63,524 nucleotides of DNA, filler included, from Basidiobolus ranarum (GCA_040143965.1; 40 parts of 40 records of this genome joined end to end with filler, not necessarily neighbours in it); one strand, 5' to 3'; shown: positions 1 through 63,524, counted from the whole stretch's first letter. The notes: generated by a model not told the origin, from the sequence alone. Made by a program: numbers and translations.

Positions 1-261
1 GAATCCGATGCTTCTCACTCTTCCGATGCTTCTCACTCTTCCGATGCTTCTCACTCTTCCGATGCTACTCACTCTTCCGATGCTTCTCACTCTTCCGATG
101 CTTCTCACTCTACTGAATCTTCTCGTTCTACAGAATCTGCTCATTCCACCACTGGTCACGAAGCCAAACCTACTGATGCTCACAGTGCTTCGGTCCCAAT
201 TTCGATTTCTTCAGTATTTGTAGCCACTCTCTGTGGTATTACCGCTTTATTTAGTCTTTAG
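1..261 (+). CDS. C-terminal fragment of a Ser/His-rich repeat protein with probable GPI-anchor signal
   Basis: Frame 1 is open from base 1: E(SDASHS)x6-like repeats, then TESSRSTESAHSTTGHEAKPTDAHSASVPISISSVFVATLCGITALFSL*, TAG at 259-261. Small residues followed by a hydrophobic tail fit a GPI signal. The ORF track shows a different frame. Confidence 0.75.
   Translation, partial: ESDASHSSDASHSSDASHSSDATHSSDASHSSDASHSTESSRSTESAHSTTGHEAKPTDAHSASVPISISSVFVATLCGITALFSL
4..111 (+). repeat. 18-bp coding tandem repeat (TCCGATGCTTCTCACTCT) x6
   Basis: Six head-to-tail copies with one substitution in copy 4. Confidence 0.97.
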
Positions 262-794
262 AGCCTTAGAAAACAGTTCAGAAAGTTTAGAATAAATATC
301 ATGAATTATTGTACCAGTACTATCCCCCCTCTTTTTATAAGTACAATATAAATAATACCGAGCAGAAATACTGATTGCCATGAAGTTATGCGATTAGCTC
401 AACATTCAGATGTTGGAAATATATTGGTTTCTTTTCTGTTTGTGAACAATGCTAAGGATCCAAATTGAATTTGTGTCGAATATTGGAATGAGCATCATCG
501 GATATGGAAAAAGAAGAAAGGAAGAAGCTTGCTCGATTTGAGACTTTACATCTTCAAATCGGCTCCAGGATCCCATTTGCTCGATTAATCATATTCCCGT
601 TCTGGATTAGGCTTCATTTATCTCAGAAATATTCTGAAATACGGTTGTTCAAGTTGAAACGGTCCAGTGCAGAGTCTTAAAACTGCTTGGGGGATTAAAA
701 GCGCCAAGTGGTATAAACTTTACTTCGTTAAAGCAATCATGTATATGGAGTGATAACAGGGTCATGTTTCCTTGTTGGGATGAAACGTCCAAAG

Positions 795-1498
795 TGTTGA
801 AATTAACATAGCCTAAACATCTATATAGTCATATATAGCTTGGTATTTAGTTATTCTATATTTTACTAAGATGTTACCTACTATTCTCAACAGGAATTTA
901 CTGAGCAGTTTGAAGATATATAGACTTTTCAAACTTGTGCTAGAAGCCCCAAACTATGCACACATGTTCCTGCAGCCTTCCTTAATACATTCTACACGTT
1001 AGTTTGTTTACATCTTGACAAAACTATAAATGTGAACTTTCTACTAAATAAATCAACAAGTGAGAACCACCAATTTCTCTAGTTCTCCAAAACACCTCCA
1101 ATAGGTTTCAGACTGTTTTGCATTAATTTCTGCTCCTACAACAGCTTACCAAAGTCCTTTCTCTTGCAGCAGAATTTTTGTCTTAGCTCTTCAAGCTTGA
1201 TAATTGGCTCCATCTGTTAAAGTATTTGGGAGCCTGTTGGAAGTGATTTAGAGAATTAGAGAAATTGGTGGTTTTCACTTACTGATTGCTTGAGTATAAA
1301 GTTCACATTTATAGTTTTGTCAAGATGCAAACAAACTAACATGAAGAAAGTGTTAAGAAAGGTCCCAGGAGCATATGTGCAAAGTTTGGGGCTTCTAGCA
1401 CAAGTTTGAAATATCTATATATTGAAATTAGCATTGCCTAAACACCTATATAGTCATATAAATCTTAGTTCTTAGTTATCTTATAATTCAATAAGAAT
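795..1498. mobile_element. Cluster of LTR family A copies (795-~1110 +, 1215-1420 -, 1421-1498 +)
   Basis: Family termini are TGTTGAAATTAG...TACTTTAACA (TG..CA). The family recurs at 5448-5716, 6147, 7749-7889, 15966-16035, 23654-23832, 44800-45690, 49831, ~54600-54990 and 63415-63524. No PBS or PPT was seen next to any copy. Confidence 0.8.
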
Positions 1499-1598
1499 NN
1501 NNNNNNNNNNNNNNNNNNNNNNNNNNNNNNNNNNNNNNNNNNTTAATTAATTAANNNNNNNNNNNNNNNNNNNNNNNNNNNNNNNNNNNNNNNNNNNN
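1499..1598. other. Artificial contig linker N44-TTAATTAATTAA-N44 (first of 39; last at 61941-62040)
   Basis: The same 100-bp spacer recurs every ~1.59 kb. The palindromic 12-mer has stops in all six frames. Intervening contig lengths fall monotonically from 1498 to 1484 bp. Confidence 0.99.
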
Positions 1599-2202
1599 CT
1601 TCAAGAGGAGCAAAATGACCAACTCAGTGCAGAGGTTCAAGCAAAGATCCTTCCGTGGATATATCAAGGAGACAACAAAAGTAACAGAAGCAAATCAGCA
1701 TGTACTGCATCAAACCTCGGCAACTGCTGAAGACTCTTGTTAATAATTACATTATCCTATCTTTACTGTTTAGCGCATCATGCAAAATTGATATGGATCA
1801 CAGTTAAATATAGCATTGGATCACAACTGCTTATATCTTTATAAAACACTGAGAGTGTGAAATTGTCATATATCAAAAAAATCAATGATAGCCTATTAAT
1901 ACAGCAACTTCACTACAATTAAATGAAAAATGTCTGTCAATAAAAAGCTTGTGCAGCCGTATTGGCTCAATATGGCACAATATGGTTTAATCCATTCACA
2001 TTCTGACCCATTAGAAGCATACATGATTGAATGAATAATTTGCTGATCTAAAAATGATGAATCAAGCAACCAACAGGCTGGAGCAAGCAGCATAATCTGA
2101 CCTGGTCTGATGAAACAAGTCTTATAATACAGCAGAGTCTAATTCTCAAATCCAAATCTTGTCCAAAACACTTCAAACTCCCCTAAACACTATTATTGGG
2201 CT

Positions 2203-2979
2203 GTGACTCTCAAGCTAGCTGTTAAAGATATGTCTACCAGTATAATTACTAATGTTTTTGCATCCACAGAGGAGTTTCACAGTCAAGACTTGCACGGTTG
2301 GAAGTTCAAGAAGAACTTGGTGCTAGAAGAGAAGGACCTTTGGGAATTTGTTATGCAAGAAGCTAAGGAAAGTATTCTTTACACTTTGTGTACATCTAAG
2401 AGACTCTTGATTAAGAAACACACACTCCACCAAAAGTGTCCAAACTGCTTGAAAAACACTTGACAGAGTATACAAGACTAACAATCTGTCAGATAGCCTA
2501 TATCTTAGCAAATGTTTCAATTAATTTAGATGAAATTTGATAATTTCATGGCTACTCTTATTAAGTGGATTAAAGCTACAAGTGGATCAGCCCTCATGCT
2601 TTGTAGCACCTCTAAATGGGGATGACTTGGTCATGACACTACTTAGGAGTTTGCCAGACAAGTTGGAGAACCTCATAATTTCCCTAAAATTAACATCAGA
2701 GTCATTAGCAAGGGAATATGCTAGTGCTAGGCTTTTGAATGAGGAATTGAGAGGATGTAATTTTAACAAAAAAATGCAGATCAAGCATTTGTTGGACCAG
2801 TGAATTTTCCACAGTCCTAAATAATGGTGTCTCTAATGGGAAATCAATCATCTGAAACTATTGCAAAGAACCAGGCTATTTAATCAAAGATTGCTGCAAA
2901 ACAATTTTTGCCAAAATGCAAAAATGGAACAAGCAAATCAAGTAAGTACTTATCTATTTTTGTTAGTCCTAGCAGTAAC
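2203..2979 (+). pseudogene. Decayed Ty1/Copia gag
   Basis: DLHGWKFKKNLVLEEKDLWEFV (Copia gag N-terminus), LLRSLPDKLENLIISL and a zinc-knuckle remnant, with multiple stops and frameshifts. Confidence 0.85.
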
Positions 2980-3096
2980 TGTTGAAGGATCTTGACATAA
3001 TGGGGGTAGACTTTGTGTATTAGAAGCAACTTATGATAGTGTGTTTTAGTTACTTTATTCTTAAGAGTATATGGTGACTTATATAGTAGAAAAGTA
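2980..3096 (-). mobile_element. LTR family B, partial
   Basis: Matches the 5131 end of the 5131-5447 LTR. Confidence 0.85.
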
Positions 3097-3196
3097 NNNN
3101 NNNNNNNNNNNNNNNNNNNNNNNNNNNNNNNNNNNNNNNNTTAATTAATTAANNNNNNNNNNNNNNNNNNNNNNNNNNNNNNNNNNNNNNNNNNNN

Positions 3197-3486
3197 CATT
3201 TAAGGTTTATTGAATTGAATATATCCTATATATAGTTTAGAATGAAATATAACTATTGGATGTGCTTAGATCATAACAAACATGCCTGTTAAGCAGGGGT
3301 AAAATTTGAGATGCTTTGGAGAAGTTTTGAGAAAAAAGTGAAAATTGACAAAAGTGATCTAATTGATAGAAATATCTATTAGAACAATAAACACACATTT
3401 TGGAATGGCAGAACTGAGTGCTAAATAAGTAGATTATCAATCAACTAACTACTAAATAATGAGTTGCTATTTACCTAATTTCAACA
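3197..3486 (-). mobile_element. LTR-like family F, partial (also ~10790-11081 and ~2135-2190)
   Basis: Dispersed homology between contigs. The terminus is TGTTGAAATTAGG on the minus strand at 3486. Confidence 0.65.
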
Positions 3487-3489
3487 GTT

Positions 3490-4694
3490 TTTAGATTATG
3501 AAATATAACTCTAATATTCTTCAAATACAATAATTGAACATATTTGCATTTATCCTAAGTCTGTAAATAACTTTCTTAACTACATAGATTCTGGTGTAGT
3601 AGTAGAGGCAGCCATATACCCTGCTTCTGTAGTGGAAAGTGCTTTAGTTGGTTGTTTCTTGCTGTTTCAAGTTATGGCACCATTACCATAGAGAAAAGTG
3701 TACCCAGTTAGTGCTCTTATATCATCATGGTTTCTTCCCCAGTCAGCATGACTGTAACCTTCAAATATCTGTTCATCGGGAGTGCCAGAGTATTCCAGAG
3801 CTAGATTTATAGGTCCTAATAATTACTTGAATATTTGCCCTACTGCAGATTTGTGCTCATATCCTGGATTTTTGAGAGACTGGTGTGCAGTTATCACTAC
3901 CAAAACAATGTCTTGATATCTTGGAGCACCCAACTTTGATTCAAGTCATTTTGGGACAAATTGGATAAAATTTTGATTAATTTCCCATTGGGATGCAATG
4001 GTGTTGATACAGGCTTGCCATTCTCAGTGTTGAAGCATTTTAGGAAGTTAGGGATATATTTAGACTGATTTAGCATGATCTTCTGACTAGGCTCATGTCT
4101 CTGGATTTGGATTCCAAGAAAATAATTTAATTTACCCTTATCAGTCATCTGACAATGATTTGATAAGCTGCTTTTGGTCTGGTTAAGTGCTTCTATATGA
4201 TTTGTGGCTATGATTAAGTCATCCACATATAATTCCAAGAAAAGGATACTATTTCTGGTTGCTTTGATGTTAGTACTGTGATCTGCTAGCCATTTTAAAG
4301 ATCTGGTGATTTCAAAGAGGTATCTATCTTGTTGTTCCATTCACTAGGTGCTTTATTGAATCTATATAGAAATACTTGCAATTTACACACTATATTTGAG
4401 TGTATTGGGTCAACAAATTGATCTGGTTTGTCCATACAGATCTCTTCTTCATGATTTACATTCAGAAAGGCTGGTTCTACATCCATTTTTTTGCAAATCA
4501 AAGTTTTGCATGGCTGAAAGTACCAGGTTTGATCAAATAGAGCTAAATGTAGCTACTGGAGTAAATGTTTTTTTAAAATCCACACCTGGAGTCAGGGAAT
4601 AACCTTTGGCACCTAGTCTTACCTTGTACTTGTGTATAGGTCCCTCAGCTTAGTCTTTACTTTGCAGATCCATTTGCAACCAATTGGCTTTCTT
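3490..4694 (-). pseudogene. Decayed Ty1/Copia reverse transcriptase-RNase H
   Basis: MDVEPAFLN, LYVDDLII, YFLGIQI and KQPTKALSTTEAGY motifs across frameshifts. Confidence 0.93.
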
Positions 4695-4794
4695 NNNNNN
4701 NNNNNNNNNNNNNNNNNNNNNNNNNNNNNNNNNNNNNNTTAATTAATTAANNNNNNNNNNNNNNNNNNNNNNNNNNNNNNNNNNNNNNNNNNNN

Positions 4795-5132
4795 TTTCCC
4801 ATGCATTCTTGGCAGAGTCAGCATCTCTGACTAGCATAAGTTGTTGTGATCCCAGTCTTAGACATATTTCCCTAAATGCCAATCTGTCTTTTTCTTTGAA
4901 GGCTGTCCTGGCTTCTTTACATGTTGGCTTCTTTGTTTCAGTGTCAGAATCTGTACTTTCTTCTTTAGAAGTTTCTTCTTCTTGATCTGGTGGAACTACT
5001 TCCCAGACATGTTTCCCTTCAACCACAAGTTGCATCTTGAATTTCCATTCATGGAAATCTTCCCTATTGAATGTTGGAATGTTAGTAATCTCCTTTTGGG
5101 AAGAAGACTCTAATTCACTTGCTGCTACCATG
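4795..5132 (-). mobile_element. Copia family B gag N-terminus
   Basis: IPTFNREDFHEWKFKMQLVVEGKHVWEVV...DADSAKNAWE, directly downstream of the LTR and PBS. Confidence 0.9.
5121..5130 (-). promoter_or_regulatory. Primer-binding site TGGTAGCAGC (initiator-Met tRNA type)
   Basis: Immediately follows the LTR end ...CTCCAACA. It begins TGGTAGC, as iMet PBSs do. Confidence 0.75.
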
Positions 5133-5447
5133 TTGGAGGATCTTGACATAATGGGGATAGACTTTGAGTATTAGAAGCAACTTATGATAGTATGCTTTAG
5201 GTAGTTTATTCTTAAGAGTATATGGTGACTTATATAGTAGGAAAGTAAATCAATTGTTTGAGATATTCAGGAGTTTGTGTAATAAGATATAATAGATAAG
5301 TGGGGATAATAAGACATACTTGTTATATAGATATAGTGATATTCCTATTTAGAATATAGGGGCTATAGATACGTTGCTTTCTGTTTCTGATATATGTATC
5401 ATAACTAAAGTTAACTATGATGTTGAATAAAGATTAATAATTCAACA
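5131..5447 (-). mobile_element. Complete 5' LTR of Copia family B (317 bp), inserted into an LTR-A copy
   Basis: TGTTG...CAACA termini, followed by PBS and gag. LTR-A sequence resumes at 5448. Confidence 0.92.
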
Positions 5448-6176
5448 CCCATTATTCTCAATTGGAATTTTTTCTTAGAGTATTTTGACCAACATATAAG
5501 TTCCCAAATATATAAATTTTCCAAACTTGTGCTAGAAACCCCAAAATATGCACATATGTTCCTGGAACCTTTCTTAACATATTCTTCATGTTAGTTTGTT
5601 TACATCTTGACAAAACTCCAAATGTAAAATTTCTACTCAATAAATCATCAAGTGAAAAACCACCAATTTCTCTATTTCTCCAAACCACTTCTAACAGGCT
5701 CTCAAATACTTTAACAGGCCCAACAGTTCCTGAATAATAAAGCACCAGTAGTTTTAGCATGCTGGTGGCATATCACAGCACTTTTTGATGGATTGACCAG
5801 TAGTAGGAAAATCTTGATCAGGACCACTATAGCATCATTTTCACACCAGCAAATTGTTTATAAAATCATGCAAGCTCTTATTGGGTGAAAAATGAACAAA
5901 TGGAGCCAAATCAAGTTAATAAAACTTCTTGTGTTTTTCATTGACAGACATTTTCATTTATTTATAGTACATGTCCTTGAATTAACAGGATAACATTGCA
6001 TTTTTTTGAAAGATGTGAACTTTACACTATCAAAATCTTACAAGAATATCAGCAATTGTGATCAAACTAATGCAGCTTATGCTGTATTTAAATACAAACA
6101 ATTTCAATTATGAATGATGCTCCAGACAGTAAAGATAGGATATTGCTGTTGAAATTAGCTTTGCTTAAACATAATA

Positions 6177-6292
6177 GTGTTCCTACTAAGCCTACTCTTG
6201 TTTGGTCCGAGGGGTAGCGATGGGGATGTAACTGGATGATGAGCTTGACTTGGTTAATAAAACCACGATAGTTTTGGTGAGTGCCATCAAAC
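6177..6292 (-). mobile_element. Ty3/Gypsy (Tf1/sushi-like) gag fragment
   Basis: Minus-strand translation FDGTHQNYRGFINQVKLIIQLHPHRYPSDQTRVGLVGTL. Confidence 0.7.
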
Positions 6293-7989
6293 NNNNNNNN
6301 NNNNNNNNNNNNNNNNNNNNNNNNNNNNNNNNNNNNTTAATTAATTAANNNNNNNNNNNNNNNNNNNNNNNNNNNNNNNNNNNNNNNNNNNNTGGAAGCT
6401 CCTGCCCAATGCTAACCGGATGCTACAGATACGTACAAGCTTAGAGCATTATTCAAGTTAATTGTGGATGTGACATAGGCAGGCCGCAGATAATATTCAA
6501 ATGTGTTATTGAATCTATTGATGGCGCATTACAATTGAGAATCACTTGGTGGATTAAAAATATAAACCTACGGGTTGTAATGGTGGAAAAATATGTAGAA
6601 TTACGATTGCGAGTGAGAATGCAAACAGAAACAGCGAAAGTCATTACATATAAGATGCAATAGTATTCTCCAGTGATAGATGATCATTGACGTGATCGAG
6701 TCAAATTACCTAGGATTAGGAGTAAATGGTGTGTTCAAGGTCAATGTAGAAGTGGAGGTGTCATTATGCAGAAATCTATCATTATTTAGAAAACCATAAT
6801 ATTAAGTACCTGAACCATACATTCAGAAGCATACTGCCACGTACTTCAGGTTTGAATTAATCGTGAATAAGTTGATCTGGGAAAGCGCTGCATCTCAACT
6901 CTAGCACGATACTCCTATGCTATGAACCCTTTACTTGTACTGAGCAGGGTTCCTTAGATAGGTGTAATTTGGAGCTTTTATTCTCTAGTTAATTCCCTGA
7001 TAACTTTCTTTGATTGTGCAACTGTTATTAGGCTGAGCAGGGCAATGTTGAGTTACATTTTTATTTGGAGTACTAAAAGCTTGGAACTCATCTATTCATG
7101 AAATGAACCAATTCCAATACTTTTTAACTTCCGTATAAATTTCACTAACTGACTTTGGATTAATATGTATGTAATATATTTCTATCCTACACTTTAGTCA
7201 TAGTTTATCCAATGATCATTTGGTTGTAAATCCTAAAATATTGGTCTTTGAGATCTTTTGCGGTGAAGAAAACTCACCTGATAAAGCTTGAGAAGAATTC
7301 AAGGTTAGTCTTGAAGAATATATGCATATGTTCACTCTTTATAAATGATACAATCCTACATATACGTCCTAAAATAAAGGTCTCATACATTTTATCAATA
7401 AATGTCAATAATTATTTTTCTGTCTGGGAAGCTCATTGAACCTGATGTTTGTTTTCATACAAACATTCTCCAAGATCACTGATACATAGAAGACCCTTTG
7501 CCATTAGCCATACATATAACTCAAACACCATCCCATGTATTGCAATCTTGGGAGGTCCTTTAATATAAGCATAGATCAAGAGTAACATCAGTATTGCTAA
7601 AAATGCTAATTGATGGTGCAATTGCTGAAAGAATCATAGCCTAAGCTTCTATATAGTCATACATGGCTTAGTTTTTAGTTATTCCATATTGCACTAAGAT
7701 ATCATCTACTATTCTCAAACCAAATATACCTGCAGTGTATTTACTAACTGTTGAAATTAGCTTTGCCTAAACACCTATATAGTCATATATAGCTTAGTAC
7801 TTGGTTATTTTATAATTCACTAAGATATTATCCATTATTCTCAATCAGAATTTACTTAGAATATTTTTACCAACTTAGAAGTTCTCAGANNNNNNNNNNN
7901 NNNNNNNNNNNNNNNNNNNNNNNNNNNNNNNNNTTAATTAATTAANNNNNNNNNNNNNNNNNNNNNNNNNNNNNNNNNNNNNNNNNNNN

Positions 7990-9374
7990 ACTATCCAATA
8001 TGAGCAAGAAACTTGATCATCTCACTTTGAAGATTGAGAGCAAGTCCTATTAAGGAGGAGCCTATCAATCCTCCTACCCATCTAGTTGTGTAAGGTGCAA
8101 CTCAACCAAGCACTCCAACAAGGACTGTCCTGAATTGAATGCACTACTTGACAAATTAGAGCTCCAATTGAACTCAAGAGGGTTTAAACTTGATTACAAT
8201 GGCAGAAATGTCAGGTCAAACTTTGGAAGAGGATTTATGAAAGCAACTTACCACCCACCAGTTAACAACACCAGAAGAATAACTGTTGAAGACCCTGACC
8301 AGAACACACAGCACTTTGCTGTTGACAAACACCGGAACCAAACATTGGAATCTGACAATGAAGATGATTTTTGTCACTTAGCTGAAGCTTACACAACAAA
8401 GAGAGTTCTCCACCTGAGGATCTAAGACCTACTGGTATATAAAATGCAAGATTTTCTGAGCCAGAGGTTGTTATTGAGAACTTTCCAAAACAACATCAAG
8501 AACCACTGAAGGTGGGCCTCAATAGCCTAACTATCAGATGCAATCCAAGATTAGCAAGAAGGCAGATCCTGAGACACTGACTGCAAGGATCTCAGACTTT
8601 TGCCTCTCTGTAACAATTGGGGAACTTGTGATGTTTGACCTACTGTCAGAAAGAATCTCAATGACAACATATGTACTAAGAGACAACCTATAGAACAACC
8701 TTCAGCAAGATTTATACAGACAACTCATGATGAACCACTTCCTAAGATGAACAAGGAAACACCTACATTCACATACTGCTCAGTGGCCACAGCCATAGCT
8801 AGTGGGACTACTCATGGAGACCTTATACAATGGCATATTGTTAGTGGGTCAGAGATTTGGGTGATGCCAATGGACTTCTATAAGTCATTTTCATGCAAAC
8901 ACTTGCTCCCAATGGATACTGACATACACTAGAACATGCATGATGCCAACACTAGAGTTTTTTCACTTTTAGGAGTCATTCATGCATTTCCCATCAACAT
9001 ACAAGGAGTAGAGCACACTGTACCTGTCTTCATCTGCCAAAAAGCAAACTTCAACCTACTACTTGAAAGACCTTGGGAAACAAGAGCACAAAAAATGGTT
9101 ATGAATTACCCTGATGGATCTGTTTGGTACACCATTTGCGGAAGTAACCCAGGACTACTTGCCAACTTTTGTGGAGCACCAGCCACTGACCATAGAACTC
9201 AAACTGAATGCGGAAGCACCATTAAAAAAGATACTCACTACCAAATATATTATACATCTGACTCAAACCTAGCTTGGGGAGCTGCTTTAGGACCTAAAGT
9301 ACATGAAGCCATTGTCAGGACCAAGTACAAGATAGTTGCTACTAAAGTAAAACCTTCACTTGAACCACTCACTG
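7990..9374 (+). pseudogene. Decayed Ty3/Gypsy gag zinc knuckle and aspartic protease
   Basis: CVRCNSTKHSNKDC (CX2CX4HX4C) from 8087. IVSGSEIWVM is a degenerate DSGS site and FNLLLERPW corresponds to LLGRPW. Confidence 0.8.
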
Positions 9375-9485
9375 TGTCATGATTCTGATCTCAGCATACT
9401 GATTCACTGCATATGGAACTCTTCTATTATTAGATTATGACATCATATCTATTGTGCCATCCCTTCTCAGCAATCTGGTGTCAGT
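9375..9485 (+). mobile_element. LTR family E, 5' end (TGTCATG...TGTGACA, ~540 bp family)
   Basis: Same family at 33252-33380, 35071-35557, 47775-48042, 54994-~55385, ~55857-56170 (-) and 56922-~57085 (-). Confidence 0.85.
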
Positions 9486-9585
9486 NNNNNNNNNNNNNNN
9501 NNNNNNNNNNNNNNNNNNNNNNNNNNNNNTTAATTAATTAANNNNNNNNNNNNNNNNNNNNNNNNNNNNNNNNNNNNNNNNNNNN

Positions 9586-10780
9586 GCACAACTATGCTCT
9601 TACCAACTGCATCTAGGGCATAGTCATCACCTAAGTAGCCTTTCCTTGTTTTGATGGGTTTTAAGCAGGAGCACCAATCTGTTTTGCTTGACATATGATG
9701 GGAAGCTCCTTGATCATTATACTATGCTTCTGAGTCTTCTATATTGGTTACTGATAGGGCATACACAAGAAGATGAAACCTATCAGTGCTACTTGAATTG
9801 TTGGTTGCATTATTAGCTTTTTGGCAAAATTCTTTTTTCCACAATCTCTGATTATATGGCCTGGTTTCTTGCAGCACTTGCAGATGATTGATTTTCTATT
9901 AGGGGCACCATTTTAAAGCCTGTCGGATGTTTTATAGCACCTCTAAATGCCAGATATGCATGAATTTGTGGAGATTTGGATCTCATTAAATCCTGATTCA
10001 AAAGCCCAGCACCAAGATTTTCCAATGTTAATGAACTGATCTTGGTATTTGGGCAATTATGAGATTCCCAAACCTTTCTGGCAGACTCCCAAGTAGAGTG
10101 ATAACTAAGCCATCCTGAATTTAGAGGTGCTCTAAAGGATGACAGCTGATCTGCCATAGACTCTATCTGATTCATAAGATAAAGCACAGATCATCAGAAT
10201 TCATATGAATTGAAAATAATTTTCACCTAAGACATAGCCTGATAGCCAAAATTTGGCAATATGTTGTGTAACCAAAGATCCTGAGATGAACCACACTTGG
10301 TTTTGATCTATGTAGGGCTTAAAATGGAGTAGAATTTGGTAGCAATCTTGTTGGGCATTGGTTTTGAATATAGACTGCATTGGAGAGAGATTCAAACCAA
10401 AATTTCTAATCTAACTCTTGAATATGTACCATTGATCTTGTCCTCACCACTATGATTCTATTGGCAAGTTCTGCAACTCCATTTTGCTCAAGAGTATCAG
10501 GTAGAGTAGTTTGTTGCTTAACTTCATATTTAGAACAAATAAAATCAAAGTCTTGAGAGCAGTATTCTCCACTTTTATCACTCCTTATTAACCTTATTTT
10601 TTGTATGCATTCTTTCTCCCCCACTGCTCTGTAAAGCTTGAATGTAGCTACAGCTTCAGATTTTGATTTGAGAATGAATGTACCAGTAAGTCTTGTTTTG
10701 TCTTCAATAGAGGATATAAAGTACCTTTTGCTACCTATTGAGACATTCTTCATGGACTCACATAGGTCCAAATGAACTAA
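9586..10780 (-). pseudogene. Copia gag/protease and integrase fragments, rearranged
   Basis: Integrase motifs IRSDKSGEY and EQNGVAELANR (10406-10771). Gag and protease remnants lie at 9586-10200. Confidence 0.88.
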
Positions 10781-11181
10781 GGTAAAATATGGAGTGGATT
10801 TTGATAAAAGTGTTTAGGGGATTTGGAAATGTTTTGGACAAAATTAGGATTTGTGAATTAGACACTTAGGTTTCATTCAATTGAATCTGTCCTATTTATA
10901 GTTTACTATGAAATAGGACTATTGGACATGCTTAGATCATAGCAAACATGCCTGTTCAGCATGGGTGAAAATTTGCAGTGATTTGGAGAAGTTTTGAGAA
11001 AATAGTGAAAATTGGTAAAAGTGATCTAATTGATATTTCTATCAATTAGAGCAATAAACACACATTTTTGAATAACAGAGTNNNNNNNNNNNNNNNNNNN
11101 NNNNNNNNNNNNNNNNNNNNNNNNNTTAATTAATTAANNNNNNNNNNNNNNNNNNNNNNNNNNNNNNNNNNNNNNNNNNNN

Positions 11182-12676
11182 TGAGTTTTGAGCACAGTAG
11201 CTAATTGGGGACTATTCAGATCTGTCAAAGTGCATACAGCCTTGCTGATCATGAAACTTAGTCCTTGAGTTGTTGCTTGGCTAAATGAGAGTAAATTCTT
11301 GGCCATAGTAGGTACATAGAGCACATTATCCAATTCAGCAGATAGTGTAGCTGAATTTTGGGCTAAATTGAGCACAACTGAGCCCTTACCAACTGCATCT
11401 GGTGCATGGGCATCACCAAAGCAGACTTTCCTCACTTGGCTGGGTTTTAAGCAAGAAAACCAATCTTTCATGTGTGACATATACTAGTTTGCACTTGAAT
11501 CAATGCACTGTGTTTCTGAGTCTTTTCTAGTGGTTACTGATTGGAAAGACAAAAACCAATGATACCTATCAGTGCTTACTTGATTTGCCTGTTCTGATTT
11601 CAGCTCTTTGACAAAAATACTTTTTCTGCAATCTTTGATTAAATGGCCTGGTCCCATGCAATTCCTGCAGATAATTGATTTCCTATTTGAGGGTGCCATT
11701 ATTGCAGCATGTTGGACTTTTACAGCCCTGAAAAATGCCTGAGCCTCATTATTTTAGTGCGAATTAGATCTCTTTAATTTCTTGTTCAAAAGCCTATTGC
11801 CTACATATTTCATTGGTAATGGCTCTGATCTTGATCCCAGGGCAAATATAACATTCCCAAACCTGTCTGGCAGGCTCCCAAGTAGTGCCAGGACTAAGTC
11901 AACTTCATTTAAAGGTGCTACAATGTATGAGAGTAGACCTTCCATAGGCTTTATCTGATTTTTATGATTAGAAATGAACTTATCAAAATTCATCCAAATC
12001 AAGAATAATTTTCATCCATTGGAGCCCCTCTAAATGTAGAAGATATCTATTAGAGTCTTTCCAATCAGTAACCACTAGAAAAGTCTCAGAAACACAGTAC
12101 ATTGATTCAAGAGCAAACTAGCATATGTCAAATATGAAAGATTGGTTATCCTGCTTAAAACTCATACAAGTGAGGAAAGTCTACTTTGGTGATGCCCATG
12201 CACCAGATGCAGTTGGTAAGGGCTCAGTTGTGCTCAATTTAGACCAAAATTCAGCTACACTATCTGCTAAATTGGATAATGTGCTCTATGACCCCACTAT
12301 TGACAAGAATTTACTCTCATTTAGCCAAGCAACAACTCAAGGACTAAGCTTCATGATCAGCAAGGCTGTATGCACTATGACAGATCTGAATAGTACCCAA
12401 TTAGCTACTGGGCTCAAAACTCAAAATCTGTGGCAGCTACAACTCAACAAGTTGCATTCTGAGCATTCAAATATGGCCAAAACAAGTGAAATTAGCTGTC
12501 AACATGGTATAGAAGATTATACCACATTGGGTAATAAAAGCTGACCCAAATGACTCAACATCAGCATATTTTGGGGTTAGATATTGAAACTATTACCAAA
12601 TTGGATTTGTGCGAAGGTTGCAAGAAAGATTGGTTTTCCAGCCTAACACCCAATCAAACAAAGAAAGTCTGCTCAG
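11182..12676. pseudogene. Copia gag-protease region with an internal inverted duplication (11182-11550 / 12055-12423)
   Basis: CRNCMGPGHLIKDC knuckle and IDSSAN protease site. VCFGD..DAVGKGSV..LDNVLYVP is present on both strands. Confidence 0.9.
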
Positions 12677-12776
12677 NNNNNNNNNNNNNNNNNNNNNNNN
12701 NNNNNNNNNNNNNNNNNNNNTTAATTAATTAANNNNNNNNNNNNNNNNNNNNNNNNNNNNNNNNNNNNNNNNNNNN

Positions 12777-13928
12777 CATCAGGTAACTTAATCAACTTCC
12801 AAGTTTGGTTATGTATCAGTGAGAGATACTCCTCTGCCTTTGCAGCACTCCAAAACTTTGTGTTGGGACTCCCCATAACCTCCTGTACTGATTTGGGCTC
12901 ATCAGAAAAGGCTAAATTAGCACTGGGCTCTTTTGACTGGTGTGAGAGTAGTAATCAGGTGAAGATCTCATCCAGATGGATCTCCTAAGATGGGCAATTG
13001 ACACCACAACTTCTGGAACCAATTAAGGCAATGAAACCACCTCAGGCTTGGCTGAGGAGACTGCAGTTGAAGAGTTTTGATGTTTTACCCACTGATCAGG
13101 ATCTGGTGAGAGAAAGAAGAATTTTTATCAATTTTTAGTTGTTTTTCTTGATCCCAGATTATTTTGATTGTAGAATTTTTGACTTCAGTAAATTCCATGT
13201 CCCTTGACTTGATTAGCCTCTTATTCTCAGTGTCATATAGTCTGTACCTTTTTGTTCCATCACAATATCCCAAAGAATGGCCTTTTTTGTCTTTTTTAGT
13301 CCAATTTTGATCTCTTCTGGTCTAGAATCATTGTATATGCCATACTTCCAAAAACTCTAAGATTAGACACATCAGATTTACTTCAAAACTAAGCTTGATA
13401 AGGTGTCACAGCCAATAAAAACCTAGAAGGACATCTATTCCTAATATATACAGCAGTTGCAATCAAGAACTGTTTTGTAAATCTTGATCATGAAACATTG
13501 TTCTTGCCTTTTGCATTATTAATCTGTTCACATGCTCTGCTACTCCATTCTGCTGTGAAGAAAATTGCACTGTACTCCACTGTTTTATCCCATGAGTTAG
13601 GCAGAAGTTAGAGAAGAGTTTCAAGGCATATTCCCCTCCATTATCAGTATGGAAAATCTTAATCTTTAGACCTATTTCATTCTCCGCCAGTGCTTTCAAA
13701 TTTCTTGAAGGTAGCAAAGGCTTCATCCTTACTAGCCAGAAAGTAAACCCAGTATACTTTTTCCTATCATCAATAAAGGGCATAAAATACCTTTTTCTGC
13801 CTAAGGATTTTGTCTGCATTGGGCCATATAGATCTGAGTGTATCAGGCCCAATATTTGAACAATTTTGCTCATTCCATAGCCCACAGGTGGCTGTCTGTG
13901 TTGCCTACCATATAGGCAACCTTCATAT
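12777..13928 (-). pseudogene. Decayed Copia integrase
   Basis: LIHSDLYGPM, HTDNGGEY, QQNGVAEHVNR, GYCDGTKRYRLYD. Confidence 0.93.
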
Positions 13929-13954
13929 TGTTAAAATTATATAGGGAGCAATAT

Positions 13955-14027
13955 TGGTCTGGCCAGGATTTGAACCTGGGACCTCCTTCAATCTAGCAAG
14001 GTGCTCTAACCACTGAGCTACCTGTCC
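13955..14027 (-). ncRNA. tRNA-like (pseudo-tRNA) Pol III cassette inside a putative LTR end
   Basis: GGACAGGTAGCTCAGTGGTTAGAGCACCTTGCTAGATTGAAGGAGGTCCCAGGTTCAAATCCTGGCCAGACCA. The D arm, T arm, A box and B box are intact. The acceptor stem has 2 mismatches and the anticodon stem has 1. Confidence 0.85.
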
Positions 14028-14381
14028 TTGTATGCTATGCCTATATTGCTAGGGAACCTTAACCTAGTCTGTCAATGTATGGTACTTTGGCATTTCAGCT
14101 TTACAAGCAACAGATTGGCCTTAGACTTTGTGTTCAGATGCAGTCACCATACTCTATATTTTCCTCTTTAGGAATTTTTGCTTGTACCACAAGTCACCAG
14201 ACTTTCAACACATATACCCCAGATCCAGTGGAATTACAAAATTTATTCCCAAAACCATCTTGTCTTTGTTTNNNNNNNNNNNNNNNNNNNNNNNNNNNNN
14301 NNNNNNNNNNNNNNNTTAATTAATTAANNNNNNNNNNNNNNNNNNNNNNNNNNNNNNNNNNNNNNNNNNNNTGAGTGGCAG

Positions 14382-14620
14382 TTTTGAAGTTTATTGTCTT
14401 TATCATTTTTGTTATCTCTATCTTTATACATCTAACTATTTCATATATCACATATAAGTTAGTTAACATTACTTACACAAATATCACTTAGCTGAAAATT
14501 GGAAATATATTATATGTATATATGAATTATGTGAGAATTAGCAATTCCATATTGGAAATTTCAAACTCATCCAAGTTGCCCCAAAGATAGTTCATTTTAC
14601 TCCCACAGATGTTCTGAACA
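14382..14620 (+). mobile_element. LTR family C, preceded by PPT-like TGAGTGGCAG
   Basis: Homologous to 39497 onward, 31890-32012 (-), 45981-46087 and ~57090-57187. The 3' boundary is uncertain. Confidence 0.7.
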
Positions 14621-14759
14621 TAACCCTAGTGTTAGTTTTCTGTATTTTCACCAAAAGTATAAATGCTTTATTTTTGGACAATAAACAATTTTCTCACAAA
14701 GCTATTAACAACTCCACTTTTAAGAAGTTCCGCCAAATAGCCCATATTTTCCCAATATA

Positions 14760-15532
14760 TCCAACACCTGGCATCTCTCAACAAGCCAACACCAGCAAAT
14801 ACAACTCATGGCTCTCCAATCACAACTGGTATTTTCAAAGTGTTGAAATTAGCCTCAAAGTTAAAGGCAAGCAAAAAGCCACACAAACACTGCAAAGCAC
14901 TCTCAGTAGTGTCACACTACAATGATGTACAAAAATAGTCAAAGTGCTTGAGGAGTATTTTCAAAAGTATGAGGGGAAAACACAGTGCAAGTATGCAGAA
15001 AGTGGCTTCAAAAGAAGAACATTCAACTTGACATTCAGACTGGTGTTGACCATGCAGATATTTGGTAAGAACTTAATACAGAATGGCACAATATTGCAGG
15101 GTATCCACCAGATAGCTGGAAGAATGTTGATTCAGCAACATTAATATAATGGTGAGCTTTGATTGAGATATTGATACAAGCTTGTGTTGGGTATGAGCTA
15201 AACCTTGGGTACAAAGAACTCGATAAAAATATTCAGGAGAATATGTCAAAGGACTAGGGATTTTGAAGGTGGCAAATTAGCTTTCAAGTGGTAATTGTTT
15301 AAAATTTGAGTTACATTTTTTGCACATGTGTTGATTCATAGTTCTCTGAGATTGTAGCCAATCATGCATAACTATTTTGCAAGATCTGGAAATTTCACTC
15401 TAGAAACTGAAAAAACTGATTAAAATCAAATTTAACTTGATGATTTTATGATGGTAAATATATGGTCTATACCAAATGGATTGAAATTGTGATGGTTTCC
15501 CTGCAATAACAATCCTCATGTTTCTGTTAGGG
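14760..15532 (+). mobile_element. CACTA-type element, accessory-ORF end with terminus ...TTTCTGTTAGGG
   Basis: Homologous to 57288-58153. It ends in the reverse complement of CCCTAACAGAAA and abuts Copia sequence. Confidence 0.8.
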
Positions 15533-15865
15533 GAATTTTCATCAATTTTTGGTTGTTTTTGTTGATCCTGGATTGGTTTAATTGAAAAATTTTCTTCTTC
15601 AGCAAATTTCACATCCCTTGACTTGATTAGCCTCTTATTTCCAGTGTCATATAGTCTGTACCCCTTTGTTGCATTGCAATATGCCAAAAAAAGACATTGA
15701 TGGCTTTTTTGGTCTCATTTTGATCTCTTCTGGTTTGGAATCATTGCATATGCGGTACTTCCAAAAACTTTGAGATTAGCCACATCAGATTTACTTCCAA
15801 ACCAAGCTTGATAAGGTGTCATAGCCAATAGAGACCTAAAAGGACATCTATTCCTGATATATACT
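15533..15865 (-). pseudogene. Copia post-integrase (SH3-like) fragment
   Basis: AYCNATKGYRLYDTGNKRLIKSRDVKFAE. Confidence 0.88.
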
Positions 15866-16431
15866 NNNNNNNNNNNNNNNNNNNNNNNNNNNNNNNNNNN
15901 NNNNNNNNNTTAATTAATTAANNNNNNNNNNNNNNNNNNNNNNNNNNNNNNNNNNNNNNNNNNNNGAATTATAAGATAACTAAATACTAAGCTATATATG
16001 ACTATATAGGTGTTTAGGCAATGCTAATTTCAACAGATATATCCAAAATGTAAGTATAAATATATATATATATATATACTTCTAATACAAAACCAGAGAT
16101 GATGAGAAACGAAATTAGATTTATTTCTTGTCTGGGATTTCATATATTGATTGTAGTGAAGTTCGAATTCGAAGGTCCTGAAGTAGGATAGGATTAATCT
16201 GGTACGCATAGTACAGTACAGAGAAGGAATGGTATGGTATGGGCATGACTAAAATCATAGGAAATGAAGGCGATAGAATGTGGAATAAAACATGTATACA
16301 ATACAACAAGAATAAGCTGATCAAGATGTTACAAGCTGACAGAGAACAAAACCATATATAATAATAATATGCAATTCACCGAAATATATAAAATACTACA
16401 CTGCTTGTAGTATACGGAACTCCTAGCATCC

Positions 16432-17459
16432 TCATATACCATCCGTATCGCTCAAATCATTGACATTCACTCCTACAACCACGTTATTCACATGGTGAAG
16501 CTGATTTACATGATCAACTGTATCAACTGTCTGGTGAAGGATTTGCGATTTGTAGAGGGTCTCGTCAATGTCGTTAGGATCACTCACTCCAATCCCAACA
16601 CTTTGGGTCAATTGAAAATCAGACATGGCCTATAGAGTGCACTTAGTTATCATTCTTGGTGGTAGAAGGATAGAACATTGACTTACTACAGGGATATCAA
16701 CCGTATCCAGATGTGCGACGGTAAGGAAGAAAGCCTTTTCTAGTTTATAGACTGTAATCATGGTTACTAACGGTAAGAACGAGAGTATTACTAGTTATGA
16801 TTTCACCTGTGTCTCCATGATAATAGTTGGCAATAGCGGTAATTTCACAGCTCTCAGCATCCATTCCAGGCGTTCCGGTTAGTATGTTGTTTTCCCAGTA
16901 CAACCAATCCGGAAGCCATGGGGAGTGAAAAACAACCTTAGGTGCTATAGTATACTAGTTAGCGAATGGACTCTCTCTACAGACTAAATGCAAACATACA
17001 TCTCATTTGAGGGTCCCAAACACGCGGGCCCCATATATACTTCAGTCCGATGTAGGCTACTTTTGGAGGAATTCCGGCAATCTTTCGAGTGAATTCTCTA
17101 AAGATCCAGCCACCAGTTGGTATCTTTTTAGCTTCGATATTCCATACATGGTTTCCTTTTGATTTGGCTTTTTTACCATCTTCATTGAACCGGCTGATAT
17201 ATCTACAAGGTTTCTTTTCATTAATGCTAGCGGTGAGGGTCATATCAATTTGAATGGGCATACCTTTGATTCCACAAGTAGATTTTCACTTTTCTTAGAG
17301 GTAATATGTCTTCTGTAAAGCCTTGACGGACCAACTCCTCCTGAAAAGCGGTAGTGAATGCCTGAAAACGGAATTTGAACGGTCGAAAATCTGGAGATTC
17401 GTCAAGTTTGGGCATTTTGTTGGGCATTTAGGTTTGTTGTCGGGAAAGGAGTGCGTTGT
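16432..17459 (-). CDS. Conserved fungal protein of unknown function, 5'-truncated, 5 exons visible
   Basis: GT-AG splicing joins PFKFRFQAFTTAF..KVKIYLWNQR/YISRFNEDGKKAKSKGNHVWNIEAKK..RVWDPQMR/SPKVVFHSPWLPDWLYWENNILTGTP../VYKLEKAFFLTV../AMSDFQ..DGI*. CpG is retained. Confidence 0.85.
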
Positions 17460-17559
17460 NNNNNNNNNNNNNNNNNNNNNNNNNNNNNNNNNNNNNNNNN
17501 NNNTTAATTAATTAANNNNNNNNNNNNNNNNNNNNNNNNNNNNNNNNNNNNNNNNNNNN

Positions 17560-19008
17560 CTGAATGACATTGTTCTCATGCTTTCTCCAAAATTGAACAA
17601 GACGTCTCTTGATTTCAGTCTCTTCGTCGGTCCTATTAATTACACGTATTAAATCTACAGTTAATGAATAATAAAACTAATAACAAACTTACCATTCTTT
17701 CGTTATCTCATCAAACTCATTACTGAACTTGAGTGTAGCCTTATTCAATACTGAAGTAGATGAGTCAATTGGTGCGGCAGTATTGTTGGAATTACTCGGT
17801 GGAGCGTTCGAATCTTGAGCAGGAGGGCTTTTAGAACAGGCTGATTGAGATTGGGAAGCCTGAGCTGTGACAGGTGTCAATGGAGGTGTGATGTCAACAT
17901 TTGAGACATTATTAGAACCAGCTTCTCTACCATATGTCTCATGCAAATCGCTTTGAGAGCTCTGGGGCGAAAAAAGAGAAGACTCGTGGGTCAATTCATT
18001 AAGATCTAAGTTCAGAAGAATTAGTAATATTACCGAGTAATAATAGGCAGAGATAAGATTACCGTTCCGAAATCCGCTGGTCTGACCTAAGCTCAAATTA
18101 GAACTCTTCATACACATATTCTCTGCGCCAAAGGTAAACTTGAAATCTTGCTCCTCGGATAAGGGCGTTAGCTCATTTTCTAGGGTCAAAGAAGTATTAG
18201 AAAGCGTGATCCTTGTATCAAAGATTGAAGTTGCCAAGTACCTCGTGATTTTGTAGTGTTCAATGTAGCTTGAATATTGTCAGTGAGATTGCTTGGGGCT
18301 ATATCGGACAACATGTTGGTGATAGAGCTTTGAAAGTTATTTGTCAGCATAGACTCTATGCTATTTTGATAAGAGTTCATTGAACTTTGAATGCTATTTT
18401 GGAGAGTGTTGTTCATTTGGCTAGGCTCGCTCATGTAAACTCCATGAGAGTTGAAATTATCGGTCAAAGTAGAATTTTGATCGAGTAGTCCGTCTAAAGA
18501 TAATTTGATAAATAATAGGTAAGCCCAACTGCAAGCGAATTTTCATAGATAACCAATAAACTAACTAGATAACTGCCCACCATCGTTGTATTTGTATTCA
18601 CCAAAATACCAACTATCCAAGACAACTCCTTGTTCCACCGCTAAAATGCATACAGGGACCTTGGGAGTGAACCATTTGGTTTCCACAAATTCTGGAATAG
18701 ATGCGGTCAAAGTAGTATAACCATGGGCGTTCCACTGTTTCGTGTTTACAACATGAGTTCCGAAGCCGAGCTTGAGCTGCTCCTTTGGACAGAACTGCAG
18801 AACAACTGTAAAAGGCATCCCCTCCATTCCCCCTCGGGGATAATACTGCAACACCCGTGGCCGCGGGATATTTCTAAGTTGGATTGGATCTAGTTGTGAG
18901 GTATCGGCGCAATCTAGGAGATGCATTATTCGTTAGTATTTAAATGTGAAGCTCTACTAAAGAGAATAGCACGCAACCAAAATAGCACTTACTTGAGTTA
19001 AGCATCAT
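17560..19008 (-). CDS. Medusa/MedA-like transcriptional regulator, 3'-truncated, at least 6 exons
   Basis: ATG at 19008 and five short, phase-consistent GT-AG introns (first 18914-18992 with a CTAAC branch point). KATLKFSNEFDEITKEW/TDEETEIKRRLVQFWRKHENNVI matches the start of the Medusa conserved domain. There is an N-terminal beta-rich (IPT-like) segment. Confidence 0.78.
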
Positions 19009-19153
19009 GATTCTGTAGCTATATGAAATACAAACTTCAGAAGTTGAATAGGTNNNNNNNNNNNNNNNNNNNNNNNNNNNNNNNNNNNNNNNNNNNNTTA
19101 ATTAATTAANNNNNNNNNNNNNNNNNNNNNNNNNNNNNNNNNNNNNNNNNNNN

Positions 19154-19335
19154 CATACCCTTTGACTTGTTCACATACCCTTGGACTTGTTCACATACCC
19201 TTTGACTTGTTCACATACCCTTCGACCATATTATAATACAAACCATTATAATAAATATATTGTATACCATACCCTTCGACCGTATTATGATACAAATCAA
19301 TATACTAAATATACACTCTATACCATACTCCTTGG
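19154..19335 (+). repeat. Short tandem repeats (CATACCCTTTGACTTGTTCA, ~20 bp x3, then ~54-bp duplicates)
   Basis: Directly visible at the start of the contig. Confidence 0.85.
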
Positions 19336-19799
19336 CACACATACTTTTCGCATGTCCCTAACCCATTTGTTAATGACGCTAATCTGGAACTCATTTGTAC
19401 ATCGGTACAAGTGATGAATGCGCCAAATCAGTAGTAATATTTGGTCACTTAAAATATGACCTTGTTATTTCCCACATAATTGGCTACAAACTTGAGTGAA
19501 TTAAAACCGCATCAGCAAATAGTATTTCTAGTTAGGTTAGAATTCAAAACAAGTCACCGTACATAAACAAGTTGACAAGGAACCCGGGTTTGATACATCA
19601 ATGCCAGTATCAACATGATTGGATCAGTTAGTCCTCCAAAGCAGGTATTTATTGCTCAGCTTACATGACCTAACTAATCGATTGTGGCTTAGCTTAATCC
19701 TTTGTGACTTGATACAGGAATGTTATCACATATTGTGCTAAACACTTTACAGCAACAAGACCAGTGAAGGGTAGATGCTCCTAGAATATTCTACATGGT

Positions 19800-20646
19800 T
19801 AGGGTGGTATGGGAAACACTGATAGCAAAGTCTACGAAAAGGTATACACTGCTGATATGTGACAAACTGTACGATCATACAAAACGTTGGGTTTGGAAGG
19901 GCAGTTAAAGGAGAATGAGTCTACGAAGTGGTAAAGAATTGCTAAAGACTACTGAGAAACGACAAAAGGTACGGTGATGACCAACGAAGGGTTTGGTAAA
20001 AATTTAAAGGAGAGTGCACGAAGCGCAAAAGACTGCTCACAAGTGATAAGAGTATGGTGCAGGTGCTGGAATAACGGGTATGGCAAACACTTAAAGGAAA
20101 GTTTACGTAGTGCTAGAGGCTAGTGGAAACAGAGTCTAGAAACAATGGGTATGGGAAACACTTAATATTGAGTTTAAAAAGTGCTAGAGATAACTGACAT
20201 GTGATAAATGACGTGGTGTTAAAAAGTGCTAGAGGCAACTGAAATATGATAAATGATATGGTACCGTGAAAAGACGGGTATGGAAAACATTTAAAGCGGA
20301 GGCTACAAAGCGCTAAAGACTACTGATAAATGATAAGGGGTATGGTGGCAGGAAACGATAGATATGGGAAACACTTAAAAGAGAGTCTTAGAGGTGCTAA
20401 CGACTACTGACAAATGATAAGGCGTATGATTCCGAGAAACAACGGGTATGGAGAACTTCAAGGGGAGTCTACTAAGGGTTAGAGATTGATGACAAATGAT
20501 GAAGGGTATGATGCCGACAAACAATGGGTATGAGAAAAACTTACTAACAAATGACAAAGGGTATGAGCCAAGAAACAAGCAGTATGGGAAACACTTAACG
20601 CAGAGTTTACGAAGTGCTAAAGTCTACTGAAAAAAGCCAAGGGTAA
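19800..20646. repeat. Degenerate ~80-bp minisatellite (GGGTATGGGAAACACTTAA...AGTGCTAAAGACTACTGA...)
   Basis: The core motif recurs about ten times (near 19805, 19885, 19985, 20075, 20145, 20275, 20360, 20443, 20525, 20580). There is no long ORF. Confidence 0.8.
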
Positions 20647-21055
20647 NNNNNNNNNNNNNNNNNNNNNNNNNNNNNNNNNNNNNNNNNNNNTTAATTAATT
20701 AANNNNNNNNNNNNNNNNNNNNNNNNNNNNNNNNNNNNNNNNNNNNACAACGCCTTTCATCATCACGCAATGAGAAAGCATTAAAATCAACTCAGGTGAA
20801 AGCGGCCAAGTACCTTTTTAATTATCCTTTAATTCAATTAACCATTAAAAATCTAGTCACAAGGTATCCAGTGAATTTGATTCATGCTCTGAACTTCATA
20901 CTATTAATACTGTTGTCAACTTGATTCCCCTCTACTTGAAATCATTTACGAGACACTTTCGTATTACTTCACAGCAAAGCTACAGTGCTCGCAAGTAGTA
21001 ATTATATATCATAAGGACGAAAAAAAAATCCAGACCTGTCACCACTGATATCCAA

Positions 21056-22239
21056 ATGCAAGGTCTTCTGGATATTGAGGTTGTGGTGGTTGGTGATGAG
21101 ATAGACAGCTTGATTCTGGTAGAGGAACTGCTCAACTTAGGTATCCGGTGTAGAGCTTTTGGTAAGTTGGGAATTTCTTTGAAGTTGGTAATACTTGGCA
21201 TAACCCCTTTATTTCATAGCTATCACACCTTCGACCTCATTTCCACAACTGACTCTACATGCACGTACTCTCGAGATTCTTGACCAAATGAATGTACTTT
21301 CGTTATTTACTGAAAATGCTATCAAATCTACTGCGATGAAGTTCTGCACCTCTCCTTCTGGCCAAGTAACTAAAGTTTCCCTTGATGGACTTCAGAACAC
21401 TACCGAGCACCCTTATTTTTTGAGTATGAATTCTGCAAAAGTGAAGAATAGATTTGAAGAGCATTTGAGGGATGCTAGAAATTTTACTGTAGAAAAGATA
21501 AGTGATGTCTTGGAGATCCACAACGATGACGAAATCAAACTGACTGTTGAAACAACTCCTGGAATGATTGAAGAAATTAAAGCCAAGTATTTGGTTCTCT
21601 GTACCTCCAGCCAGGAACTTTACAAGAAAATTGGCATCGAAATATCCCCAAGTCAGGATTCAAGAAGGAGCTACTGGGGTGTTGAGGCGGTTGTAGAACT
21701 GGACATACCAGATCCGCACGAGCCAACGTAAGATATAACTGTTTCTTAGAATGTTGAGTTTGTAGAATGCTTATCAAATTTGTATTGCTCTACAAAATAT
21801 AGAGTTATATGGAGCAATGAGGGTTCGCTATCAATTGTAAAGGTAGCACCCGAGGATAGATATCTTTTACTGTTAGATATCGATGGAGACCCCCGGAATA
21901 CAATGACCATCGAAGAGTTCAAGACATTGACAAATCAGTATTCAAAACCTTTCAAGCTTATCTTCAATTCCGTAGATTGGCTGCGAAAGTTTACAAGCTT
22001 GGAATACAAGAACTCTCGCTATTCCCAAGGAAGTATACTTTTTTGTGGTAAGGCAACCTACTCTCAAAACCCCATGGAGTCCAGTAGGGACTTGAATCGA
22101 GGAATTCAAGATGTACATAACTTAGCTTGGAAATTGAATTTGATATTACGTGGATTTGGAAAGGACTCTGTAATTCTCGAAACTTATTCCCAGGAAAGAA
22201 GCCCTATTATCGAAACCCTACCAAATATTACAAACCGTG
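21056..22239 (+). CDS. FAD-dependent monooxygenase homolog (phenol hydroxylase/UbiH-like, FAD_binding_3) with degenerate FAD motifs, 3'-truncated
   Basis: Introns 21162-21219 and 21728-21802 give an open frame. HARTLEILDQM, LNRGIQDVHNLAWKL and LETYSQERSPI are family signatures. Confidence 0.88.
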
Positions 22240-22339
22240 NNNNNNNNNNNNNNNNNNNNNNNNNNNNNNNNNNNNNNNNNNNNTTAATTAATTAANNNNN
22301 NNNNNNNNNNNNNNNNNNNNNNNNNNNNNNNNNNNNNNN

Positions 22340-23653
22340 TGTATCTAGGTTGATTCAGAGTAACAGGTTTGCTCAATATATCTGTATAGATCTGCAGACC
22401 TAACAAGTATGGAAGTTCACCTATATTGGTCATCTTGAATTGGACTGATAGATCTCTTTTGGTGTTCCTGGGAGCTTCATCATTATTGGTAGCTATAATC
22501 AGATCTTCCACATATAAGGCAAGTAGCACCTTACTCTCCTTATCTGTCTTAAAGTAGATCCCAAAGTCTGCTGCACTCTTTTGGAAATCAAGTTATTCCA
22601 AGTATGTGTCTATCTTAGTGTGCCAGGCCCTGGGTGATTGTTTAAGTCCATAAAGCTATTTTTGTAGCTTACACATGTCCTAACGGTGCTCAGGATCCAC
22701 AAAGCCATCTGGTTGATCCATGAATATATCCTCTTCCAAGTGTCCATTCAAAAAGCAGTTTTAACATCCATTAGAAGGATTTTTAAGCTGTGTTTTGCTG
22801 CTACTGCTAGAATGGTTCTGATGGAATTAAACTTTGCTACAGGAACAAATGTTTCATTGTAGTCCACTCCTTCCATTTGAGAGTATCCTTTAGCCAAAAA
22901 TCCGGCTTTATATCTTTCTACAGATCTATCAACTAGCTGTTTAACTTTTAATACCCATTTGAATCAAATTGATTTTTGGTCATCACATAACTTACCCAAA
23001 GTCAAAGCTTGGTTGTCTATGAGAAACTGATACTCCTCTGCCATTGCAGCACTCCAAAACTTTGTATTGGGACTCTCCATAGCCTCCTGTACTGATTTGG
23101 GCTCATCAGAAAAGGCTATTAGCACTAGGCTCCTTTTAGTTAGTATGAGAGTAGTAATCAGGCAGAGAACTCATCAAATTGGATCTCCTAAGATGGGAAA
23201 TTGGCACTACAACTTCTGGTACCAGTTTAGGCAATTAAACCACCTCAGGCTTGGTTGAGGAGACTGCAGGTGAGGAATTTTCAATGTTTTTCTCACTGAT
23301 CAGGATCTGGTGAGAAAAAAAAGAATTTTCATCCATTTTTGGTTGTTTTTCTTGATCCTGGATTGTTTTGATTGAAAATTTTTCTTCTCCAGCAAATTTC
23401 ACATCCCTTGGCTTGAATAGCTTCTTATTTTCAGTGTCATATAGTCTGTACCCCTTTGTTCCATCACAATATCCCAAAAAAAGACATTACTGGCTTTTTT
23501 GGTCTAATTTTGATCTCTTCTGGTCCGGAATCATTGCATATGCGGTACTTCAAAAAATTCTGAATCAGGTTTACTTCCAAACCAAGCTTGTTAAGGTGTC
23601 ATAGCCAATAGAGACCTAGAAGGACATCTAATCCTAACATATACTGCAGTTGC
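22340..23653 (-). pseudogene. Decayed Copia post-integrase and reverse transcriptase
   Basis: GYCDGTKGYRLYD, ERYKAGFLAKGYSQMEGVDYNETF, LYVEDLIIA. Confidence 0.93.
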
Positions 23654-23932
23654 TGTTGAAATTAGCATTGCCTAAACACCTATATAGTCATATATAGCTT
23701 AGTACTTAGTTATCTTGTAACTCACTAAGATATTATCAATTATTCTCAATTGGAATTTACTTAGAACATTTTTACCAACTTAGAAGTTCTCAGATATATA
23801 GATTTTTCAAACTTGTGCTAGAAGCCCCAAACNNNNNNNNNNNNNNNNNNNNNNNNNNNNNNNNNNNNNNNNNNNNTTAATTAATTAANNNNNNNNNNNN
23901 NNNNNNNNNNNNNNNNNNNNNNNNNNNNNNNN

Positions 23933-25424
23933 AAGACCACCAATACTCACAGTTGACTCAAGTCCTATTGGAGCAGGTGCTCTTTTAGGCCAGAATGATG
24001 AAGCAGGCAACCAACATGCCTGCAGATATGAAAGCTGCTTATTCAACCCTAGGGAGCAGAGATATTCCCAGATCAAGAGAGAACTACTTGGAGCTGTAAA
24101 GATGATCAAGAAACTAAAGGCCCAACTCTATATGACTCACTTCATACTTGAAACAGACACAAGACCACTTATTAGGATGATCAACAAACCAGACATACCA
24201 TATGATGCAACCAACTGGTGGATGGCTTGGCTCAAGATGCTTGACTTTGAAGTAGAACACATAACAGGAAAAACAAATGTTGTTGCAGCTGGACTATCAA
24301 GAATGGGACCAAGACTTGGTGAAATACCCCTGATAACAACTTTGAAGACTCCCTTGATGCTGACATACATCAGGTATCTATCAGTACCTCTATACCTGAA
24401 GAATGGAAAGACATTCTCCATTATTTGACTACATTACAGAGACCCTACATCTTGGATCCCCAGCAGTTTGGAAACCTCAGGAGGAAAGCCCATCACTTTC
24501 TTGTAAGGGATGGACTACTTTTCAAGCAGGTTAAGGCAGGACAAGTACCAAGAAGAGTCATCTTTGACTCTAAAGAAAAGCAGAGGATCATTAAAGAGAT
24601 CCATGAAGGAGAACCAGGAGGACACCATAGGAGAGAGGCTACTTTTAAGAACTCAACACTAAGATACTATTGGATTAAACAATATCAGGATATCAAAGCA
24701 TATATGGAGACATGTGATGCATGCCAAAGGAGATCAACCAAAAGATACAAGGAACCACTTTACCCCACCTATGTACCAACACTATGGCAGAAGGTGGGAA
24801 TTGATCTTGTACATATGCCTACAGCTGGCAACAAAAAATATCTTGTTGTTGCCAGAGATGACCTTAGTGGTTGGGTGGAAGCCAGAGCTCTACCTAATAA
24901 CAAAGCAGAAACAGTTTGGAAGTTTATCTTTGAAGACATTATTTGCCACTATGGAACCATAGGACAATTCACTGCTGACCATGGAGCAATAATGTCACAG
25001 CTGATCCAGGACCTCTGCTTAAAGTATTCCTTACATATTGCACACATCACAGCTTATCATCTGCAGGCAAATGGGATGATAGAGAGAGGGCATGGACCCT
25101 TAGTGAACTCAATAGTCAAGTCCTGCCAAGGCAAATCACAACTTTGGCCACAAAAGTTACCCTTAGCACTATGGGCTGACAGGATCACTACAAAGAGAAC
25201 CACTGGAATGTTGCCCTACAGACTGATTTATTGACAAGAATGCACCTTTCCCATTGAAAAAAAGGCCACAACTTGGAACACTTTGAACTGGAAAACTAAC
25301 ATGACCACCAAAGAACTTCTCATCAACAGGATAGCCCAAATTGACAGACACCATGTTGATGTAGAAAAAGCTGCTGAAGAACTGAAGAAAGCCAGAAATG
25401 CTAACAAGGACTACTTTGACAAAA
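23933..25424 (+). mobile_element. Ty3/Gypsy RNase H and integrase (frameshifted)
   Basis: VDSSPIGAG..YSQIKRELL, HITGKTNVVA, H..GHH..CDACQR zinc finger, GIDLVHMP, ARDDLSGWVEA, QANGMIERGH. Confidence 0.93.
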
Positions 25425-25524
25425 NNNNNNNNNNNNNNNNNNNNNNNNNNNNNNNNNNNNNNNNNNNNTTAATTAATTAANNNNNNNNNNNNNNNNNNNN
25501 NNNNNNNNNNNNNNNNNNNNNNNN

Positions 25525-26033
25525 ATGGTATGGCTGTTCCTCCTTCTTCCAACGCTAGTACAATTGCTACAAGTAATGCCGGAATTGAGTCGATTGCTGC
25601 CACCCAAACTAGTCAGATAGTTACGCCAGCTCTATCATCAGATACAGCCTCGCTACAGACAGTCACACCAGCATCTAGCTCAACTAGTAGCATCGATTCT
25701 TCCAACACCATTCACTCAGGTACACAGTCAACCAACGCAGAGAGTTCATCGATAACTGGATCTCAATCCTCCACTTCCTCAGGGCAAGCCCCAATAGTAG
25801 CTTCTTGTACTGGCATCGGCTCATCTGCTCCTAGTAATGCAGAAATTTCCGCAACTGGAACAAATGGCATCCCAACACCATCACAATGCCTTCCATCAAG
25901 TGAAGTGACGGGTTCACCTACTACATTGCCATCTGGAATTGTCGGTGGCGCCTGGACTACTTCGTGGAGTAGTAGCTCCTGGTCGACATCATGGACTTCT
26001 TCACACAATCCTAAAGCAACCAGTGTACAATAA
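25525..26033 (+). CDS. Ser/Thr-rich (mucin-like) protein, C-terminal fragment
   Basis: Open S/T-rich frame ending ..WTTSWSSSSWSTSWTSSHNPKATSVQ*. CpG is retained as in host genes. Confidence 0.7.
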
Positions 26034-27116
26034 TTGTGAGGTGTATTTATATATGTTGGCGCAGTATCACATTTACAACTCACTTCTTAACGAAACCTTT
26101 GCGAATGAATTAACAAACTATCCACTACTTATAAGGGACTTCATTTTATTTATGAAGTTAACTCCATTTAAATTCATTACCATTTGGTTGTCTTAGAACG
26201 GATTGGTTACGATTAACGGAGTAAATGTTCAAAAAATACTATGACTAATTTGAAGTTAGCGGAATTAGTTTGGAGATTTCAGACTACGGGCTATCTTTTA
26301 CATTATCAGGAATTTCGTTGTTGGCTATATACTATTTTGCGATGCGATTCCAAGTAAATAGCGTAGTGTAGCAATTCAAAAACAAATTAAATTTGGTATG
26401 AAAAAATACACCGTCAACACTTCTGGTTTGAAAAGGTTCCCACTCTGGTGAGCATAGATCAAGAGTTATACTATCAAATACTCAAATACATATTTGATTT
26501 TCATACCTTTGACCAATGTTCGATATTCGAATATCTTGGATTTTAGCTTCTTTTAAACTGTCATGCTTCATACTTACACTGATAAGTACTTATAAACAAC
26601 CAAAAAAATAGCTTCTCCAAATATGGATATTCCATATTGCCCACACAACTTTAACCTTTTAACACATGTGGCCATATGCTAACTTAGTACTCCAATTCAA
26701 TAATTAAACACTTCTGATCTCGCTTAGACCTAATAAATTTACAAGAATTAAGCTTGACCTAAATATGACATAAAAGTTCGTACGCTAGTCTTGTTAATAG
26801 CATGGACCGAGATATTATAGAAGGAAGCCTCGGTACGTATCTTGTTAACATCCTATTAGTTTCATAAGCCTCTTGGCCTAAATTTACCTGCAGGCAATCG
26901 CTAAACATTTTCGTATTTTCTTTGACAATCTTAAGCTGAATGGTTCATAGTGCGCTGTCCGTTAAGGAAAGTGTGAAGTTGATTGGTTTGACTCTCAGAA
27001 ACCTTTCCTTTGAATANNNNNNNNNNNNNNNNNNNNNNNNNNNNNNNNNNNNNNNNNNNNTTAATTAATTAANNNNNNNNNNNNNNNNNNNNNNNNNNNN
27101 NNNNNNNNNNNNNNNN

Positions 27117-28074
27117 TGGGCTGGTGATGAGTTGGATACTTTGCAGGTTGGCAAATATGGACTAGGAGGTGGAGTTTGCTTGAACGTCATAATCTTCTTC
27201 TTCCAATTGATTACTGGGTTGTGCTGCATGAGCCATGAGATACCAAGGATGACTGGGTGGTGAGGTGAAGAAATGATATTAAAGGCTATTTCTTCTTGAT
27301 GAGCAGTGGACATGAGTGTCATAAAGGTTGTCTCATGTGTTACAGCACCTGATGATAGCAGCCTTCCATCAATTACTTCTACAAGGACTGGACTAGATTT
27401 CTTGATTGTTGGGATAGAGTGGGATTTTACAAAGGCAGAGTCAATAAAACAGGAGGAAGCACCTGAATCAAGAAGTGCAGTTGTTTTTATTGACTTGGAA
27501 TTTGGTAGCAGGAGTGTAATGGGCAGCTTTAATGATTGGTATGACTGCAGAGATTGCAATGTATGGTGAAGATACATTTTTGAAGATGGTTTGCCCAACT
27601 GCATGCCCATTATTGCAGCTGGGTGTTGAAGTTTTCCAAGGGTTGGGAAGAGTTCTCTTCTACTTGCATATTGTTGATCTTAAATCCAGGATTCTTTTTT
27701 GGACAGGTTCTTGCTACATGTCCAGGAGCTCCACAATAGAGGCATAGATTCTCTTGTTGGCGTCAATATTTCTCCTCAGGGCTAAGCTTTCTGAAGCAAG
27801 TTCCATCAATTTGCACTTGGTCATCAGCTTGAGCTGCATTTTGTATTCAATGGAAGGGGGGTTTGAAAGTAGATGATGAAGGAGAGAAGAAGGGAGCCCT
27901 ATTTCTTTGTTGTTGTCTTTCAAACAACCAGTTGTTACATTTAACTGCCTGGTGGATAGCATCAGTACAGGTCACTGGCTCAGCCATAGTGAGTAAAAGG
28001 TCCTTAATATTTTCTTAGAGTACATATTGGAATTGGTTGATCAGGGCAGATTCTCCCCAATTGAGATCACAGGC
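27117..28074 (-). pseudogene. Ty3/Gypsy (Tf1/sushi-like) gag knuckle and protease
   Basis: LCLYCGAPGHVARTCP, ALLDSGASSCFID, PVILGISWL..HNPVINW. Confidence 0.92.
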
Positions 28075-28607
28075 CCCTAACTAATATAAAATCGATTTGA
28101 TCCAGATTGGATCCACCCTCCAAAAGAGCAAAACTGTCAGAGAACCATCACAATATTGGTGGCTAGCATTCTGCCAGGGATTTTGATGGTGTGACAGCAG
28201 TTTCTTGATGGTATCTTAATGTATTCATACATGTTAAAATATTGATCCTCAAATTTGGCATGCATTATTCAATATCCAGCTATTTTTGCAAAGATACAAT
28301 TTTTGAATGGCAAATTACTGGGTTACTGCTGTAGGAATTTGAGGTAATATACATGCCTTTATTTAGATATTTTAGGCCATGTATTCCAGCCATAATGAGA
28401 ATCAAAAAATACAAGATTCTTGTTGTGTTTACTCTACATATGCACATACTTGACTGATTAGACTTAACTCAACAACATTAATATGCTTAACCAGCTAACT
28501 AACGGTGGAAAAATTGCTAAACATCTGAAATTTTGAATAGCACTGACACTTGGCAAATAGCTGACTCTTGTTACCATTCACAATGAGAATAAGCTCTTGG
28601 ATTTTGG
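28075..28607 (-). mobile_element. CACTA-type element, transposase-side end (CCCTAAC...)
   Basis: Abrupt junction with Gypsy gag. Homologous to the ends at 44259, 51523 and 28953. Confidence 0.85.
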
Positions 28608-28707
28608 NNNNNNNNNNNNNNNNNNNNNNNNNNNNNNNNNNNNNNNNNNNNTTAATTAATTAANNNNNNNNNNNNNNNNNNNNNNNNNNNNNNNNNNNNN
28701 NNNNNNN

Positions 28708-28953
28708 AGTAATTTGCCATTCAAAAATTATATTTTTGCAAAAATTGCTGGATATTGAATAACGCATGCCAAATTTGAGGATCAATATTTTAACATGTAT
28801 GAATACCGCCAAGATACCATCAAGAAACCGCCGTCACACCATCAAAATCCCTGGCAGAATGCAAGCCAACAATATTGTGACGGTTCTCTGACGGTTTTGC
28901 TATTTCGGAGGGTGGATCCGATCTGGATCAAATTGATTTTATTTTTGTTAGGG
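28708..28953 (+). mobile_element. CACTA-type end, CpG-retaining (young) copy
   Basis: Ends ...ATTTTTGTTAGGG. It has CG where sister copies have TG or CA. Confidence 0.85.
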
Positions 28954-29692
28954 AAGGGCCAGGGTGGGTTTTTCTTGCTATTCCAAGATATGGCTGCTTC
29001 ACTATAGAGCAAGATATATCACGTAATAGATCTTCTGTCCTCAGTATCATAACCCAAATCTGTTTCACTAAACCCAATTAGATCCTTATTCTCATAAGAA
29101 TATGTGTATCTTAATCCCATATCAATTGTCCACATCAAATGTCTGAAAAACCACTTAACTGCTACATAATGCTCAGATCCTGGGTTTTGCACATGTTGGC
29201 TACCTACTTCCACTGCAAGAGAGATTTCTGGCCAGGTTCTAGTGATGGCAAAGATCAAACTACCTTCAAAAGATTGATAAGGGAACTCAGGGCTTTCATA
29301 TGACATATTTTGAGTCATGTTTCGCCAATTTTCATCATTTTTGCTGGAATTTTTGACTAGTTTCACCCCTAGATCCATGGGAGTTGCTACTGGCTTACAA
29401 TTCTCCATCCAGTAATGTCTAAGAATGTCTGAGATGTAATTAGATTGACTCAGAGTAATAGATTTGCTCAGTATATCTGTATGGATCTGCAGGCCCAAAC
29501 AATTCATAAGTTCACCAAAATTGGTCATCTTGAATTGGACTGATAGATCTCTTTTGGTGTTCCTAGAGCTTCATCATTATGGTAGCTATTATCAGATCAT
29601 TTACATATAAGGCAGGTATCATCTTACCGTCCTTTGTTGTCATAAAGTAGATCCCAAAATCCACCATACTCTTTAGGAAATTTAGAGATTTC
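28954..29692 (-). pseudogene. Copia RT-RNase H fragment
   Basis: CKPVATPMD, PYQSFEGSLIF..TWPEIS, DRRSIT. Confidence 0.92.
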
Positions 29693-30198
29693 TCCTAACA
29701 GAACTTTGAGGATTGTTTTTGTAGGAAAACCATCACAATTTTAATCTATTTGGGATTGACTATTTACTTACCATCATAAAATCATCAAGTTAGATTTGAT
29801 TTTAATCCATTTTTTCAGTTTTGGGAGTTTAATTTCAAGATCTTGCAAAATAGTTGCACATGATTGGCTACAATCACAGAGAACTAAGGATCAACACATT
29901 TGCAAAAAACATAACTCAAATTTTATACAATTACCACTTGAATGCTAATTTGTCATCTTCAAAATCCCTAGTCTCTTTGATATATTTTCCTGAATATTTT
30001 TATAGAGTTCTTCATACCCAAGGTTTAGCTCATACTCAACACAAGTTTGTATCAATATCTCCATCAAAGCCCACCATTGTATTAATGTTGCTGAATCAAC
30101 ATTCTTCCAGCTATCTGGCAGATATCCTGCAATATTGTGCCACTCTGTATTAAGTTCTTCCCAGATATCTGCATGGTCAATGCCACACTGAATGTCAA
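29693..30198 (-). mobile_element. CACTA-type element, accessory-ORF end
   Basis: Starts TCCTAACAGAA and is homologous to 15030-15532. Confidence 0.78.
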
Positions 30199-30458
30199 NN
30201 NNNNNNNNNNNNNNNNNNNNNNNNNNNNNNNNNNNNNNNNNNTTAATTAATTAANNNNNNNNNNNNNNNNNNNNNNNNNNNNNNNNNNNNNNNNNNNNAT
30301 GCCATATTTGTGCAGATATGTGCAGAACATTTTATTATCAAAATGCACATGTTTTGAGCAATACAATAAGCATAGTAACTTTGCCATCATGAGTGTTGTG
30401 GGGAAGCATTGAAGTATTGGAAATATGCTTGTTTAATCACAATTGGGCACTTGTTGAC

Positions 30459-31789
30459 CCCTCACAAAAATAAATTCAATTCTATGTAAATTAGATCCAC
30501 CTTTCTGGAGCATAAGATCATAAGAAAACCATCACAAAATTGGTGGCTTGCATTCTGCCTGACATTTTGATGGTGAAATGCTGTCTTATTAACAGCATTA
30601 TGATAGTAATCTCACAAAGTGAAATATTGATCCGCATATTTGGGATGCATTATGTTATTTCCAACAATTTTCACAAAAAACCCATTTTAGATATTTTGGG
30701 CTTTGTATTCCAGCTACAGTGAGAATCAAAGAACACAAGAATCATGTGTTGTTTAGCCTCTACATATACATGCACTTGACTGATCAGTCAAAACTCAACA
30801 ACATCAAACACTTTACCAGCAAACTAATGGGGAAAAATTTGCCAAACATCTGAGATACACAGTATCACTGACACTTGGCAAATTGCTGACTCTTATTATA
30901 CACTGTTGTATTTTGGCTAATTTCCAAAAAGAATTCAGTCAAAATATCCGCAACTTATAGTTAACAAATGTCCTCCCACAAGTAGCTGTGTCACTATATG
31001 AACAGATTACTCCATGGCTAAAACAGCAACATTGTATGTTAAGATTTATTTTGCCCAGTAGTCAGTCTTGCAGTTTCCCCAGAAAAACTGTCAAATTATG
31101 AAATGAGTAAAGTTGTCCAAAATATAGGTGTACTTGCTCTGAGTCCATGGATTAGGTTTTGTTGTTGTTACTGTGCCCCTAACAAAAAAATTAGATTTGC
31201 ATTACATCCTATTTTCCTACTGTTTTATAATGGTATTATGCTGGTATTGCAACAATTCTCTTATGGTTTCTCTACCAGTCTTCTTTTCCTCCCATTTTCT
31301 TATGGTGGTACTACCCCTATATTTGTGTTTTCTCTGGTTTTCCTCTGGTATTCATACCCATATTCTTCATAGGGTGCTCAAACAATGCAAAACTTACAAA
31401 GAATGTATAACAAGGGCCTATAATCCCTCAGAATTGTGAGAGATACAGCAGGAAATGTATTGAAATCTGGCATAGATTGAACTTATCTTTAAATCTGTGA
31501 TCCATTTCTTCATATCCAATTACAAAATCTTTGCACAGTTGCTGCATCTGCCTGAGATCTGCCAATGTGAATTAATGCCATAAGAATATCCCTAACAGAA
31601 ATTTGAGTATTACCATTGTCACAAAACTGTCACAATTTTGATTGATTTTGGAGTGAACATTTACTTACTGTTACAAAATCTACAATTTGTATTTAAATTT
31701 AATCAATTTTTTCAGGTTCAGGAGTTGCACATGATTGGCTAGAGTCTCAGAGAACTATGGTCCATGAACAACACATGTGCAAAAAATAT
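30459..31789 (-). mobile_element. Nested CACTA-type fragments (termini at 30459, 31177 and 31590)
   Basis: CCCT(A/C)-starting junctions and transposase C-terminal remnants. Confidence 0.8.
31177..31374. mobile_element. 198-bp non-autonomous CACTA-type element (MITE-like) with TGC TSD
   Basis: TGC|CCCTAACAAAAAAAT...ATATTCTTCATAGGG|TGC. An empty site is visible in the sister copy near 52312. Confidence 0.85.
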
Positions 31790-32142
31790 NNNNNNNNNNN
31801 NNNNNNNNNNNNNNNNNNNNNNNNNNNNNNNNNTTAATTAATTAANNNNNNNNNNNNNNNNNNNNNNNNNNNNNNNNNNNNNNNNNNNNTTCCAATTTTC
31901 AGTTAAGTGATATTTGACTAAGTAATGCTAACTAACTTATATCTGATATATGAGATAGTTAGGTGTACAAAGATAGAGATAACAAATAGGATAAGGACAA
32001 TAAACTTCAACAAATATTATTCATCAATGAAGCTGAATAATTTTCACTTGCTTCAAGCCCAGTATGCAAGTTTCTGCCACTTTTATCACCATTGATCATG
32101 CTTTGGAATCAAAATGGGTACTAACTTTTGTAATAACAAGAT

Positions 32143-33235
32143 TGTTGGAGGATTATGACATAATGGGGGTAGACTTTGAGTATTAGAAGCAACTTATGAT
32201 AGTGTGTTTTAGTTACTTTATTCTTAAGAGTATATGGTGGCATATATAGTGGAAAAGTAAATCAATTGTTTGAGATATTCAGGAGTTTTTGTAATAGGAT
32301 ATAATAGATAAGTGGGGGTAATAAGACAAACTTGTTATATAGATATAGAGTATTCCTATTTGGAATATTGGGGCTATAGATACATTGCTCTCTGTTTCTG
32401 ATATATGTATTGTAACTAAAGTTAACTATGATGTTGAATAATGATACATTATCCAACACCTTCCCTTAATTCTTATTCAGCTTTGTGCTTATATTCCCTA
32501 ATGCCTTTTCCTGCTCTTAACTTCTCTATGCTTGAAGTTTTGAGTGGTTTTGTTAGTATATCTGCCAGCATGTTTTCAGCATTAAAATAAATAAAGTTCA
32601 CGTCTTTGTCTCAAACTTTCTCTCATATATAATGATGTCTTATCTCAATGTGTTTCATCCTTGTGTGATGCTTGGGATTCTTGGTGATCTGAATACAACT
32701 GCTATTATCTTGATATATTGGGGTAGGAATAACTTGATCATTTCCTAGTTCCTTGAGAAGACTCCTTAGCCATATAGCTTCTTGAACAGCCATAGAGCTT
32801 GGCATAAATTCTGCTTTTGTAGTTGATAATGCAACAGTTTGTTGTTTCTTGCTAATCCAGCTTATTGGCCCACCTGCTAACTTAAACACATATCCAGTTC
32901 TGGATTTATAGTCTTGCATATCAATAGCCCAGTCTGCATCAGCATATCCATACAAAGTAAGTGACATGTTATACTGCTTACTAAATTGAATTCCAAGATG
33001 TCTTGTTCCATTCAGATAGCATATTATCTGTTAAACAGCTGTCCAATGTTCCATTGCAGGTTTTTCCATATATTTGCTTACTATGCTTACTGCTGTAGCA
33101 ATATCAGGCCAAGTACCGGTTGTTGAATATTTGAGACTTCCAACTGCACTATGGTAAGGAATATGTTTCATGATTTCAATAACTTTGGAGGTCTTTGGTT
33201 CCATATTCTTAGTGAGTTTCAGCATACGTAGTGGA
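32143..33235 (-). mobile_element. 3' end of Copia family B: RT/RNase H, PPT (AAGGGAAGG, 32459-32467), complete 3' LTR 32143-32458
   Basis: YADADWA..KSRTGYVF..WISKKQQTVALST..RMKHIEIRHHYI, then a purine tract abutting TGTTGG. Confidence 0.93.
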
Positions 33236-33480
33236 TTTGAAGCTGTTTTACTGTCATGATTCTGCTCTCGGCATACTGATCCACTACATATGGAACTCTT
33301 CTATTATTAGATTATGACATCATATCTACTGTGCCATCCCTTCTTGGCAATCTGGTGTCAGTTCATCCAGATTACCTTATNNNNNNNNNNNNNNNNNNNN
33401 NNNNNNNNNNNNNNNNNNNNNNNNTTAATTAATTAANNNNNNNNNNNNNNNNNNNNNNNNNNNNNNNNNNNNNNNNNNNN

Positions 33481-33735
33481 GGTAGCTCCAACTTTACCTT
33501 CAGCTTGCATTTGTTCGTTACCGATGGCTGAACCGACAGTATCCTTAACATTTCCCTTGAGTTTCTCACCAGCACCTTGAGCATATCCTTGAGCTTGAGC
33601 GGCCTTGTATTCGGCATCAGCTTGGGCTTGCTTGGCTGCTCCTTCAGCCTTCATTTGTTCGTTACCGAGAACTCCACCAGCGGTTTCTTGAACGTAACCA
33701 GCGGCGTATTTAGCGTTAGCGTTGATTTTATCCAT
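33481..33735 (-). CDS. CsbD-like (Hmp1-type) stress protein, 3'-truncated
   Basis: MDKINANAKYAAGYVQETAGGVLGNEQMKAEG..GEKLKGNVKDTVGSAIGNEQMQAEGK contains two CsbD repeats. TATAAAAG lies at 33790-33797. Confidence 0.88.
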
Positions 33736-34873
33736 GTTGAGGTAGTTGTAGAATGTTACTTTGTTGATTATTTGACTGTTTCTTTTCACCTTTTATATTG
33801 CCAAAACTTAATAAGTTTCACATTGTATATGAATATTTCCAGTATGACACGTATGCCTTGCAGAAGTTCCCTTCACATGAGTACGTGCACTTTTACTCCC
33901 TATCGGAAAAGTATCCCTTCGTGACGTAGTTTTGCTGGTATACATTTATCGGCAGTTAATTTCCATTATTAGCCAAGATCTGTAAATATAGCTAGCTCGA
34001 TTGTGACGTAGGATAGATTACGTATCACAGCATTGCATCTATTTGAGGAGTTGAATGGTTCTAAACTCAAATGTTGACACATGAGAACAAGGTTGTTCTG
34101 TAAATGGTATCAAAACTAGACGTAGGCCAAGGATGTATTTCCCAGAGGGCTCATATCTTGGTAAGCTAACTAGTTAACTTAGTCCCACTATCGAGCAATT
34201 TGGTAGCAATCATCGCCGATTAATTCTTCCTATCTTTATGTTGTTGAATCAAACTACTCGGGATTATTTGAATCACTGGTTTTAAAACCTTATAGTGTAG
34301 CGTAAGATAATAAACTGTTTACATAGTACGAATAGATATGCATATGATGTAGTCACCGTGTTAATTAATAGAATTTTTATAGAGAATGAAGCATAAGTAA
34401 GTGTTAAATTTATTTCCATCTAAATGTGAAGAGATGTACACACAGTCTACTATAAATAAATATACGATCCGAATTGCGACTCAATCGCAATGACGTTACC
34501 AAAGCTAATTGCTCGAAATAAAAGTACTGTATTAAGCCATAACTTGTCAAACACTTTTATTTCATATGATATAGGAGCAGTACCTGTTATCACATCAATG
34601 TCTACTGGCTGACTATGAATCAATATTTAACAATAGGGGAGTAAATCATCTAAGCCACTGCCTCATCTAGTTTTAGTTCAAATCAAAATTCACAATCGGC
34701 GATATACCTTAGTACGGATGATGGGGCTAGGGTTAGGGGTAACAACATTGCATTAGATGATTGCTCTACCAAGGCCATCGTAATATATTTATCAATCGAT
34801 AGATGAGTTCTTATTCAGGATTTTTGACCAATGGGGCTTTATTACATTTATGATACAAATATCTTGGAGCTAA

Positions 34874-34970
34874 TTAGTCGGAATTTGCATTCATACGAGC
34901 TTCTCCCTTAGTGGCTCCTACTTTACCTTCAGCTTGCATTTGTTCGTTACCGATGGCTGAACCGACAGTA
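34874..34970 (-). CDS. 3' end of a second, tandem CsbD-like gene
   Basis: TVGSAIGNEQMQAEGKVGATKGEARMNANSD*. Near-identical to 33481-33540 with synonymous differences. Confidence 0.85.
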
Positions 34971-35070
34971 NNNNNNNNNNNNNNNNNNNNNNNNNNNNNN
35001 NNNNNNNNNNNNNNTTAATTAATTAANNNNNNNNNNNNNNNNNNNNNNNNNNNNNNNNNNNNNNNNNNNN

Positions 35071-35557
35071 AACTCTTCTATTATTAGATTATGACATCAT
35101 ATCTACTGTGCCATCCCTTCTTGGCAATCTGGTGTCAGTTCATCCAGGTTACCTTATATGGAAGTCATGTTCTTTGGAACAATCCATGAAACCTAACCAA
35201 TCATGTCATCCCACACATAGTGTATTTCTGCCAAGACCTTTCATGGATGGCCACCTGTTCACCCTTACATCATCCCTCTTTGTATTGGTCCTTGTAGTCC
35301 TCAACACCCAACACTCAAACTTGCCACATTATATTCCCTATTCAGTATATTAGGTTTCACCCTGCAATATCTATATAAGCCCCATGTATTCCTTGATCAG
35401 ACTGAGATCTGATCAACAACATTTATCAATAATGCTTCTTGACACAGTATCTTACCTGTCAAGTCTTGTCTTGTCTTCTGGTCTACACCCAAGTACTCTC
35501 CTGCCTTCTAGCCTCTTGTCATTGTTTCCAGTCCTTGTCCAGTTCCTTATTGAGACA
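35071..35557 (+). mobile_element. LTR family E, nearly complete, inserted in CACTA transposase
   Basis: Ends TTATTGAGACA and contains TATATAAG. Confidence 0.85.
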
Positions 35558-36560
35558 CTGAGTAAGTAGTATGGAAATGTTGTTGAATAGTAAGTGCATA
35601 GTGCCAAATGGGAATATCTGCCTCCCACTGATCCCCTTTAGCAAAATGATCTTAGGATTATAGCTAATACCAAGTTTGATGTTAAACTGACTATCTGGTG
35701 AATTGATATCAGTGATCATGTTGAAATCTGACCAGGCTCTGGATGACAAAATCATGGAGATAAGTATTGTACTTGGATAGTAGAAATGTGCATGCCTGAT
35801 AGAGTAGACCTCATTGATTTGACACAATCTAGAGCAAGATACTGCATTAGGCCAGCAAAAGGCTCCAAGTTTACTGATGGCACCAGTGTCACCAATATAT
35901 ACAATGATATTAGCTTTAACAAAATATTCACCCATCTGAACCCCATTAGATAACCATTCAAATTCTTGCAATCAAAGGCTCCAAGAAGCTCTCTATAAGC
36001 ACTGGTGATTTAAGTCCTGATATGATGGAGAGTATCAAAATATTATGACTCTTATACCATTCCAAAGGAGGAGAATTCAAGCTAATTAAAATTATAAGAC
36101 AGCAACCTTTCCAATGGTATGTTTGTTAAGTGGGAAACCATCCAGAGTGAATGCAAATGCATGAGCATACATGTTCTCAAAGAAACCTTAACTTTTCAAA
36201 TTCTGGTAGTGATATCAATCATGTAAATTGGTAATGCCATCAGCTTTATGGTGAGTAGTTTGGTATTGGATCAATGATTGATATTGGGGTGATTGCATCA
36301 AAACTTTAAGATAGGGAACCAATGGTATATATACCCAATATGAACAATATTTACCTGATTCAGTGATCCCCAATTGTGTGCAAACAGTATCTGACTTCAG
36401 GTTTTTCAGATCACCAGTGAAAGCCAAACAACCATTTGGACATGAAGGTAGTTAAATTACTGAAGGATTATAAGTCATACAATTGACAAGTGTTTTCCAC
36501 TTGTACCAGGTCTGTGGCAAGCAACAGTTGCCAATCAACTGTGGTAAAAGTGTAAGAAAA
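35558..36560 (-). pseudogene. CACTA/EnSpm (Transposase_21-like) transposase, decayed
   Basis: TLDGF, IGDTGAISKL, CSRLC, FPFGTMHLLFNNI. Confidence 0.87.
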
Positions 36561-36660
36561 NNNNNNNNNNNNNNNNNNNNNNNNNNNNNNNNNNNNNNNN
36601 NNNNTTAATTAATTAANNNNNNNNNNNNNNNNNNNNNNNNNNNNNNNNNNNNNNNNNNNN

Positions 36661-38149
36661 ACTATTGCTGGAGAGGAACACATCTGGAAAATTGATTAAT
36701 GCTTCATCATTACTTGCGTTAGTTTCCAGCATATTGATACCTTCCAAAGTGAATAGTGGATTGCTAAACTGCTCATTGGTTAAGTCCTTTGTTCTTGCTG
36801 GTTTTTTTCTTTTTGTGCCTGCAGGCTTTGGCTTGGAAGCGGATTTTTGATATTGATTTTGAATGCTTTTTGAATGGCATTGCCACTTTCAGATGGTAAG
36901 TTTGGTGTAATGAAATTGCTTAGAAACAGCTTATAGTAAACCAAAATTGCCATCCATTACCGGTAGTATGTTGTAAGTCCCCTGATGACTCATCTGTAAT
37001 ACCATCTCAGAATCAGCTGATGAAACTGAAGGGCTATACCTAAAATATCACACTTACATAGGAGGTGTTGTTTTTTCTACAATATCCTTCTCATGCTGCA
37101 ACACAAACATTTAAAGAAGCCCTACTATTATTGTCACAAACTCTTGTGCTATGAAAGCAGGAGGCTTCATGGAACAAATAATCACAAGCACGGTCACTTC
37201 ACAAAGACACCAGCTGCACAAAGCCTAGTGTATAACAACAGTAATAAGTGCACTCAATTGACTTTAGTTTTGCCCATTGAGTCCACTGACTGTACTTTGC
37301 CTCAAAGTTTTGGTAACACTGCCAAAAGTCAAGATACCATGGAGTTACCACAGTTATATGACCAGCATGATGTATATAGATATGCAACTTTGGTTGAACC
37401 TGTAAGTCCAGACAACTTTGAGGACTTACTGTTAGATGTTGACCTTGGTTATTCCAGTACGAATGGTACTACAACAGAAGTTGAAGAAGAAGGCAATGGT
37501 TTTGTTACAGACTCTTTGTAATTGGCAAACATTATTCCATGCATAACACTAACTACAAAGGAAGCAGCTTTGATTATTGAGGAGTGGACAGTTCAATCCA
37601 ATCTTAGCAACCAGGTGTTTGTTGGCTCTCTTACACTTTTACCTCAGTTGATTGGCAACCATTGCTTGCCACAGACCTGGTACAAGTGGATAACACTTGT
37701 CAATCATATGACTTATAATCCTTCAGTAATTAAACTACCTTCATGTCCAAGTGGTTGTTTGGCTTTCACCAGTAATCTGAAAAACCTGAAGTCATGTACT
37801 GCTTGCACACAATTGGCAATCAATGAATTGGGTAGATATTGTTCATATTTGGCTTACATACTATTGATTCCCCATCTTAAAGTTTTGATGAAATAACCCA
37901 AATATAGATCATCAATCCAATACCAAAGTACACACTGTAGAGCTGGCAGTATTACCAATATACTTGATGGATAGCATTACCAGAATCTGAAAAGTCAAGG
38001 TTTCTTTGTGAACATGTATGATCATGCATTTGCATTGACTCTGGATGGTTTCTCACTAAACAAATATACCATTGGAAAGGCTTGCTGGCCAATAATTTTA
38101 ATCAACTTAAATCTTCCTCCTTCTGAATGGTATAAGAGTCATAATATTT
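36661..38149. mobile_element. CACTA-type internal region: ORF2 (minus, ATG 36880) and transposase (plus, ATG 37093)
   Basis: CPSGCLAF..CTAC, LDGF, CWPIILINLNLPPSEWY. The same layout occurs at 52730-54017 and 58873-60356. Confidence 0.88.
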
Positions 38150-38249
38150 NNNNNNNNNNNNNNNNNNNNNNNNNNNNNNNNNNNNNNNNNNNNTTAATTA
38201 ATTAANNNNNNNNNNNNNNNNNNNNNNNNNNNNNNNNNNNNNNNNNNNN

Positions 38250-39600
38250 GAATGGGGACTTGAAAGAGGATATATTCATGGATCAACCAGATGCTTTTGT
38301 GGATCCTGAGCACCCTGAGGATGTGTGTGAGCTACAAAAGTCACTGTATGGACTTAAACAATCACCCAGGGCCTGGTATACTAAGATAGGTACATACTTG
38401 GAATCACTTGATTTCCAAAAGAGTACAGTGGATTTTGGGATTTACTTTAAGACAGAAAGGGACAGTAAGGTGATACTTGCCTGATATGTAGATGATCTGT
38501 TTATAGCTACCAATAATGTTGAAGCTCTCAGGAACACCTAAAGAGATCTATCAGTCCAATTCAAAATGACTGATTTAGGTGAACTTGCATGTTTTTTAGG
38601 TCTTCAGATCCATACAGATATATTAAGTAAATCTATTACTCTGAATCAGTCAAAATACATCTCAGATAATCTCGGATGTTACCGGATGGAGAATTGCTAG
38701 CCAGTAGCAACTCCCATGGATCCAGGTGTGAAACTAGTCAAAAATCCCATAAAAAATGATGAAAATTGGCCAAATATGGTTCAAAATATGTCATTTGCAA
38801 GCCCTGAGTTACCTTATCAATCTATGCTAGGTAGTATGATCTATGCTATGACTGGAACCCGGCCAGATTTCTCTTTTGCAGTGGGAGTAGTCTGTCACCA
38901 TGTGCAAAACCTAGGATCTGAGCATTATGCAGCAGTTAAGCAGATTTTCAGATATTTGAAGGGGATAATTGATCTGGGATTGAGATAGACATATTCTTAT
39001 AAGGAAAAGGATCTAATTGGGCTTAGCAATGCAGATTGGGGATGTGATATTGAGGACAGAAGATCTATCACTGGATATATCTTTCTCTATAGTGAAGCAG
39101 CCATATCTTGGAATAGCAAGAAACAACCCACCATAGCACTTTCAACAACTGAAGCAGAATACATGGCAGCATCACATACAACAAAGGAAGCTATGTGGTT
39201 AAGGAAGCTGTTCAAAGACTTGGGCATTATTCAAAGTTCACCCACCATAATTTTCAAGGATAATCAAAGTTGCATTTCTTTAGCTAAAATCCCAAATTTC
39301 ATGCTAGAAGTAAGCACATTGATATTCAACATCACTTTGTTAGGGAAGCTATTGAGAATAAGCACGTCCAACTGGAGTACTGTCCAACTGAGGACATGAT
39401 TGCTGACATCCTTACCAAACTATTCCCCAGGCCTAAATTTGAAGAGTCAAGATTTAAGTTAGGATCAAGATATATGAATATATAGTTGAGTGGGAGTGTT
39501 GAAGTATATTGTCTTTATCATATTTGTTATCTCTATCTTTATACACCTAACTATTTCATATAACACATATAAGTTAGTTAACATTGCTTAGTCAAATCTC
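38250..39600 (+). mobile_element. Copia family C RT-RNase H, PPT (TGAGTGGGAG, 39487-39496) and start of 3' LTR (39497)
   Basis: [37 protein letters not shown], then a purine tract abutting TGTTGAAG. Confidence 0.93.
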
Positions 39601-39664
39601 ACAAAGCTATTCACAACTCCACTTTTCTAGGGTTCCTCCAAACAGCCCATATTTTCCCAATATA

Positions 39665-39737
39665 CCAGACCACACTTCAAGACTCAAAATCATGCAGGAA
39701 AGAAATGACTCACCACTGGCAGGACACTTTGGTGTAG
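39665..39737 (+). mobile_element. Gypsy integrase zinc-finger fragment
   Basis: RLKIMQERNDSPLAGHFGV. Confidence 0.65.
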
Positions 39738-40042
39738 NNNNNNNNNNNNNNNNNNNNNNNNNNNNNNNNNNNNNNNNNNNNTTAATTAATTAANNNNNNN
39801 NNNNNNNNNNNNNNNNNNNNNNNNNNNNNNNNNNNNNAGATAGAGTTAGATGTTTATTCTAACTGATTTAGGAATAAACTAATTGAAACTACGATGCTGA
39901 TGATGGCTTTAAGTCAGTTTTAATCCACTACAAATTTTCCCGAATTGATTAAGAATAAAAAAATTGACGGTCCAAATAAAATTCTCACTTTTTAAGAAAG
40001 TTCAATTCTCTTTGCTCACTAGGTTTCCTTTAGCTGTCAATC

Positions 40043-40366
40043 ATGTTCGCCGTCCTTAGAAATATCAATCCTAGCCCTATGCAAAAGCTCGTCCGTGCTT
40101 ATGCTACCAAGAACATATTCGTAGGTAACCTCTCAAATTTCACTACTGCTGAAGACCTCGAGTCTATCTTTGGCAAGTATGGAAAGGTTGGTGCCATCCG
40201 TCGCCCCAACGCACGTTATGGCTTCGTGGAGATGGAGGGAGCTGAAGCCGAGAAGGCAGCTAAATTCCTTAATGGACACATTCATTCGAAGCACCAATGG
40301 AGTGTAAAGCTCGCCAAAACCTCCAGCAAACGGGATACCTATGCTTGGAGCGCGAAAAAATTCTAA
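40043..40366 (+). CDS. Small single-RRM RNA-binding protein, possibly mitochondrial
   Basis: RNP2 IFVGNL and RNP1 RYGFVEM. The N-terminus is basic, lacks acidic residues and ends VRAYAT. The ORF is complete and intronless. Confidence 0.85.
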   Translation: MFAVLRNINPSPMQKLVRAYATKNIFVGNLSNFTTAEDLESIFGKYGKVGAIRRPNARYGFVEMEGAEAEKAAKFLNGHIHSKHQWSVKLAKTSSKRDTYAWSAKKF

Positions 40367-41594
40367 ATTTTTCAGCTTTAGACACTCATTCTATCGTTTC
40401 TCCTCTCAAATAGGAATTCATACAGCATACTGTTAAACTCTTACGAAAGTTCTGAGTTTGTGAACTACGTGAAGTACATACAGAAATAAATCATTTATCT
40501 TTTGGAATATATCTTTACTTTGCGTCACCTTTACATTATTGCAAGTGGTTTCTAAAGATATCTGGGACCTTAGCCTTTGCTTAACTGTAAATTGATGCAA
40601 GCTCTTTGAGAAAGAAATTTTTTGAATGTTTGGTAACTCTTCGCTATCTTCCTTAAATTCTATACTCGAACAACTGTCTATTTAATCTGTTATCCAACTG
40701 GATATAACATGCTTTACAAATATAATTACAATTCAATTTTATAGTGGATGAACTTTGTTTGCTGCGGTTGCAATGTACAATGAGTACTGAAATAACATGC
40801 AACGGTTTGTAAGGAAGATATGCAATCTTCTAACTCACTTACTCCAATATGTTATGTGCACTTTATATTTAATAAATCTGGAGAATATCTAGCTGTATTA
40901 CGAGCCCATTGTGACCAGATCATAAAACATGGAGATGATCTTCCGTCTATACAATTGGCACAGTCTGGAATGAGCACATGTCTGCTTTTCCATTCCAGAG
41001 GACACCTACCTGGGGGGCACTAAAGAGGTCACTGAATCTGTGATTGCCCAGATGGTTTGAAGAGTCAGCATATGTGAGAGGGCGTGGTTCAAAAGACAGA
41101 CCTAAACAATGCGCTCCCACGCTGTAAGATCACCTCAGTTTTCTAATCCAGACACTGTGCCTCTTAGCTATTTTCAACAAATAGATTATTATGAGATGTC
41201 AGATGAAGAATTAGGAACAAGGTTGGTATGGCCTACGATGTTGTGGTTGGCGTTGAAACCTGCACCAGTCCACGTGAATTTAATTAGTGGGAGTAGACGG
41301 ATTTTACGACATTCAATAATCTTTTNNNNNNNNNNNNNNNNNNNNNNNNNNNNNNNNNNNNNNNNNNNNTTAATTAATTAANNNNNNNNNNNNNNNNNNN
41401 NNNNNNNNNNNNNNNNNNNNNNNNNATATCTGATTTCATTCTTCGTTTGGAGGAGTACGGGATAAGCGCAATGGAATTGTCTCAACGTTTCCTCAAATCC
41501 AAGCCTGATGAATGGAATGTGTATCTAAGATTCTGCACTTAACTGTTTTCTTTGGTTCAGTAAAGTTCAAGACTTTTATCCACTTTTCTCTTGG

Positions 41595-42913
41595 ACACAA
41601 CAATATGCAACTACTTGACTGATTAGACATAACTCAACAACATCAATATGCTTTACCAGCAAACTAATGGTGGAAAAGTTCCCAAACATCCAAAATTTTG
41701 AATATCACTGACACTTGGCAAATAGCTGACTGTTGTAACTGCTCACAATAAGAATGGACTCTTGGATTTTGGCAAATTTCTGTAAAGAATTCAGCCAATA
41801 TATCCCTGACTTGCAGTCAACAAATGTCCTGCCACAAGTAGATGTGTCATTGCTTGAAAAGATTACCCCATGGCTAAAATGCTAATACTGCGTGTCTTGA
41901 TCTATCTCTCCAAGAAGTCTGTTATGCAGCTTTCCTAAAAATAGTGTCAGATTATCACACAAACAAATCAGTCTGGATTATAGAGATACTTACTCTGTGT
42001 CCATGGATTGAGCTTTGTTGCTGTAAGAGCCCTTGGTTGGCAGGGTAATATACTCTGGAGTCTATTTAACCCATTGCATCACATCCATCACAAATTTTAC
42101 TTATACATTGTTAATCAAATTGCATATGGTAATACTGATAATTTCATATGGAGCATCATTTTACCGCAGGTGCGCTCCATTGGGAACTCCCAGAATGTAT
42201 AGCAAGGGCCTAAAATCTCTAAGCATTGTGAAAGATGCAGCAGGGGATATATTGAATACTGGCATAGATTCAGTCTATCTTCTTTAAATTTGTAATAAAG
42301 TTGTTCATATCCAATTACAAAATCTTTGTGCAGTTGCTGTATCTGCCTGAGATCTGCCAATGTGAGTTGATGCAATAAGAATATATTAACAATATGAACA
42401 AACAATTCCCAATGTTGCCAATACTTATTGGACAGAAATCTTTTCAAAATTCTACTTAAATATATACAAATCCATTACTTCCAGTCTTTGCATTTGAATA
42501 AATAGTGTTTGATGCTAGATTGACTATTTAATGAATTGATATCAGTGATCATGTTGAAATCTGATTAGGCTCCTTATGGTAAAATCAGGGGGTTTAGTGT
42601 TGTATTTGCATAATAGTAATGCATATGCCTGTAAGAGAAAACTCCATTGATTGGATAAAATCTACAAGAAGATATTGCATTGTGCCCAAAAAAACCTCCA
42701 AGTTTACCGATTGCAGGAGTGTCACCAATACATTAAATGATATTAGCTTAAATAAAATGAAATATTCACCCATCTGAGCCCCATTAGATAACTGTTCAAA
42801 TTCCACAATCAAAGGCTCCAAGAAGCTATCTATAAGCACTGGTGATTTAGGTCCAGATATGATGGATGGTATCAAAATATTATGACTCATAGACCATTAA
42901 GAAGGAGGAAGAC
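41595..42913 (-). pseudogene. CACTA transposase, C-terminal half, internally deleted
   Basis: IISGPKSPVLIDSFLEPLIVEF, LLHL..LGPCYTFWEFPMERTCG. Confidence 0.9.
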
Positions 42914-43013
42914 NNNNNNNNNNNNNNNNNNNNNNNNNNNNNNNNNNNNNNNNNNNNTTAATTAATTAANNNNNNNNNNNNNNNNNNNNNNNNNNNNNNN
43001 NNNNNNNNNNNNN

Positions 43014-44258
43014 TAATCCTAATAAAGGTCTAAATTTCTCAAATTTCTGTCTAGCTAATGGTTTGGTTAGTATATCAGCAATCATGTCTTCTGTAGAACA
43101 ATAAGTTAAGTCAATAAACTTATTATCTATAGTCTCTCTAATGAACTGATGCTTAATATCTATGTGTTTGCTTCTATTATGAAACGTGGGTTTTTTTGCT
43201 AATTTGATACAACTTGATTATCTTGAAATATTGTAGTTGGTGAATTTTGAGAATAACCCAAATCTGTTAAGAGTTTTCTGAGCCATATTGCTTCTTTTGT
43301 TGCTTCACAGGCAGCTATGTATTCAGCTTCTGTTGTTGAAAGTGCTACAGTAGGTTGTTTCTTTGAATTCCAAGAAATAGCTCCATTACAGCAAAGTATT
43401 AAGTATCCTGTTGTATATCTCCAGTCTTCAATGTCTCCTCCTCATTTTGCATCTGAATATCCCATCAGATCAAAATTTGATCCAGAATATGTGTATTATA
43501 AGCATATATCTACAGTACCTTTCAAATATCTGAAAATCTGCATAACTGCAATGATTTGATCAGATCCATAATTTTGAAGATATTGACACTTAACTCCCAC
43601 AGAATGTGCAATATCTGGCCATGTTTTAACCATGATATACGTCAAATTACCAACCATAGATTGATAAGGAAATTTCTGGCTTTCATTTGAACCCAAAAAC
43701 ATCTGATTTGAGCCATTTTTGGTCAAGTTAAGATTTGCCTCCATTAGGGTAGATACTGAATTACATTCTTCCTTTTTATACTTCTTTAGTATATCCAGGA
43801 TATACTTAGACTGGTTTAAAGTTATTGTTCTGGTAGTTCTATCTATCATAGCTTGGATTCCAAGATAGTATGTCAGTTCATCAAGATCAGGCATTTTGAA
43901 TTTGGTAGATAAGTTGGATTTGGTTTTTTCCAAAGTCTTCAAGTCATTGGTTGCTATAATAAGATCATCTAAATATAAGGCTAATAAAACTGGGTTTGTC
44001 TTATCTGGTCTGAAATAGATACTATAGTCAGCTTTACTCTTTTGGAATTTGAGTGTTTCCAAAAAAGCATCTATCTTGCTATTCCAAGCTCTTGGAGATT
44101 GTTTTAGGCCATATAGTGTTTTCTGGAGTCTGCAAACATTTTTAGGGTTTTCTGGGTCCACAAATCCATCTGGCTGGTCCTTATAGATCTCCTTGGCAAG
44201 CTCACCATTCAAAAAGGCAGTTTTAACATCCATTTGATGTATAATAAACTGATATTTA
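43014..44258 (-). pseudogene. Copia RT-RNase H
   Basis: [37 protein letters not shown]. Confidence 0.94.
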
Positions 44259-44425
44259 CCCTAACAAAAATAAAATTGATTTGATCCGGATCAGATCCAC
44301 CCTCCAAAATAGCAAAACCATCAGAGAACCATCACAATATTGCTGGCTTGCATTCTGCCAGGGATTTTGATGTGTGATGGCGGCTTCTTGATGGTATCTT
44401 AATGGTATTCATACATGTTAAAATA
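44259..44425 (-). mobile_element. CACTA-type end inserted in Copia RT
   Basis: CCCTAACAAAAATAAAAT junction. Confidence 0.85.
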
Positions 44426-44799
44426 TATTGGGAAAATATGGGCTGTTTGGAGGAACTTTAGAAAAGTGGAGTTATGAATAGCTTTGTGAGATAATTATTT
44501 NNNNNNNNNNNNNNNNNNNNNNNNNNNNNNNNNNNNNNNNNNNNTTAATTAATTAANNNNNNNNNNNNNNNNNNNNNNNNNNNNNNNNNNNNNNNNNNNN
44601 TACATCAGCTTGTAATTAAGAAGTTGGCTCCTCCGCTAGGTATTGTTTCTTATTGAAATTTGGCCGACAGTATTTGATGCTAATTACTACTCTACATCCA
44701 GTTACCCTTTTCTAGCACTAGTTAGAAGAATTGACATTTATGAAAACCTTTTTGTTGGTAAAAGCATTCCAAGCAAAATGTGATGGAGAACAATGGGTG

Positions 44800-45690
44800 A
44801 TATCAGAGTGTAATATAAGATTACTAACTACTAAGTTATATATGACTATAAAGGTGCTTAGGCAATGTGAATTTCAACACAAGGAACCTGTGCATCAAGT
44901 GTGGGGCCTCTAGCACAAGTTTGAAAAGTACATATATTTGAGAACTTCTAAGTTGGTAATTGTTGGAGGATCTTGACATAATGAGGGTAGACTTTGAGTA
45001 TTAGAAGCAACTTGTGATAGTGTGTTTTAGTTAGTTTATTCTCTAGATAGTTACTTTATTCTTAAGCATCTATGGTGACTTATAGAGTAGAAAAGTAAAT
45101 CAATTGTTTGAGATATTCAGGAGTTTGTGTAATAAGATATAATAAATAAGTGAGGGTAATAAGACATACTTGTTTTATAGATATGGAGATATGCCTATTT
45201 AGAATATAGGGGCTATAGATATGTTGCTTTCTGTTTCTGATATATGTATCACAACTCTAGTTAACTATGATGTTGAATAAAGATTAATTATTCAACAGTA
45301 ATAGTTTTCAAGTAAATTTTGATTGTGATTAATGAGTAACATCTTAGTGAAATAGAAGATAACTAACTACTAAGCTATATGTGACTATATAGGTGCTTAG
45401 GCTATGCTAGTTTCAATATAAGGAACCTGTGTGTCAAGTGTGGGGCCTCTAGCACAGGTTTCAAAAATGTATATGTTTGAAATCTTCTATCTTGGTAAAA
45501 ATATTCAAAGTAAATTGTCATTGATAATAATGAGTAATATCTTGGTGAAGTATAAGATAGCTAAATCCTAAGCTATATATGACTATACAGGTGCTTAGGC
45601 AATGTTGATATCAATGTAAGGAACCTCTCTGTCAAGTGTGAGACCTCTAGGACAAGTTTGAAATATATATATAGTTGACAACTTCTAATT
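44800..45690 (-). repeat. ~198-bp tandem array derived from a truncated LTR-A
   Basis: The same junction (..TTCAA..|AAGGAACCT) occurs at 44881, 45421 and ~45618. Confidence 0.78.
44961..45297 (-). mobile_element. Solo LTR family B with 5-bp TSD GTAAT
   Basis: GTAAT|TGTTGG...TTCAACA|GTAAT. Confidence 0.93.
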
Positions 45691-46187
45691 AAATACAATT
45701 GAGATTAGTGAGTGATATTTGTTGTGAATTCTCAAGGAAAATAGGAGTGAAATGGATTGTGGTAAGAAAGTTTGGTTTCCACTTGTTGATTTATTAGTTG
45801 GAACTTTGGGATTTATACTTCTGTCAGAAATACCATAAACTAATAATGGGGTCATAATAAAAAGCATGTCAGTATACTGGGTACAGAGTTTGGGGGCTTT
45901 AGGATGCCTTTGAAATCTCTATTAAATTTCAACTTCCTGTATATCATTAATTATGATCAATCAGATACAAAACTTATTTCTGTTGAAGTTTATTGTCTTT
46001 ATCATATATGTTATCCCTATCTTTATACACCTAACTATTTCATATATCACATATTAGTTAGTCAACATTATTTAGTCAAATATCACTNNNNNNNNNNNNN
46101 NNNNNNNNNNNNNNNNNNNNNNNNNNNNNNNTTAATTAATTAANNNNNNNNNNNNNNNNNNNNNNNNNNNNNNNNNNNNNNNNNNNN

Positions 46188-47674
46188 GTTTTTGTGAGCA
46201 CAATGCACTATCTTGCTCTAGATTTTGTCCAATCAATGGAGTTTACTCTAGCAGGCATACACATTACTACTATCCAACTACAACACTAAACTGAATGATT
46301 GTACCATCAAGAGACCAGTCAGATTTCAATATGATCACTGATGTCAAATCACCAAATACTTAGTCTAACATCAAACTTTGTATTAGCCATAAGCCTAAGA
46401 TTATATTGCTAAAGGGGATTAACTGGAGCCTGAGCTTCCCATCAGGCACTATGCACTTACTATTCAACAACATTCCATTACTACTCACTCAGCTATATAG
46501 TGGAAAATTCAATATGAATGAGCCAGTTGAGATAGGATCAATGTTTGAATCAATTGGGCAAATGCATCAAGATACAATCATATTTTATCAGGACTTGCAT
46601 CATTCTCCACTCATCTAGGCATTTATTCAAATGCAAAGACTAGAAGTATTGGATTTGTTATATTCAAGTGGAATTTTGAAAAGATTTCTGCCTGATAAGT
46701 ATTGGCATCATTTGGAGTTGTTTGTCAATATTGTTAATACATGCTTATGGCATCAACTCACATTGGCCGATCTCAGGCAGATATTGCAATTGTGCTAAGA
46801 TTATGTAATTGGATATGAAAAACTTTATTACAAGTTTAAAGAAGATAGACTGAGTTTATGCCATTATTCAATACATTCCCTGCTGCATCATCCACAATGC
46901 TTAGAGATTATAAGCCCTTGCTGTTCATTCTGAGAGTTCCCAATGCAGCACACCTGTGGTGAAATGATGCTCCATGTGAAATTGTCAGTCTTACTGTATG
47001 CCAATCTGATTAACAATGTATCAGCAAAATTAATGATGGATCTAATGTAATGGGTTGGGGAGACTCCAGAGTATATTAATCTGCCAACAAAGGGCTCTTT
47101 TCAATGTGCTCAAGGGTTTTTGCATTATTTGTGCACATTAACAGCAACAAAGCCCAATCCATGGACAAAGAGTAAGTACCTTTATCATTGGACTAATTTG
47201 CTTGTGTGATAATGTGCTGGTATTTTTAGCAAAGCTGCAAGACAGACTTCTTGGTGAGATAGAAGGAGATACACAGTATTATTGTTTTAGCCATGGGTTA
47301 ATCTATTCAAGCAATGACACAACTACTTGTGACAGGACATTTGTTGACTGCAAGTTGGGGATATATATGGCTGAATTCTTTATGGAAATTTGCCAAAATC
47401 TAAGAGCTTATTCTCATTGTGAACAATAACAAAAATCAGCTATTTGCCAAGTCTCAGTGCTATTAAAAATTTCAGATGTTTAGCAATTTTTCCACTGTTA
47501 GTTTGCTGGTAAAGCATATTGATATTGTTCAGTTATGTCTAATCAGTCAAGTATATGCATATATAGAGACTAAACACAACAAGATTCTTGTATTTTTTGA
47601 TTCTCATTATGGCTGGAATACAAAGCATAAAATATCTCAATAAAGGCATGCATATTAATTTGAATTCTACAGCA
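46188..47674 (+). pseudogene. CACTA transposase, central to C-terminal region
   Basis: HNALSCSRFCPING, FPSGTMHLLFNNI, EFPMQHTCG, with many TGA/TAG stops. Confidence 0.88.
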
Positions 47675-47774
47675 NNNNNNNNNNNNNNNNNNNNNNNNNN
47701 NNNNNNNNNNNNNNNNNNTTAATTAATTAANNNNNNNNNNNNNNNNNNNNNNNNNNNNNNNNNNNNNNNNNNNN

Positions 47775-49260
47775 AGTCCCTAGCACCCCAACTCTCAAAC
47801 TTGCCACAGTATAATCCCTATTCAGTATATTATGTTTCACCTTGCAATATCTATATAAGCCCCATGTATTCCTTGATCAGACCTCCATCTGATCAATGCC
47901 AGTGATCAATAAAGATTCATGCCAAAGTATCTTCCTTGTCCAGTCTTGTCTTGCCTTGTCTTGTGGTCTACACCCAAGTACTCTCCTGCCTTTGTGCCTC
48001 TTGTTATTGTTTCCAGTACTTGTCCAGTTCCTTATTGTGACATTGGGTGTAATATGATGGTATCTTGATGTTTTCAAGCATTTTCCAAATCAATTCAAAC
48101 TTTGGCCCCATGTTTCAAGGCTCATTCACATTGAATTTTCCACAACATAGCTGAGTAAGTAGTATTGGGTAAGTGGTATTGCAATGTTGTTGCTTAGTGA
48201 GTTCATAGTGCCATATAGGAAGCTCTGGCCCTAGCTGATCCCCTTTAGCAATAAAATCCCAGGCTTGTAGCTACCCCCAAGTTTGATGTAAAACTGACTA
48301 ATTGGTGATGGTAAAACCATGGAGTTTAGTGTTGTATTTGGATAGTAGTAATGCATATGCCTGGTGGAATAAACTCCACTAGTCTGACAAAAAATATGGC
48401 CAAAATTGCATTGTCACAAAGAAAACCTTGAGCTTACAGATGGCTGGAGTGTCACCAATACATACAATAATTGCTAACAAAAATAAAATCAATTTGATCG
48501 AGATTGGATCCACCCTTGTGGATTGTAAAACAATCAGAGAACCATCACAATATTGGTGGCTTGCATTCTGCCAGATATTTTGATGGTGTAATGGTGGTTT
48601 CTTGATAGTATCTTGACAGTATTCATACATGTAAAAATATTGATCCTCATATTTGGCCGGAGTTATTGTATTTCCAGCAATTTCTGCAAAATTTGATTTT
48701 AAAATGGCAAATTACTAGGTTTATTGCTATAGGAATTCAAATTAATATGCATGCCTTTATTTGGATACTTTTGGTTTTGTATTCCAGCCATAATCCATAA
48801 CAAAAATAAAATTGATTAGATCTGGATTGGATCCACCCTCCAAAATAGCAAAACTGTCAGAGAACCGTCACAAAATTGTTGGCTTGCATTCTGCCAAGGA
48901 TTTTGATGGTGTAATGGCAATTTCTTGATGGTATCTCAATGTTATTCACACATATTAAAATGTCAATCCTCAAATTTGGCATGCATTATTCAATATCCAG
49001 CAATTTTTGCAAAAATATAATTTTCAAATGGCAACTTACTGGGTTTACTGCTGTAGAAATTCAAATTAATATGCATGCCTTTATTTAGATATTTTAGGCT
49101 TTGTATTCCAGCCATAATGAGAATCAAAAAATACAAGAATCTTGTGGTTTTTAGTCTCTACATATGCACATATTTGACTGATTAGATATAACTCAACAAC
49201 ATCAATATGCTTTACCAGCAAACTAATGGTGGAAAAATTGCTAAGCATCTGAACTTTTGA
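47775..49260. mobile_element. LTR-E 3' end (to 48042), transposase remnant and two nested CACTA ends (~48472, 48795)
   Basis: Homology to the other copies in this window. Confidence 0.82.
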
Positions 49261-49999
49261 NNNNNNNNNNNNNNNNNNNNNNNNNNNNNNNNNNNNNNNN
49301 NNNNTTAATTAATTAANNNNNNNNNNNNNNNNNNNNNNNNNNNNNNNNNNNNNNNNNNNNTGTAATTCACGATATTGCGTAGAGGGATCGCCAAAGTTAG
49401 CATCGGTAAATAATTAGGCTAAATTGACAACAACTGAAATGAATACATTAACTGAGAGCAGGCCTGAACTCTTAGAGCTAAAGTAAAATCACACATTCCA
49501 TCATTTTACGTTCCTGAGGTGTCAAGTACAGAGAATACTTTGTAACCTACTTAATGCTGAAAGTTTGAGAAATGCATCACAAATATTTATTATAGTACCA
49601 GTCATGAACACCTATTTTACCTTGTCTCTTTGGTCTCATAAAGCACTGGACTATCTCAAGCATTGATTTCATCTTTATGAGGTATCATTTTTATGAGCTA
49701 CAACATCCAGTAGTAGGAGTAAATTAGACCTGCCTTTTGTATTATTGATAGAAAAATTATGTACAATTCTGCTGTTTGATCTAATATCTGGAATTCTTTG
49801 AGTTGTCAGTCAGTGATCAATGAGAGTACATGTTAAAGTATTTTGGGAGCCTGTTGGAAGTGGTTTGGAGAAATAGAGAGATTGGTGATGTTCACTTATT
49901 GATTTATTGAGTTAAAAGTTGACATTTATAGTTTTGTCAAGATGTAAGCAAACTGATATATAAAAAGTGTTTAAGAAGGTTGCAGGAACATGTGTGTGT

Positions 50000-50846
50000 G
50001 CTTTTTTATAAGGCTCAAAATGACTGGTCTTGGTGAACTGACATACTATCTTCAAATCCAAATTAAGATTAATAGAACTACCAAAACAGTAACATGAAAC
50101 CAGTTTAAGTATATTCTACATATACTAGAGAAGTTTAAAATGGAAAAATGTAATCAAGTATCTATCCCAATAGAGACAAATCTTAACTTGACCAAAAATG
50201 GCTCAAATCAGACATTCTTGGAGTTAAATGAAAGCCAGAAATATCCTTATCAATCTATGGTTGATAGTTTGATGTATATCATGATTGGAACATGGCCAGA
50301 TATTAGATATTCTGTTGGAGTTATATGCCTATTTCATCCAAATTAGAGATCTAAATAAACATAGCAGTTAAGTGGATTTTGAGATATTTGAAAGGAATTA
50401 TTGATCTGTGCTTAAGATACACATATTCTGGAGCAAATTTCAATCTGAAGGGATATTTAGATGCAAATTGGGGAAGAGATATAAAAGACAGGAGATCTAT
50501 AACAGGATATTTGTTTCTATGCTTTAATAGAACTATTTCTTGGAATTCAAAGAAACAGCCTGCTGTATCACTTTCAACAATAGAAGTAGAATGCATGGCT
50601 GCTTGTGAAGAAACAAAAAAAAAATATGGTTATGAAAGCTTCTAACAGATATAAGCTATTCTCAAAACTTATCACAACTATATTTCAAGATATTCAAAGT
50701 TATGTTGAATTAGCTAGAAATCTTATGTTTCATGCTAGAAGCAAATATATATATATATTAGGCTTCATTTTCTTAGAGAGACTATTGAGAGTAAGTTTAA
50801 TGACCTTACTTATTGTTCTAAAGAAAAGAGGATTGCTGATATATTA
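50000..50846 (+). pseudogene. Copia RT-RNase H
   Basis: PYQSMVDSLMY..TWPDI, YLDANWG..DRRSITGY..WNSKKQ. Confidence 0.92.
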
Positions 50847-50946
50847 NNNNNNNNNNNNNNNNNNNNNNNNNNNNNNNNNNNNNNNNNNNNTTAATTAATT
50901 AANNNNNNNNNNNNNNNNNNNNNNNNNNNNNNNNNNNNNNNNNNNN

Positions 50947-51522
50947 CTGATTACTAAATCAATGAGTCTCAAAATTGGACCTATGCCTGCACAGTGCAAA
51001 AACATAACACACAGACTGTAAAAGAGGCCCTCAAAGGCCCTCACATGATATTTTGAAGATCTGGAATGGCTGCTGAGTACTTGGCTTTGATTAATAATCA
51101 AACTTGGATTTTAACCAACTTACCTGATGATAGAAAATCAAATGCCCATGATGGGTGTTTAAAGTTATACACAACTCTGATGGCAATATAGAAAGGTACA
51201 AGGCTAGACTAGTAGCCAAAGGCTATTCCCAAATACTAGGAATGGATTATATAGAAACTTTTGATCCTGTAGCAAAGTATAATTCAATTAGAATGACTTT
51301 GGCAATTTCAGCTAAATATCAGTTTATTGTACATCAAATGGATATCAAAGCAGCTTTTTCTAATGGTGAGCTAGCTGAGGAGATCTATACAAACCAGCCA
51401 GAAGTATTTGTGGACCCAAAAAATCCTAAAAAATATTGCAGATTGGGGAAAACACTATATGGCTTAAAACAATCTCCAAGAGCTTGCAATAGCAAGATGG
51501 ATGCTTTTTTGGAAACACCCAA
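50947..51522 (+). pseudogene. Copia RT N-terminal part, cut by a CACTA insertion
   Basis: [30 protein letters not shown]. Confidence 0.93.
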
Positions 51523-52432
51523 CCCTAACAAAAATAAAATCAATTTGATCCGGATCAGATCCACCCTCCAAAAGAGCAAAACTGTCAGAGAACCATCACA
51601 ATATCTGTGGCTTGCATTCTGCCAGGGATTTGGATGGTGTGATGGCAGTTTCTTGATGGTATTTTTTCAATATTCATACATGTTAAAATATAGATCCTCA
51701 AACTTGGCATGCATTATTCAATATCCGGCAATTTTTGCAAACTATAAGTTTCAAATGGCAAATTACTGGGTTTACTGCTGTAGGAATTCGAATTAATATG
51801 CATGCCTTTATTTATATATTTTAGATTTTATATTCCAGCCATAATGAGAATCAAAAAATACAAGAATCTTATTGTGTTTAGTCTCTACATTTGCAAATAC
51901 TTGACTGTTTAGACATAACTCAACAACATCAATATGCTTTACCAGAAAACTAATTGTGGAAAAGTTGCTAAGCATCGGAAATTTTGAATAGCACTGACAC
52001 TTGGCAAATAGCTGACTCTTGTTACCATTCACAATGAGAATAAGCTCTTGGATTTTGGCAAATTTCTGTCAAGATTTCAGCCAATATATCCTCAACTTGC
52101 AGTCAACCAATGTCCTGCCACAAGTAGATATGTCATTGCTTGAATAGATTACCCCATGGCTAAAATGATAATACTGCATATCTTGATCTATCTCACCAAG
52201 CAGTCTGGCTGGCAGCTTTCCTAAAAATACCATCAGATTAGCACACAAGCAAATTAGTCAAATTATAGAGGTACTTACTCTGTGTCCATGGATTGGGCTT
52301 TGTGGCTGTTATTGTGCCCAGACAATGCAAGAACCCGTGAGCACATTGAAAAGAGCCCTTTGTTGGCAGATTAATATACTCTGGAGTCTCCTTAACCCAC
52401 AGCATTACATCTATCACTGATTTTGCTGATAC
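51523..52432 (-). mobile_element. CACTA-type terminus and transposase 3' region
   Basis: CCCTAACAAAAAT is continuous with sequence homologous to the 3' part of the transposase copy at 47020-47674. This links the terminus to the transposase. Confidence 0.88.
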
Positions 52433-52729
52433 NNNNNNNNNNNNNNNNNNNNNNNNNNNNNNNNNNNNNNNNNNNNTTAATTAATTAANNNNNNNNNNNN
52501 NNNNNNNNNNNNNNNNNNNNNNNNNNNNNNNNTGGGCTGGCACAATATCTCCAAAAAAATCATCATGTCTGATTGTGGTGGGATAGTGCCCTATTGTTCC
52601 TTATAGTGTCTGATTGAGTGTTATAGGACCCAGCAACGGTAATTAACAGATTGTGCCAGATGGTGTACTAGCAGGCTGGATCAAGTGGCACAATCTGACC
52701 TGGTCCAATGGAACAAGTCTAGTATCCTC

Positions 52730-54017
52730 AGAGTAATTATCAGGTTTTGTGGTACAAGTTGGTACATTTCCAGTGCTGCCTAATGTTTCACTACTTGTAT
52801 AGCTGCTTGATTCCAGAATATCATATAAAAGTTTGTTCTTCTTGGTTTCAGTATGTGTAGTGAAGTTTGTAAGTGTTATGAGTGGACTAATGTTTGCAAT
52901 AACAAAGAGTCCATAACAAAACCATCGTCTTCTTCTTCAACTTCTGATATACTACCATCAGTACTGGAATAATCAAGGTCAACATCTAGCAGTAAGTACT
53001 CAAAGTTGTCTGGACTTACTGGTTTGACTAAAGTTGCATTTCTACCTACATCATTCTGGTCTTATAACTGTGGTAACTCCACAGTATCTTGAGTTTTGGC
53101 AGTGTTACCAAAAATTTGAGGCAAAGTTCAGTCAGTGGACTCAATGGGCAAAACAATAGTTGATTTAGTACACTTATTACTGTTGTTATACACCAGGCTC
53201 TGCACAGCTGGTGGCTTTGTACAGTGACCGTGCTTGTGATTATTTTTCTATGAAGCCTCTGGCTTTCATAGCACAAGAATTTGTGAAAATAATAGCAGTG
53301 CTTCATTAAATGTTTGAGTTGTGGCATGAGAACAATATTGTAGAAAAAAGAACACCTCCTACATACAGGTGGTATTTTAGGTATAGACCATCAATATCCT
53401 CAGCTGATTCGGAGACTGTGTCACAGATGAGTCATCAGGAGATTTACAAGATATTTCCATTAATGGATGGCAATTTTGGTTCACTATAAGCTGTTTCTAT
53501 GCAATTTCATTACACCAAGTTTACCATCTGAAAATTTCAATGCCATTCAAAAAGTTTTCAAAGTCTAAATCAAAATTGGCTTTGGAGCCAAAGCCTGCTG
53601 GCACAAAAGGAAAAAAACCAGCAAGAACCAAGGACTGGATTGATGAGCAGTCTAGCAATCCACTGTCCACTTTGGAAGGCATTAACATGCCAGAAACTAA
53701 CTCAAGTAATGATGAAGCATTAATAAATTTACCAGATAAGTTCCTTTTCAGCAATAGTACAAGTAAAGAGATTGTAATCTCCCAATTACAGAGTAAATAC
53801 ATAGTTGAGCAAAGTTCAACCAAAACACCATCAAGACCATCAACTTCCAAAATGGCTACTTTGCCCACTATTAAACAACCATCCATAGAAAATTTGGATA
53901 GAATTCTTGCAACAAGGGAATTGCAGGTAGAACACCATAATGATTTGTATGCTATTATAAGTAAAAACTACAAAGTTGCTATACAGGCCATGACAACCAA
54001 TAATGCGGCAATATTGC
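52730..54017. mobile_element. CACTA-type divergent ORF pair: transposase (minus, ATG 53327) and ORF2 (plus, ATG 53540)
   Basis: Homologous to 36661-37560 and 58873-59740 in the opposite orientation. Confidence 0.87.
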
Positions 54018-54117
54018 NNNNNNNNNNNNNNNNNNNNNNNNNNNNNNNNNNNNNNNNNNNNTTAATTAATTAANNNNNNNNNNNNNNNNNNNNNNNNNNN
54101 NNNNNNNNNNNNNNNNN

Positions 54118-55602
54118 TTGTACTTGCCAAAGCTACGTTTTCCAGCTCCAAAAAGAGCCACTTCCTCAGATTCTTTTTCCAAATTCTTACTTCTGAGATG
54201 TTGATCCATTAGCCTTGCTACCACAAACGAAAGCAACATATCTATAGTCCTTATATACTAAATAGGAATATCCATATATCTATAAAACAAGTATGTCTTA
54301 TTAACCCTACTTATCTATTATATCTTATTACACAAACTCCTGAATATCTCAAACCATTGATTTACTTCTCAACTATATAAGTCACCATATACTCTAAAGA
54401 ATAAAGTAACTAAAACACACTGTCATAAGTTGCTTCTAATACCCAAAGTCTACTCCCATTATGTCAATATCCTCCAACAAATTCAAGACAACTAGTGTAT
54501 GCTAAGTGATCTACCTTATACAACTAAAAGTTTCAAGCTTACTTATATCTCAGAGGGCACTAAACATCCTTAGGTACAGAACTATTAGCTCAACAGTATT
54601 GATATATTTTGGATGCCTGTTGGAAGTGATTAGGAGGAACTAGAGAAATTTATGGTTTGTTCTTATTGATATATTGAGTTCAAAGTTGACATATATATCT
54701 CTGTAAAGATGTAAGCAAACTAACATGTTGAATGTGTTAGATAGGGTCCCAGAAACAGGTCTGCAGAGTGTAGGGTGGACATTTATGGTTTTATCAAAGT
54801 GCAAGCAAACTCTTATGTAGAATGTGCTAAAGAAGGTCCCAGGAGCATATGTGAAGAGTTTGGGGCTTCTGGCATAAGTTTTAAAAAATCTATATATCTG
54901 ATGGCTAAGTAAGTTCCTTGTGAGAATAATGAGAAATATCTTAGTTCAATATAGGATAACTGGGTACTAAGCGATATAAGGCTATATAGTTGTTGTCATG
55001 ATTCTGATCTTGGCATACTGATCCACTACAAATAGAACCTCTCTATTATTAGATTATGACATCATACCTGCTGTGCCATCCCTTCTTGGCAATGTGGTGT
55101 CAGTTCATCCAGATTACCTAATATGGAAAGCATGTTCCTTGGAACATTCCATGAAACCTAACCAATCATGTCATCCCACACATAGTGTATATCTGCCAAG
55201 ACCTTCCATGGAAGGTCACCTGATCATCCTTACATCATCCCTCTTTGTATTGGTCTTTGTAGTCCCTAACACCCCAACTCTCAAACTTGCCATAGTATAG
55301 TCCCTATTCAGTATATTATGTTTCACCTTGCAATATCTATATAAGCACCATGTATTCCTTGATCAGACCTCAGTCTGATCAATGCTGTAGTTGTTTTGAT
55401 GTAAGCAGCAACTATAACTGCAATATCCTAAGGGTTTTGTGTGGTGTCCAAAGGATGCAATAACCACTGTAAAATAACTCTGCAATGTACTGTAATATGG
55501 GTCTGTCTCATGCCTCTTGGGTCTTTGGGAAAGGGAATCCAGCCTCTAGAAATGTCTAAGGACTGATAAACCACAATGCAATGTCCAGCTTTCTGTTGAA
55601 TA
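54118..55602. mobile_element. LTR nest: gag remnant, LTR-B (~54223-54479), LTR-A (~54600-54990), LTR-E (54994-~55385)
   Basis: Homology to the delimited copies elsewhere in the window. Confidence 0.8.
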
Positions 55603-55702
55603 NNNNNNNNNNNNNNNNNNNNNNNNNNNNNNNNNNNNNNNNNNNNTTAATTAATTAANNNNNNNNNNNNNNNNNNNNNNNNNNNNNNNNNNNNNNNNNN
55701 NN

Positions 55703-57187
55703 GATAAGTGGGGGTACTGAGACATACTTGTTTTATAGATATAGAGATATTCCTATTTAGAACATAGGGTCTATAAATACATTTCTTTCTGATTCTGATA
55801 TATGTATCATAACTAAAGTTAACTATGATGTTTAGTAAAGATTTATTATCCAACAAATAGGGAATATACTGTGGCAAGTTCAAGTGTCAGGGTGTTGAGG
55901 ACTATAAGAACCAGTACAAAGGGGGATGATGTAAGGACAATCAGGTGACCTTCCATGGAAGGTCTTGGTGGAACTATCCTATTCATAGGATGTTATTAAT
56001 GGTTATGTTTCATGGAATACTTTAAAGAACATGACTTCAATGTAAGGTAACCTGGATGAACTTGCACAAGATTGCTGAGAAAGGATGGCACAGCAGATCT
56101 GATGCCATAATCTAATAACAGAAGAATTCCATTTGCAGTGCATAAGTATGCCAAGATCAGAATCATGACATATATTGCAAAAGGAAAGGAATATCAATTA
56201 TGTACGCTACAGAAAATTTTGTATAGTCTGAAACAGGCTTCTCATTCATGGAATACCAAAATCAATTAGATCTTCATGAGACATCTTTTCATTTTAGCAG
56301 AGCTGATCACTGTATATACTTCAAGACTATCAAAGCCACAAAAGTCATAACTGCTCTCTATGTTGATAATATCATAATAGTAAGTATTTGCTCAAATCTG
56401 ATGAAGCAAATTAAGACTTGGCTATCTACCAAATTTGAAATTCAAGATCTTGGATCACTAGCATATTGTCTTGGAATGTAAATATATCAAAGTTCCAATA
56501 TTGGAACACTCTGTATTGTACGAGAAAACACATTTGAGATGTTTTGAACATATTTAATATGTCAAAATGTGATCAGCTTCAAATTAACTATATATACTGA
56601 CACTCACCAAGGATATGAAACCAAAAACCCTTTAAGATATTGAAATCATGAAATATATTCCTTACCGTAGTTCCATTGAAAGTCTCATATATGCAATAAC
56701 TGTTACTAAGCCTGATATTACTACAGCTCTAAGCATGGTAAGCAAATATTTGGAAAATCCTGCAATGGAATATTGGATGGCTGTCAAACAGATAATACAC
56801 TATCTGAATGGAACAAGTCATCATGAAATTCATTTAGTATTCAGTGCAACATAACACTTATCTTGGGAGGATATGCTGATGCAGACTAGGCTAATGATAC
56901 AGAAGACTATAAGTCCAGAACTGTCACAAAAAGGAACTGGACAAGGACTGTAAATGATGACAAGAGGCTAGAAAGTAGGAGGGTAGTTGGGTATAGACTA
57001 CAAAGCAAGACAAGGCAATACTGGACTGGGAAGATACATGGGCAAGAATATTTATTGATAGCTGGCATTGACCAGACTGAGGTCTGATGAAATTTATTGC
57101 TTTATCATATCTGTTATCTCTATCTTTATACACCTCACTATTTCATATATCAAATATAAGTTAGTTAACATTACTTACTCAAATATC
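55703..57187. mobile_element. LTR-B, LTR-E, Copia RT (56171-56921 +), LTR-E and LTR-C nest
   Basis: LYVDNIII, PYRSSIESLIY..TKPDI, YADAD, plus LTR homologies. Confidence 0.85.
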
Positions 57188-57287
57188 NNNNNNNNNNNNN
57201 NNNNNNNNNNNNNNNNNNNNNNNNNNNNNNNTTAATTAATTAANNNNNNNNNNNNNNNNNNNNNNNNNNNNNNNNNNNNNNNNNNNN

Positions 57288-58772
57288 CAAAGATCTGCAA
57301 TTCTAGAGTCAGATATACTGGCAAAAAAGCTTAATTTCACCATGGAACCGGGTACACCAGTTGGAAGAGTACTAAATTTGGAAGTTTATCCAACACCTGG
57401 TACCTCTCAACAAGCCAAAACACCTGCAAATAAAACTCACAGCTCTCCAACCTCAACTGGTACTTCTCAAAGTGTTGAAATTAGTCCCAAAGGTAAAGGC
57501 AAGCATAAAGCCACACAAACACCACAAGGCAGTGTCACACTACAAGGTTGTACAATAATAGTCAATGTGCTTGAGGAGTATTTTCAAGAGTATGAAGGGA
57601 AAAACTCAGTGCAAGTATGCAGAATGTGGCTTCAGAAGAAGAACATTCAACTTGACATTCAGGTGTTGACCATGCAGATATCTGGGAAGAACTTAATACA
57701 GAGTGGCTCAATATTGCAGGGTATCTGCCAGACAGCTGGAAGAATGTTGATTCAGCCATGTTAATACAATGGTTAGCTTGAATGGAGATATTGACACAAA
57801 CTTGTGTTGGGTATGAGATAAACCTTGGGTATGAAGAACTCTATAAAAATATTTAGGAGAATATATCAAAGAGACTAGGGATTTCAAAGATGACAAATTA
57901 GCATTCAAGTGGTAATTTTGTAAAATTTGAATTATGTTGTTTGCACCTGTGTTGATCCATAGTTCTCTGAAATTTTAGCCAATCATGCGCAACTATTGTG
58001 CAAGATCTTGAAATATCACTCATAAAACTGAAAAAGTTGATTAAAATCAAATCTAACTTGATATTTTTATGATGATAAATAAATGGTCAATCCAAAATGG
58101 ATTAAAATTGTGATGGTTTCCCTTCAATAACAATGCTCAAATTTCTGTTGGGGGGATATGTTCCTTTCCAGTAATAGTTCAAGTGAAGAGATTGTAATCC
58201 CCAATTATGTAGTAAATCAATTGTTGACAAAGGTTCCACCAAAACACCATCCAGACCATTAACTTTGAAGATGGCTACTTTGCCCACTATTAAACAACCC
58301 TCTGTAGAAAATTTAGATAGAATAATTGCAACAAGAGAATTGCAGGCAGAACACTGTACTGATTTGTATGCAATCATAAGTAAAAACTATGAAGTTGCTA
58401 TACAAGCCATGACAAGCAATAACACCACAAAATTGCATTTAATGCAGCATTTGGAAGCAACTATTCAACAGATAGAGAGTCACTCAACAATTATACAAGA
58501 CCTTCAGAATGCTGTACTTGAGCTACAGCAACATGCTGCTCCCTCCATCCATTGTCCTCTGGGATTTCAATCAATCCCACCCCATACATATGAATGTCAC
58601 TGTGACAATCTAGCAGACCAGAATATGTGTCAGACCATTAAGTCTGTGCAATGACCCAAAATTGCTTGGGTGCATGAAAGCAGAAATCTCGTAGGAAAAC
58701 TGGCAAACCAACAGACTCTGAATGTCAGAGCTGTCATCACTTGCTCTGATGATGAGTGGTTTAACATTTTGG
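57288..58772 (+). mobile_element. CACTA-type accessory-ORF end (to ~58153) nested next to a second ORF2 fragment (coiled-coil-like)
   Basis: Terminus ...AATTTCTGTTGGGG. 58265-58654 is homologous to 53850-54017. Confidence 0.8.
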
Positions 58773-58872
58773 NNNNNNNNNNNNNNNNNNNNNNNNNNNN
58801 NNNNNNNNNNNNNNNNTTAATTAATTAANNNNNNNNNNNNNNNNNNNNNNNNNNNNNNNNNNNNNNNNNNNN

Positions 58873-60356
58873 TAAATTGATTAATGCTTCATCATTACTT
58901 GAGTTAGTTTCCGGCATGTTAATGCCTTCCAAAGTGGATAGTGGATCACTAGACTGCTCATCAATTAAGTCCTCTGTTCTTGCTGGTTTTTTTTCTTTTG
59001 TGCCAGCAAGCTTTGGCTTGGAAGCCAATTTTGACTTAGATTTTTAATACTTTTGAATGGCATTGAAATTTTCAGATGGTAAACTTGGTGTAATGCAATT
59101 GCTTAGAAACAGCTTATAATAAGCTAAAATTGCCATCAATTACCGGAAAAATCTTGTAAATCCCCTGATGACTCATCTGTGACACCATCTCAGAATGAGC
59201 TGATGATATCAATGGGCTATGCCTAAAATACCACCCTTATGTGGGAGGTGTTGTTTTTCTACAATATTCTTCTCATGCCATAACACAAATGTTTAAAGAA
59301 GCCCTGCTATTATTGTCACAAATTCTTGAGCTATGAAAGCTGGAGGCTTCATAGAAAAAACAATCACAAGCATGATCACTGTACAAAGCCACCAGCTACA
59401 CAGAGCCTGGTGTATAACAATAGTAATAAGTGTACTAAATCAACTTCAGTTTTGCCCATTGAGTCCACTGACTGTAGTTTGCCTCAAAGTCTTGGTAACA
59501 CTGTCAATAGTCAAGATATGGTGGAGTTACCACAGTTATATGACCAGAATGATGTAGATATAAATGCAACTTTGGTCAAACCAGTAAGTCCAGACAACTT
59601 TGAGGACCTGCTGCTAGATGTTGACCTTAGTTATTCCAGTACCAATGGTTGTATATCAGAAGTTGAAGAAGAAGACAATGGTTTTGTTATGGACTCTTTG
59701 TTATTGGCAAACATTAGTCCACTCATAATACTTACTGTAAAGGAAGCAGCTTTGATTATTGAGGAGTGAAGAGTTCAATCCAATCTTAGCAACCAGGTGT
59801 TTGTTGATTTTCTTACACTTTTACCACAGTTGATTGGCAACTGTTGTTTGCCACAGATGTGGTACAAGTGGAAATCACTTTTCAAATGTATGACTTATAA
59901 TCCTTCAGTAATTAAACTACCTTCATGTCCAAATGGTTGTTTGGCTTTCACCGGTGATCTGAAAAACCTGAAGTCATGTACTGTTTGCACACAATTGGCA
60001 ATCACTGAATCAGGTAAATATCATTCATATTTGGCTTACATACCATTGATTCCCTGTCTTAAGGTTTTGATGAAATCACCCAAATATAGATCATTGATCC
60101 AATACCAAAGTACTCGCCATAAAGCTGATGGTATTACTGATATACTTGATGGATATCACTACCAGAATCTGAAAAGTCAATGTTTCTTTAAGAACACATA
60201 TCATCATGCATTTGCATTGGCGCTGGATGGTTTCTCATTAAACACATATACCGTTGGAAAGGCTTGCTGGCCAATAATTTTAATTAACTTAAATCTTCCT
60301 CCTTCTGAATGGTATAAGAGTCATAATATTTTGATACTATCCATCATATCTGGACC
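58873..60356. mobile_element. CACTA-type ORF2 (minus, ATG 59063) and transposase (plus, ATG 59275)
   Basis: CPNGCLAF..CTVC..YIPLIP..ITDILDG..LALDGF..CWPIILINLNLPP..IISG. Confidence 0.9.
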
Positions 60357-60456
60357 NNNNNNNNNNNNNNNNNNNNNNNNNNNNNNNNNNNNNNNNNNNN
60401 TTAATTAATTAANNNNNNNNNNNNNNNNNNNNNNNNNNNNNNNNNNNNNNNNNNNN

Positions 60457-60867
60457 ATTTCCAACTTATATTCCTGTATTGCCCTTGGTGCGGATGATGC
60501 CTGAAATGGTGGAAATGGCAACGGAGATGGTAATGGCGGTGCTGGGAACGGTGGTGACAATGGCAATGGTAACGGTGGTAACGGCAATAATGGATCTGGT
60601 GCCTATGATACCGGAAAGGGTGGAAATGGCAATGGTGATGGCGGTGCTGGAGACGGTGGTGCCAATGGCAACGGTAATGATGGTAATGGAGCTGATGCCT
60701 ATGATGCTGGAAAGGGTGGAAATGGTAATGGAGATGGTACTGGCAATGGTAGCGGCAACGGAGATGGAAATAGAAATGGCGGTGATAACGGTAATGGTAA
60801 TGGAGCTGGTTCCTATGATGCTGAAAAGGGGGGTAAAAGTAATGGAGATCAGGACTGTGATAAATAG
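60457..60867 (+). pseudogene. Gly/Asn/Asp-rich repeat protein (probably secreted) with an in-frame TGA at 60502-60504
   Basis: Frame from 60457 reads ISNLYSCIALGADDA*NGGNGNGDG..GAYDTGKGGNGNG..AYDAGKGGNGNG..SYDAEKGG..QDCDK*. Confidence 0.7.
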
Positions 60868-61846
60868 AAAAGTAGTAAATATTTATCATTATATTTATGG
60901 CTCATATATGTATACTGTGAGATTTAGATGAATAAGTTCAATAAAAATATGTGTTTCTTGAGCTGCTTCAAATTATAATGATGCATAAGATATTAGTTTT
61001 TGAAGTGGTATGTATTTATAAAAGTTACAACAGCGTTTCAAATGTCGTGATAGTAGAGTGGATTCTCTAATCAACCATTGTTAGTACAACAACTCAACGA
61101 CTTTGTTAATTGGTGACTGCACGTATGTTGAGTAGGTGGCCAGAATCTTAGAATACTTATGTATAATGTAATACCCAATTACAGATGCATCTTGAAGGGC
61201 AGAGTCAGTGACAGTCACTATTAATAAAAGAACATATGCGTTGCTCTGGGTATGCGACCAAGTCAATCTCATGAATTCAAAGTTTGCTCTTAATGCTTAT
61301 GAATATCTTCAGCGTTATTTAATTCTGATGGGAGATTAGGAACGTATAATCGTTCAGAATTTATACTTAATGACGCATATGATAATAGTGAATGCATTGA
61401 TAAATCTAAACATAAAATTAGTACTTGGTAAATTTAGTACCGTGAAGGTTACTCCATTTTTGATAGGGATGCTTACAGAGACTTTACCAATAGTGAAAGT
61501 TGCAAATGCGCCGATAGATTTGTAAATGGCAATAAGTCCCAATTAACTTCACTAGATTATAAATGCCAACCAGACTAAATAACTCAGTATGGTTCAAGTC
61601 ATTATCAATCAACACTGTTTTGGCCCTACTTCTTTTAACTATGTAATTCCTTCGATATTCAATGCGCACAACGATAAATATGGGAAGAATGTATAGAAAT
61701 ATTGGATAGTGAACTGCAGTTTACCTAGAGTTAGAATGACAACTACGTGAGAATTTCATAGCCAGTCAATGAGATAAACGTATTGTTTATTGAGAACTGC
61801 ACTAAGATAGAGTATCAAAGAGCCCATAAGACAAATGTGACTGTTT

Positions 61847-61939
61847 CTAACAAGATCCCAAATCTGTCCATACTCCTTGTTTACCAGGAGATTCGTTTTG
61901 TGTCCACCACTTGGCTTGCCAGAGATGTCCATCAAAAAC
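61847..61939 (-). CDS. C-terminal CBM5/12 (ChtBD3-type) chitin-binding domain of a 5'-truncated gene
   Basis: VFDGHLWQAKWWTQNESPGKQGVWTDLGSC* contains the AKWWTQ hallmark. It is absent from the ORF track. Confidence 0.88.
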   Translation of the reverse strand, partial: VFDGHLWQAKWWTQNESPGKQGVWTDLGSC

Positions 61940-63414
61940 ANNNNNNNNNNNNNNNNNNNNNNNNNNNNNNNNNNNNNNNNNNNNTTAATTAATTAANNNN
62001 NNNNNNNNNNNNNNNNNNNNNNNNNNNNNNNNNNNNNNNNACGTAACAGAGGTTCGATGTTGTTGCGTTCAATATGTGGTTCCCTAATTTCACTCAAGAC
62101 TTGTTGTAGCGGGTTTCGCATTTCCTGGATTCTGTTACCATGAGAGATGATTGTATATATTGTTTACGTAAATAAAGGCTATTCGGGATTTTAGTCACAA
62201 TCATGGTATACTCCCCGTGAGAATCCAAAACTGGTTTTCTTGCAACGGTTCGTGAAAATAGCGGAATATCGCAGCTTATTTTATCACATTCAGTTTGTTT
62301 GTGGGTTTGTTATCTTGATTTGGAGTTAGAGTCACGGCTAGCTGCCGATAATGTACTCGTTTGCAAGTAGCATTGACGTTGGAGTTGCAGGAGAGACTCC
62401 TATTTGCTGTGAATAGCCCTGATTCAAGTACAATTTGAATTCCGCGTCCCTGATATGTATATCGATATAATATATATATATTACTATTCGAGGCGATACC
62501 CATTCACTTTAACTGGCCCAATAACCACGTAATGAATCTGACTCCAGCATCCTCAACAATGCATGTATAGTGGCTTTAGTTAATATTACTGTAGAAGTGC
62601 ATCTAGAAATTGCCCATTAACACACGATTTGCAAAAGGTCAGGTATGTGCACAAATAAGTTATTGGCATGTGTAAATGCCAACTCACCCGTTGTCTATTG
62701 AAATGAGGGCTAGATGTTGCCATTGAGATGGTTACTCAGATCATCAAATAATAGATAAGAGTTGCTGGTTTAATCAATAAAATTACCGCTTTTCAGGAAT
62801 ACGGCAAAGTGCTGCAGTTCAATGCCAGTTACCCAGATAGCTCGAATTTGCCTTATTAAGCTACAAGGCAAACTTTCTTACTGTCAAAAGTGGGCTTTGA
62901 GTCATTTAGCGTAAGTGCTACGGCTATCCTGCGATAGGATTTCGACTTGCTGAGGAGTTATGGCGGCGAATCGGATTTGTATGGTTCTACTGGCAACAAT
63001 GCCTTGTCTCGCATTTCTTCATGATTGCACATTTCTATTTTACAAATCACGCAGTGTGATTATGCATCGTTTGTTAAGGCTATTCAGCCCTCTATAGACA
63101 CGAGGTAGGTTTTTTTTTACAAGAAAGGTGTAGTTCTGTATCACGAGTGCGTGCACATAACCATTGGGTACGGGCTGAGAAACTACTAACATATTTCTAT
63201 TTGTTCGATTGAACCTATTTCTTAGGTTATCACTGGTGTGCATAATGGACTCACCATTTAATTATGAAAGTAATTTTGTAGTCCTTGATACTTAAATCAG
63301 CATTGTAAGTCGCGTCGACACCGGACATAGCCAGGTGTCATATGGCTAAACTTTCTTTGTATGGTCGGTGAAAGGATACTGAAGCTTGTAAAGTTGCTAC
63401 TTATAGCAGAAAGC

Positions 63415-63524
63415 TGTTAAAGTATTTGGGAGCCTGTTGGAAGTGGTTTGGAGAATTAGAGGAGTTGGTGGTTTTCACTTATTGATTTATTGAGTAGAAA
63501 GTTGACATTTATAGTTTTGTCAAG
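63415..63524 (-). mobile_element. LTR family A, 3' end
   Basis: TGTTAAAGTATTTGGGAGCC, as at 1215 and 49831. Confidence 0.85.

Follow-up and report, generated by a model that had tools for sequence, protein, structure and literature searches.

The Helenus (TRIMp3) elements are TRIMs that carry a tRNA-like sequence in their LTRs (Kojima 2024, PMC10886601). As TRIMs they have a PBS and a PPT enclosed by a pair of LTRs, are non-coding, and are 311–1263 bp in length (PMC10886601). In the sections of that paper drawn upon here, box A (TRGCY..YGG) and box B (GGTTC) are described as conserved in the Helenus LTR (PMC10886601, section 3.5). Most Helenus encode no functional tRNA and have an anticodon that is at odds with the tRNA body, and it is argued there that the Pol III promoter, and not a tRNA, is what selection maintains (PMC10886601). 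The insertion of a SINE2 into an LTR is proposed as the source of the module (PMC10886601). Helenus of fungi have 5-bp TSDs and are apparently mobilised by Copia elements (PMC10886601). The PBS of fungal Helenus may match the anticodon-loop region of tRNA-iMet, Tyr, Ile or Asp, and LTR consensuses of fungal Helenus number 113. In the rust fungi they inflate the tRNA predictions, with tRNA-Ser-AGA predicted en masse among them (PMC10886601). According to Table 1 of the paper, the fungal Helenus are known only from the Pucciniales and from three Agaricomycetes (PMC10886601).

The layout of the fungal Helenus was counted by eye in the 29 complete fungal LTR records of part 4 of the supplement, which has 10 parts in all (PMC10886601). 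Within this part, 27 of the 29 LTR consensuses start with TGTT and 22 end with CA. The tRNA-like block is the last feature in every one of the 29 and is followed by a short tail, usually with a T run.

The window, meaning the whole stretch of Basidiobolus DNA that was analysed (63,524 bases), is made up of ~40 contigs of ~1.5 kb, joined by an N44-TTAATTAATTAA-N44 spacer. These contigs are unplaced and are ordered by falling size from 1498, with no real linkage across any spacer. The tRNA-like unit described here lies in the contig at 12777–14271 (1495 bp), and its real context is that contig alone. Basidiobolus is an early-diverging fungus, which abstracts place in the Zoopagomycota. The unit breaks up the coding sequence for GAG-pre-integrase and integrase in an older Copia element that has decayed, and it has the same orientation as that element (Table 1). 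It is probably a solo LTR with a tRNA-derived Pol III cassette. Judged by its layout, the likeliest parent would be a short non-autonomous element of the Helenus/TRIMp3 type, of which one copy is known here. The solo LTR reading is preferred because the end of the unit coincides with the break point in the Copia element, because the reading phase is restored across it, and because the layout is of the Helenus type. Parentage by Helenus/TRIMp3 is something that we infer from the layout only, and we class the locus as probably a solo LTR from a Helenus-like (TRIMp3) element.

Table 1. Positions in the window of the putative solo LTR and its parts, of the interrupted Copia element, and of a second LTR family.
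Feature	Position	Strand	Sequence or basis
Putative solo LTR, 282 bp	13929–14210	-	5' TGTTGAAAGTC to TTTTAACA 3'; TGTTG...AACA
TSD copy 1	13924–13928	+	CATAT (minus strand ATATG); sequence reading
TSD copy 2	14211–14215	+	CATAT; sequence reading
LTR part upstream of the tRNA-like block, U3-like, 183 nt	14028–14210	-	blastn, word size 7
tRNA-like pseudogene, 73 nt	13955–14027	-	ARAGORN; Rfam RF00005; alignment to Rfam model; MFE fold
Pol III box A	14010–14020	-	TAGCTCAGTGG; intact, fits TRGCY...YGG
Pol III box B	13966–13976	-	GGTTCAAATCC; intact, GGTTC core conserved
Anticodon AGA	13994–13992	-	within the tRNA-like block
Tail 3' of the tRNA-like block, 26 nt	13929–13954	-	TTTT run; end AACA
T4 run, candidate Pol III terminator	13936–13933	-	17–20 nt past the tRNA-like block, four bases before the LTR end
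Host element, decayed Copia pol fragment	12777–13928	-	Pfam, tblastn, protein homologues
Host element upstream of the insertion, 18–19 open codons	14216–14271	-	KQRQDGFGNKFCNSTGSGV; phase with the integrase frame
316–337 bp LTR family, solo copy	44961–45297		perfect 5-bp TSD GTAAT
316–337 bp LTR family, other full-length copies	5131–5447, 32143–32458		
316–337 bp LTR family, partial copies	54219–54479, 55704–55855, 2980–3096		

The sole tRNA predicted by ARAGORN in the window is the tRNA-like block of the unit, which is called as tRNA-Ser(aga). It scores 50.9 bits with the Rfam tRNA model RF00005, for which the gathering score is 29 (E 5.6e-8, whole window), and this model gives no second tRNA-like match in the window, even at E≤10. 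Alignment to the Rfam model has the D arm and the T arm intact. The acceptor stem contains two A-A mismatches, its non-standard pairs being at positions 3 and 5. The anticodon stem contains one G-G mismatch, and there is a variable loop of 5 nt and a T at position 37. The MFE fold of the block is not a cloverleaf and keeps the D and T arms alone (z = -0.96). A working tRNA-Ser, being of class II, has intact cloverleaf stems, a long variable arm, and a purine at position 37. The block departs from this in its mismatches in both stems, in its short variable loop, and in its T37. With broken stems, and with an AGA anticodon but none of the long variable arm that a tRNA-Ser has, the predicted tRNA-like RNA would be no working tRNA. 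An earlier note, made from the sequence, had reported a 73-nt cloverleaf on the minus strand with an A box, a B box, and D and T arms, as well as broken acceptor and anticodon stems and an AGA anticodon on a short variable loop, all of which is borne out by ARAGORN and the Rfam alignment.

A frame of 41 aa runs across the tRNA-like block. A HMMER search of 1.84 billion representatives with this frame found no family member. The 21 representatives that match at E≤0.001, with 41–61% identity, are generic tRNA- or SINE-derived frames, and these matches cover the tRNA part alone (residues ~5–33). Between the block and the T run there is a TATATAA motif (13939–13945, minus strand), ~10 nt from the LTR end. 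This motif is too near to the LTR end to act as the Pol II promoter of an R region within the LTR. An 11-nt inverted repeat around the block (13947–13957 and 14040–14050) is judged to be chance, because the 1.5-kb contig contains 22 pairs of this kind.

The near end of the unit, at 13929, was set by the end of the Copia homology, which lies at 13921–13930 in tblastn searches with 46 polyproteins. The earlier note had also placed this end 26 nt past the block, where Copia sequence resumes. On the plus strand the layout is CATAT, TGTTAAAA...TTTCAACA, CATAT, which is a perfect 5-bp duplication around the 282-bp unit. On the minus strand, positions 14215–14206 read ATATG and then TGTTG, and ATATG is found again directly past the AACA end. 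The termini are of the TG..CA type and form imperfect inverted repeats (8/11). From its TGTTG start on the minus strand the unit has 183 nt before the tRNA-like block, then the block, and then the 26-nt tail, with its TTTT and the terminal AACA.

Other claims of the earlier note are revised by these boundaries. It had put the far end at 14064, on a TTAACC at ~14059–14064, where there is no TSD or other sign of a boundary; the unit runs on to 14210. It had stated that no TSD is visible, which is corrected by the CATAT pair, and that host Copia sequence is deleted at the other flank, whereas the two flanks fuse in phase into an open frame. The view that Copia sequence was missing arose because there is no significant match to any of the 46 Copia polyproteins above 14064 (tblastn). 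The note had suggested a search for TG..CA ends and 5-bp TSDs, and these are present as TGTTG...AACA and CATAT/CATAT. Its reading of the locus as a solo LTR with a tRNA-like cassette, and not a SINE, stands as to the kind of element, given the TG..CA ends, the TSD, the block 183 nt inside, and the lack of an A-rich tail, but not as to its extent.

In 100,000 shuffles of the 343 upstream nt, ATATG followed by TG is found in 3.6% and ATATG followed by TGTT in 0.24%. Scanning the whole window for TGTT and AACA at a spacing of 100–1000 nt, flanked by a 5-bp repeat, gives 3 matches, compared to 1.7 ± 1.4 in shuffles. Apart from the unit, one of these matches (44961–45297) is a true solo LTR of the 316–337 bp family, a family that lends support to the solo LTR reading of the unit. 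Such termini with a 5-bp repeat are therefore no proof when taken alone, since 3 are observed against 1.7 expected and one has a false boundary. A TGTT..AACA candidate with ATTTT at 14410–14687 was rejected as an LTR, because a repeat family runs on upstream of its supposed end. This family (14395–14505, 31890–31984, 39510–39608, 46009–46087, and 57097–57187; 90–95% identity over 76–95 nt) passes upstream of the TGTT at 14410, and three of its copies are cut by contig ends. A second TGTTG, at 14112–14108, was rejected as the end of the unit, there being no TSD or other boundary sign at that position.

In the 63.5-kb window the 282-bp unit occurs only once (blastn), and its 183-nt U3-like part matches nothing in the window except itself (blastn, word size 7, E<0.01). 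This counts against the solo LTR reading, since a transposon should first of all be repetitive. No internal direct repeat that could represent a pair of mini-LTRs was found within the unit, and an A-rich or simple-repeat tail is absent. Two exact patterns of 22–23 nt from the unit have 0 matches in the JGI metagenome contigs, a collection that is poor for fungal repeats. Likewise, one such pattern has 0 matches in prokaryote-genome and viral contigs, which are also poor for fungal repeats.

The host Copia fragment contains the end of the GAG-pre-integrase (..YEGCLYGRQHR..), the integrase core, and the SH3-like domain, and continues towards the RT. It carries stops and frameshifts. Pfam matches are to rve (E 1.1e-5) and SH3_retrovirus (E 9.8e-11), and tblastn with Copia polyproteins reaches E values down to 2e-41. 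The 46 homologues of more than 1100 aa align collinearly from 13921–13930 to ~12781 (tblastn). The order of GAG-pre-integrase, integrase core, and SH3-like domain is the Copia domain order, in which RVT_2 comes next, and the relatives carry PF13976, PF00665, PF25597, and PF07727. The integrase piece has 324 longer homologues with 37–46% identity, the best at 44–46%, and 223 near-length homologues, the best having 57% identity over half of the query. No close paralogue or empty-site copy of the host Copia family is present among these longer and near-length protein homologues.

Upstream of the unit, the Copia flank is bounded by the contig end at 14271 and is 56 nt long. The LTR and one TSD together make 287 nt (2 mod 3), and minus frame 0 upstream joins minus frame 2 downstream. 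In silico removal of the unit and one TSD copy leaves a single open Copia frame of 173 codons, ...NSTGSGVYEGCLYGRQHR..., in which the Y at the junction takes the place of the first Cys of the CxxC in Copia relatives, with the duplicated 5-mer within that codon. The openness of the upstream flank itself says little, because two of the three frames are open in these 56 nt. A Pfam search of the three minus frames of 13900–14271, with stops as X, finds 0 families. With an HMM built from 91 distinct homologue segments, the 19 upstream residues score 12.2 bits, compared to 10.1 ± 1.2 when shuffled, a score that is equalled in 38 of 500 shuffles. In ungapped BLOSUM62 comparisons with 99 distinct homologue segments, three statistics are equalled by 124, 189, and 245 of 2000 shuffles. 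Extension by blastp over the in silico empty site crosses the junction in 87 of 120 cases, which is non-discriminating as up to 81 of 120 cross it with shuffled upstream residues. These 19 upstream residues show a weak and no more than suggestive homology to GAG-pre-integrase.

Further fragments of Copia-type RT (RVT_2) are found in the window at 43496–44260 (minus strand, E 5e-48), 51152–51796 (plus strand, E 2e-38), and 29019–29570 (minus strand, E 2e-8). Since there are RVT_2 fragments on at least 3 other contigs, Copia machinery is present in the genome. Copia elements abound in this sample of small contigs. A Ty3/Gypsy-type pol fragment is present at 23934–25234 (plus strand), spread over two overlapping frames, with RNase H (PF17917, E 3e-19), an integrase H2C2 zinc-binding domain (E 3e-14), and the rve core. 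A fragment of a host gene for a FAD-dependent monooxygenase (PF01494) lies at 21204–22238 (plus strand) and is split by a single stop or break of frame located between 21731 and 21750; its ORF at 21750–22238 has 100% identity to a B. ranarum protein and 73% to a B. meristosporus protein. The ORF at 59770–60354 (plus strand) has a weak match to the tnp2 transposase (PF02992, E 1e-5, below the gathering score) and is part of a DNA transposon, truncated where the contig stops. Low-complexity open frames are found at 60457–60931 and 25525–26033 (both plus strand), one with M/V/E/A-rich repeats and the other Ser/Thr-rich. The abundant 316–337 bp LTR family has TGTTGG...CAACA ends, and its copies are 80–87% identical to each other and end in unrelated flanks.

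Instead of a Helenus TRIM, the parent of the solo LTR might have been an ordinary autonomous Copia or Gypsy element, with a tRNA-derived stretch in U3/R by chance, for example from an old SINE or tRNA insertion. The block need not then drive transcription. At 282 bp the unit is of ordinary LTR size, the other LTR family of the window measures 316–337 bp, and the PBS, PPT, and internal part are not present at a solo LTR. This origin is nevertheless rather unlikely, as the block is at the 3' extremity of the LTR and the T run is four bases before the terminus, which is the layout of the fungal Helenus in the supplement part counted. In addition, boxes A and B are intact where the stems have decayed, which suggests a promoter under selection. 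A greater departure from the solo LTR reading would be chance juxtaposition, in which a tRNA pseudogene or relic with its own T-run terminator stands beside a 5'-truncated Copia element and the CATAT and TGTT/AACA are coincidental, or in which the contig is chimeric. The unit is single copy within the window, the homology of the upstream flank is not significant, an unplaced contig of 1.5 kb could well be a chimera where the assembly is rich in repeats, and TGTT..AACA with a 5-bp repeat is expected ~1.7 times per window by chance. Such a coincidence is improbable, however, given that the near end is the stop of the Copia homology to the base, that the far end has the matching 5-mer followed by TGTT (0.24% of shuffles), that the reading phase is restored across the junction, and that the block cannot be a working tRNA-Ser.

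The tRNA-like head, the A and B boxes, and the T run would also fit a tRNA-derived SINE (SINE2), or a fragment of one, put into the Copia element by LINE machinery. The 41-aa frame, too, resembles translated tRNA-derived SINEs, with its 21 representatives at E≤0.001 matching in the tRNA part alone. A SINE is highly improbable here, since within the TSD-bounded unit the block has 183 nt before it and 26 nt after it, and since the unit lacks a poly(A) or simple-repeat tail, has TG..CA ends with a terminal AACA, and is flanked by a TSD of exactly 5 bp. A MITE with a captured tRNA-like segment, moved by an integrase-like DDE transposase such as those of the Ginger type, has just as little to recommend it. 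Ginger-type DDE transposases are associated with TGT..ACA ends and short TSDs, and the unit does have inverted-repeat termini (8/11) and a short TSD of fixed length. However, its terminal inverted repeat is imperfect and only ~11 nt long, as those of LTRs usually are, and its layout is that of the Helenus LTRs in the counted records. No such transposase is found in the window, in which the tnp2-family fragment is the sole DNA-transposase match.

If the unit is a solo LTR of a Helenus-type element, the full parent element would have consisted of an LTR, a PBS, a short internal part, a PPT, and a second LTR. It would have been reverse-transcribed and integrated in trans by enzymes of the Copia type, which are suggested because the 5-bp duplication is of the Copia-type length. 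Recombination between the LTRs would then have left a single LTR. In the parent, the tRNA-like block would recruit TFIIIC, TFIIIB, and Pol III, with transcription starting at the tRNA-like 5' end, which would be the start of R. The T run near the LTR end would set the 3' end of the transcript in the downstream LTR, whereas in the upstream LTR Pol III would have to pass it. In yeasts T4 runs are weak Pol III terminators, which would permit such read-through. Against this model, the T4 run 17–20 nt past the tRNA-like block could halt Pol III inside the 5' LTR. Selection for the Pol III promoter, and not for a tRNA, is suggested because the A and B boxes are intact beside decayed stems. The solo copy could still yield a transcript, predicted to be ~95 nt.

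No literature naming Helenus together with Basidiobolus was found in the library searched, and the passages searched of a preprint on Basidiobolus genomes make no mention of tRNA, LTR, or transposable. The locus is a probable Helenus-like element in a fungal phylum that has none in print in the searched library. LTR elements with a borrowed Pol III promoter are few, being Cassandra, Helenus, and Ajax, and the fungal ones reported to date come only from rusts and from three agaricomycetes. If Basidiobolus has a member, the range would extend to a second fungal phylum, which would bear on single versus multiple origins. A more far-reaching suggestion, which is doubtful at present, is that Basidiobolus may hold an undescribed multi-copy lineage of Pol III-promoter TRIMs (Helenus/TRIMp3), with a module related to that of the rust-fungus Helenus by descent or horizontal transfer. 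If this is true, the origin of fungal Helenus would be far deeper than the ~130 million years estimated for the Pucciniales, or there would have been transfer between fungal phyla. As tRNA predictors call this locus tRNA-Ser(AGA), the tRNA counts of Basidiobolus would be inflated if the family exists, as they are described to be in the rust fungi (PMC10886601). The present weight of the finding is modest, the evidence being one dead copy on a 1.5-kb contig.

Among the elements with which the unit can be compared, the 316–337 bp LTR family of the window has similar TGTTG...CAACA ends, a 5-bp TSD on its solo copy, and a similar size. It differs in having no tRNA-like block and no sequence similarity to the unit, and in being multi-copy in the window. 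The tRNA-derived SINEs (SINE2) share a tRNA-derived head with A and B boxes, whereas in the unit the block is not 5'-terminal, there is no LINE-type tail, and TG..CA ends are combined with a fixed 5-bp TSD. [quoted passage not shown]

The differences from Helenus lie in what is in view, in the spacing of the T run, and in the host. The unit is a single solo LTR, with the second LTR, PBS, PPT, and copy number not in view. Its T run is 17–20 nt past the block, compared to a few nt in most of the consensuses in the supplement part considered. Its host is Basidiobolus (Zoopagomycota), where the published fungal hosts of Table 1 are Pucciniales and three Agaricomycetes. The published Helenus consensus file contains no exact match to three unit-specific 11–12-mers, from the non-tRNA part or the anticodon, and because of this the unit is probably not a copy of a published Helenus family. 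Two motifs from its tRNA part occur 3 and 10 times in the published Helenus consensuses.

The unit combines, as a Helenus LTR does, a tRNA-derived sequence that has boxes A and B with LTR-type termini and a 5-bp TSD. In common with the Helenus records considered, it has a TGTTG start and an ACA end, and its block with boxes A and B is the 3'-most part of the LTR except for a short tail that contains a T run. It likewise shares with them, as far as the paper is cited here, the 5-bp TSD, a Copia-rich setting, and a predicted tRNA that would be non-functional and has an anticodon at odds with its body, AGA being among those predicted en masse from Helenus. Over the 36 positions that begin with box A and finish with the anticodon stem, the CTAGAT loop included, 31 are identical to Helenus-3_MLP-LTR when compared by eye and unaligned, much of this identity being the widely shared D-arm, a 19-mer of which occurs 10 times in the published consensus file. 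The likeness to the rust-fungus Helenus extends over a 21-nt D-arm, the CTAGAT anticodon loop, the TGTTG...ACA ends, and the T run by the terminus.
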